From: Perna viridis
Lineage: Eukaryota
Assembly (NCBI GenBank): GCA_037379345.1
Contig: CM074512.1
Coordinates: 44,144,001-44,208,000, forward strand
Reading direction: 5' to 3'
Length of the DNA: 64,000 bases
Below are positions 1-64,000 of this stretch, one piece after another. A program made the translations under genes and the position numbers. A model generated the notes under the pieces. That model saw only the letters and a list, made by a program, of their open reading frames with translations, was not told the DNA's origin and did no database searches. The first letter of the stretch is position 1; each line of letters starts with the position of its first letter.

Positions 1-768
1 ATTTTAACTCATTGTTACTAAGGGCATGGAGGAGGGTCCTATCGTTTTTGGTGGTTTTTGCTCCTCCCCTTTTGGAAATTATGGACTAAAAATGGGGAAG
101 ATAGGTGTTATCATAATAATTGATAGGAAAAGTTTGAATGGTTGATATAATCAAAGATTCTGATGTCCATCTATTCCTTTTTTAAATTCTGTTTTAAAAT
201 TTTTTTCAGAGTAGGCTTATTTTTAATTGTTTTGGAGATAAAGGGTTATAAGATTGGGCCATGCCAAAAAGAAAAAAAAATTGAAAGTTTTATATTTAGT
301 CCAATTTTGAAAATGTTTTTTATCGGATCCCTTATAAAATTCTTGGCTTGCATATTTTAATTGTTTCAGGTATCTCTTACTGTTTTGAGTTGTAAGGGGT
401 CAAAGGACCATACCTGTAATAATAATAATCCACCTTTTTATTTATAGTCTGATTTAGTCATTTTTTTTAATGGATTCCTTATTAATTTCAATCAGATTTC
501 AGATATCTCTTATGATTTTTTTTAGTTATAAGGCACACATACCCAAAAAATGGACTTTTTTATTATTTTTTTTTTTATTTTGAAAATTTTTAATTGAATT
601 TCAAATTTTGTGCTTTATTGTATCCAAACCATTTAATATATCCATAATGAACTGTAAGTCCCTATGCATATAAATGTGTCAAAAACTAGTATTATGTCCA
701 CACTGTCACCAAGTTAACAGAGTTCAATATGCTGTGGTGGTATCATGCTGTGCTCCACGGAGCTCTTT
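1..768 (+). mobile_element. Helentron-associated (HINE-like) non-autonomous element, 3' part
   Basis: Internal repeated unit (tttcagRtatctctta...agttRtaagg at about 364 and 497) and 3' hairpin gctcc-ac-ggagc (752-763) followed by T residues. Family assignment is from recalled structure only. Confidence 0.45.
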
Positions 769-1087
769 ATTATGATAATATGATTGGCAACATGGCATGG
801 ACTGTATCATTTCATAATAAAGGCCTAATGCCACATCAGAATGGCTGTGAAACAAGTCAATACACGTATGAAGAAAAATATTAGCAAGTCAAATACATGT
901 ATGATGAAAATACGCAGATCGAATTGAACAGATTTATTTGGATGCAAATTTCGAAACTGATTAAAGCAATTGTCTTGGCCGGCTGTAAAAAGAAAGCACT
1001 CAACAATAATGAAGACAAACATATTATTGTTACAGTCCAGTTGCCTTCTTTCCCATCTGCACTGAGTAGATTTCCATTCATTAATTT

Positions 1088-1253
1088 CAGTTTTTAGTGG
1101 AGTCTTGAGTTGCTCATTTGCTTTTATTACTTTGTATGTATGATTTTAGTTAATGTATGTTCTTTGTTGTGTATGTCTGTTTTCCATGTCTGGTCTTTGT
1201 CCCTGGATTACATTCTTTTGATTACCACTATAACCTTGGTTTCCTTAATTACT
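1088..1253 (+). mobile_element. 3' end fragment of the same Penelope-like family
   Basis: Aligns by eye with about 29348-29515 and ends at the shared terminus (...ggtt(t/c)ccttRattact). Confidence 0.85.
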
Positions 1254-2673
1254 GTTCCATTACACAATTGGAAGAACAGTATCATTTAGTTTCAAATTTT
1301 GATGAAAATTGATGAATTTATAAACAATCATTAAGAATTCCAACAATAAAAAATGTTTTTTATTTTTATCTCTAGCATAGGGAATAAAATTTTGCATAAT
1401 ATATGTAGATATATACATTATATATTTTTGAACAGTGGTATAAAAATGTAGCATTCACTTAACAACTTTGAACAAAGAAAGGGAACTTAAAATAAAACAA
1501 AACATCGGACTGTTACCAAGTACATTTTACAAGTATTTCTTTCAAGGAAACATTAAAGAGATTTAAGCACTAATTACCAGGTTTCATTTTTCAACAATAT
1601 AAGAATCTAATCAATTACAGGAAAGTCAGCATAATGTTAACTCCTACATTTTTCTACACATCAAAGAAGTTTGAAATAGAAACATGTCCAATGTGTCAAT
1701 AGATTATTTACACAGGACATGCAATGTGGATGAATGAAAATAACATAAACACGGTGATAAATAACTTATAGTGGTTAAAGTGCTCAAATTTGACAATTAT
1801 CCAAGTATTTATTTAGACAGATTTACCCAAAAATATTTAGAATTCAATTGTTTTTCATGTGATTTATTCAATTGAGAAGAAAGTTCAACGTCATACCAAT
1901 CTCGCCCAAGTGACAGCTAGGTTCATTAGCTATAGAATGATCTATCATTATTTAGTACCATTGTATCAATTATTGTTTTGAACTCAATAAAAGAAAATTT
2001 ATTTTTATCGCTTGATTGGAGTAATTAGTCAACAATCACTTGACACTGGATATATTTTCAAAGACTTGCCAGTGCTGATGGTGCTATTGCTAAAATCATT
2101 CTTAAATGTTCAAATTTAACTTGTCTTTTTAAAAAAAAAAACTGTGTAATTATTTTAGAGTTTTAAATTAGTTTAATGGTATACACCTGCAAGTATTTAA
2201 GTAATTTTTGGAAAATTGTTTTTTCTCCAATTTGTATGTACTGAATATAATGAAAGAGTTGAGTGATTCTGATACCCATTCTAAATTGTTCAAACTTTTC
2301 CATTTAAAGATCTGCACCTTTTTATTGCCTTTGTTCATGTACTTTTAAATTAAGTTAAAGACAAAATTGTTGCAAATCAAAAGAAACAATTTATAAATAT
2401 TTATTGCAAAATGTTTTTTTTTCTGCTATTGAACTCAATTAGGTATTTTTTAAGAGGCCATTAGGTGCTTACTTTATATGTTTTTCGTGCACAACTTACA
2501 GAGTTTAAGAGTAAAATCATGAAAAAAAGTGTGTGTAATAGTATTGTTTTAGTTAAAAAAGTATTATGTCCTAAGATTCCAAATTATAATGAATGTAAAA
2601 TTTTTAACCACCTCAGTTGTCTTGAAGTTGTTGCTCTTCTCAAGTGTAGGAGGTGATTTGATAGATCCCTTAA

Positions 2674-2885
2674 GGAGGTAGACCTAGGATAAGTGACACA
2701 ACTCTTAGAAGTTATTGGAACGTTTGTATTCAGCATTTTACATCAATCTTATGTAAGCATCAAAGTAACATGGACTGATTTCCTTCTGTTTCAAATAAAA
2801 GTTTGATAGGCTTTGGTGAAATTGAATATAATACAAACACATCATTGATTTCAAGAGTTATGTCCCTTACCTTAGGTGTGCCTCC
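2674..2885. mobile_element. ~212 bp MITE, Kolobok-type (TTAA TSD, GG...CC termini)
   Basis: ttaa|GGAGGTAGACCTAGGATAAGTGACACA ... TATGTCCCTTACCTTAGGTGTGCCTCC|ttaa. Imperfect TIRs of about 27 bp; two more copies in the window. Confidence 0.85.
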
Positions 2886-2924
2886 TTAAAGAACCACACC
2901 TAAGACATTTAAGTTGGCAGTCAC

Positions 2925-3070
2925 CACTTTTCTGCCAAGCATGTGGTATTATGGGGTAGAGTGATGACTGGTGAACTTGGTTGCATATCTAATTAAGGAC
3001 TATTGCTTCTATGAGCTAGCACAAAAAAAAATGGGCACAACTTGTCCAACTAGTGTGAAGAAGGGTCTGT
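2925..3070 (+). mobile_element. Degenerate SINE fragment (Meta-domain-like)
   Basis: ggactattgcttctatgagctagcac and ttctgccaagcatgtggtatta resemble bivalve MetaSINE core sequence as I recall it; not searched. Confidence 0.35.
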
Positions 3071-3361
3071 TTGAATGGTCAGACATTATAGTTCAGAAAT
3101 GAATAAATTATCTGTCATTGATCCTTAAAAGGTGATGTTTTTAAAATAAAAAGTTGTTATTATTGAAAATTATCAAGTATATAGATATTAGTTTGAAACT
3201 GTAGAATTTTGAATTTTTTTATGACCTAAAAAGTTTCAGTCTAGAAATTATATTCCATCATGTCTAATTAGCAAATTTTATGGTTTCAAAGTAAGTCATT
3301 ATTAGTCGAGACACAGTTTAATGCACAAATAAAAACAAATATATTCATTTTTCATTTATAG

Positions 3362-3513
3362 ATGAAAGGGGACCTAATTATCAGTGGTGATTCTGGGGGT
3401 CATGTGTACTTTTGGAACAAGGAAACAGGAAACACAGAAGCAGCTATTCAAGCACATGATGCACAGATCCATAAAGTTTGTTTCCATAAAGGAAGATTTT
3501 TTACTGCCTCAAG
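3362..3513 (+). CDS. WD40-repeat protein, internal exon (gene begins upstream of the window or in unrecognised exons)
   Basis: Acceptor ttttcatttatag ends at 3361; donor AG|gtaggt at 3514. Translation MKGDLIISGDSGGHVYFWNKETGNTEAAIQAHDAQIHKVCFHKGRFFTAS is a WD40 repeat (xSGxxDGxxxxWN...AH). 152 nt, ends in phase 2. Confidence 0.9.
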
Positions 3514-4002
3514 GTAGGTTATACGTTTACTACATTCATCTTTTCTTATTTTTTTTGTTTGTAGAGTAAAAACCTTTTCTTTATAATCTAAACCTACCAA
3601 TATAATGTCATTGGTACTTATGTATTCATTTGTATTATATGAACTAAGTTTAAAGTACTGCTCAACTTAATAATAGGGTAGAAAGTGGGACACCAATATT
3701 CCAGCATTCTTTGCTGAATATCATTCAGATGTCCCAAAGTAATTTCTATGTTTTGTCTTTTTATGTCATAATACTGGAAAGATAATATATATTTGTATTT
3801 TTGAAAAAAGAAGTTTCTCAAACATTTCAGGGGTATTCTGGAATCTTGATTTAATTGGTCAATGACCCTTCAGTTTAATTATCAAGAATCTATGGAGAAA
3901 AGCAAAAAGAGCATTTCAACACTGATTTTTTTTTTATGAAATATTACTAAATATTTTATGGCCATATAACATCATGTTTTAGATTTTTTTTTTAAATTTC
4001 AG

Positions 4003-4090
4003 TGATTCTACAGTAAGAGAATGGGACCTTATGTCAATGACAAGTGTGAGGGTTTTACAGGGACATAAGGGGCCTGTGAAGGATATTAAG
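4003..4090 (+). CDS. WD40-repeat protein, penultimate coding exon
   Basis: Acceptor tttcag ends at 4002; donor AAG|gtttgt at 4091. Phase-compatible with the previous exon: (S)DSTVREWDLMSMTSVRVLQGHKGPVKDIK, containing the WD and GH signature dipeptides. Confidence 0.92.
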
Positions 4091-4121
4091 GTTTGTTTTT
4101 TTTTAAATTAAACTTCATGAA

Positions 4122-4331
4122 GGAGGTAGACCTAGGGTAAGGGACATAACTTGAAATCAGTGATATGTTTGTATCATATTCAATTTCACCAAAGCCTTTC
4201 AAGCTTTCATTGGAAACAGAATAAAATCAATTCAAGTTACTTTGATGCTTACATGAGATTGATGTAGAATGCTGAATTCAAATGTTCCTTTGATTTGTAA
4301 CAGATGTGTCCCTTACCTTAAGTCTACCTCC
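4122..4331. mobile_element. Same MITE, opposite orientation
   Basis: GGAGGTAGACCTAGGGTAAGGGACATA ... TGTGTCCCTTACCTTAAGTCTACCTCC. The interior is the reverse complement of 2674-2885; TSDs are degenerate (tgaa/ttat). Confidence 0.85.
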
Positions 4332-4472
4332 TTATATTGACCCTTTGTTAATATACAACTTCAACTTTGTATATAAATATCTTTGGAAAATTGAAAAAAA
4401 TATTGTCAGTTGAATAAGTCTAGGTATTGACATGATAAATCGCTGTTCTAATGGTATAAATATATTAACTTT

Positions 4473-4745
4473 TCATAGTTTTCCTTTTCTCTTTCGTCTA
4501 TCCCGGATTTGACTTTTTATGAGCAACTCGGCGGGTGTTTCTAGAAAAGCAGAGGATGCTTACCCTGTCGGTGCACCTGGTCCATGCTCCCAGGTTTTAG
4601 CGAAGTCTCAGTTGCTCATTTACTTTTGTTTCTTTGTATGTATTGTTTTAGTTACTTTATGTTCTTGGTTGTTTTCCATGTGTAGTCTTTGTCCCTGGAT
4701 TACATTCTTCTGATTTCCACTAGATTCTTGGTTCCCTTGATTACT
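4473..4745 (+). mobile_element. 3' UTR copy of the Penelope-like family
   Basis: Begins at the element's ORF stop (tcatag) and aligns with about 59678-59945, including atgagcaactcggcgggtgtttctagaaaagcagagg. Confidence 0.9.
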
Positions 4746-5639
4746 GTTTCAGTTATCTAATTTCCGCAATGGTCAAATAAGTGGTACCAGTTACTATATT
4801 AATTTAAAAGAATCTGCAAAAATTAACAACAAAAATCAGTATATTTATAGTTATTTATAATGTCTTCAACTCTCAGAATAAACCAAATTGTTGTTCTAAT
4901 ACAATATAACAAGAATATTGAATATGTCAAACTCCACCAACACACTGGTTATTGTAAAAAGACAAATCAGATTTTTTGCTTTGCTTTCATTCATTATTTT
5001 TTAGAAACTAATTAGTTGTGCATATAACTTGCCATTCTATCATCATTGTAACAAAGGGTCAGGAAATTTTGACAGCACATGTCGGTCATTTTATCAAATC
5101 TCACCAATTGTTTGTGTCAGTCTTTTACCTGCTCAGATCAAGAATAAACTTTAAAAACCCTTTTTTGTAACACATATACTAGATTATTGGCATTCGGTAT
5201 TTGAACTTTGTACTGACAAATTATCACCACATTTAAAGGTTGTAGTGGTAGTATAAATGTCATATGCTGTGTTGCAATAAGGAGAAATGCAAGACATCCC
5301 TTATTTTTTTTTTTTCATTTTTCATTGTAATTTGGCAGTATTTGTAGTCTTTCTACCTCCCATGGAAGGTCTGATTCTGCCTATAGAATGAAGCATAGGT
5401 GCAGCAGTCCACATGTTTGTTTTTGTGTATGCTGGACACAGTAAGTAAGGGCTTCGTCAAAATAATAAGGCTTTTGTAATAACGACTGCAAATGGCACCA
5501 TCAAAAACTATGAATTTTGCATTTTTGAGCAGATATCTGTTTAAAGCGCACATAGAGATTCAAACTTGTTCAAACCTTTGTGATAAATAACATGTCCGAA
5601 ACAGAAACTCAGCTTGTTGTGAAAAGCTACTTAGAGTAT

Positions 5640-6048
5640 TCAGACATCTGGCCAGTGGTTGGATGCTCAGCCCACTGGGCTGTTAAACAGTGTACTCCTT
5701 GTGCTTGAGTAGGGGAAGCTCATGTTTCAGGGGGTTGCCAGGCCATAAGAGGAAAACCTGACCATGAACAAGTGGGCCAACGTGTTTGGAGGGCATCACA
5801 TTTAGTGCATGTTACAAACTCCAATTATAGTGTTCTTTCAGAGTAGACTCCTAAGAGCCACTACAGTTGGCAAACTTTGCCGTCCTATTTATTCTCCCAT
5901 TTTCCTGTGGCAGCCCCAATTGAGCATTTTTTACCATTCGTCTCTATTTCAAAATATATTTCTTACAGATTTACCTTGTTCTCGTCCTGAATATGCATGA
6001 AATATTTTCCACTCACTGTTATACAATCAATCAATCAATCAATCAATC
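5640..6048 (+). mobile_element. SINE-like retroposon with (CAAT)n tail
   Basis: GC-richer body ending ttaccttgttctcgtcctgaatatgcatgaaatatt...(caat)6, similar to bivalve SINE tails I recall. The 5' boundary is approximate. Confidence 0.55.
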
Positions 6049-7717
6049 TAATAACTACTACAATAGCTTCTTAAAAAAACTACGAATTTGGTGTTTAATG
6101 GCGGATGTCTATTTCAACGGTACTCGGCTTTAAACTGGTTCCTGAATTCAAATGTCTGCCTCACCACTTGCAAGGAAGTCCTATTGACAAGAACTAGAAA
6201 AATCAATGTTGTTCGTGTGTATTTTTGGTAGATCCTGAAGTGTTCCTTAAATTGCATTTTATTTCAGTTGCTATATATTTATATTTGATTCTGAATAACT
6301 TCATCTACATCCCTTAATAGTACCGTTGACTTTCAGTTTTGAGATTAGTGTATAAACAATTATTTACGTTCTGTTAAAAATCTTTAACTTAGGTGTAAAC
6401 AAAACCAAACGTTCCTTTATAATTAAGAAAAATAATGCACATGAAGTGATTGATAGTTAGTGCCTGATCCGTAATACTAGAATAGTTTGTAGTACAATTG
6501 GATGCCAGCACGTGAATTCAGAAAATGAATGACAATGTCACCTTAATCAGTATGTACTTTTTCTGTAAGATCAACAATGTGTTAATTGGTGTTATTGCCA
6601 ATTTACATCCATGGGATTGAAATCTTTGTCAGAATGATGAATAGGGAGTATTATATCCTTCAATTCGTCTTGGTCTTTTTTTTTATGTTTCTCCCCTCAC
6701 CTGCGTGATAGAGCATACAATTCAAATTTAGAATTATGGGCGTAGCAAGTTGTTTTTCGCTCACCCCATCTGTCTTCAGTACCACCACTGACCCCTAATA
6801 TGTTTAAACGCTTTTAATTTTGATGTTTTTCACAGTCAATTAGATAGAAACATTGTGAACAGGTACATATAAGTCTTGGTTCATATATTGTTTTTGCCAC
6901 CTTGCACACCTGGTGGCTAATAACATATTATAAAGTACCGGGGAACTTTAAAATCTATTTACTTGCCATCCATTATAATTTGCACTTGTTGCTTACGCGA
7001 ATGTATCCGATGTTAACTTTCAGTTAAAATGTAAGGATCGTACCTTTAAATACAAAATTTATTATAATTTCGATGTGTTATACACGTGTTTCAAGGAATT
7101 ACCTCAGAATCAAATATATTTGTACCTTAGATTCGCACATGATGTTGATGCTAGTATTATCCAAAACTTAACGGAACTTAGTGTTTTTTTTTAAATATTT
7201 GTCCGTACTTTTTTTCGATAATATTATTATACTCCTTTTCCGTCTATTCACAAGTTGCGTTATGTGACTTTTGGTACCAAAAGAGGGCACGCCTTTACAT
7301 GTCATAGGACCGGAGCTTCTCTAGTGTACTTGTGGACTATATATATGAATGCTTCAGACCTTTCCCTTCAGATTCACTCGGTGTATGCTCTAAATATTTA
7401 GCAATTTTCTCATGTATAGAGTCGTCTTAGTGTTCATTTGTTACTATGGTATCTGTAAGTTTTTATTCCAATTCATTGGTCGAAGATATTTCTTGAACGC
7501 AACTTGTTTGAGACTGGGTAACGAACTTTGCCGATTTTTATAGAAAATCAAAATAAAAAAATGAGAGTTACGAGATTTTCGTGCATTTTACATACTTTAA
7601 CCGGCGACGGTGTAGGGGACATGTTGATACATGCGGCAATATTTACTTCATATTATTTCTTTGACATACTATTATCGAACATCATTTTACGTTGATCGTC
7701 ACATACAGATGATCTCT

Positions 7718-8014
7718 TGTTTTTCAACTCTGCCACTTGAAGTTACTAGGTATTATGTGATATAAGTTGCACGTCGTTCCGTCTGTCCGTCACCAGATGG
7801 AAATTTTAGAAGATATTGAATGATCTTTTTTTAAACTTTGTAGTTATTGAGCATCATAAAATACAGATCAAATTTGATTTTTACTTTGATCGGATTATTT
7901 ACACAAAAGTTACCCCTAAAAAAATTACAACATGGCAGGGTATCATTAGATGCCCTATTTTCAAAAAAAAAAAAAAAATTTGATTAAGTCTCTATGCTGT
8001 CGGTGATCTCTGTT
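7718..8014 (+). mobile_element. HINE-like element remnant
   Basis: Poly-T start, subterminal inverted repeat ctctgcca / tggcaggg, and a cgtc-type microrepeat (ccgtctgtccgtc). Confidence 0.45.
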
Positions 8015-11000
8015 TCAACATCCGCCACATGTATACTTAACTCATAATTGGCTTGAAGAATTTATTGACATGATTGTGCCATACTGCGTAACAGGTTATT
8101 CTCATGTAATAAAAATTCCGTAGAACAATTACTTGTCATAGATGGATTGACGACATTGAATTGTAACAGGTATATAGCATTATGTTTTTATAAAATTTAT
8201 GTCCCACTTCTCCGCCTACAATACTTTTTACTGCTATCTCTTGTCACATCGTGTACATAAAGCAAAGAAACATCTGTGTCTATGTCATAGACTGTTTGTA
8301 CCAATTTCCACCCAGTTTTATTGCAAATATTTTTTTTTTTTTTTTTTTTTGTAATTTTCGCCCCTTCTTTAACCTCTGTCAAGGAAGCAATGTTTTTGTT
8401 TGTTCCTGAACAATTTAGCGATCATATCAACATATGTTGTGAATCAGATTTATGTATGGTTTCTTCTGACAATGTAAATAAAATTAAGCATGACGAAATG
8501 ATTTTATTTATTGTCTTTGTTTCAATCATATTTTACCTCAAAATATGTTGTTGCTTCACAGTAATACCACAAATATTCCGTTTTATGGATTGAAACAACA
8601 TATTCAAAGTTTTTTAAATGTTCGTTTGTGTAAGTGGACAATTTGTCATGCTGACGAATCTTACTTCCTATATGTTCAACACGGACTCAGAAGTTACCCT
8701 TTTTGTACCATTTTACACGATGATCTTAACATCAGTGAGACCATTCTTGCAAAACGTAGTCGTTGGCATTATCAATTTATTAAAAACAATAACTATCTTT
8801 AAAAATAAAGATAGTCGAGGCTGTAAAATTTGTTCTTTTACTCATAATTTTCTACTTTTCATTCAGGAAATAACACATGGCACGCAATTTCAATTTTTTA
8901 AATTTTCGATAGTTTTTTCGAACGCAACTAAGTTATTAGTATTTGGCCAATCGGGAAACAGAATTGTGATCAGGCGACTTGCGTTTCCATGGAAGAGCGT
9001 CTTTAAGGTCAAAGGGTAAAAAGCGAAACTATACCGACTGCGTCGGGAAAACCCGTTTAATCTGTTTAGTATCGACGTGACTATTGAAAAATAAACAAGC
9101 AGGTAGACTTAAAAACGTACATGGTATATTATGATCGTTAATTTCAAACGTATTTGTTGAACATCCTCCTTGACTCATTGTTTTTACGTTTTTGAAATTC
9201 TACTCATTGTTGAAATACATCATATCGGGTTATCCCAATCTTAAACTGGAAACTTTTATCTGAATGAATTTAAATATCAAAGGAGCTTAAAATGAAATTC
9301 GGTCGTGTTCATTTAGAAAACAAATTATTTTGCTATGCTTAGTTTTTATTTTGGTGATAAATACCTTTGCCCTTCTTTTTAAGGCATGGACTTTGTGGAT
9401 ATTTATTTATGCTTTGAATTTTGCTTCTCTATTTTGTACTTTAAATTTGTCTTCCCTTTCTGTAATGCATGACACGTTTGATGACATGGAAATGAAACTC
9501 CATATACATGGCTTGTCAATCTAACTTCGTATTGCTTGACAGGGGGAAATCGTCAGTAAGAATGACTTCGTGAAATTAACATGTGGTCTTATTTAAAGAA
9601 AAAAACCTTGTGGTAACACGTGAAGGAACATCCTTGACATTATTGGTTTGCTAATTTTTTCTTGGAGGTTCTAATGAATCCCAACTGTTCCTTTTATAAT
9701 TCATGCAGGTACGATCCTGTATAAAGAAGTCCGTTATAAGTAATACAAAACAATCAGAAGGACCTTTTACAAGTTTCAATATGGTTTGCTGCATACTTAA
9801 AAAAATAGTACATTTTTTCCTGTGTAGCATGCCAATTCTTCAATTTTTGCGTGCGTGCTTTGTATCATTAAAGTTACGTTTCACGGAGAAATTCTTGTGA
9901 AAATTGCCTTTTGAAATATCAAATTAAAAAAATGTGTTTTTTTTTTTTAGAACAATCTGCATCTATCGATATATCTCAGTTGAAAATATCCCTGACAGTT
10001 TTGGTTAGCCAACTTTCCTTGACTGTGGTTACGCAGGCAATTTGAAATTTTCATTTGCCCTCACAATTAGAATAACCGACCTTTTAAGATACAGGTGGCA
10101 TAGTTCACTGTGTATTTGATGTCTTAATTGATACATACCGACACCAGAAGTAAAGTCTTTAATTTCTCCTCATGATGCACCCAATGCCCTTCTAAATTGG
10201 ATACACGTTAATGTCTATATACAGCTCTGCTAGCTCTGACTTCGTTCGTTTGTGTAAATGACATTTACATTCGATATTAAGAGACAAATGTACAATGTAA
10301 GACAATCTATTGTCCAACATCTTACACCTCAGTTTTCATTATTTCTCTATAGGAGGGCTAGAATCTATCCTAGTATCACTGAATCCTTTTGGCGTTTAGT
10401 CTTTTATGACATGAATGGAGTGTTTGGTTTATAAAAAAAATGCGTGGTTATTTCCCTTTCTACGTTTGGTTTGATCATTTGAGCTGTCTTTTGCTGAACT
10501 GTAACATAATTTTACGAGTCATTTTATTTTGTACATATATTTCTTTTTTCTATGTTGACTTCTTTTACCACTTTTTCAACGAATGCCTTATTTAGTTGAT
10601 GCTAATGGGAATAGCTCTAAATATGTATCCAATGCTATTTTATACTATTGTAGCTGAAGTGAAATTATTTTAGATGTTGTTAAAAACTATTTCAAAGACT
10701 TTTGCAATTCTAATAGTTTGTTAAAAACCTTATCGTATCCTAAATCACCTATGACTGTGCATGAAAAGAGATGGTATTTTTCGGTCTTCCCTCACGATTA
10801 AGTCCGATCTAGTTATTTTAAGGTGTTCACGATCACTGGATACTTATTTATCACGCGTAAGTCGTGGTCTCAGCCTTTTGTTGGTGAGTTAATATTTCCT
10901 GTCTAAATTGAATTATTTTGCTATTTCTTTTCATACGTCATAATGGACTTGTTGCTTTGTCAGTTTGCATATTACCGTTATTGATGTTTTCTTTTTAAAT

Positions 11001-11230
11001 GATTTTAGTTTGATGGATACGGATGAGATTAAAAAAAATTATATTTTGGAGGATACTAGTAGATGTTTTCTTAGGGTTAATTTCAGCTGAAACTTGTGTT
11101 TGTCGGTATATGACCAGTGATTTGTCCTAATTTTAGGACACCCCACTATCACACTGAAAATGCTCTTTTATATTGATTAAGAATAACTCTTTTGATCGAT
11201 ATATATTTATTTAAGTACAGATCAGTGTTA

Positions 11231-11587
11231 GAACCAGGCAGACGTTTATGAATAGTGATTCATACATTTTTTAATCCCAAATATTTTTTTGATTGGAACT
11301 CATTCAGTAGACCTCATAGAAACTGTATTCAAAAATCAAAGTGCAAATGAAAGTTTCCCAATTAGAGATATTGACACTTAAAATTTTGTTACATTTTACT
11401 ATAGAAAAGTGCGGGAAAATGTCCCGCCAAAATTTTTACACTGTAACAGTCAGAAAATGTTTCACCGTATATAGCAAGTCCGAGGAAATCACCATCGGAA
11501 GATTTCTTTTTAGGACGTAACTAATGTATATTTTGAACAGTTTCATTGATTATCTTGAGATATGATGAATCTCCCCCTGCCTGGTTT
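11231..11587. mobile_element. ~357 bp MITE-like element (tta flanks, possibly PIF/Harbinger-type)
   Basis: Terminal inverted repeats aaccaggcag (11232-11241) and ctgcctggtt (11577-11586); tta on both sides. Confidence 0.55.
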
Positions 11588-14500
11588 TTAGAAAGAATCA
11601 CGCTTAAACTACTAATTAGTGCTTAATTGCTTTGGGTAATTAAAGAAAGTATTTTTCTGCGTCGTTGCAACTGTGTTGAATTTTAAAGTATGTAAATTTA
11701 CCACATGAATTTGTCTACAGGGGGTATAATCTTCGACATTGAATGTTAACAAATGTGTCACAGCAAGAATTAATTACAACCTTTTGTTTCGTTTTGGCTA
11801 ATTTTGCTCTAAATAGTATATGTCACCGTTAGAAGATATAGACATTGTAAGTGAGAGTATCGTCTTTCGATATTAAAAGCCATAAACTCATTTCTTACTG
11901 TCTTAAATACTTAATTTGTCATTTTAATTGAAAAGTTCGTTGAATCCGATGACCTACGAGATTGGAAAGTCATATGTTTCCTTATGCAATTCGTTTACGG
12001 GCTTTCATTATATGACTAGGGGAAAGTATAGTTGATACTATCAATAACAGTAAGCTAATACTCTCATGTAGGCCTCTACCAACCGAGACTCAAAACGAGG
12101 TACCACTGCGACGTTTTGTTATTGTTCAGTGATCTTTTACTGTTAAGCTAAATGATAGTCCTCGTGGGGTACTGAATCTTCCTTTGGCCTCATAACCTAT
12201 GCCCATCTCTATTCACAAACCCGTTTGCACGTGTTTAAAAAAATATTTTCTGACTTTCCAAATGTATTGTATCACTGGTATTTTAAAATTAACTTTTAAT
12301 TTGCTTATCGAATATATATTTTTCTCTAAATATGATAAGTTTTACGTCAAATGATGCTTCACATTCCATATTCATCCTTGGGTATTTGTCAATACCGTGC
12401 TACTATTTGGTTCCTTTGAGTTGCCCATTTTATTGTTCTCTCATTTTCATGTCTAGTAGACGGTGAAAGGAATTGCCCCTCTGGTTCATTCATTTTAAAA
12501 CACAGCATGAAAAGGTAATATTTGAAATTGTTGTACAATTTTCCTTAAGCTATGTTTCGTAAAATGCTTGCTTGTATTCATATTAATTTGATCAAACGAA
12601 TCTCAACAAGTATGGTATTACTTTGTGATAATATCCATTTGAACTCTGACCTAATTTTCATAACGTCAAGTTAAGTTAATATCATGTTCTTGGCAATATA
12701 TTTTCATTTTTGTGCAGGTGCATCCTCTTGTTCAACAGTTGTTATTTTTAACAAATTTAGTGTCCATTATAAGGTAATAAATTTGAAATAATTACATAAT
12801 GTCTACACCTTTGTGCAGAATTAGTGAAACATTTTACGTCTCAACATATTTGTTACTTATATTTCTGAAGAATGTTCAAAATTCTATATGCCAGTGTTTA
12901 TTTGGAAGTTTCTGTAATTTGTCACTTGTAGCAAGTATGTACTTTTCTATTGTATAGTAAAATAAAACATGTGATTTAATGCAAAAAATGAACACTATTA
13001 CTGTTGAAGCTTATATTTAACTGAAAAATTAGGACGTACACAAGAAATAAATCTAGAATAATTTCTTTTTAATTTCTTGAAACCCAAAAGAAGAAAATTC
13101 ATTGTCTGTTCTTTGAATTAGTTTTGACCATATCTTGGAACATTGTGCTTGTGCTATATTTTCTAAAAAAAAGAAAACATTTTGCTGTTATTACTTTCTG
13201 TGTCACCTCGTCAACAAATAATATTTTTATTTTTTTATAGATGGGTTGCCACCCATCTATAAAAAAATAAAAATATATATAAAAAAAAATCAAAGACTTC
13301 AAAGTCGCTAAACATCAAATATTCTTTGCCACTGATTTTGGCTTGCTTTCAACATCCTAAATGGCACGAATGCGTTGTGCTCTAAAATTGGGTGATTTCC
13401 GCAAGAATTTTGGTTCTGTTGATATGGTTATTCTTTCATAATCGTGATGACCCGAAAGTTTCTCAGTCAACTATCAAATTTTAGCGATCGTTTGGTCGCT
13501 TATGATATTGACCAGGGAACCAGATTAATTAATTGGCAATGGCTATTTATGTTTATTAGGCTCCTGATAATGTACATAACCTGTAAAGTCAATTGTAATA
13601 ACGAGCCCTGTGTCTGGTTGTGTTCAATGCTTACCGATCATTTTATCTTTTAATGTAAACTTCCCGTTTTCATACAGCAAGAATCACACATAAAACATAT
13701 GTGTATGATATTCAAGAGATATATTTTGATCTCGTATGAAGCTAGAATTGATGGTAAACACGGCACTTATCAGCAGCTTAATGTGGAGTAGTAATATATG
13801 ATTATGTAAACTATATGCGAATGTAAAGTATTGAAATTACTAGTACAAGAAGTCGCTAAGAATATTAGAGATTTAAAAAACAAACTGTAATTGATTGTTT
13901 TTATGATCAAAATAATTCTACTTTTGTCTGTTTGAACATTTCTTGAATTTGCAATGATTTATTTATGAATTAGTAATTTTATTGCCCTAAGGACAAAAAA
14001 AATTTTTGAATAAACTACAAAATGCAATTTTTAACGGGTTCAGTCGGTCAGAAGAGGGTTTCAATAGCAGTGGTTTCAATATCCAGAGATTCCAAGCTGA
14101 TGTTTCATCGGAATTGAACAGAGATATAATTTTCCAGTAATTAGAGAGCTGTAAATTCTCTCATGCCGAATACTACATCACTTGAAGAGATAAGCTTACT
14201 CATATTTCATACCTAACGATATGGGGCATGTAACTTTACCATAATACATATGTCCCCTGCAATTTATGATGATCTTTATAATAGCTTTAAATGCTCATGA
14301 CGAGGCATCATTACTTCTCGAAGTATTTACCGTTAAAGAAAGAATGCATCGCGGTTACTTATAGGAATTTTATCCTATGAGTATATCTTTACCTGTTAGG
14401 GTATGATGTTTCAGTCACTTTGTAATACAAGCTTTAATTTAACATTGAACTTTCTGCTTCAAATATCGCTTTTAAAGTGTAAAATACCAACAACATTCAA

Positions 14501-15386
14501 ATTATTTCTGTATTGAAGCTTTGTATGCGTGTGTGGGCACTCTACAGTTCTGTCAATCAGATATGGCGGATTGGAAGGGGTTCTTGTCGTCCAGGATTTG
14601 AATAAATCTTGCTGAAGTTTGAAACTGTTTTAAGCTAATTCCGAAAATAATTAGTTTCGAAATTTGAATAATGGAAGTAACCTTACTAAATGATTTTTTG
14701 AACATTGGATTGCTGAAACACAGATACGAATCCCTATTGATGTGCCCCCATATTGGAACTGAAATCATTCGAAAGAGTAACCCGTATCTGCTATTTTGAC
14801 AATTCAAAAAGTAATCTTTGCTTGTATTTTTCCTTCGTCGTATCTTAGTTTTTTATCAAATAATTTGCATTGTTAGTTTAGAAAAAGGTTTAAAAGTAAA
14901 ACGTACTTCAATTTTATCAGAAAGTATGATCATAAACATTGTAAGATCCTCACTGATAGAATGGATATTCTTGACAAAAAGATCGAAATCATAATTTCAC
15001 CGTTCATTAGGTTTTCCTGTTTATCATTCGTGACTATTTCGAATATTTCAATTATTCTTCGTGTTCCAAAGACAGGTGGAATTTTTATTTTATAAGTTGG
15101 GAAGGATCATAATTTTTTCATTGTTTAATTTCCATTACTGAAAGATACTATACTTCACGAAGCTGTGGTAACTATACTTTTCATCAATGGGTGTAGGATG
15201 TACTTGCTTCGAGCGAGTAATGTTATTTTTATGGTCTATTACATAAATTGTGTATGCTACTTCCAATTGGCTATAATGGCATCGTAAAATTTCAGGGTTT
15301 TATCAAACAAATAAATGATCGTTATTTATTTGCAATTATGAGCGACTAGCTGTGAGTTTAGGAACATATAGTTTATTGTGGCAAGC

Positions 15387-15487
15387 CAAAGTGGACAAAA
15401 ATGAGTATTTTTTAATATTAAAAAATGATTTTTAATATTACAAATTCATTTTCTAATATTACAAAATATTGATTTTTGTCCACTTTG
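15387..15487. repeat. 101 bp foldback: perfect 16 bp inverted repeat enclosing 3 x ~21 bp units
   Basis: caaagtggacaaaaat / atttttgtccactttg, with three internal copies of atttt(t/c)taatatta(a/c)aaa. Confidence 0.8.
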
Positions 15488-17721
15488 CATCAATAGTGCA
15501 ATTGGTTGTTGGCAGTAGTTCTTATTGCTCTTTTGTTGCAGTTGTTGTTTTTGTTTGTTCTATATTTAATACTTCATTATCAATTGTATCTCTGCGTAGG
15601 GTTTGAATGAGTAACAAATATGACTTTTCTGGTGTGTCTTTATGGTTTGATCATCGTCTTCATTTAACACCAAAAGGTATGAATTGCTGATCATAAGGTG
15701 GGTTGTAAATTATAACACCTTAAAGACTACATATTTAGGTACTTCTGATAAATGATAAAATATAGAATACGTTGGTGATTGCAGGTACACAATAGAATGT
15801 GTTCAATAGACCAATTTAATCAATTGGTGTTTTCAATTAGATATATTTTGCCTCGTATCTAGAGCTGGCTGTGCTTAATTATAAGGTGATATACACACGT
15901 GGTTTTTGTCTGTCAGGTGTCGGTTCTCGTTTGTTTTAACACGGGAGCTTTATTTGTTACAAAGAATCTATATGATACTTGAAATTCAGGTGTTATTTAA
16001 CCATCTGTTGAAGAAATCCCAAGTATTCTAAGAATACCAGATTTTTCCATCTGTTAGTACGGAGAGAACTGGCATTTCTCTTTGTGTTCCGGTATCTGCT
16101 AGTGATTTGTTGGTCCTTTGCACTCGCTTAATCATTCAGTTTGATTGCGTATCAATTGATTTGATCTAGTTGACACCATACTTAATAGTACGTGCAATGT
16201 GCTCCTCGTAGAACCGTATGTTCTACTTAGGCCACGTGCCTTAGTGCCAGTTGTCGAACGTGTAAGTACGAATGCCGGACTTTTTGTACACGATGAAAGG
16301 TGACTTCAGGGAGGTACTTACGTTAATGCAATAATAATTCACACTTGCCGAATAATTAACCTGCGTTGTTGGAGTTATTTCAAGGCAATGACGTATTAGT
16401 CAAGAATCTGTCTTATTGTGTAGAAAGATTTAGTGGCACAAATGTTGATATCAGGTGCAGCTGGTTCTGCTTAGCTGTGACTTGGCATTTACATGACTAT
16501 TCTGAGATCTATCCTTTTTTACATAGTCAAACAGTTTTAGTTTCTGTATTTCTTCACATCAAGGTCTGGTTTTATTTTGTGTTAAGTAGAATTATTCTGA
16601 GCTATATTTAAAATTTACCTCTCGGTATCAATCATCTTTTATCATAACCAACTTTTTCCCCTCTAACAAAGTTTAGAAAGGGTATATGAGGAAGAACCAT
16701 GTCCATCTGAACAAGAACCATGTTAACGCGACACCGTTTAATCCGTCATGATTAAACTTTACATGAAGACATCATATTTAGATTTGCATGAACTCTATTT
16801 TTGGGGTGGTAATTAATCAGATTTCAATTTATGGTATTAGTAATCCACGAAACTAGTACCCCCACGACCGTCATACTTATCCATTTTGATGCTTATAAGC
16901 AATGTTAACTTATTGTGTCTGTATGTGAACTTGTATTGTTTCATCAAGTCAGCCAGGGACTTAATTTTGAATTGGTGATAATCCCAAATTAATCTCTTTG
17001 CACTTCTAAAAGAATATATCTTACACATTGTATATAGACTTAAATATTGTAATGATTATATTTCATATTTTATTGTGCATTGATCTTTTACTTGTCTAAT
17101 TTCTCATGTTATATTAAGGAGATATAAAAAGACGTACAGGTGTCGCTGGTAGGTGAACCCCCCACTTCTCTAGATCTTGTTACCACTGCTTAAGTATACA
17201 TTTTCATAAACCTGAGACCTTGACTTAGTTGGTAATTGTGATTGCCAGTGAAAGGTTTGACAGACCACAATAATGGAATATCGTAGTGTTGGTCGAAAGG
17301 TGTCAGAGCATTACTATCTTGTATTGTCGGCATTTTTTCTACTCAATATTTCTTGCTAACTATTCCACGTAGGGGGTGATTTAATTTATTCAAAAATTAA
17401 GCAAAAACTTGCACTAAGAAGGAAAGATTGATTTGAGTTTTCTTAATTTTATAATCTTACCTTTCAATTTAATATTCTTTGAAATTTGATTTCAGTTTGC
17501 TGGCTCTGTGAGTGAAAGTAACAATGCATTTTAATTCAGTTGTATTATCTCTTGTTAAGTTGTTTTGTTAGTATTGAAAGCAGAATGTACATGTTTTTGA
17601 ATTAATTAAAAGGCGCAGTAAATAAACAGCAGAAATGTAAATAATTGTTGCAATCTAAAGTTTACCTTATATATTGTATGTTTATTTTTTGTTATACTGC
17701 AATATTGTAAATTATTCATAG

Positions 17722-18497
17722 TTTATAACTCCCCGATCGAAAAAAAGTAACATCAGTTTTCGTCTGTCGTCGAAACATTTTTGGTTTCCGGATGACATTT
17801 GAAGAACCGCGCTCATTTTTTTCGAACTTTTACACATTAGTGTGGTCCATAGTAATTGAGTATATATATCCTATGCCGCTCTAAAAATGATGACCCCTTT
17901 GCACTTCGAAATTTGAAAAATAGAACATAGGGGGTCGGACAGCAGTTTTTTGCATATATCTCCAAAACGTAAGGCTTAACCAAAGTTTTACCTGGTAAAA
18001 ATGTTCAGCATGATGAGATCTATTTGTGATGTGATTTTGGTGAAAATCTGTTGACCCAATTTGGTCTAATGACGAAAAGATCGTTTTTAGGGGCCATTTC
18101 CCCGCTAATTTATACTTGCTTTGATTTCAATGATAATTGGTTTATATAGTTAAAATGGTCCCCTGTTATGAATGGTGATGATGAAATTGTTGGATAGCCA
18201 TAGTTTAACTTCATTTTATGTTCTTTTTCAGTAAATGTATACTGGGCGAATGTCCCTTCAGACCCGGTGGAATAACAGGGCATAGGGGGACCACTGTCCA
18301 AATTTTTTCCAGAGGTTTGAAAAACAATTTGAAGGCATCTCCATTTACAGTGCCTTAGGTGTTCTTTTGAACTTACAGCATTCATCAATATGTGCTCTTT
18401 TTCAGCGATTTTTTGTCGAACATGGCAACAAAGCTTGATACCTAATAGGGCATGGTTTGTTAGGTGAATGATTCAGGCTATTCGAGAGCCTCTTGTT
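17722..18497 (+). mobile_element. HINE-like non-autonomous element
   Basis: 5' ttt...cgtctgtcgtcg microrepeat; 3' end aggtgaatgattc followed by hairpin aggct-attcgag-agcct (18475-18491) and cttgtt. Confidence 0.55.
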
Positions 18498-19994
18498 ATA
18501 GTTTTGTTTTGTTTTTGTTTTTGTTTTTGTTTTGTTTGTTTTTGCGTATTAAGAACTAAATATTATCGGATTTTATGTATTTATACTATTTATTCATCCA
18601 CCTATAAGTTCAGAACCGTAACGAAAGTTTGTGAAGAAAAAAACAGGAAAAGGAGTCTACACTATGATACACTATGATGCCAACTCAAATGTCCTTAAAA
18701 TCATGTGTTTCTGTTCATTAATACTGTTAGCTATGTTGTGTTATTTTCTTCCTTTTGTTTGTTGTCCCTTCGTTTTTAAGTTTTTTGTGCCTATTATAAC
18801 CATCCTTTTGTCTTGCATTGTCATAGTTGTGGACGTTATTGTCATTGGCTGGATATACCATTTAAATGCAAAGCCCTATTTTATGCAGTTGTACTTTTTT
18901 TATAGTACACCACAAATCGCTCAATTTGTATCATTACAAGTTATGCAGAGTACATGTAAATTAGATTTAAATCTACCTTCTTGAAAGTTGTTTAAATTCA
19001 CTGCTTTTGTGTATTTGTTTAAATATTGAGGCATCTCGTTGTTTTTTACACTGCTTAATGTCATTTAGAGTGGGGGAAAGTGCGAGAAAAAAAACAGTGT
19101 AAATGGTTATCGACAAATAGTTCTAGGTTGAAGTTTAGATTATTAAAGAAGAAGTAGACCTTGTAAACCCCTTCAAAGTGAATAAAAAGTATTTCATTGA
19201 AAGGGAATGAACTTGAGCCTATAATGTTACCGTGTTTGGAAATGTAACATTCTCGTCTGTGAAATACCAAAAATGATTTCGTACCTAAGTTTGTTGGTAA
19301 AGATTAGTTTATTTATGATAAATAGTAAAATTTAAACAAAGTAAACACACCTGCGTTTTAATGACTATGATGGCATTTTCTGTCATTTGTTGTTTGTTTT
19401 CTTAAGTGCTTGTGTATTCCATTTACATTACCTGGCTATTAATTTATACATTAAAGCCTTTGAAATCATCTATCACACCTATACACAGGTGATTCTTCGA
19501 TTGATCAGTCTTTGCTCATCTCCGTTATCAGATGAAAGAGAAACACCTGTTTCAGGTAAAAATCGGTGTGAAACGTTGGGACAAAACACAGGTGTTCATA
19601 TTTACGTAGCTTTCAATTAGACTAGAATTTAGTATCCTTTTATAGGACAAATAATTTGTCAACGATCATTTCTCCTTTAATGTACAGTCTTCAAAATCTC
19701 ATCATTTTCTTTTGACATATCTTTATTAGTTTTAATACACAAACTTTACATAATAAACCCATAATTATTTTCTGCATGCTACATTTTCAATTTATTATAA
19801 ATTACATCGTATCATTTGAGACACCCACTTGTCAAATTCAATATATATTTCCTAAAAGGCATCATTTACTCAATCCTGTTCAGTGTAATTTTATGGTTGT
19901 TGCTTTCCAAAAGAGGCCGCGTACCATCTGTACTACATAACATCCATTAATGAATATTCTTCATCTTTCTTATTGATGTTTTTTAAGGTCGATT

Positions 19995-20259
19995 TTGACG
20001 ATTTGTTGTTATACTACCTACTTCTTTTTAACGACGATTTAAACATTGTAGTTATTCCTGCTTTGACATTAACTGGGACTCTGACGATTCGTTGTCATAT
20101 AGATCCCACTTCTTTTTTAAACGATGATTTAAACATCGTAGTTATTCCATCTTTGATATTAACTGGGACTCTGACGATTTATTGTTATACTTTCCAACTT
20201 CTTTTTAACAACGATTTAAACATTGTAGTTATTCCTGCTTTGATATTAACTGGGACTCT
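19995..20259. repeat. Tandem repeat, about 3 copies of an 87-90 bp unit
   Basis: ttaactgggactct recurs with its aac at 20071, 20161 and 20248; gatttaaacatYgtagttattcc is in every unit. Confidence 0.9.
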
Positions 20260-20661
20260 CGATCTCTAGTGCTTAAAAGCGCTTCTTCTCTTAGTAAGTG
20301 CATAATGAAAGTGAAGTCATATCATTATGAGTATTGGGTGTAAGTAGGTCTAAAGTGGTGTCCTTGACCTTCGTCAATCATTCTTAGTTGTATTGATGAT
20401 AATTTTCTCTCAATATTTTTCAACAACAGCCACAAAAATGAAAAACAAACAAAAAATGAACATGAAAGGGTAAATTGTTTTAACGTATTGTTGTTGGGTG
20501 ACCAGTTTCAGTGGTGGTTATACGAGATCCATTCAGGACGTGAATCTGAATATCCATTGATATCTAAATCGTCAGAGACATTGACAACTTTCGTCGAGTA
20601 TTAGAATAGCAAAAGGAAGCAAAAATAAAAACATTAACAACAACTCAACCAAACCAATTAA

Positions 20662-20857
20662 GAAGATAAAGCTAAGGTAAGGGACACAGCTCTTACATTT
20701 AATTGGAACGTTTGTATTCAGAATTTCACATTTATCTCATATAAGCATCAAAGTAACTTGAATTCATTTCATTCTGTTTCAAATGAAAGCTTGATAAAGG
20801 CTTTGGTGAAATTGAATAATTTCAAAGAGTTATGTCCCTTACTCTATGTCTACCTCC
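20662..20857. mobile_element. Same MITE, internally deleted
   Basis: Flanked by ttaa on both sides; interior ggaacgtttgtattcag...aggctttggtgaaattgaata is shared with 2674-2885. Confidence 0.8.
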
Positions 20858-21062
20858 TTAACTATAATAGAAGAAAGGGAAAGGGAAAACGTAGCCCAGT
20901 TGTGCAAAACAAACAAACGAAAACAGTCTTTGTCATGATATTTTATAGGTTGCTAACCCAAGATGGTTTACATGTTCATTTTTACGTTTTGCAAGAAATA
21001 TTTCTTTCAATCGTATTTTATTGTAGAAAATCGTTTTACTTTTAATTTCTTTCGTATTTAAG

Positions 21063-21155
21063 GTGACAGATGACCGTTTTGTGACTTGTAGTGAGGACGG
21101 TACCATTAGAATTTGGGATCTTTTCGACAGCAAGAAGCCCGGACTCAAGTTGTAG
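21063..21155 (+). CDS. WD40-repeat protein, terminal coding exon
   Basis: Acceptor tttaag ends at 21062, phase 0. VTDDRFVTCSEDGTIRIWDLFDSKKPGLKL* completes the GH...WD repeat opened in the 4003-4090 exon. Implies intron 4091-21062. Confidence 0.88.
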   Translation: MTDDRFVTCSEDGTIRIWDLFDSKKPGLKL

Positions 21156-23032
21156 ATGGCTTTGTTTACAGTTTTTCATTTTATAATGAAAACGTCATTA
21201 GAACATTTTTACTTTGTCTCTTGTAATCCACAGTTGGTTTACGTATTTTTTTAGTAGATATATATTTTTTTTAAACTTATAGTATGGTTATGTTATTTTT
21301 ATTAGTTTATACAATCAATATATAGAGCTTTTGGTATTTTACCCTTTATGTATATTACCTTATTCCTTTGTCTTATTGTATGGCCTTTCAGTATTATTTT
21401 ATTTACAGGAAAATATGTATGATCTGAGCTCAACGAATACAAAACTTTTTATAGGGATGCACAATTAATCCAAATCAATGTATAATGTATTAAAAATTCG
21501 GTTTTATCCTTGAAAACAATTGTAGTATTCATCCATCAAGAGAAAATCAAAATGTTTCAGAAATTTAAAATCTTGTGGATTGCCTGATTATCAACATTTG
21601 TACCCAACGAATGCGGTATTTCATAAACTTGAGCTGTCAAGTCGCAATATCATACTTTGCTCTTAGCAATACAGACCAATACAGACCTCACGGGTATCAA
21701 CAGATTCTTAAACTTTTGTTGTAAGCAATATGTATTTTTTTTGCCTGACATCTCAACTTGATCCTTCGTTTCACAGTCTTTATATTACTTGAATTTTATA
21801 TGAATAGTTTTTTTTTTCTTTTAAATTGGGAAAATGCCACGATAAGGTCGAATTGACAAATCAAAAACGTTTATACTTAAAAACCAATTTAACTCCCAAT
21901 GGTTAACAGTTTCTGGAACAAGCCAGATGGCTTTGGATATTGGAAAATGCTCAAATTATTCATCTGTTATAAAACGTTTAATTGAAATTCGTTGATAAAA
22001 GAACTCTGGTTTTCCTTCTGCGATATTTATTTCTGTTTTCAAAATCGACTCTATCATCTTATGTAAGAAGTGATGCTGTGTTTTAACTGATAATACACTG
22101 TTTTATAACGTACTAATTTTTTGACATGATGATCGTAAATTTTCTCTAAGCTCTCTGCACTCACTGCATCATCATTAAAAAATAATAATGATTATGAATT
22201 TATGTGGATGAATTTTCGTGATATTTATTTATATATTAATATGTGTTTTATTTCTTTCTGTATAAGTTTTGTTTTAACAGGTTATTATTGTGTTTTGATA
22301 ACAGGGTTATTTGTATTTAAGATGAAACGAGACTGATAACTATTGTAATGGATTTGTTACATGTTTGTATATTTTTGCTTCTAAAACATTGTCTGGTATG
22401 TTGCTTAATCCGCGCTAATGGATTCTTATCATTTTAATAGTTGTATCTACTTGTTCTTCCTGATGTCTTATATATTTGCACTTGAACAGAAATATGTTGC
22501 ATTAAGAAATGAATCAGACTTTCAATTGTTGAGCAGATTTTGGATTGAATTATTGAAAAAAATATTAATTGAAAAGAAGAAATCAGGATTTTTCATGTAG
22601 AACAACAGAAATTCATTGGAAGATCAAAATCCAGATTTAAAGTTGAATAGATATAAATTTTGACAAAGTTTATCAAGCTTCATTTTTTTTCGATGCAGTA
22701 TAACTGAAGTAAGCCACAGAAATTAAAATTCAGGCGAATTTATTTCTCTGAGTTACATCGTCATATTTTTCATCAGTTTCAAGGTGTTAGTTATAAAGAA
22801 TTAGTTATTTTGTAAGAATTTTCATTGAACTGCAATATATCCTATGATGTTAATTTTTTAATAATTTTTGTGATGAATGCATTTACTTTATAACTGTGCT
22901 TCCAAAAGGCTTCCGTAGTCATTGAGATTTTCGTATTTGTACACAATAATTTAGAACACCATCAATAGCTGGAATGTTAGCTCAGATGTTTTTGTAGTCT
23001 ATAATGTTTTTACATTTGTAGCTTATGTTTAA

Positions 23033-23266
23033 TACCCCGGACTTGACTGTTTAAAAGCAGAGAACGCTTACCCTACCGGTGCACCTGGTCCATGCTCCAA
23101 GTTTTTGGTGGAGTCAGAGTTGCTCATTTACTTTTGTTGCTTTGTATGTATGATTTTAGTTACTTTGTGTTCTTTGTTGTGTGTGTCTGTTTTCCATGTC
23201 TGGTCTTTGTCCCTGGATTACATTCTTTTGATTACCGCTATAACCTTGGTTCCCTTGATTACTCTT
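23033..23266 (+). mobile_element. 3' UTR copy of the Penelope-like family with an internal deletion
   Basis: Near-identical to 29257-29516 but lacks the atgagcaactcg...ctag segment. Confidence 0.9.
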
Positions 23267-26200
23267 TAATGAAATGAAATCCTTATTTATCATTTTTTGT
23301 CTTCGTTACATTTTATAGACATACAGTCCCTCTGTATTACACCTAAAGAAGGCTTTTCTTACAAGCTTGTGAATGTTTTTACTCTGATCTTCTTTAAATG
23401 ATACTTTTTATGTATCACTTTTGGTAAAGTTTTACACCACGTAACGATTTTGCGAAGTGAATTATATTTTTGACTGGTCAGTTCATCTGTCAATAATCAG
23501 TTGCCTGTATACAACCTTCGTTATTTGTCGGGTTTCTTTAAACTTCGATTAAGTGTTGGTAAAAATGAAAATTTGAGTGCAATTGATTTTCAAAGAAAAC
23601 GATCGAAAGGGAATACTTTTTCATGAAAAAGACGAGTAAAAATCGTAGATTCATGCTTATCGCCTTGATACAGCTTTTTTCGTAGAATTACTTTAAAATG
23701 GATTGCATCTTTGCTCTACAAGATTGTCCAACATAAGGGCGTGTTCGTGGTGTTAGCATGATCATTTAAGATTTTTTTATAGGCAAAAGGTATACAGTTA
23801 AAAATTGCTTTGAAAATACAAGTTCATTTTTTTTTGTTGGGGTGGGGAATTTTTTCGAAAAAAAATCTGTTAATTTCACTTCATTTCAATCAACAATGAA
23901 CAAAGCGACACTGGTAATAATTGGAATAATTGCAAGTATTTTGCAGGAAGGTATTCTTCTGTCATCACAGCTGTTATACACTGACAGAAGCATCTCAGTA
24001 TTTTACCATATGTTTTCTATTTGTTTACTTTTTTTTAAAATTTATATTTCACCACTTTTTTTATCTGTGATATTTTATATGTTTGTTTTATGATAACTGG
24101 ACGAGGTTCTAGTCCATGTGCACCGTGTTATTGCACACTGTTAATAGTGTGATTACAATATTGCAATGCTGATAACATTCTTTGTTAAATAACTGAGTAA
24201 AGTTTTGTTTTGATACTGAATTTATTTGAAAATAAACGTTATATTGTTAGCAGGTTGTTTTTATTTTTCAAGTTATTCACTTGAATGATAACTATTTAAA
24301 GCTGTTCTTACATATTTTTATTAATTGGCACATTATTAAGTCAGAAGAGGGAAGGAGGGTATCCGTGGTCTATGATTCTACCATCAAATTTGAATAGTAA
24401 AAGTCGACTTGTGTCTAAGTTTTTGAAGTATTTTTTATGCAGTTATTCCCCGCTCAATTTTCGAAACCATTACTTATCAATAGAAGAAAGAATGTGAAAG
24501 GGAAATTTTGCGTCATTCAGAAATGTAAAATTTTTGTTTACATCGTCAAAACATTTTGTACCTGTCATCGCATTTTCCATTACCAATATCTCCTGACAAA
24601 ATACAGTTTATATAACTATATTTTTTAGATATACTTTCGAACAAGGTAGGAAATTAAAACCATTTAAAATAATAACGAAGACATTAAGTAGCTATAAACG
24701 TCTCGATATATTTGTTGATGTGTCTCTGTCCATGTCAAGTTAGAATTCCTTCCTGGTTTTTCTGTCATGAACAACAAGTCTACTATATAAGTACACCCTA
24801 TAGAACACAAGGAAAAGGTCATATAAACTGCTGTATTACTAAGAAACAAGCTACTTACAAAGCTAATTACCCTTTACAAGGTAGTTCTAAAATGGGCTGA
24901 AACGTTGTTATTGGAATCTTTGACAATAATTGGGGTTAACTTTAAACCCGTTATTGTCATATTGTGGCAAATTTGAAATGAACATAATTTGTCAAGTAAT
25001 TGCCTTATCAATGATCGTTAGAAACCAGGATGATTGTTGCTCGATGTTCTTGAAGATGACATGTGTAAACATGGAATTTAGGAAACATATTATCAATGGT
25101 TAGTATAACAATTACACAGCATCGGCGAGTATGTAACGACCAAAATTCCTAAATACTAAAACTGGAAGGTGACGATCTCAGATGGCAATCACCTTAAAAG
25201 AGTGCATTTAATAATTTAGCTCAGTAAGTCTCTTGAGTGATACTTATCAAAGCTGAACCTTTTTGTAACCAGTTTTTTTTGCTTCCTGAAGGATGGTGTT
25301 CGATTTACGAGAGAACAATCTAACAACGGGATTCAAACACAATAGTCGAGTTAAGCCAAGCGGTTTATTTGGGGTTTTATAGGGTTCAGTTTAAAAGCAT
25401 TATCAATGAAATGTAGGAAAGCGCATATTTTCAAGTAAATGACCGCAAATGACCATAATTTGAAAACAACATAGTCTTCATTTGTAGAAACTTATACCAG
25501 GTCGTATGTTCTGCATCATAACAGAATAGTGAGAAAGGGACCAATTTTGCTGTTTCTAAATAAAAAAAAAATGTTAATTTTGCTGTAGTGTTTTCATTTG
25601 TATACAAGCTGAGCACAAAGACAAAACAAACAAACAAAAATGAAATCGAATGAGGAAAATACTTTAATTGCTGTATTTATGAGCAAATCATATACCTAGT
25701 AGGATAACAGTCAAATCATAGACATTGCGTTATTTCCTGATGAAATTTATAAGTAAAAAGAACAAATTTTACTGTGTCGGCTATCTTTTTTCCAAGACAG
25801 TACTTGTTATAAGATATGACTAACTAACACAGTTCCGTTCAACTATCGTTCACTCGTTTATCACACGACGGTAAAGGTAAATATGTGGGAAGATTTGGGA
25901 CCGATCGATTGTGCTTGCTGATACTTATTTTTAGTCTTTTGTGCAGAACCGAAGATTGTAGTTATGTCGTTATAATTTTGTTGTTCCATGAACATATCCT
26001 AATTTTATGATAACTCAAGAATTTTGGTTTCAAGTTATCTGTTTCGGACTTTTAGCTTTACTAACCATGCTTTAGTTTTAAGATTTCTGTGTATTTCTAT
26101 TTAATTTTGATTATTTCTGTTATATGCTAATGCTTCGTATACGACCACAAAAAAGAGGTTATATAGTGATACGTCGTCGCCGTCGGAACTTTATGAACTT

Positions 26201-29200
26201 GTTCCACAAAAAGAAAAACAAATGTTCAAACAAAACCAAAGCAAAACCATTCGTGTTGGTATCGCGTATTGCATTATTCTATGTCCTTTTTTTTTAAGTT
26301 GATCGAAGGGATACATCATTAAAGGCCGTTTGATTTCAACAAAATATTTATTCTGGTTGTTCTTTGTAGATGAATCTGTCTTTCCTTTTAGATTTTTGTT
26401 ATTAGGCTATATTTTATGGTTAATGTACTATTTTCAAGATGTTTAAAAGTTTTTAGACCTCTCTCATATTGTTTAGGAAACCTGTGTTTTGTCAAAATTC
26501 AACCCAATTCAGATTCAGAATTGTAAAAAGTACATATTTGCGCAGATTTTTCATGGGTCGATCCTTGCTGTGGTATCAAGTTGTGCCTATTCAACTTCTG
26601 ATTTCGGCGATTTTTTTTTCAATCACGGTCATGCCATGATTGAAAAGAAAAACTTCTTTTGCTATATTCCGTTCCGATTTACATGGCATTTCAGCGGCTG
26701 TTTTATCTACGTAATCAATTCAAACTGTTATAGATATTAAGCATTTAACATGACAGGTGATATTGAAAGAGCAGAAGACTATAAAATTATTAAAAACCAT
26801 GACTTAAAAAAAAAAAAAATGGGCCTCGATGAAATAAAAATCTTACAAAATCCTTAAGACTTATAATATTACAGTGATAACGCCAATCAGCCTTGGGATT
26901 TTATAACATCACACACAGATAAGAACTATTCCAGCTTTCAGTAATTTTCCAAGTATCGTGGCGCTGGGACAATTCGTCTATAAACCATGTATTGTATGCT
27001 TGTGTCGGTATTTGTTATATTCGGTTTTTACTCTGTCTACATTTCATATTATTTTGATTTATTGAAATGATACGTAACATTCAACCATTGTTCTATAAAA
27101 GCGAAGTGTTTCGTTTTCATATATTCGAGGGCATTCCCCTTCGGTAGATCTATACCTAGTGCATATTTTATTCTAGTAATCGAAAGGGAAAAGCCATCTG
27201 TAGGGAGTCGACTTAAATAATTAAAATATCAAGCATTCAATACAACCTGCTCTATAGTACAACAGTATTTACTGATAATAAAAAGTAAGAGAATGATAAA
27301 TCTCTTTAATCATACCTGCACAATCTGACTATTGACAGCCTTTGGTGAAACACCTGTGGCACGACGGCTGTTTCATCTCTTTATATATATAACTATCATA
27401 TATCTAACATCTTGTGGAGTTTCCAAGATATCCCCGTTATTTATTCCTCGTATATCAGCTCCTGAAACCATTAAAATGAGAAAAACACCTGTACAATAAA
27501 CATTTTCAATTTGCATATCTATGTATAATAAAGAATATAATATCGCATTGTTTTTATTGCAGTCTTATTAGTGACAGACATACATAAAAGAAATTTTCTT
27601 GTATTTTTTGCCTTTTTTCACCGTCTGTAAAATTTCACGTCATGTTTTACTTGCTGACTTGTTAGTTTCGTTTCTGGATTATACGAAACAATGATATTAC
27701 ATTAGCTGGTAATGACATGATATACTCAACAAACTATGCAATATGGCTCACCATCTGCTGATAAAAGCATGTTTTATTGTTACTAATGCGCAATATATAA
27801 ACTATTCTGCTTTCTATCTCTCCTCACAACAGCTCGGGTTTATTTACTGCAATACAGTGGTTGTATTCAGTCAGTTCTAGTCAGATTCCTTAGTCTATAC
27901 AATCAAGAGAACACAGCAGTGAAAGTAACGCCTAAAGTTAATTACTCTTGATCAAAAAAAAAAAAAAAAAAAAAAAAGAAAGAAAGAAAGAAAGATGTAG
28001 GATTCTTTGTGTTGATTAGAAGAAATCCTCGGAATTATCAAAACTTTTCTTTTTATTATATTCTTATTCTCGGCGTATGAGTATGTATTATAGTACGTTA
28101 TTGTATCAAAATGAAATCGCATTGCATATACATAATATACAAGAATCATTGTTAACTCGAAGTATTCTTTTAACTGATTTTGGGGTAAAACGTTCAAATT
28201 GACTGCAAATACCGAAGAGAAGGACGAGAGGTGAAGACACCCCAACTCCCAACTCCCAAGCCGCCAACCCCCTCCCCCCTCCCAAAAAAAAATTATTAAG
28301 ATGATATCTCAATATTGGCAAAATAATTTAACATGTTATTATATACGTAGCCGTATTATTTTTAAGTGAAATACAAAGAGATTCAGAATTTTAGCAATAA
28401 AGAATGTAAATTAATGGAATTAAGCAAAGATCAGGCTTAAAGTGTTATAAAACACTTCAACTCTCACTCACCTTTTTAAGTCGCCAATATTGTTAACGAC
28501 TTCTTGCACTCGTAATTTCTGTACTGTACATTCATAAATGATTTGCATAATCATATATTTATCCATTGCCTTATGCTGCTGATCGGTGCCGTAGAACTAA
28601 ATTCTAGCTTCATACGAGATCAAAATGTACCTCTTAAGTACCATACGTTTACATGTGTTCTACGTGGTTTTTTTTTACTTATATAAGAGCGGGAAGTTTA
28701 CATTAAAGATGAAACGATCGATTAGCATTGAACTTACTGTAATATAGCTGAGAAACTCCTAGTCTCCGTGTTGTGTTGTTTGAGAGATTTCTACATTCGT
28801 GTCATCACGGTTACGAAGTAACCCGATTTTAAGCAGAGCATGCATATCGCAACTTCGCTTAAAGTTTGCCGACTTAGCCAATTGACGAACTATTGCGTTA
28901 CACAACAAAGTTCAAAGTTTAAAAGTAAACTCTAATGAGCTTTTAAAAGTTCTAAAATGTCAAGTATATTTTCGAAAGAATACACTTATTTTGCTGGTAA
29001 TGTACAAATGTACGATAGGTAAAAAAATGTGAAATGGAAAAGAACGTTTACAAACGATGGTGATATAACTTTTTGTAGGTTTAACTGGTCTGAAGCTGGC
29101 ATGTCAGTTAACTGCTAGTTTGTACATTTGTGTAATTTATATTTAATTTCTTTATTTCCGTTGTAACAAAGGACTCAGGCCTTTTTGAACTGATTTTCAG

Positions 29201-29234
29201 GTGTGATTAATGGTGTAATATTTTTCAACGAGTC

Positions 29235-29516
29235 AGTTTTCCTTTCGTCGTTTGTCTACCCCGGACTTGACTTTTTATGAGCAACTCGACGGGTGTTTCT
29301 AGAAAAGCAGAGCACGCTTACCCTACCGGTGCACCTGGTCCATGCTCCCAGTTTTTAGTGGAGTCCGAGTTGCACATTTGTTTTTGTTACTTTGTATGTA
29401 TGATTTTAGTTACTTGATGTTCTTTGTTGTGTATGTCTGTTTTCCATGTCTGGTCTTTGTCCCTGGATTACATTCTTTTGATTACCGCTATAACCTTGGT
29501 TCCCTTGATTACTCTT
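29235..29516 (+). mobile_element. 3' UTR copy of the Penelope-like family
   Basis: Full-length 3' UTR match to about 59683-59948. Confidence 0.9.
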
Positions 29517-29564
29517 TCTATAGTGGCCAGATTTTAAAGAGAGGTTGTGATAACCCCGAAGTAC

Positions 29565-29845
29565 CTTAACCCGCCGCAATTTTTGCGCCTATCCCAAGTC
29601 AAGACTTTCTGGATCTGTATGTCTTGCTTCGTTTTAAACTTTAGTTATTTTTTTATGTTACATCAGTATATGGGGCAACCCTTTCGCTGTACCATTGTAA
29701 AATGATTTTTGGGGCACCTGCAGCCTGACTTGTCGTATGAGGATTTCCTCGCCGTTCATTGAAGACCAATTGGTGGTATTTTGCTGACATTTTTATTCCG
29801 GTGGGGTTGTTGTCTCTTTGACATATACGTCATAGCTATTCTCGT
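29565..29845 (+). repeat. Degenerate interspersed repeat directly after the PLE copy
   Basis: ttaacccgccgca..tttgcgcct.tcccaagtca and gggttgttgtctctttgaca resemble an abundant mussel repeat as I recall it; single copy in this window. Confidence 0.4.
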
Positions 29846-30049
29846 GATATGAATGTATATTATCAATCGACCTAAAATCTTCAAGTTACAGCTCACTAAA
29901 ATTTGTGATTTTTTTAAAGTCTGAACCAAGTCCACACAAAAATCTACGGCATGGTTTATGGTGAAAATGTGAAAATCATTAATTGGTTGGGAGTTTAGCT
30001 TAGTAGAGCATTGAATTCGCCTGGATGTTGAAAGCAGCATAGAATATTT

Positions 30050-30545
30050 GACGATTAGCGACTTCAGCCTATGATTTATTTAGACGCTTTCCATACTTGA
30101 ACAAAAATCAACATATTGATCACAATGACTATTTCGCGATTTTACAATATAAAGTTGAAGTCAAGAATACTCAAAATTTTGTTTCGATCATTTCTCCTTC
30201 GGAAGTGTTTTTTTATGTTTCCTCAAATCAATGTTGTCGCTTAAAAATTCTGTGACGGCCATCAATAAAACATGTCGGCCGACATGACGAGTAATATGAG
30301 GGCAGATTTGTTCAATGTGTCGAGATTTCCTCCTTCGTTTTATATATAACTTTGGGAGTGTCTGTAGAAAATGCTAAAGGTGCTTACCCTCCCAATTCAC
30401 CTGGGTCATTGCAGATGGGAATGGGATGTGAGTTCGACCGGTCTTTGTATTTACTTTTGTATATGTTGTTCTTTATTTCTGTCCATTTTCTGTCATTTGC
30501 CACTGTTCCATGTAGTATGGGCCTTGTATAATCGGATTTCACTTT
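30050..30545 (+). mobile_element. Old, diverged Penelope-like remnant
   Basis: gatttgttcaatgtgtc is identical to the ORF end at about 59663-59679; downstream gcttaccctcc...cacctg core is present. Confidence 0.6.
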
Positions 30546-30717
30546 AACATTGGTAACACTTAATTCCACATTAACATATGATCGAGGACCGATGTTGTTA
30601 TTTCGGTAACAAATTCATCGCATAAACGAGAAACCATAGTTCAGTAGAAGACTAAGGTGTATTGGTAGGGAAATGATTGTGTCATTTATCATGTTTCCAC
30701 ACATAAAAAATGGTATA

Positions 30718-30922
30718 CTCTGGAAGTACTATAATTCGTGGATACCAATTTTCGTGGAGAAGGGAAGAAACACCAGTTCGTGGATTCTTGAATTCGTAGT
30801 TTTGAGGTTTTCAGTATACACAATAATGGGAATCTCCTTTTCGTTGGGAACCAAATTTCATGGTCTGGCCTACCCAAGAAAACCCGAAAATTGGTACCCC
30901 ACGAACAATAGTTCTTTCACAC
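30718..30922. mobile_element. ~205 bp MITE, TA-flanked (Tc1/mariner-type)
   Basis: Imperfect TIRs of about 40 bp (ttcgtggataccaattttcg versus cgaaaattggtaccccacgaa); TA on both sides. Confidence 0.7.
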
Positions 30923-31545
30923 TATTAAGTGTTGATGTGCAGTTGTCCTTAAGCTAAAATCCGACAGATTGAATTCTATTGGTTTTCTAAACTGTTTTGT
31001 CAGAAATGGACTTAAATTACACAGTGCCTTTTATATATTTATAGAAGATAATACCTAATTTTGCTGACTCTTTCAGTATTCCCAAAACGTCATCTAAAGT
31101 AAAACAAATGCTTGAAAAAAAACAATTTATTGGATGTTAATATTCTGTGCAATAATTCCAATGATTTCGATGGACGTCTTTAGTTTCTTAGCAATGCAAA
31201 CATAATTTAAGTCCTGTTCTTTTTCAACAAATCACATTTATGTCTTTAGAAGACTTTAAGGTTACACAAGTTAACATGAACAAATAAATTAAGCACTTGT
31301 TTTTGATTTATACTTCAAATAATTTGACTCTTGCGATATCGATTAAGATTTAGAACGAAGAGTTATTTGATATAGGTAGCTCGGGTAGGTTTTGAAGGAC
31401 ACGAATGTATTTTTCTGCGTTTTTATTTTGTGTCTGGTTAGCTGATAAAATTGAAAAAAAATCATAATTGTCAGAACATTTACAAAAACGTACAAAGGTT
31501 TTGTCCTGATGCAACCATATTACGGAAAGAAATAACTTAATTCAT

Positions 31546-31614
31546 TGTGCGTGTATATGCATGTATGTATGTATGTATGTATGTGCGTGTGTATGTGTGT
31601 GTGTGTGTATGTGT
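31546..31614. repeat. (TGTA)n/(TG)n compound microsatellite
   Basis: Directly visible in the sequence. Confidence 0.9.
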
Positions 31615-34589
31615 TGCAATTATTTTTTCAAGCTCAGTCTAATTTGTGCTTAATTTGGATCTTCTTTCTGCTTAAAAACTTGTAGGGCCTGTGAACATTT
31701 TTAATAGATGTAATCCGAAGATTTTTTATTGTATTTTTGTTACATTTGCCACATCCAAGTGTCGACACAAGAAGACTTTGGTTTCACATAATAATGCTGT
31801 TAGTTTCTGATACATCACAAGGAAATATTACTTATAAGGTAACATTAAATGACAAATTCATGCATACTTTCATACCAGCAGCACAAATTACTGATCTATA
31901 GATGTTTCTTATAGAATAGAAAATGTGCTTGTGGATAACAAATCCAGAAAATCAGTATTAAAATGGTATTACTAAAACGATTTGATTACTACAATTAATA
32001 AACTCCATGTGTAAACCCAAGATAATTCGGACATGGCCTAAGAGGGTCTTTAACGGAGTACTATATTGTCTTTTCCAGGTGGCACTCACCTGAGTTGACC
32101 TCCCACAGGTGTTCATTGTTCAAAGACAAAATAGTTTGTAGATTTCAAACACGTGTTTAAGTGTAAACATCGTAATGCATTTTGATTGATCCAGAAAGAT
32201 TAACATGTAGATTTCATATCCATCCATCAATTGTAAATGTATATTCCATTAAGATCTATACTGTGCTTATGAACACAAAGTGACCATCTGGGAGATTTGC
32301 TTAATAGCATCTTAAGTAAAGAGATTATAAACTCTAAAGAGTTGCCAAATACTTCAGATATCATGCTATTCGACATAACTTTGATAAGCTTTACATACAG
32401 AGGGTTTTATTCTGATAGTTTCTGTTAAATTTGTTGAAACAGGAGTTAATTTCGCGGTAAATAATACTTATCTAATGTTTCACAAAAGGTCTACCAGAGT
32501 ATTTCATTTATATTTCGAGCCTACGTTGAGATAATTACACATGTACGTCTATTCTAGTACCATGATATATTTAAAACACAACATCTGAGTCCCTGAATAT
32601 ACATGTATTTATATGTCTTATATTTGATACATAAGTTTATCGCACTTGTACTTTTAAATAACGTTGGCAGCTACCTATATTATTAACTGCATCAGATGCA
32701 TGCTCATTTAACTGATGTCTATAAGGAAAGGGTTGACCGATTAGTTTGAACATAAATATGGACTAAAATAATGAGGTTTGACTCCGCTGAGGATTCGGGT
32801 CCAGCATGTGTCAAGATTTCTGTAAACTTAATAGTGCCCGTATCTCGAGGGTTTTCCTATCATGGAAAGTAGCCCCTTGGCCATAAATCGGGTCATAAAA
32901 TCTACCGACTGTGTATGGCGTGAATTGACTACTAAAGTAGTAAAACATATTCTACGTTCTTTTCAATGCATACATGTACCATCCTTTTGGGACAGAACTA
33001 TCGCGTATGTAAGTTTAAGTTTTAAAATTCTACATGAAGCTTGAAATACTCGGCGGAAGTTTCCCTACCGGTGCACATGATGTATATCTCGTCGTGTATT
33101 TTCAGTTTCAATATTATATTTGTTGTTTCTTTCGTTGTTTTATTTGGTTGGTGTTTTTTCTTTCAATCTGATATTTAGTATTTGAATTTCGTTCTCTGTG
33201 TCACAATTTTTTGTTGTTGATTTCTTTCCAGTTTTCCACAACCGGTATCAAAAGTAAATATATACATATTGTAACTCATTTGGTATTTTCATTTCTTGGT
33301 GGAGATGTATTTGTGAGCTATATCGGCATTTTTTAAGTAAAGATTCGATTAGATCGAGCATGAAGTCACATTTTCGAAATATTTACAAAAAAAAAAAAAA
33401 AAAAAAAAAAGACATCAGCATCCTCAGCTCCTGAAGCTGTAATATAGTACCAAAAAATCTTGGGTATATGTTTGAAGTTTAATTAAAAACTGTAAAAATG
33501 TTCGGTTAAACTACCAATCTTAATAGAAGTAAACAACCCATTGGTAAAAACTATCATCCCCTTGACTTTTTTTTTATCAACTAAAACGACTTGATGCAAT
33601 TTACATTATGGTTTGATTTCTAAATTAAGTCATTTACAGGTTGAATTTCTATATAATACAATATTTGCGTTATTTAGCAATTTTATCATTTTCAGCCGCT
33701 TCCAAATCAAAGATATTTCATATGCTTAATGAGTGTACCTATATCGAAAAATATTTCATCGGCAATGCAAGCGCATTACCGTAGTCTATTTTAAATTCGT
33801 TGAAAATAAAGTATGAAACAAATGTACTTTCTACGAATTTGTTCATTCGACTATATTATTTTTTGTGTTGTTTGTTGAAATTAATAAAATTATACAAAGA
33901 TATGTATCTTTATGAGAGTTTAACTAGGATCTTTATTTTATTGCTGTCTGGATGGAAAGGTGATTTCATCTAGAAATTGTCACGTGGTGCCTTTTAACCG
34001 CTGCCACTGACGCAATGCGCGTTTGACATTTGCAACAGGATCTGATATTACTATTTTTATTGTGTTCTTTTTCCTCTCTAGTCTAAAAAGTTCACGAAAA
34101 ATATGCTCATAGGATCTTAAGATTGTAATTTAAAGCAAAAAAGATAAACTGGTAACTGAAATAATATAGCCTTTGGACGGGTTAATGAACAAAGGGTGGA
34201 TACCTTTATGGTCATAAAATGCACAAAAATGGTTACGAAAAATGTCTTTTGGCACTCCAAAAAGTACAAATTATGTGAAAATTTTATTGGTCTGTACTAA
34301 CGTAGATCTGATATTAAGACTGATTGCGAGTATTGGTTTGTATGGTAAACCAATCACTGACTGATATCTTTTTTATTGTTCAGCAAACATGATGAGCTAT
34401 TCTAAAATGGTATGATAATTGATATTGCAAATGTGAAATTTTAACAGAATATCTGGAGGATGCATTAAACAATTACCATTCCACGTGAAATATTGAGCAG
34501 TAAATCTGTATTGCATCCATGTTGTCATTTCAGATGCGTAACTCAGTTTCCATTTGTTGAACTTAAACAAGCAGAACGTACCAGATCCT

Positions 34590-34772
34590 GGCAGTAAGGG
34601 CAAGCGGAAATCAGTTGGTTGTCATTCAAAATCAACGGTCACTGTTTTTGGCAAAAGGGGCAGGCAAAAAATAATTGGTTGTGATTTAGAGTAAATACTC
34701 ACCTTTCGTAGCAAGAAAAGCGGGCGAAAATCGTTAAATTGTCACTTTAAGGTAACACTCAAAATTTCTTGC
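34590..34772. repeat. Degenerate tandem repeat, 3 x 60 bp
   Basis: Gap-free period of 60; units 1 and 2 match at about 39/60 positions (counted by hand). Confidence 0.75.
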
Positions 34773-35177
34773 TCACAATATGTAAAATTACCATTTTTTA
34801 ATATTTATAGGTACTTTAATATTTTAATAAAATTTTCATTTTCGCTTCTTGATTCTGACGTCGGTTATCTTAAGGCCTATCTTCCCCTGTGGATTTGTTT
34901 ACTCACTCGTAACTATTTTTTCAGTTCATATACTCCATTACTTTCTTGTTTGTTTTATCCCTCCTTGTGTGTCGATACATCAATTAATACAACAATATTC
35001 ATCCTATCAATCGTATATATATATTTGTAAATCATTTATCTAAGGCAAGGTTGTTGTTACTGCTATTGTTTTTTTATCATGTGTCCAATGCTTCACGTTT
35101 AATTTCGCCACTTTTATGCATTACAATTTTACCAAACGCTTATAGACATATCAATATTTCAAGTACTGAGAGACATG

Positions 35178-35324
35178 AAAGAGTAATCAAGGGAACGTAG
35201 ATTCTATCGGAAATCAAAATAATGTATTCCAGGGACAAAGACCAGACATGGAAAACAGACCCACACAATTAAGAACATAAAAAAATACAGAAGTAAATGG
35301 GCAACTCGGATTCATACGAAAAAC
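35178..35324 (-). mobile_element. Inverted 3' end fragment of the Penelope-like family
   Basis: aaagagtaatcaagggaac...ccagggacaaagaccagacatggaaaacagac...aatgggcaactcgga is the reverse complement of the family 3' end. Confidence 0.85.
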
Positions 35325-38300
35325 AAAACAAATAACGCACAAAAGAAAACACTAAACTATGACTTAGAAAATGACTCTTGTACCGATATGTACGTGTATG
35401 TATCGTCACGAGACATTTTGGGAATATAATTGCCCAGCTGAGCGAGAATTTATTTTAAAAATGCCACGAAAAATATTAACAATTAATTAACACAACTTTC
35501 GAAGAATAAGCGAATTCTTTTAATACAAAACGAGTCTGATTACGCCCAGATGAAACTTTTGATTTTAAGTGTTTTCTAGGGGCTACTTTTTTTTTCTCCC
35601 CAACGCTGCTTTTAACCTATCTGACGAGTTTCTGTGGGTTGGGAGTTTCTCATTATAATGTAAGATCAGTCAGGTAAATCACGTAGCGAAGAGAAGGACA
35701 TAGATTTGAAATTTATCTCCACATTTTTTCATGTAGTTTTGTAAATGTTAATTAAACCTTCATTTCTATCAGAGGAGTCATACCCTTGTTAAAGCACGTA
35801 CTCTTGTTCGCTCGTACTTAATCCAGTGTTATTAGCTTGGAAGTTAAAGTGGCTGTGTAAATGTTATCAAAATTAGCTTTATTTTACATTTTTTTGTTTT
35901 AAATCTTCTTTATAACTCGCTGCGTCATAACTAGTATATGTTTAAAAGAAATATTTGGGGTGTCAGTAATGAAATGGAATTCTACTAAATAATGGTTTAT
36001 GAATCTTTTTTTCTTTTGTGTATTACCAAGCAAAGAACATTTATATCCTTACCATTGGCAGTGCGTGAAGTCGAACAAACGCCAAATGAAATAAGCACCT
36101 GTGATTTCCATTTCTAGTAGCTTCTGGCAATGTCTTTTTATCTAAATTATCACAATATCAGTGCAATAATAAAAACTTTCTGAAACATAAAACAAAAAGA
36201 TGCATAAACAAATCGCCTACCTCTAAAAATGCCGGTATTTTCCATTACTTTAACTGTTCTCTCTCATTGTCTTCCCAAAGGCAGATGGTAAAACTAGAAA
36301 AGTACTCTACAAAAAAGACTAGTTCACCAACAGCTATTGAAAATATGATATTGTTCAGAGATGTATGCTGTAAACTATCTCGTATTACTCCCTTTTTTTC
36401 TTTGTTGATATGGATTAATGCTATTGTCATTATAAGAAAAAAAAAAGAACCATAAGGGTCAATTCTAGGCATGTATATACCCCAGTGCATGTTTGTGTTT
36501 TTATTTGAAACAAATAACGTGTAAACCAGTAAAAATGTACATCAAAAGTGTCTATAAATATACTTTGAGTGTAGCTAACATTTAGTTGCATGTGCCGCTA
36601 AAACTAGGAGTTATTCGTTTCCTGTTTATATTCACTAAGTAAACCGGAAGCTTAAAATACCGGTGCTTCGTAATTACATTTTTGTTGTGACAACACTTCA
36701 TCTAAATATTTGATGTTTGGGCTGTCATTATATTAAGCTTTTAAGTCAAGAATCAAATCGAGTGCTAAACATGGTTACAAAATTCTTTATCTTTGAATCA
36801 ACAAATTGTTTTAAAATTATATGGTCGTTTTCGTTAAACTGTGTATTTCTTATGGCAATCTATGACGCAGGAAGAAAAAACTTACCAAATAATATAAGAT
36901 TCCTTGCAAATCCCTAGAAATGATCATGTCAACTCAGAAAAAGGAAAGAAAAGAAGAGAAAGAAGAAAAAAAAATGCTGCAACAGCCACCAGAATATTTG
37001 CAATATATTTGATTTACTTCATTTTCTTTGAAAAACTAGGAAAAAAAATATGCATTCTAGCAAAGGCTTTCCATGTACTGGTTTCACTACATGTCGCCAA
37101 ACCACCTGAACCTACTAACCGATCTTATAGTTAAAATTGATATTTTTAACAAAAAAAAAAATAATAATAATAAAATAGACACACATAAATTCGGTCTTAA
37201 TTTCACCCTGCATATTGCAACCGAAATCATCGACAGGAGACAGTTACAAAATCGAAATATGAAAGCCATGAATGAAGTATTTACATCAGTATAGGTTAAA
37301 TACGTGGATTGTTTTGTAATACGGCGGTAGACATTTTATCACTTATTGCAATATCAAATGTTCAAAGCTAGTAAAATCGCTTATCTTTGTAAACATTATG
37401 TAATGGTAGATTTTAACATCGTATAACTCACAAGATCTTGATGAAATTACAAGGATAAATCTTACTTTGAAACCATTGTAAAAACACCAGTGAATGATCT
37501 TGTATAAGCACAAAGCGCTTCCCTAACTATGTATGTTTGATCACTCAACTGAAGGTGCAATAGTAACGGCAGATTTAAACACTACATGTTATCTACTCAG
37601 TTCAGTTTTAAAGAACAGCTGAAACGGCTAAAATTATTTGATTTAATCCACATTGCAAAATATAAAAATATTAATTAAGATACTGGATCACTGCATTAAA
37701 TTGATATACACACGTACACTTTATGGACGCAGGAACTATATGATAGGAATATATGTAAGCTAAGCACTTTATTCTGTCCCTCTGTTAGGGATAACGTACG
37801 GGCAATGACAGTGTGTGCTATCGTCAAGCTTCTGCATATTAGGTAAGATAAGTACCTCTGATGAGGTTTCTATAGATACAAATTAAACCAAATACAGTTG
37901 AGTTATATTTATGCAAACGCACTGACTTTCAGATATGAAAACAAAATTATAAATGTAAAAGAAGAAAAAATATATAAAATGTCTTTTGATGCTATGTAGA
38001 AGCTGGAAAATATGTGCATGACGTCTGTCATGATTCGATCCTTTGTGTGGGAAGAAATCACGTTCTTAGTGAACCAAGTAAAGGAGATATCTCCATTTTA
38101 AACTGAAACAAGAGTAACATACAGTCTGAAAAATTTCGGAATACTGAGGTAAGGGTTTCTAATTCATTTTCTAGGAAGATAACTGATTGTTTCCTAAGTG
38201 TGCATGCATACTTCAGGGACATATTTAGCACTCCACTGTTTGCATCCGCCCTTTGAAACAACTTTTACTTTAAATGAGAAGACTATTTTAATATGTAAGT

Positions 38301-41300
38301 CACGAATATCGAAAGTAATCTGTTAAATGTTCATGAAAATTTAAATTGAAAAAAAATTTCTTCTCTTAACTAATTAATCGCGATTCATAATAAGGAAATT
38401 TGAATTTCCCGCGAATAAAGATGCCACCATGATCGGGTGAGCTGTGACGGCGTCACGAAGTCGGTTTGTAAAGTGAAAGTAAATGAAGCTCCACTCGCTT
38501 CCTCTCTTACTAACCGTTATCTGGTTTCCTGGTTAATATCGCAAGCGACCCTAGGGTTGCTAAAATGTATATTATACTTGAGGGAAACTTGTGGAACGAA
38601 ATTGTTACCCGGGCTTCCAGGTTAACGTTTGACAATCGGATAACCTCGCGTAAAATCATTCGCTTTTCCCTACTTTGACATGAAGATTCTTGCATTTTCT
38701 GAAAGGGCTGGCTGTGGCGCCTAGAGTGAGTTTCAAACGTCAGACGCTGTTCGGAGCTTGAAAGTAAATAGATAGTTGATTACGATGTCCAAAGAAAGCT
38801 CAAATTTGTTACTTTTCTCCATTGCAATCCAAAATACACAGACAAAATTGAGGCACAAAATGTTAGCAAATGTGAGAAAATATTGACGAACGATGGTTTT
38901 TGCATCTAGAAGACTAGTATTTCTGAGGAAATTCTAATGGCTACTTCCCGAGAGCGTTCATGTTGCTGGTCAAAAAACAGTTTGAATATTTCTCTTTTAT
39001 CATTTTTGTAATCATAAACTTGACAAGACAGCATTTTTGGTGATAAGAAAAACATGATCGTAGAAATATTTACGGAATATTCTTTGTTTACATATTAATA
39101 TGCAGTACTTGTATCAGCATCAAACCGACTTAGTTACATCACGAGCTAATCGGAAGCTATCGGTAAAAATCAATAAAGTCTGCATATGATCAACACAATC
39201 GATTCCTTCAGATAAAAGAGTTTTGCAAGATGGCTATTCACATACATCCCAAAGATTTCGAATTTTACATAGCCTTGCGCATTTTACAAAAGCGTATTTT
39301 GCATTAAAGGTTATTTAATTTGGGTTACATGTGTATGATTTTTCATTATAGCCCAACTTAATCAAAAGTGGCCTTCCTTTTAATAACAACGCACTTGCAA
39401 GCAAGAAAAATCATTCGTGAATTATATTAGACAACACTCTAGGGTAAAGGTTTGGAAAACTTATATTATTTGAGAATCTCATAGAATAATTGTTTCTTCA
39501 TTTCGAAAATGTCCAGAAAACATTATAACAGTATTCAATGTAACTAGATATGTCACTAATATATGAGCAATTTGTCTATAATTTACATGTAACAAAACAT
39601 TTCATTTTGTGCTTTTAACACCATAATACTTACACACATACAGTTTAATAATTTTGGTATCTAGGGGGGTCTGTATTTCTGTAGGACCGTAGCAGGAGAT
39701 TGTGGAGTAACCCTGACGCCCTTGGACGCAAAGGAGCGCAAAAACAAGCTTAAAGTTCGTTAAAGTTTAGATTCCCTATATATATTTCTGGCAGAAGGTT
39801 GTTATGTCCAACTTTTTCTCGCTGATGGTTCATAAATCAGTCTTGATAGTATGTATTCCATAATGTATGTATCATTGTGTTCATAACATAAGGCTACTTC
39901 AACCGTTTTCGATATGTTTTGTAATCGTGTATAGTAGTCTATGATGTACATTGCTTTTCCCTTGTGTAATGATCTCAATACCCAAGTATTTTGGATTTAA
40001 TAATCAATTATCATAATGCTGATAACGCGAATGATTCGTACTTGTTTTCAGGAGTTGGGTGTGTTCGGGAATTATCTCTGTTTTACCGGTACACACGGCA
40101 TAGCACGTTCATCAAAATCATGCCAAATTCCAAACAACAAATCGAACGCACCTGGTAATTGTAAGACGGGATCAGAACAACCAGCAATGACAGAGACATT
40201 TTAAGTTTATTGTTACATTACCTAGAACATCAAACAGGCATACAAGATCAGACGATACCTACATCGAAACAAACAGTTCGTGTTTATAATGCATTTTATC
40301 GCTCTTTCCAAACTTGTTTCTTCAAATTTGTTCAGCACCTGCACTATATCATGCTAACAAAAATGTTTACTAAAAGGGTACTTGTATTGCAATCTTTCTT
40401 ATATTCTTGGTTTATCGAGACTTCTCTCTGGAAATTTCAAGATGTCAAAATATTACATCGCGTTTTGGCAGAAGATAGCTACAGGTGGTTTCCCGCCAAA
40501 ATAATTAGAAAACCAGGTATTGTTATAGGATTTAAACATAATCTGCCACGAGTAAACAATATTGAAAATCAGTTAATTCTAAAAATTGAGCGATTTAACA
40601 TCAGCTGTATAAAATAATTGTTCCAAATTGCTTTTATCAAAATCAATGTCGTTCCCCTTTCTGTGGTTTGATATTATTGCACCAGGAGTGCAATGGTAAC
40701 GAACCGTAGACAGATAGCTGTCCGGAGATCGACTCATAGTTTATATAAGTTTATTTGGTACGGATCGCCCACGATATACAATATCCGTATTTTCAGCCTA
40801 AATGATTAAATTATAGCGTATCTGATAGCAAGAAATGCTATAAATACATATTTGTTTATCAATTATCTAATAAATACCGCACTTTTTTACTTTAAACAAT
40901 TTTCTCGGCGTTTCTAAAAATACCCTCATGACACTATACGTTTTACGAAAGCTTTAATTTCTAGAATAGTTTTCAGGGTTAAGATAACAATTCGTTTGAA
41001 CTATTGCCTTCGCAGAGGTTAGTAAAACCAAAATAGCCATTTTAATCACGTGTTTACAGGTATATTCATAAATTGCAAAATACTGGAACAAAGCATAAAC
41101 AAAAAATAAAGAATTAAAAAAAAACAAGAAAAAAGGCAAACAAACAAAAAAAAAGAAAAAAAAAATGTCTTGATATATCTTCTGAAAACTAGAATTGTAA
41201 AAGAAAAAGTGCAAAGGAATTGATTTGACAGAACTTGATATCAGAACTTGTGTGTTGTTCATGACAATTTGTACATCATTAAATGTTACAAATTATCGAA

Positions 41301-44300
41301 GTCAAGTGAAACTGTCAACTTCTTTTGAAATTTGAATCAGATTTCCAAAGATGCTTTACACATAACGAATAACGTTTTAAAAATACGTAAGAGTTTTGTA
41401 AGAGGAGTAGATGTGTCAAACATAATATACCACCATCTGACGTTGATTATTTATCTATACCTGTAATATTACAAAGTGTTTTTCGTGACCTAATCATTAA
41501 ATATTAGCATTTGAGGTACTAGTAAAAATACAAAAAAAAAAGTCCACGAAGCATGTCCTCACACAATGAGGTCAATTCGTGGGCATATCTCTCAATTTGT
41601 TTAATCAGTGAATGAATATTCAAGTATGTTTGTCACATAATGATTACAAACATGATGGGACAGGGGACAGCCTTGTTATCAGTGCATGTATATATTAAAA
41701 GAATTTTAGTCGTATCAGTTGTGTTGAATGTACTTAATGAAAGTCATATGCAGGGAGTTCAGACAACACAATCAGGAGAACCATTGCAGTACTTAGGTTA
41801 AATTTAACCTATGAACGATATTAAATGAAATGTAAGCGGAGAAAGGCGGCTTCAACTCCTTACAAATATACGAGCAGAATGGTAACATATGTAAGACACT
41901 AACGAGTCACAAATCCAATAAATGGATAATAATACATATGTATGTGCGATAAAACTAGTAGGAACTTTTATTTACCTTTTTTCTTAAAAATGATTTTTTT
42001 TTTCAAAAACAAAGAAAATTCTTAGAATCTTTAAAGGTGGTCAATTACAAGGTAAATCCCCTTTCACATGAAATTAGTGTGATAACAAGGGAAATGCCTG
42101 TGGAAAAGTTTGCCTGTATAACTGTGCGTTCGTTTGATTTACCATTTAGGTAAACACGAATTTGTCAGGTTTTGTTTGTTTACAAGTTACATTAAATATT
42201 ATTTCCTTGTATGAACAATGAGATCAAATAACGTGTCAACGTCGTGTTTCAACATACCATATATGCACCTGCCTAATTAGCGTAATTGAAAAAATCTCTG
42301 TCAATAAATCAGTGGTGGGAGGAATCCATGTACATTTAAAATTTTGTGGTCAGCGCAGTTGCTGTCTGCTAGTTCAGGTGTTCGCTTACGCCATCTTCGC
42401 CAAGTTCGAATGACGTCATGTATATACTAATAGATTCCGAAAGTTTCGCACTTGTCCCCTAGAACAACTTTGTTCATATCACGCCACGGACAGCATAAGG
42501 AGGTGTGTGTATACAATACTTCTTGTACCTATGAACACGTGATAATTTTGTGTTCATGGAGTTTGTAGTGGTTTTCCTGTTCCGTGAACGTTTTCTCTTT
42601 CTATCACAACTTACTACGTTTAATTAAATAGGTGTCATACCACTATTTCTGGTCTCCATAATTTTCTGTGTTAAATTCAGCTATCAATAAGGCTAAAAAC
42701 ATTTTTTACATCAGTACAGATGGTGCTGGTGGGGTTTTTCATTAAGATGGTCTCCCTCTACCTTAACTCTCATAAAAATACCAACATAGTTTATGTGCCT
42801 AAAATGCGATAAAGTGAAAGTAGACAGGTGTAGAATTCACTACTTCCGTTTTGAAATTAAGTCATACCAAAGTGCCTAAAGTTTTTGTTCAGAATTGTTT
42901 TATCCTACACTGAAAAAAGTTTTTAGGTTACTGCTGATTCATTCAGATGACACCAAATTTGTATACATGTACCTCTACTAAACTAGGAGAATGATAGAGT
43001 GCAATATTAGGACTACTTTGTGTCATTACTTTACTCTTTTCTTGCATGTGCAGGCGACTGATCTCCTAAATAGGATTGTGGAGGTCTGGTGAAGTCAAGT
43101 GATTTGTGGTCAGACTGGGTCTGGTATTTGATAGTACTTGTATACCACTCAAAAGGCTAGATGTTATAAAATAGCTTGGCATTTAGACAATAGAAACTCA
43201 GCGTTGCTTCATAGCTATTCCCTATTTGAAAACAAGAAGACGTAGCAGGAAATAGCTTCACTATAATCATTCGGAGAAGCCAACTTCTCTCTGGACAAGC
43301 CTTATCACTTTATATTTATCTCCTATTGATGTTTTTATTATTATTTGAAATGTTTTAAACAAGTTGCTCGTACAAGACCTTAAGTTTTTTTAACTATTGC
43401 AAAATGACAATTTATGGATACATGATTGTAAGGAATATTACTAGTTTCATAAAAAATATAGGCGAAAGAACTCGCTCGTTTCATAATTTAATTGAAATTC
43501 CAGAGTTGTCTAATTTGTAACGCATCGACCATGTCCTTTCCAAATCGGCGATTAAAACTACTATATACACATAACCGAAAGAAGAATTAAATTCTCTTTT
43601 TCATTACATATGACTATGATGAAACATTGACAACTTCCTTCTAATAGAACTATTCCAGTTCCTAGTACAAAAGGCGTGGTGTTTGGACTTTTTACTAATG
43701 GCCTGAGCTATTAAGCGGAGGATTAAGGAATTCTGATTCCTCGTTTATAAAGTCTAGCCTCACTTTTACCTCTTTCATTCATGAAATGCATTATCAATGC
43801 AATGCACTTTGGTTTATCTTTTAATTTGATTTCCTCTATGAAAAGCATCGGAAACATAAATAAAACAAGTGGTTTTACGGCTGCGACTTCTTCTGATCTG
43901 TACCGTTACGCAATATACGTGTACATGTAGCCAAGGCACAAAGAACTAGAGTGCGCGATGAATGAACGGATTGATGCGATTTTAACTTAATTTAGATCTT
44001 CCTTTGATGATTTGCATGATATGGGGGTGTATTTAATCATATGAATTTTAGCAGAGATTGATGTATCTGGCTCTAAATTAACTTATCCTGTTTCTGCTTA
44101 TACTTTTAGTCTGGAAAGTGAGGTGTTATGTTAAATAAAAACAGATCACCGATTCCCACCTCTGATGGCTATTTTAGAAATGTTCGTGTTTTATTTGTTT
44201 CTGGCACTTTTACAGTAAATGCATTACTAAAGGTGTAAACATGTGAAGTTATGAAGGGGTTCTCTGGGCGAAAACCTTGCCTATTATCTAATTATGAGAA

Positions 44301-46199
44301 TATACGTCAGAACAAGTGTCATCTCTATTTGTTGAACAAGTAAAGATTCTGACCGGTCTTTAAATAACTCGTGCAATTAGCTCATTGGTTTTCTGACTCC
44401 AATATTCAGTAATTCTTAAAGCAGAAGCCTTGAATATAAAAAAGAAATGTTTCGGGCTTTTGAAAAGGTCATTCCCTGTTTTTAAATATAGTAACGCCGG
44501 GATATTACAAAGATTTCGAAGACGTATGTGAATCAGGTTATGTACGGGTAAAAATATTTTGTTGGTCGATTAGAAATTCGTGTTTGTTACATGCACTCAT
44601 CAAAGTATACTGTTTTATAAATGAGAAACCAAAATTCAAATTCATGACAAGAATAAGTTCTAAGGATAAATTAACGGCATCTGCCGCTGCTCATCAAAAA
44701 CAATTAACGGTCAGGTCGTACAAGTAGTAATTACAAGTTTGACAAGTTACTGAACTCATTATTACTTACAATTCATAATAATAACATAGACATTTTGACA
44801 TATGTGCGTACCTGTTTACTAATGATAACAGATGACCATCAACAAAGAATGACCGGTCCACAACGTCAATAAAAAATGTCCCTGTCAGAAATGTATTATT
44901 GCCATGTCACTTTTACAAGTTGTTTTTATTAATTATCTGATAGTTATAGTGACTGTACTACCAGTTTTTGCTATTTGCAGTTGTAAGGAAGTTGGTTTTC
45001 ATATTGACAATAATATAGAAATTATGTTATTTTTCTTTTCATTTATTACACGTGTAGTTTAAAACTTGTGGTTTGTTTTCTCTCTCGTATGTGTAGGATG
45101 ACCGCGAAGATTGATACTTTCCATGGTATCTAGCCGTTCCCCGATTTTTTTTCAGAAATTAAAACAGAAACGCACAAAATGAAATTTAAGTTAAAACGAA
45201 TTCCACTAATTGCATTGCCGTCTTCAAAGTTAAAAATCCAAAGTTCCAATTAATAGATTAAAAAGATTTTAATTGGCGTCAGATGTTAACGTAACTGAGT
45301 CAAACCAACAATTAAAGATTATCAGAATTGTACAGAATATCAACAAAATGTTAAAAATCACGTTACTTTCAGTTGCTTCAACATAACAATTAACTGTAAG
45401 TGTTTGTAAGAATCAGGCAAAATGGGAAAAAATCAGAAACATGCATGTCGAAACCCCACCAATCTGACAATGTAATATCACTCAAGGATACTTTCTCTAT
45501 TTGAAAAGACCGTTATTTGATCTCTGCATCACTGGCTTTGCGCAGAATTTTTTTCAATAGAATCTTAGAAAAATGAGGTTTGAGTGACAGTTATATCTGC
45601 CTTGAAATGTTCATTTTCTGTGCGTTTCAGTGATACTGTCACTCAATGGTCTAGCATGATATGGAAAATTGTCTGTTTTCCTTGATTCTGATGGTGCAAA
45701 TAGTCAAAATGTTTTTTTTTCATACCATGTTTCACCGACTAACTGATTCTTACAGGGACTGATAGTAATGACCAGTATTTCACGTATGTAATAACAACTA
45801 TAACGAAATAAGTCATAAAATTATTTAAAATATTTAAAAAACGATCAAGTCATGAATAGTAACAAAGTCCTTCGCAGAGAATTGACATTAACATGTAAAT
45901 CATAAAAAATCGTCTATAAAATCGTTATAATCGTCTATGAAAAACTACAAAAAGACTTTTCAAGCTTAGCTCTAATCTCTAAATGGGGACAACGTTATCC
46001 TGTAACCCATCGCCGTTTCGATAGCCCAGATGTTTCGACACAAAAGCTGACACAACTCTTTACAGTAAATGGCTTTAGCCCGGAAAATAGAGCAAGCACG
46101 GGACAATGTGCATGGTTTTGTATGTTTTTAAAGTAAACTCCTTATTGACACGAACACCAAAGGCCAGTCTATTAAAGTTAAAAGGTTATTAGCTTAAAC

Positions 46200-46460
46200 A
46201 GTAGCGCAGGTGCACGACCTATTTTCCTTAAGGAGGCGGAGCCCGCCAGTCTTTTTTCCTTTAAAGCCCTTGTCACAATGCGCATTCCCATAAATTGTTT
46301 TCAAAAATAAGTAATACTTTACCAATTTCTGACTGTCAAACACCTGGTCGAGGTAAAGACAGAAAAGGAACAAATTGCTCTGCTTTAAAATAAGTGACAG
46401 GGGCGGAATTGTTTTTTTCTGTTTTCGTTGTAAAGGGGCGGTTAACATTGGTTCAATTGA
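46200..46460 (+). promoter_or_regulatory. GC-box-containing promoter- or enhancer-like island
   Basis: GGGGCGG at about 46399 and 46436, GGCGGAG at about 46235, TGCGCA, ATTGG, and E-boxes at 46207 and 46341, all in an otherwise AT-rich region. Confidence 0.4.
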
Positions 46461-48807
46461 AGTGCTACAATGGTTGTTTAATAGGTGTCTTTTCAATAAG
46501 TAAACGGAGTTTATTTTGGTGTTATTTTCCAATTTTTATAGAAAGTAGGACCTGCGTTCTCGATCGTTACTGTTTCAAGAAGTTTGTTTGATAATTTTCT
46601 ACTTACATGCACTTTTAAATAACAAAAACATTAATAAAGTTCAAAGACATGTTAAAAACGTATTGAGACAATCCAGACTTAGCAAAAAGGCAAACACCAA
46701 TCTTTCCCATAATCCTTTAATTAACCTTTAAGGTATGATTACAAGTGAAGGTAAACACACTAGAGAGTCAGAAAACCACAGACTTTTATGAATGACGAAT
46801 GCATGCATAAATTTTGTGAATGTTCTGAAATCCTTGTAACAGCCGGATCCATTACAATGGAAGGACGTGACGTCGCCTTGTTAAGCAAGAGAATGTGGTT
46901 TGATGAAAATTGTACTTCCACATTCGTCAAAGTTGTAGGACAGATAAACCACAATCTCTGATAGGAAGCAGAGAAAACTCGAAAACGAAAAAATAAAGAC
47001 TATATCAGTCTGACTTAACCATATCCTCTGTTTGCTTTTGTTGATGAAGCTGTGCATGCGACATGTCTGTTAACAGGAGTACACACTGCAGATCTGGCTA
47101 TGATCAAAATTGATATCTTGTGAATGAAAAATTATGATATGATCATTTGATTGCTGAATAACACAAGTTTTCAATAAAAAATACTAAACAGAATTATTTT
47201 TACGTTCGAATGTTATTTGTTGAGCATTCCCAGCTGAAGTGGTGCGATCGGTCGTCAGATTAAACAACTCGTCATTGAACTTTCATTCCATAGCAGGTTT
47301 TGTCTGTTCAATATGAGAGCGGCCATGCTTTTCGATATTATTGTCTCAGGCTAATAAGGTGGTCCAAATCTTTTAGTAATACATGTACATGTATAGCCCA
47401 TTGAGAATGAGTTTATTTAATTTATCTTCGTAAAGTAGTTCTATGAAAGAGTTCAGTCGTTCTATGGTATGTTTCTATAGAACCAGTGAGATTGCAGTTG
47501 TTGTGTGACCTTAATCACATACCAGTACTAGTTACGAAATACAGCAGTTTTAGGTGGACTAAGTCGATCACCAGCTAGCCATAGATAAATCGTTCTAGTG
47601 TATCTATTGCTGTACGCATTTGTCGTGATCGACGAAACATCTGTCTGGAAAAAAATCCTTCTAAAACTGTCTTCATCGAACTTAGATATCATGGCACATT
47701 TGGTCTCAATTAGGGCAAACTATTTTGTGGAATGACTGAGATTTTAGATATAATGGTGTCTTATTTCTTTGAAATTGTTTCGTTCTCGACATGTCTTAAC
47801 ATTAGAATAGCAAAGTTAGTTTGGAAAATGTCCACGAGACGGCATTTCCAATAGTTAACAAGTAATATACAATAAATGACTATTTTTGCGTGATGTTATT
47901 TATTAACTTATATTTCTGTTAGGTACATTAAATAAACCCAATTGTTGGAACATGTTTGTAGGTTACAGTTAGACGGACTGCAAAAACAGCAAGAATAACT
48001 GGATTTTCTGATTAATTTTGCTTTAATATAAATTTCTTCATTTTCTTTATTCACGTAAAAAAAAGACTAATATCCAGACAACCGACATAATTATTACGGC
48101 ATATTTTAAACTAAGGATATCACTTCTTCACCTCAAAATCCCAAATTAACCGACATGCCGTAAATACCCAAAGAATATCAATCTACCCCCATAACTTGAA
48201 GGGTATATATAAAAGGGATGGAAGTGTTAGTTTATCTGTTTATGATACGTAGGAATGAGTGAGAGGGTCTTTATTTAGTAGACTTTATCATTGTTTACAG
48301 GTTATTAAGCGAGTAAACTTTTCGTTGTAATTTTATTTTATGACCAAATATATGTTTGCACAGCTGTTTCGGTCCTTTTACGTATCTGAGAAGTTCTTAA
48401 TTTCAAATTTACCAGAATTTAGTTGTCACTTTGCCTACGATGGTTTACACCTACAAATTATACATGGAATGTATCTACTTACATTCTATTTGCTTTGGAC
48501 GAAAATGTTGAAAATTTGTCATTTTATGCTACTATATTTTTTTTCAAATTGTTAAACCCACTTATGAAGTATATTGCTAGATAAATTATACTCAAATGTA
48601 TTTGTGGGATAGACAATTTTTATTATTTAAGTAAAGTATTATACGGAAGATAGTGGGATAAAATACTTTTTCCAGATCATTCGAAAAAAGAAATGTCACT
48701 AACACGCACTCATCTTCTTTAATTATTCAACTTTATTTCCGGGTTGCTTTTTATTCGACCAAGTCATTAGTAGTCGTGTTTTTATGATTTAATTGAAATT
48801 TCTTCTG

Positions 48808-48983
48808 CAGGAGCGGATTCAGGATCTCAGGTTGGGGGAGGGGGGGGGGCGTAAATAGAATTAAAGAAAATTTGGAGTAAAATTTATGGAAAATCAAGAT
48901 TTTATATATAACAAAAAATAATAATAATTCTACGGGGGGTGGGGTGCGTACGTAAGGCACACCCGTCCTTGGATTCGCGCCTG
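48808..48983. mobile_element. ~176 bp G-rich MITE
   Basis: TIRs caggagcggattcagg and cttggattcgcgcctg; direct repeat ttctg on both flanks (48803-48807, 48984-48988). Confidence 0.65.
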
Positions 48984-49073
48984 TTCTGTAACCATGTTCT
49001 GACTTAAAAAGTAAAATAAATCAAATTTCACATTCGTATTCTCGACTTTTTCGGTTATCTGGTCATGTCGATA

Positions 49074-49136
49074 TAATCATAAGTTTGTCCATACATTCCC
49101 AGATTTAATCATAAGTTTGTCCATACATTTCCAGAT
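49074..49136. repeat. Tandem duplication, 2 x 32 bp
   Basis: taatcataagtttgtccatacattYccagat starts at 49074 and at 49106. Confidence 0.9.
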
Positions 49137-50779
49137 AAAAAAAATACTAAATAAATTGCTTGGTCGAACGGCCACAAAATATAACCCATTACTAACGAGA
49201 CAATATTTCAGCAATATTCATCTTTGTAATTGCTTATTTAAAGCCTAAACCAATAAAAAAACTTATCAGAGAATATAATAAGCACTCGAATGGTGTGGGA
49301 AAAAAGAAGATACATTCCTCTTCCATATTAATTGATCCCCCATTCTCTTAAAAAGCCAGTGGTATAAAATACAAATTGTAGAATTTAGTTGGTACCAAAA
49401 GTATAAATTTGTTAAGAAGGTGTGATAATAGCGAGAATATTATTCATGTTTTCTCCTCTTTGACTACACACCAAAAGGCCGAAAAAATCAAAATGTAACA
49501 CATACCACTAAATGTTGATTTAATTTTTTGTTTTTAATATAAAATCAACATGTTGATTGCATTAATCAATCATATGTTTTACGCAATCGATTACTTCACC
49601 CTTGACCATCTGTGGTGAACACCCTTGATTAGGATATATTGAGTAATATAGGCACTCCAAAGTGATTAAGAAAAACAATGACAGCATACTTCACTTTAAT
49701 CAATAAAATGTACAGGTAAATTTAATTACTATTAAAGTTAAATTATTAATTTTCGATTTGTTTAGCAGAGCATATGAGTAGGTCTAGAGGAATCTCAACT
49801 TAAAACAACAAAGTCGGAATATATACGATGTTAGTATTACTCCAGAATTCAAATGTGCAATATTCACAACTTAGTGCTTTAACGAACCTGAAAAATACTC
49901 GATATTTCACAGAGAAGAGAAGATATTCAGAAATACTTATCGAATACGTAGATTATACAAGGTAAATTTACGAGTCACTTAGAAATTTAAAATCAGTTAC
50001 AAAATTACCATTAACTAAATATTTAATGGCAAAATATTTTAAGTAAATGAATACAAATATAGAATGGATTGCTCAACTGAGCGGAATGTAAACTTACTTT
50101 GAAATTTAATCTTTTTAATCTAGTGGTATTTAAAAGTGAAATGTACAAACATTTTGTTAGACTCTTCGTTATACACAAAAATCGATCTACCATTTTTATG
50201 AATGAAATCCAAAAATATTTTTAACTAGTTTTCTCAAGTAAACTTCCGTGATTTTCTGATAAGTTTCCTTTTGCTTAAAAGCGAAAACGGTTAGAATAGG
50301 ACTTGAACCAATTGTTTCTTTCTACAAGCAAATTTGACTGACGTACCTGTCTACAAAGGAAAAATACGTCACCGTGTAAAGTGACAGTTATTTGCGCAAG
50401 CGCCACATTCTGTGTTAAAGTTAAGGTACCTCCCCCTTGCACCAATGAAAACGAGACGTTAAGCTTTCCACATGTGTCGAAATTATCAGTGATTAAAAAG
50501 TATTTTTTGCTAATCCATAAGAACTTGTAAATCAATGAGCATTGTTGAGAAAGGAACTTGTATATTTACCAATGTGATTTAGTAGATGAATTACTGCTAG
50601 GAATACCCAGTGTACTATTTGTAGGAAAATTATGATATTTTTGCAACAACCGTAAAAGAGTAGCGGTTTCTAATTACGAACAAATTGTATTCGATTATAT
50701 TGTCGATGGATGTCAATGGAACAATGAATAACGTCTAGTTAAATAGTTTTGTAACGGGATTTAAGTGTGTTAAAGTTTG

Positions 50780-50902
50780 ATATTTTTGAGCGGAGGAGTT
50801 AATTATCTCGGAATATTTATAACAATGTGAACTATGCCACCGCATGTGGATTTTAACCACGACCTACAAATGGACGGGCTAGAGGTCTTCCAAATCGGAC
50901 GT
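50780..50902 (+). other. Candidate 5' UTR exon of BMP2/4 (start uncertain)
   Basis: The acceptor 11 nt before the BMP ATG requires an upstream exon. A consensus donor |gtaagt at 50903-50908 ends a GC-richer segment 3.4 kb upstream. Confidence 0.4.
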
Positions 50903-53900
50903 GTAAGTAATATATTCGTTGTCTCTCGTAACTTGATTAGAATACTCAGGGTCATGTAAATTCAGAATTTTACTACACTCTGTATACAACTAGGGTCATA
51001 CAAAAGAGCATGTAAATAACGAATGTATTAGACGCGGACTGTGTGTGGTTACTAGAAACAGACGAACTTTAGGCACGTAGGATCAAGGGTTAAACGTCAC
51101 AGAAGTCGAGTTTCTTTTGCTCTTTATTGACCCCACTTTATTTTACATGTTTAAAATGGGGTCACATTTCGCATTTGCTGAATGCAGTTAAGATTATTGA
51201 AGGGGAATGTGGGCTTACAGCACTGGAATTCTTATGCGAGACAAGTTAGCTATCATAGTTTATCCTACACGGGGAATTAGCTTCGAAATATGTTTTATCC
51301 CATGGAATGAGAGCTTTAATAGACACAGTCGGACACATAAGCGTTTTGATACTGAACTAAAACCGTTAAATGAACGGAGCAGTAGGCTAAATGTAAACTA
51401 TGCAAGCCTACACCACCTGATAAAAAAAGATTTAATATTCAGGTATATTTATTCTCAGTGATGAAAGAGAAATTAAGCATCCATTTATAATAGGCGGTAT
51501 TGTATGCATTTTTAAATGGCGGTCACCTGTGGTTTTCACATCAGCGAGATTTCCTTTTAGAAAACTTAAGGATTTGCGAAAATAAAATAGAACATTAAAC
51601 TTGATCCTTTACAACGTTAAATCGAGTTTGATTGATGAACTCGTAAAATATTCGATTCTTTATAAGACTAAAAGCACAACATAAAAGTTTTAAAACATGT
51701 CTGTTTGAAAACGGGTCTCTTTTTGTAAAATTGACTGTCAGCATAATACAAAACAATTTGAATAGTTTTTAAAAGATCCGGACAAATCTCTTCTTTATCA
51801 ACACAATCACAAGAGGGAAATAACAATTTAGTCTTTTCACAAATTTTATCTTTAATTGTGTGCAATAAAATTGAAAAATGACAGGCATTACTTGTAAGTG
51901 ACTATTCTTTGAAAAATTTTAATGGGAGCAAAAATTTAAACATATTTTATGAATGATGAATTTTTGACTAATAAAATAAAATATACATTTTCTGTCATTA
52001 AGATTATACTTGGTCTAGTACAAAGATGTACAAGTTAGCCTTGAGGAAATAAATCATTCTCCGAGGCCAATCCATCAACAGACTACCAATAAAACCACGT
52101 CTTGTTGATTTTCTACATATTTTTTCAATCTTGTAGTGTCCTTTTTATCTAGTGTAAAAATCTTTCTGGGTAATCGAACGGATCCCCTTTTCATTCATCT
52201 TTTTTAACGACATCTTGTATTTTTATCTGATTTCTGTTGTTTAGACACCTGTAGGCCTAACTTTGTTATATTAATTACTTCAAACAAGCATATCAATTAT
52301 ATGAACGTAAAACTTTAAGTTACAGCATATGTTTTTCATGTAAATATTGAAGGTAAAGGAAGAGAGACACTGAATTCGTGGTACCGAGTGTCACCCTTTA
52401 AAAGATAACAGACTTCAATTGTAAAAGAGTTGTATATTCTTTCAATTAGAATAAAATGCAAATATTTGCCAAAGTTTGATGTTATTTCTAAATGTTTGGA
52501 CGTAAAAATCAGATGGATGGTATTTTAACCACAATATCGAACGCAACACTAAGAATTTTTCGAGTACACCCAAATGATTAACCGAGTGATTTGATAGATT
52601 TGTTCAGTATTTGATGTAAGGAATGACTTGTGAAGTTTAAAAGGTTCAATCTTGACTAGATTTGTTAAGTCTGTTGTTTCTAATCTTTGATAAAGCGCTT
52701 TCAACAGAAGTGAACCTTTTGGTTTATCTGAATACAGTGTTAACAACGTTATCACTATTCTAAATTACAATGTAATTCTTTTACTCGTTTATTGTCGATT
52801 CGAGGATCGGTGTTAAAACGAAGCTCTCTAACATTCCCAGATAATAAACTGATATCTCTCTTACGGGAAAAGTAAACTTCTGCCAATAGAGATCGTTTTG
52901 TCCTTTTAAAATAATCAAATTTATTAGATTCGTAGGAATTTGAGAAACTTTCTATACAAGACATTACCCTGCCTTCTTCGCTTATGGCTAGGTTAGAGAT
53001 TCTTACTGATTTTTATCTAATTTATCACTCTTGTTTATAAAATTTATTTACCCCCTTGTCCAGAAGACCTATCTAGACGACCTTTCCGATTGATTATTCA
53101 CCCATTTATTTTCATTTCAAACTCAGACAGTTTGTATGGTTTCATCTGTGTTTACATTCGTAAGAATGCTTTTGTTGATTATTAAAAGAAAAAAACTTAC
53201 TCACACAGCTATATACTCAACCTGTTAGACTTTAATCTCATTTCTGTTTTGAAGGATGTTAAACGAAGAAGGAACAAATCTATAATTCAAACATAATTTT
53301 GCGCATTTTTTTGCATCATATTTCTTCTGAAATGTACATACTAACTTCCGGTGACAGATTTTTCGTATCTTTATTTTTGTAGTTAATTCCTAATTATATA
53401 TATACTAAACAATAGTTCAAATGCTTAATTCCAGTGTCTATTTCTGGGTTTTACGCGTGGCTGTTGGTTATGACGATTCTCGGCTGTTCAGTACTGGAGC
53501 TAATTCATACAACACGTTTTGACATTTTTGCTTAATTTAACAATACGGATCAGCATTGTGCTTCATACTTCAATCTTCAAAGAATAAGAAGTGCACTTTT
53601 TGAACCGTATTGCTAGTTAATGCGTTTCGGTTTACAAACTATAGCGTGCTTACCAGTCGTTAGCGTATTTTCTTACACCGTGAACAGCTTTAATGGGAAC
53701 TCTTGAACCAAATACTACAAATCGCCTCCATCGTTTATTCTAATAGTAACCTTTTCGCGATAGTCGTAATTCTTTAATATAATATTTAAGAAAGATACCT
53801 CGCAGTCAGTTGTCTGTGCACTCCTACCTTCTACAGACGATCAAGGGAATAATTCAAATTCTAATGAAATATGATTATGGACATTTTGAAGGGAAACAAA

Positions 53901-54288
53901 ACCAAGGTCGTGCCTATTATGGTGACAAATAGACTTGAGGTACGCTCGTCAGCGCTGATACGTGTCAACCAGGCGGTGTGTAAAATTTGATGTTGTCATC
54001 TATAAATCTGAAAGATGTGTGGTTGTAGGTGGCAAAAAACAAACCCATATTATTTCCAAATAATATCCGATAGCCTCATCAAACTAAGATGTCAAAAACG
54101 GAACCAACAATTGTTGAATTATATTTACGTCGTCACCATACTTGATGATGTTGATTGTTCAATGATTTTTTTTATATTTTTAATGATTGTTCATGTGATT
54201 ACTGATAGTATCTTTGTAGTTATGTACCAAACTCCCTTTTTATTTTTATGTATACATAATTTTTTTTTATCTTTCAGGCAATTTCATC

Positions 54289-54619
54289 ATGATTTGCGGA
54301 TTCTGGACTTTTTTGTTCCTTGCTTGTGTTTTGGTAAAAGGGATTGTCACAGCTGATTCAATAGATACTGGAAACTCACTTCTAGACAAAGCCTTATCGA
54401 ACTATAATGATAAGGAAAAGCAAAACATTATCCAGAACTTTGAATCTAAGTTGCTACAAATCTTCGGACTAAAACGTCGACCAAAGCCAAGTGCAAATAT
54501 CAAAATACCTCAGCATATGCTAGACTTGTATAACCTTCATAACTCAGACTCGCCAAGTTTTTTGTTTGCCAACAGTAAAGCCGGAAGTGCTAATACAGTC
54601 AGGAGCCATTTGCATACAG
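54289..54619 (+). CDS. BMP2/4: BMP2/4 (dpp)-family preproprotein, coding exon 1: signal peptide and N-terminal prodomain
   Basis: Acceptor ctttcag ends at 54277, followed by 11 nt of UTR and the ATG. Hydrophobic signal MICGFWTFLFLACVLVKGIVTA; BMP2/4 prodomain motifs FESKLLQIFGLKRRPKP, IPQHMLDLY, ANTVRSH; phase-1 donor ACAG|gtttgt at 54620. Confidence 0.95.
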
Positions 54620-55132
54620 GTTTGTTGATGCTTTAAATATACTTAAATTTTCATAATTTTGTTGCGAGTTAGTTTTAGTGGTATTTGTTATTTTTTAACA
54701 TATACGCATTATTGAACATCTGAATATGACCAATACTGACACCACTTTTTTATCCCTAGTTTCCCTTCCAAAATGACCACACCATTATTAATTAGATCAA
54801 AAGAAATTTGGAACAATATTGACAACCGTTTTCATCTTGAAATATTGTAAAACTACACGGAATCGGACTTGATAATTATGCACCCGTATTTGAAAGCAAG
54901 AGGCATTTGAAGAAGTTATATCAATTATGTATGATTGTAGGAGTTTTGTAGTCAATGGAGTATCATTTTATTATTAAATAAATTATATTGATTACGACTT
55001 CTACTCTTTGACAAACAGAGAAAGAGACAAATCAATACAGTAACAAATTAGACAACCATGAATAAACACTAGAACGAGTAAAAATTATCATGTACTTTAA
55101 TGCTTAAAACTAACAATAATTTTTTTTTCTAG

Positions 55133-56022
55133 AACGCAAAGGGTCCGGTTCCTGTGATGAGGACAATTGTGTCACTATGTTATTTGATGTTTCAACTATA
55201 CCAGAAGAAGAGTTGTTAACTGCTGCTGAACTCCGTGTATATCTTGATAAATATAGTGCTAGTTCTAATAATATAACGAAGAGAAAAATTCACAGACACA
55301 GGGTTGAAGTGCATGAAATTATGCAGCCAGGAAATGCAAATTCAGAAGCAGTTACGAGGTTAATAGACGTTAAACATGTGCGAGCAAAGAATGCCACGTG
55401 GGTACCGTTAGACATTCATCCCGCAGTATTAAAATGGCGGAAAACGCCTAAACTGAATCATGGTATTGAAGTGCGAGTTTCCTCTAGTAAACTGTCTCCG
55501 TCTTTTTCTAATTTTAAACATGTACGGTTACGGAGGTCAGCTTCTATAGAAGAGTCAAAGTGGCATTCACAAAGACCTATTCTAGTGACTTACACAGACG
55601 ATCAAGTGCAAAGTCGGACTAAACGTGCAGCTAATAAAAAGAGAAATAAAAAGAAGAAAAATAAGAGACGAAAAAATAGAAGAAAAAAGAAAAAGAAGAA
55701 ATTTACAAAAGCATGTAGTAGAAAACCTTTATATGTAGATTTTGATAAAGTTGGGTGGAATGATTGGATCGTGGCGCCCTCAGGTTATCACGCTTTTTAT
55801 TGTGACGGCGAATGCCGATGGCCATATGACGATCATCTAAACGCGACAAATCATGCGATAGTGCAAGACTTGATGAATTCTATACACCCGCGGTCTGTGC
55901 CTAGACCATGTTGTGTACCTACAGAACTTAAACCTATTTCTTTACTTTATATCGACGAATATGAAAAGGTTGTACTAAAAGCATACCAAGACATGATTGT
56001 CGAAGGATGCGGATGTCGGTGA
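55133..56022 (+). CDS. BMP2/4: BMP2/4 (dpp)-family preproprotein, coding exon 2: prodomain, furin sites and mature cystine-knot ligand
   Basis: Branch-point-like ctaac at 55110, polypyrimidine tract and ag ending at 55132; the phase-1 join gives [10 protein letters not shown].... Motifs: LTAAELR, RLID, RPILVTY; furin sites RLRR and RTKR; 7-Cys TGF-beta domain ([52 protein letters not shown]). Spliced CDS is 1221 nt, 406 aa. Confidence 0.97.
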
Positions 56023-56066
56023 CAAAGGGAGGTGACTCTTCTTGTTGTTATTTGTTGTTAATGTGA

Positions 56067-56274
56067 TATTTATTTATTTGTATGAAATGTTATTGCTGTG
56101 TGTGCGTGTGTTATGAGCGTATTGTTCAGATATGAGTGACAGGATGAGAAAATGGGCATATTCGAGAGTGAAGGAGAGTGGGCTAGTCGTTATAGTCCTA
56201 AAAGAGTAGAAAAAGACTACAAAACATAATTGAACATTGGTGCTGTCATTTTTAACCTCTTGCATTTCAATAAA
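56067..56274 (+). promoter_or_regulatory. BMP2/4 3' UTR: AU-rich element and candidate poly(A) signal
   Basis: Overlapping ATTTA pentamers (tatttatttattt) at 56067-56079; AATAAA at 56269-56274. Confidence 0.5.
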
Positions 56275-59270
56275 CACTTGTAGTTCATTCATTTCCATTC
56301 AAACTCATCTAGTTATAGTTCTATAGCTCTAACGCCTTTCCAATGTTGCATCAATGAAATGTGTTTCAGCCCCCCCCCCATTTTTACAAAAAATCAAACT
56401 AGTAGTCTTTTGAGTAGTTGGTATATAAGGCATGTGTTTATGAATGTGTTTGATAGAGCAGAGAGTGCCCTGGAGTTTTTGTACATACAATGTTGTAAAA
56501 TAAGAAATTTTGTAATGGTACCATAAAAATGTGAAACCATTTCAAGTGTTTGTGTTATGTCTCCATTAAATCTTCAGAAATCAATAAGTGTGCACATGGT
56601 CTATTCATATTTTTAAATGATGTCAATTTGTTGAATTGGTAAACGGCGGATAAATACTTTTCACATACAGATTCGTTGTTCCACACCAAAGATTTCATTT
56701 TGCCGATGTAATTAACATCCCCCAGTGCCTGATTTATGCTTCATGTATGATGTCTTTATTTCGATCTGCATTGATATTGGCTTTGGACATGGGAGAATAA
56801 CTCTGTGACTTAAGAACGAGGTTTATTTGGGTATACAACGCTTCTATTTTAAGTGCGACGGTCATAAATCAGCGGCGATCCAAACAAGCCATACAAGCAT
56901 GTAAACACGATGGTAAGATCGGAAATACAGACAAGGACATACCTGCGATTTTACCAAAGGCAAACATGTTCGATCTGAAAGATATACACTTTATATCTTG
57001 AACATGGACTACTAAAGAGAAAACCAGGAGTTCACAAAGGAGAAACATTTAATTGTTTTAAAGGATCAAGCACAAATACGACGGCAGGGTATTTGTTTGT
57101 TTTTACCTTCGACCACTGGTGCCAGTTTGAAACCACAACGAGGTTGGATGTGCTCTAATGGAAAAAATATAATTAATTGGTAAAGAGGATCAACCACTAT
57201 AAACTTACAACAGAGCTTTTGTTTTTGTTTCAATTTATACATATGTACGGTTACTGGTGCCAGTTTCAAACCACAAACTTAGATCTGGTACAGTAAATCC
57301 TCTTATTAAAGGATCAGTATATAAAATAGGCGGACCATGAGTTAAACTACTTAATTTGTTGCGTCGTAAGGCCACAAAAAGTCACGTTGAATTAAGACTT
57401 GTTATAGTGTCGATCCAACAATACACAAGTATCATCGACACAACATCTTTACCTAACATGGTGTTGTTAAACTTCCGTCTTAAACTGGATCTAAAAGCAG
57501 ATGGACAGCCAAACATATACGTAAGACCTTACGATGCATGAGAAGGGGACGCATTTATCTCAGTTTGCGGGTATCATGGTTTTTAGTTCACAAGGAAAGC
57601 CAGAGCGGAAATGGTTCCCCTTTAGGATAAATAATGTATTGTCATTGGCCTAAATTAAGAATCAATGGGTAGAAAATATGCATGCTCTGGATACTAGGAT
57701 CAGTTTAAGGCCTTTAAAAACTTATTTCACGTTGTGCATTTTTACTTTGAAAATGAAGGTGATTACTCCCCAGTCCGATGGCTTTTCCGTTTGGTGTTTT
57801 CTTAACATTACTATGAATCAGTGTTTTTCTTTCCCACATTTATTTGATATATGCTTTTTGAGATCAGAAATTAAAAAATAAAGACAAATGTCAGACAAAA
57901 GTTGGCATATTTATATCTGAAAAGCTAGACATCCAAGGAATTGTATGGAGAAAATGTCCAAGATATGTATCCACGGTGCAAGTCAAACCTCCTTCTTTCT
58001 CTCTTCTATAACACATCGTTCAGTTATACAAAGTAACGCGTGAAAATCCCCCTGGTTAAAAATTAAAACTACAAAAAAAGATGAAAACAAAATATAAGAA
58101 ATACCCTAAGAAACACAAATCTTAAGCATTTATCGTTTTCCATCTTGTACGTTACTTGTCCGAGTTTAGTGTCGTTTACTCTTTAAAATAGTCAAACAAT
58201 CCTTGACTCTGTACAGGATTCTCTGATTTTATTCATCTGCCGCATCATCATATGTTGCTGGTATGATGTCTATATTACAATGATAGATGTAGAAGAATGT
58301 GACATTTGTACAGAGCCTTTTCAAACAAGTAAAATATGACATTCCAAAGTTGACATTATTCAAGTAATAACCTAAAGGAGCCAATAAAAAGAATTTTAAC
58401 TATTAACTATTGCAAATTGAACAAAAAGTCAATGACTATCATTTCAAGTATTAGGTACCACCTGCCGAGGTACAACCAGTGTAAAACTTTTTCCAGAAAC
58501 CTGTTTAAGACCTTGTTTTCACAAGATTTTTATCTCATTCACCAAGTTTGTCAAAAATGATTTGTGAAGTTTTCACTCTTATGACCAACTCGATGAAAGA
58601 AGGTGTGTTCTTGATAAAAAAAATCTTAATTCATTTTATGGTAAAGTGGAATTTTAAAGTCATGTTGTACTATTAGCAAATTAATTTTGAAAATGATTTT
58701 TGACATGATTTGTTGAATAGTTACACGGAGGACCTTTTAATACACTTTTAGGTTTAAGTGTCATTCTGTGATTGAGTAGAAAGTTTAGCAGGTGGCTAAA
58801 TGAAGGTTACAAAAATGAAAAATAACACGTTTTGGCTTCAGGGGGCCGCCTTGGACCTTATTCCACAAATATTTCCAATGTCTCTTTTTAAATCTGACTT
58901 GAATTTAAGAAAATTTTGCAATAATATGATTCTCCTTTTCGTCAGGTTTATTGTATGCAGTCCCTAACTTAAGAATGTTTTGGGTACTTAATAATGATAA
59001 ATTTGGTACTACAGAAATTATATTGCATTTGAAAGTTTAAATCGTTAAAAAATGTTACAAAACGTATGAAAGCATACGTTTATAGCGGATTTTGAAAAAA
59101 AATGTGTTTGTGCGTATGAAATTCGTGAAAACATCACCCCAAAAAAATCAAAGAAAAAGCACATTACTTTTACATATAAAAACACTATGGAAAACCTTAT
59201 GATTTTTATATACACAGCATGTATTTTAGTCCGAAGCATATGTAGTACATATAAACAGCTTGTATTGATG

Positions 59271-59948
59271 ATCTACCTAAAAGAATTTGAGATAAATGAT
59301 ACTACAGACACTGTGAAGTCAGTCTCATATCTTGACCTACACTTAGTTATCGATGGTTAAGGAAACCTACTGACCAAACTCTACGCGTTTGACTTTTCAT
59401 TCAGAATTGTTAACTTTCCTTTCATCTGTGGCAAGATCCCTCCAGCACCTGCGTATGGAGTTTTCATATCACAACTCATACGTTATGCCAGAACTTGCCG
59501 TAGCTACGCATACTTTTCGTATCGCGATAGACTTCTTACAATTAGGCTTCTGGAACAGGTTATGTTGCTACAAGATTGAAGTCATCATCACTACAGAAGT
59601 GTTATGGTCGCCATCATAAACTCGTGTATCGGTACGGTGTATCCATCTGCACCATGAAAGCTGATTTGTTCAATGTGTCATAGTTTTCTTTTTCTCTTTC
59701 CTCTACCCCTGACTTGACTTTTTATGAGCAACTCGGCGGGAGTTTTTAGAAAAGCAGAGGACGCTTACCCCTGCCGTTGCACCTGGTCCATGCTCCCAGT
59801 TTTTTGTGGAGTCCGAGCTGCTCATTTACTTTTTTACATTTTAATTACTTTGTTCTTTGTCGTATTTATCTGTTTTCCATGCCTGGTCTTTGTCCGTGGA
59901 TTACATTCTTTTGATTTCCGCTAGAATCTTGGTTCCTTTGATTACTCT
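59271..59948 (+). mobile_element. 5'-truncated, degenerate Penelope-like retroelement (C-terminal RT region plus 3' UTR)
   Basis: Translation IYLKEFEINDTTDTVKSVSYLDLHLVIDG*GNLLTKLY..DFSFRIVNFPFICGKIPPAPAYGVFISQLIRYARTC...LLEQ/(frameshift)GYVATRLKSS.LQKCYGRHHKLVYRYGVS...DLFNVS*, stop at 59681-59683. This resembles the PLE RT thumb region (SYLDL, KLY, PAYGV.ISQLIRY). No C-terminal GIY-YIG domain follows, consistent with permuted-domain (Naiad-type) PLEs. Confidence 0.85.
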
Positions 59949-62544
59949 TTAACTGTATTCGAATACTTCTTGGAGTTAATCTAAACTTAGTGATGAAGAC
60001 TTTGGGTGCTTTGTTCCAGTTGATCCACATAGCTTTCCATTATTGGTTCGTACCACAGTGTTTCGTGCCAGTAGACGTGTCAGCCGAACCGGAAGTAGAA
60101 TGAAAAGAGAGAATCGGATCGTATCGGTAATAGAAATCTAGCTACCTGTTATCTGTTCTTCTTTCTTTCTTTCAGTAGTTTTCCTTTCTGTCTTCATGTG
60201 AACCAACCACCGCCTTTGTTGTTTTAAAGGCAATTTATACTTATTGATAATAATTGTAAATAAGCTATCAAAGATGACATGTGTAATGGTAGTATGTCTC
60301 ATAAATCAAACACGACACGATTTTATATTTGTCATGAATAGGTGTCCTAAATTTATTAAGATCCCTTGTTTTTTTTTTACAATGACCAAGCTGTTTTCTT
60401 AGTGTTATAATTATGAAGTGCTATCCACTAGTTATGCAAAAGTATGTATAGTATTTAAGTATCAGTCTTTGTAAGAATCATGTATATAATGAAAAGTATA
60501 ATCATTCATTCCAGTCTGTCTGCTCTTTGGAGATAATTAACATTGAAAATCCAATAGCTTCTACTGTATTTAAGTCTCATTTACAAAGTTATCTCCCTTA
60601 ATTAAGAATCCTACAGTACATTCTATATAGTTTATATCTCATATGAACAAGGATTCTATGAAATTCCACATGTTATTTCTGTTTACTTAAGCATTTTAAA
60701 CAAAATATTAAAAAACAAAAAACAAAAATATGTAGGCTTTCCAACCATGCATCACATTTTGCATGATTGTTAGCTGGAGTGCTTTTAAGTAGAATTTATC
60801 AAAACGGAAATTTCTATTCTTGCTGTATGGACGAATTGCCACGTTTTTTATTTTTGACACAGATCTACTGCTAAAGCAGATATCTTAGATTAGGATGAAG
60901 AACGTTTTTATTCAGATTTTTTTCGAAGTGCAGATAAATTTCTGAAAAGAAAGTTATATTTGAGTTTATAAAGATGCTATAGCTTAAAACGTCCAGACCA
61001 TAATTTTGTTTTGTCTGAAATTAAATAACTACCTCCCGGAAAACAAAGAAAAGGTATACAAGCTCATAAATTACACGGTTATAAATATCTACGTATATGG
61101 TCGAATTTATTGTCAATAACTATGTAAAATTTATTGCCAATTGATATTATGACATTAACAAAACGTTATCCATTTTTACAGCTTATTTGTGCGCAAGTTT
61201 TGATTGTCTTAGCTTTTTTTCAGAAAGAAAAGTTCTTTGGAGTTGATGACCTCTACAGTGTAGACAGAATATTCGTGCATAACTCTTGTATCCATATTGA
61301 ATGTGACCTCGCCACATATTACAACTTTTATGGTATCCCTTTCATTGTCATAACATAAGCATGGTGGTCCATTATGCGCATAGTAGTCATACATCAAAAA
61401 GATGAAAACGTACTTCAATTAGTTCTTAAACTTTGTGGTTACAAGGATTAGTTGTTCTTTGAAATGCATCGTTGATTTGGGACAAGTCATACCAGAAAAG
61501 ACGTATCTTTAACAATTTGTATAATATTATCAAAAATAACGAATCGTGGACAGTGTTGACACACCTTTTGTGTCACGCTTTAGGTAATAATTCATGTGAA
61601 ATTCAGGATATGAGTTTAAGCGTCTGTGTATCTTTGGCGGTGATAGTATTAAGCTCAAACAAAAACAGTACTTTGAATCAGAAATCGTCTGTTGTCGCCA
61701 TCTTGACTGGGTATGGTCAAACTAAAAACCACAATTAGGATACAAGAAAGGTTATTGTGTGTCAAAGTACACCCACTGATACTTCAGAATACTTGTCCCC
61801 ACTTATTATATTTCAAGGGCTATATTATAACCCTAAAGTAGGAAATTGCTACCAATATATAACGACATCACCGTGATTGTTTCGCCATTTATGCTCGACA
61901 CCTGCTGGAAATATCGACACAACTCGGTGCGTTCCTCAACAAATCTTTTATTGTTTTGCTCAGTATTTGGTCCGTTTATGGATGTGAGTGAGGTGCAACA
62001 TTGTATCAATGAGATTGTCTAGAACATCTTGTACACTATTTTAAGTACAGTACAATCAAAGTTCGAAATCGCATGATGTCGCCATTCATACATCACTATT
62101 TTTTATATACTTTTGTATATGATTGAATAGCGCATTCTACAAATACACGCACCTGTTACTAAAATACAAGTATACATGTAAAAAAATAATGGCATTGAGT
62201 AATTTCAGGCAGTGGTTAGACACGGGGAAGTCATTTAACACGCAGTCAACGTGAAGTTTTGTTTTCTGCATTTCCTGCTCTATGGATATGATCATGAATT
62301 ACATGTATTCTCAAACCTAACGTTGGAGCATTGTTTTAGATTAGATAGTTGTTTTTCGTCAAAACAGTAAATCTCTTTTTGTACACTAGTATATATAGCA
62401 CCTCATGTGATTTCAAAAGCGCCTTTTGTGAGAAACAAAACAATATGAATGATAACTCCCTAATGCCAGTAGTGTTTGACACGTGTCGCCGAGTTGCATT
62501 ATTGTAGCTATAATATTAACGGATTATACTCATTTGCTTTGCAA

Positions 62545-62690
62545 TATGGTGGGTGCCGCTTGTGGACAAGGACATGCTTAAACTTCCGGGACACCTGATG
62601 TCAATCCCGGTTTTATTGCTAGTGCTTTAGTTTTTTGTGTGACGTCTTGTTTCTCTTATCTTCAGTTTTTGTGTGTAATCTTTTTAAACT
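62545..62690 (+). mobile_element. Related retroelement 3' end, more distant subfamily
   Basis: gggtgcc...catgcttaaacttccgggacacctga follows the same gggtg...gctta...ccgg..cacctg layout, then a T/G-rich tail. Confidence 0.55.
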
Positions 62691-63629
62691 GGTTCGCTAC
62701 ATTGTGTCTGTAGGTCTTCTCTGTTTCACATGTTCACGTTTAGGCCATGTTTTGGGATTTTAACATAATTTAATTACCCCACTGCTGACGCTTCGGTATT
62801 TTTTTGCCGATATTCAATTTCAAATTTGGAAAATCAGTATTGGGTACATGAATATTGGATGTTGAAATTTAAAAACAATTAAAACCCAACTAACTAAATA
62901 AAAACAACAACACAAGCAGATGTCTCATTTAGTCGAGTAGTAGGTATTCATATCAGAGGGAGTCACATTAGCATAACTAAGGCTCGAGAAACGTTTGTTC
63001 AGACAACATAATTTATGAACAAAGCTATGATATAGAACAGTATTTATGTTCCATCTTCTCAACCAAAGGCTTCATGCTGACTATGAATAAGCCCGCCTAC
63101 AATTTACAAGCATTTCAGTTGTCTTGTGAGGTCGACATATGTCAGTGTAAAAATACTCTCACGTAGGAACATCAACCAAATTTACAACGTTGAACATTTA
63201 TTTCCTGAAAGGGGGAGAAAAGAAACGAACAAACTTCGTTTTGTGTGTATTTCATTTAATGTTACCAAGATTATCCGAATCTTGTAAACTAGTACATAAG
63301 AGACGAAAATTATAGTTTTAACATGAACATTGTTGACATTTAACATCCCACCCGCCGTCACAGTCACATATCGTCTATGTTTAACCAACCGTACGGTATA
63401 TCATTTTGAAACTTTACATTAACTGTTTTGTATGTACCAAGTTTCCCGACATTACCTAAGAATTTTTTTTGCGGCTTAAACAAAACCATTTGATGAACAG
63501 AATTAAATCAAATTTATTACTCGGAGTTTTTTTAAGGAACTACTAGAACTGCAATATAACGACTAACCATTATGCTTTAAATGAACATCTCGTTTTTGCA
63601 TTTTTCCCCACCTTAAATCTTTAAAAATA

Positions 63630-63998
63630 TCATAGATGCGTTTCCAGTGTTTCAATATCAGGAAACAAATCCGTATAACTCGAAGTTGAAATTCCTGAAT
63701 CAGTCATGTTGCTCTCTTGTCTACAAGCCAACCGACATTCATCCTTCCGCATCAAAAGATTTTTAAACCTCGGATGCTTTTCCTTTGGATATCTCCGTTG
63801 CCTACGAGATTTTCCAGGAAATGAGAAAACTTGATTTTCCTCGTCGTTGCAAGAAGAAAAACTGTCACGGTTTTCGACCGAGGGACTATTTTCACTAAGT
63901 GAACTGTCGTCTGCCTCGTAATCCTCGTCATTTGGTAATATACACCTTACATCGCGGAACCCGAATCTGGTACATTGCGTAACTGGTTCGCATGGTGA
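63630..63998 (-). CDS. C-terminal part of the terminal exon of an unidentified convergent gene; low-complexity tail ending ETHL*
   Basis: Manual translation of the minus strand gives about 122 sense codons, open to the window edge: SPCEPVTQCTRFGFRDVRCILPNDEDYEADDSSLSENSPSVENRDSFSSCNDEENQVFSFPGKSRRQRRYPKEKHPRFKNLLMRKDECRLACRQESNMTDSGISTSSYTDLFPDIETLETHL*. GC content drops right after the stop. Minus-strand AATAAA at 63513-63518. Confidence 0.75.
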   Translation of the reverse strand, partial: SPCEPVTQCTRFGFRDVRCILPNDEDYEADDSSLSENSPSVENRDSFSSCNDEENQVFSFPGKSRRQRRYPKEKHPRFKNLLMRKDECRLACRQESNMTDSGISTSSYTDLFPDIETLETHL

Positions 63999-64000
63999 AA

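What the first reader, a model, noticed from the sequence alone, without database searches (positions are those of the whole stretch)
29277..29377. Conserved ~100 nt multi-stem RNA element just 3' of the Penelope-like RT stop codon
Seen in copies at 4519, 29277 and 59724: P1 atgagcaactcgg / ccgagttgctcat (13 bp in consensus), P2 cgggtgt / gcacctg, P3 aagc-agagNaY-gctt and P4 gctcc...ggagt, around a conserved gcttaccct core. More distant copies (about 30350-30440, 33051-33080, 62545-62620) keep gggtg...gctta...cacctg while the stem sequences change (e.g. gcaata/tattgc at about 62541/62614), which suggests covariation. It has no hammerhead core (CUGANGA/GAAA) and I cannot fit it to an HDV-like ribozyme or canonical SECIS geometry. 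Known: PLEs often carry ribozymes and some Naiad PLEs carry SECIS elements. Inference: a possibly uncharacterised cis-acting RNA, such as an RT recognition element, stability element or novel ribozyme.
Basis: partly seen in the sequence, partly recalled or inferred. Interest (0 to 1): 0.7.

Follow-up and report, generated by a model that had tools for sequence, protein, structure and literature searches.

The report
Twin-palindrome RNA of Naiad retrotransposons
The tail of a very abundant jumping gene carries a folded RNA, conserved from jellyfish relatives to fish, with two self-complementary stretches that likely pair two RNA copies together around a core resembling a known self-cutting RNA, so it may cut itself, which has not been tested.

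Summary
Real. The motif starts 40 nt after the stop codon of a Naiad Penelope-like retrotransposon (8,327 exact-core copies, control 0; no Rfam hit). It is in 12 of 54 published Naiad consensi (cnidarian, bivalves, hemichordates, fish).

Two loop-less palindromes (10 nt; 6-8 nt) flank the core. They change sequence between families yet stay self-complementary to the innermost pair (12 of 12 published families; 81 of 87 metagenome copies). This points to pairing between two RNA molecules. P1 covaries; P4 weakly; the proposed P3 does not.

The invariant core (GCAG...GCUYA) maps onto the twister-sister catalytic loop but lacks A7, SL4 and a normal P1, so it is not a class member. Other Naiads fill this slot with a twister-type motif, also with two palindromes; the scan noted that sibling before on other DNA, but my look-ups did not find this motif.

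Best reading: an RNA-dimer module (0.85) that likely self-cleaves as a dimer (0.45). Insertion ends and RNA reads show no sharp cut; only a weak 2-3-fold excess lies at the predicted site. Not found in print in 10 searches.

The parts
29221..29518 (+). 5'-truncated Naiad insertion (end of ORF region plus whole 3' UTR) that carries the motif
   Evidence: 93.7% to full-length copy L031
29277..29289 (+). P1 5' strand
   Evidence: covaries across families
29290..29295 (+). P2 5' strand CGGGUG
   Evidence: near-invariant; G-U/G-C exchange only; fixed by my search pattern, so not independent
29296..29305 (+). Palindrome 1 (UUUCUAGAAA), 10 nt, no loop; predicted intermolecular 10-bp helix
   Evidence: 5 of 5 pairs with double changes; 12 of 12 published families; cofold
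29307..29310 (+). Core strand GCAG (maps on twister-sister G5 C6 [A7 missing] A8 G9)
   Evidence: CAG in 12 of 12 and G in 10 of 12 published families; mapping
29311..29315 (+). 5-nt cap, predicted one pair plus triloop, in place of twister-sister P2/P4
   Evidence: first-last pair kept in 15 of 18; A-C in this family
29316..29321 (+). Core strand GCUUAC (maps on G59 C60 U61 C62 A63 U64); predicted scissile bond between 29319 and 29320
   Evidence: GCU-Y-AC in 12 of 12 published families; cleavage untested
29324..29331 (+). Palindrome 2 (UACCGGUG), 6-8 nt, no loop; predicted second intermolecular helix
   Evidence: 3 of 4 pairs with double changes; 12 of 12 published families
29332..29337 (+). 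P2 3' strand CACCUG
29344..29364 (+). P4 hairpin after a 5-6-nt linker; variable length
   Evidence: 2 of 5 pairs with double changes, 71% paired
29365..29377 (+). P1 3' strand
4515..4632 (+). Second copy, main family
   Evidence: 85 bits
59247..59950 (+). Third copy with decayed RT C-terminus (59247-59674) and motif (59720-59838)
   Evidence: tblastn E 1e-49; 73 bits
23033..23267 (+). Copy with deletion of P1 5' strand, P2 5' strand and part of palindrome 1
62533..62636 (+). Decayed copy of a second, older family (intact palindrome CCGCCGGCGG in L089)
   Evidence: 59 bits
30333..30482 (+). Possible very distant copy
   Evidence: E 0.19 only; 26-nt match to RT end upstream

Best explanation
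This is a conserved structured RNA in the 3' UTR of Naiad retrotransposons whose two loop-less palindromes likely pair two element RNAs into a dimer, and whose invariant core, which matches most of the twister-sister catalytic loop, is predicted to cut the RNA at U/C-A once that dimer forms. Shown: position, spread across four phyla, covariation of P1 and of both palindromes down to their innermost pair, invariance of the core. Inferred: (1) palindrome 1 (10 bp, about one helical turn) and palindrome 2 pair between molecules, or between tandem copies in one transcript, with P2/P1 either intramolecular or swapped; (2) these helices stand in for the missing supporting helix P1 and so hold the loop G-C-A-G / G-C-U-Y-A-C in a twister-sister-like fold (A-U and G-C pairs with a bulged G forming a base triple); (3) cleavage 5' of the conserved A (window 29319/29320) would trim tandem or read-through transcripts, the role proposed for the dimeric hammerheads of other Penelope-like elements. 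Odds: dimer 0.85; cleavage 0.45.
For: Palindrome 1: self-complementary in 12 of 12 published families carrying the motif (9 perfect, 3 with one G-U; read by eye). Innermost pair Watson-Crick in 81 of 87 unselected metagenome copies, in all four pair types; 0.87 against a shuffled 0.42 on 45 distinct 10-mers, 0 of 10,000 shuffles. 5 of 5 pairs with double changes; whole structure 88% paired against 37-46% when slid. Palindrome 2: 12 of 12 published families; 3 of 4 pairs with double changes. Forced hairpins are unstable (-1.2 to +4.1 and +5.0 to +5.8 kcal/mol); self-duplexes are -8.8 to -23 for palindrome 1 and -8.9 to -10.7 for palindrome 2 in 13 of 15. Cofolding favours the dimer in 15 of 15 by 5-17 kcal/mol, with the palindrome-1 duplex in the optimum in 11 of 15. 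G-U rather than A-C substitutions point to the sense RNA. Core: residues C6, A8, G9, G59, C60, U61, Y62, A63 of twister-sister L1 are all present in 12 of 12, G5 in 10 of 12; C62U cleaves in twister sister; RNAalifold itself picks the A-U and G-C pairs of that register. Slot: 5 published bivalve Naiads carry a twister-type motif with two palindromes instead, also present in this genome, 5 of 30 such loci with Naiad RT upstream and none of those 5 with this motif. Precedent: hammerheads of other PLEs have palindromic stem III and cleave as dimers (PMC4209133, PMC6765202). Weak support: about 34 of 70 listed junctions in +20..+33 fall at +26..+29, 6 at +30..+33.
Against: No cleavage or dimer experiment. 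Twister-sister features not met: no SL4, A7 missing, no normal P1, U64 is C (the equivalent A12C nearly kills the LINE-1 ribozyme, RA' 0.03). The G5 position is A or C in 2 of 12 published families and in 17 of 87 metagenome copies (A, T or C); G5A/C/U kill twister sister. In a 5-nt register only Naiad-2_Chem matches G5-C6. The mapping was made after seeing the motif. Genomic 5' ends are dispersed: none of 129 local copies starts at +28/+29; 13 of 21 independent full-length copies have an upstream repeat that runs past the motif, and 1 starts at +28; genome-wide junction counts per window are 9.6, 13.7 and 7.9 per anchor, and the small peak sits on the only TTA in a GC-rich stretch, so microhomology could explain it. 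One RNA run (25,206 reads laid) shows no pile-up of ends; the proven PAc hammerhead also shows none. 141 of 153 insertion clusters are single copies. Naiad-1_Chem has this motif and is also flagged HHR_core, so the slots are not strictly exclusive. The 18 sequences of alignment A1 were chosen by me as best copies and are related, which inflates percent paired.
Confidence: 0.45

Rival explanations
1. Non-catalytic dimerization and RNP-assembly element: the palindromes pair two Naiad RNAs, as the retroviral dimer initiation site does (recalled), and the invariant core is a structural or protein-binding module, perhaps a dead twister-sister relic. The dimer would supply a second template for tandem and inverted insertions.
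For: All palindrome evidence above. Twister-sister deviations; G5 position tolerates change; no sharp 5' end. Every one of 30 full-length copies is preceded exactly by a 3' end. PAc protein is predicted to be a dimer and hammerhead cleavage is dispensable for insertion in vitro.
Against: Nine core positions agree with a known catalytic loop, including the pyrimidine freedom at the scissile position. Sister families hold twister-type folds in the same slot. Compound insertions are only 12 of 153 clusters.
Confidence: 0.4
2. Monomeric RT-recognition or stability element in which the palindromes are tiny hairpins.
For: P1/P2/P4 form a plausible three-way junction in one molecule. RT truncations are somewhat denser across the motif than upstream.
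Against: Loop bases would not stay complementary through four pair types. The hairpins are unstable. A different motif, at the 5' start of the next copy, is shared by families with either 3' motif and folds into a -24.5 kcal/mol hairpin next to the insertion 3' ends.
Confidence: 0.1
3. DNA-level feature: palindromic sites in double-stranded DNA or cDNA bound by a protein dimer.
For: Perfect palindromes are typical of dimeric DNA-binding sites (general knowledge).
Against: Sequence changes freely while symmetry is kept. G-U, not A-C, departures in published consensi (3 to 0 in palindrome 1) and a U-G terminal pair of palindrome 2 in 67 of 87 copies. P1 has many G-U pairs.
Confidence: 0.05

Closest known systems
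Twister-sister ribozyme, loop L1 (Zheng et al. 2017, PMC5660989; passages read)
   Same: G-C..A-G opposite G-C-U-Y-A; A8-U61 and G9-C60 pairs with extruded G59 possible; pyrimidine-A scissile step.
   Different: No SL4, no A7, P2 reduced to one pair and a triloop, P1 replaced by two palindromic helices, U64 is C, G5 not universal; eukaryotic retrotransposon; predicted dimer.
[quoted passage not shown]
   Same: L1-like loop without SL4 can cleave; Naiad-2_Chem has the OR4K15 strand GCCAG.
   Different: Those need two real stems, are not conserved and have no clear function; here conserved over four phyla, with C at the position where A12C inactivates.
Dimeric minimal hammerheads of Penelope-like elements (PMC4209133, PMC6765202, PMC11167929; passages read; Lunse et al. 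not held)
   Same: Same element class, position in the terminal repeat, palindrome that supplies a missing helix by pairing two copies.
   Different: No CUGANGA/GAAA core; two long palindromes instead of one short one.
Twister-type motif of other Naiads (Mgal, Bpla, Mphi, Scon, Mmer; earlier scan notes)
   Same: 3' UTR slot, two loop-less palindromes.
   Different: Twister core with pseudoknots; palindromes lie between the core halves, not around the core.
Retroviral dimer initiation site (recalled, no call)
   Same: Covarying self-complementary sequence for RNA-RNA pairing in a retroelement.
   Different: One 6-nt palindrome in a hairpin loop near the 5' end; no catalytic-like core.

Membership tests
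Naiad Penelope-like element (host) | N-terminal GIY-YIG endonuclease with CCHH | tested here: met
   Pfam GIY-YIG E 4e-4, just under the cut-off; motif visible in L031
Naiad Penelope-like element (host) | CxC linker, DKA motif, C-terminal RT | tested here: met
   DCSC, ADKA and RT up to the stop; RVT_1 weak, E 0.006; features
Naiad Penelope-like element (host) | Partial tandems (pLTR), inverted truncated copies | tested here: met
   30 of 30 full-length 5' ends preceded by a 3' end; inverted copy in L033
Twister-sister ribozyme | L1 residues A8, G9, G59, C60, U61, C62/any, A63 and C6 | tested here: met
   12 of 12 published families in the register with A7 deleted
Twister-sister ribozyme | G5 | tested here: inconclusive
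   10 of 12 published families; 70 of 87 metagenome copies
Twister-sister ribozyme | 5-nt L1 strand with extruded A7, and G5-U64 pair | tested here: not met
   4-nt strand; C at position 64 in 12 of 12
Twister-sister ribozyme | P4-SL4 loop and 3- or 4-way junction beyond P2 | tested here: not met
   only 5 nt between the core strands; no Rfam hit
Twister-sister ribozyme | Mg-dependent self-cleavage at C-A | not testable with these tools
   indirect tests inconclusive
TS-like lantern ribozyme | Two stems of 5-6 bp flanking the loop | tested here: not met
   one pair plus triloop on one side, no consistent stem on the other
Hammerhead ribozyme | CUGANGA and GAAA core | tested here: not met
   absent from the aligned motif; no Rfam hit
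SECIS element | Conserved AUGA/GA quartet and in-frame UGA codons | tested here: not met
   AUGA is paired in P1 and not conserved; zinc-finger cysteines are Cys codons in L031; SECISearch not available
HDV-like, twister, pistol, hatchet, hairpin ribozymes | Rfam model match | tested here: not met
   cmscan E<=5; Rfam also misses the twister-type sibling, so this test is weak for variants
RNA dimerization signal | Self-complementary segment covarying to the innermost pair | tested here: met
RNA dimerization signal | Physical dimer | not testable with these tools
   predicted only

The most novel reading that the evidence does not exclude
A new kind of self-cleaving RNA: a twister-sister-derived active site stripped of its tertiary loop and rebuilt by two intermolecular palindromic helices, active only as a dimer and conserved in Naiad retrotransposons from cnidarians to fish. 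Naiads would then all keep a dimer-gated ribozyme slot filled by interchangeable catalytic cores (twister-sister-like, twister, hammerhead).
Probability: 0.4. Interest if true: 0.88.

Novelty: new variant of a known kind. Interest (0 to 1): 0.76.

Why it matters
Naiads reach tens of thousands of copies per genome and were reported to lack the hammerhead that other Penelope-like elements carry (PMC8557442). This motif gives a 50-nt, directly testable answer to what sits in that slot. If it cleaves, it is a conserved eukaryotic twister-sister-like ribozyme with an architecture I did not find in print. Even if it does not cleave, covarying double palindromes are evidence that a non-LTR-type retroelement dimerizes its RNA, which bears on the open question of how Penelope-like elements make tandem and inverted insertions.

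Tried and rejected
Rfam on the window and on 20 twister-type loci: nothing relevant. Pattern scan of viral contigs: 0. PDB search with the RT C-terminus: 0. Hairpin N1-N5/ACYC pairing and an alternative GGGUG/YACYC helix: considered by eye; not consistent across families, or not separable from P2. Search for a cleavage-defined 5' end: inconclusive. No RNA holder was listed for the stretch; one raw RNA run of the same species shows reads on both strands from many passenger copies and no end pile-up; DNA contigs gave no useful loose-end table. Two-template insertions: only 12 of 153 clusters compound. Rows dropped: of 121 metagenome loci, 87 motif instances were kept; the others failed the fixed spacing or had GC-rich flanks (chance bacterial matches); most kept copies come from one assembly. 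In one search, 4 of 146 rows were dropped for GC. R-scape and a phylogeny-corrected covariation test were not available. Only 1.26 Mb of the genome was held in blocks, so junction statistics are thin. Lunse et al. (PMC5785218) is not held and was not read.

Full report
1. Observation. The three copies and their stems are in the window as described. Positions below count from the first G of GGGTG (window 29291 = 0). The 29277 copy is a 5'-truncated insertion, 29221-29518. A tight core pattern matches 8,327 times in the 723-Mb genome and 0 times when reversed. A covariance model finds 114 matches in 1.0 Mb and 5 strong ones in the window. Within the main family the motif decays like its flanks (majority letter at 0.84-0.99 of copies per motif position), so conservation is at the level of the element, not the host. 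Rfam has nothing on it at E<=5.

2. Host element. A full-length copy (L031) encodes an N-terminal GIY-YIG domain, a CxC linker, a DKA motif and a C-terminal RT: a Naiad in the sense of Craig et al. 2021 (PMC8557442; passages of the main text; supplement searched and part 1 read). P1 starts 40 nt after the stop; the element ends near +228. All 30 full-length 5' ends examined are preceded exactly by a 3' end. The host is likely a bivalve (inference from the element's relatives).

3. Spread. In the 54 published Naiad consensi I saw the motif in 12: Naiad-1 and -2_Chem (Clytia), CGi, Sglo, Olur, Tgra, Pmar, Naiad-1 and -2_Skow, Naiad-1 and -2_Pfla, and the last record of the file, taken to be Cmel. 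Eleven came from an exact text search for CGGGTG, which misses hits broken by line ends; one came from viewing 3' ends. I viewed the last 350-400 nt of 37 of the 54. A metagenome scan gave 121 loci, 87 usable instances. A second, older family exists in this genome.

4. The palindromes. The 10 nt after CGGGUG are self-complementary with no loop in 12 of 12 published families: ACTCTAGAGT, GCTCGCGGGC, TGACCGGTCA (twice), TGACCGGTCG, TAGCTAGCTA, TTGCATGCAA, CCACATGTGG (twice), TAGCATGCTA, CGGCTAGCTG, ACACTAGTGT; 9 are perfect and 3 have one G-U. The fetched loci add TTTCTAGAAA (this family), CCACTAGTGG, TCTTATAAGA, TCCTTAAGGA, CCGTCGACGG, CCTTTAAAGG, TCGCATGCGA, TCCTGCAGGA and CCGCCGGCGG. My patterns left these positions free. 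The innermost pair is Watson-Crick in 81 of 87 unselected copies, in all four types; on 45 distinct 10-mers 0.87 against 0.42 shuffled, 0 of 10,000 (copies are related, so this is not a clean probability). The 6-8 nt before CACCYG are a second loop-less palindrome in 12 of 12 (TGGCCA, TGGTACCA, CCTAGG, CCATGG, TCCGGA, CCTGGG with a wobble, TTTCGAAA, TGTCGACA); its innermost pair is Watson-Crick in 57 of 87 decayed copies (a CpG site in most). On 18 chosen representatives, double changes occur in 5 of 5 pairs of palindrome 1, 3 of 4 of palindrome 2, 7 of 8 of P1, 2 of 5 of P4 and 0 of 6 of P2 (fixed by the pattern); 88% of cells pair against 37-46% when slid. Adjacent bases cannot pair in one strand, and forced hairpins are unstable, whereas self-duplexes are stable and cofolding favours a dimer in 15 of 15. 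I infer pairing between two RNAs, or between tandem copies in one transcript. In the commonest cofold optimum P2 is swapped and continues palindrome 1 as a 22-bp helix; a 10-bp spacer would put both looped-out cores on one face, where the second palindromes could meet. That geometry is my inference.

5. The core. CAG, a 5-nt spacer and GCU-Y-AC are present in 12 of 12 published families, which were not retrieved by these letters. RNAalifold instead pairs A+18 with U+27 and G+19 with C+26. That is the register of twister-sister loop L1: G5, C6, A7 (extruded), A8, G9 opposite G59, C60, U61, C62, A63, U64, with A8-U61, G9-C60 and a G59 triple, cleavage at C62-A63, C62U active (PMC5660989, passages; PMC11620745, passages and sections 10-11). 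With A7 deleted, eight residues agree in 12 of 12 and G5 in 10 of 12. Against: no SL4, no A7, no normal P1, C at 64 (A12C nearly inactivates the LINE-1 ribozyme), and G5 replaced in Tgra, Chem-2 and 17 of 87 metagenome copies although G5A/C/U kill twister sister. It is therefore not a member of the class; it may work like one.

6. The slot. Five published bivalve Naiads (Mgal, Bpla, Mphi, Scon, Mmer) show, in the 3' ends I saw, not this motif but a twister-type one (GAGG, UAA, P4 loop with CCAAG, second pseudoknot covarying AC/GU and CC/GG by eye; layout of twister recalled) with two palindromes where P1 should be. It occurs in this genome (118 matches, 49 for the near-symmetric reversed control; sequences); 5 of 30 loci have Naiad RT upstream and none of those 5 has the present motif. 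I saw this before the look-up; earlier scan notes agree. Hammerheads of other PLEs have a palindromic stem III and cleave weakly as dimers (PMC4209133, passages; PMC6765202, passages); the PAc hammerhead needs protein, is dispensable for insertion in vitro and leaves no RNA-seq ends (PMC11167929, passages). One exception: Naiad-1_Chem has this motif and is flagged HHR_core.

7. Indirect tests of cleavage at +28/+29. Upstream repeats of 21 independent full-length copies start at scattered places: 13 upstream of the motif, 5 in +17..+42 (one at +28), 3 near +185 (8 loci of one tandem array and 1 duplicate set aside). Of 129 local copies, 13 start in +15..+27, 4 in +28..+54, none at +28/+29. Genome-wide junction patterns gave 345, 670 and 355 matches for +6..+19, +20..+33 and +34..+47, or 9.6, 13.7 and 7.9 per local anchor. 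Of the 100 listed for the middle window I read about 70 as junctions: 13 at or before +20, 17 at +21..+25, 34 at +26..+29, 6 at +30..+33. This 2-3-fold peak fits a cut with short microhomology, but also microhomology alone. RNA reads show no end pile-up. Verdict: inconclusive.

8. Novelty. Ten searches of the held library found no description of this motif; Craig et al. report only the lack of canonical hammerheads, some hammerhead cores and SECIS elements. Also seen: bioRxiv 10.64898/2026.07.22.740005 (first 10,000 characters), PMC6154101, PMC11662667 and PMC10085705 (passages). Subscription papers, Repbase or Dfam notes and the supplements of PMC11662667 were not seen and could hold related sequences. 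The scan's own index returned nothing by sequence or by the words used.

9. Verdict. A real, apparently undescribed RNA module of Naiad retrotransposons. Dimerization is well supported by covariation (0.85); self-cleavage by a twister-sister-like core is the single most likely function but is untested (0.45). New variant of a known kind; interest 0.76.

Noticed in passing
L376-L405 (e.g. L390, L388, L383); supplement 3' ends of Mgal, Bpla, Mphi, Scon, Mmer: Twister-type motif with two palindromes in place of P1 in an old Naiad family of this genome; Rfam does not detect it.
   Followed up: partly
L318 minus strand, first 65 nt after the pLTR junction; 5' starts: The 5' start of Naiads (CTGCTGGTGGA...TCCCC.AGG) is conserved across bivalves, hemichordates and fish and folds into a -24.5 kcal/mol hairpin right behind the insertion 3' ends: a candidate RT-binding or initiation element.
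   Followed up: partly
G000:C3:46.03-46.08 Mb (L333, L334, L339-L345): Head-to-tail array of about 15 full-length Naiad units with a period near 3,409 bp; another array on C6 near 47.14 Mb with a period near 5.1 kb.
   Followed up: no
Supplement, Chlamys consensi, parts 29-32: Some Chlamys elements also have a GACGGGTG...CACCCGTC helix, enclosing a GGGGA-capped hairpin instead of palindromes; possibly related to P2.
   Followed up: no
Supplement, Naiad-1 and -2_Chem, upstream of the motif: A second conserved, apparently paired element about 130-190 nt upstream of the motif in both Clytia families.
   Followed up: no
Supplement, Naiad-1_Movir 3' end: GCAG...GCUGAG followed by two palindromes (GGGTACCC, CACATGTG): perhaps a rearranged relative.
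   Followed up: no
Listings; L261:6495-6602: Recurring short internal deletions inside the core (e.g. joining AAAAGC to TACTC), as if RT skipped a small hairpin.
   Followed up: no
window 55120-56022 (+): Last exon of a BMP2/4/dpp-type TGF-beta gene (Pfam TGF_beta E 4e-37; subfamily by eye); most window copies lie on its strand.
   Followed up: no
window 31553-31622: (TATG)n/(TG)n microsatellite giving a spurious mir-297 match.
   Followed up: yes
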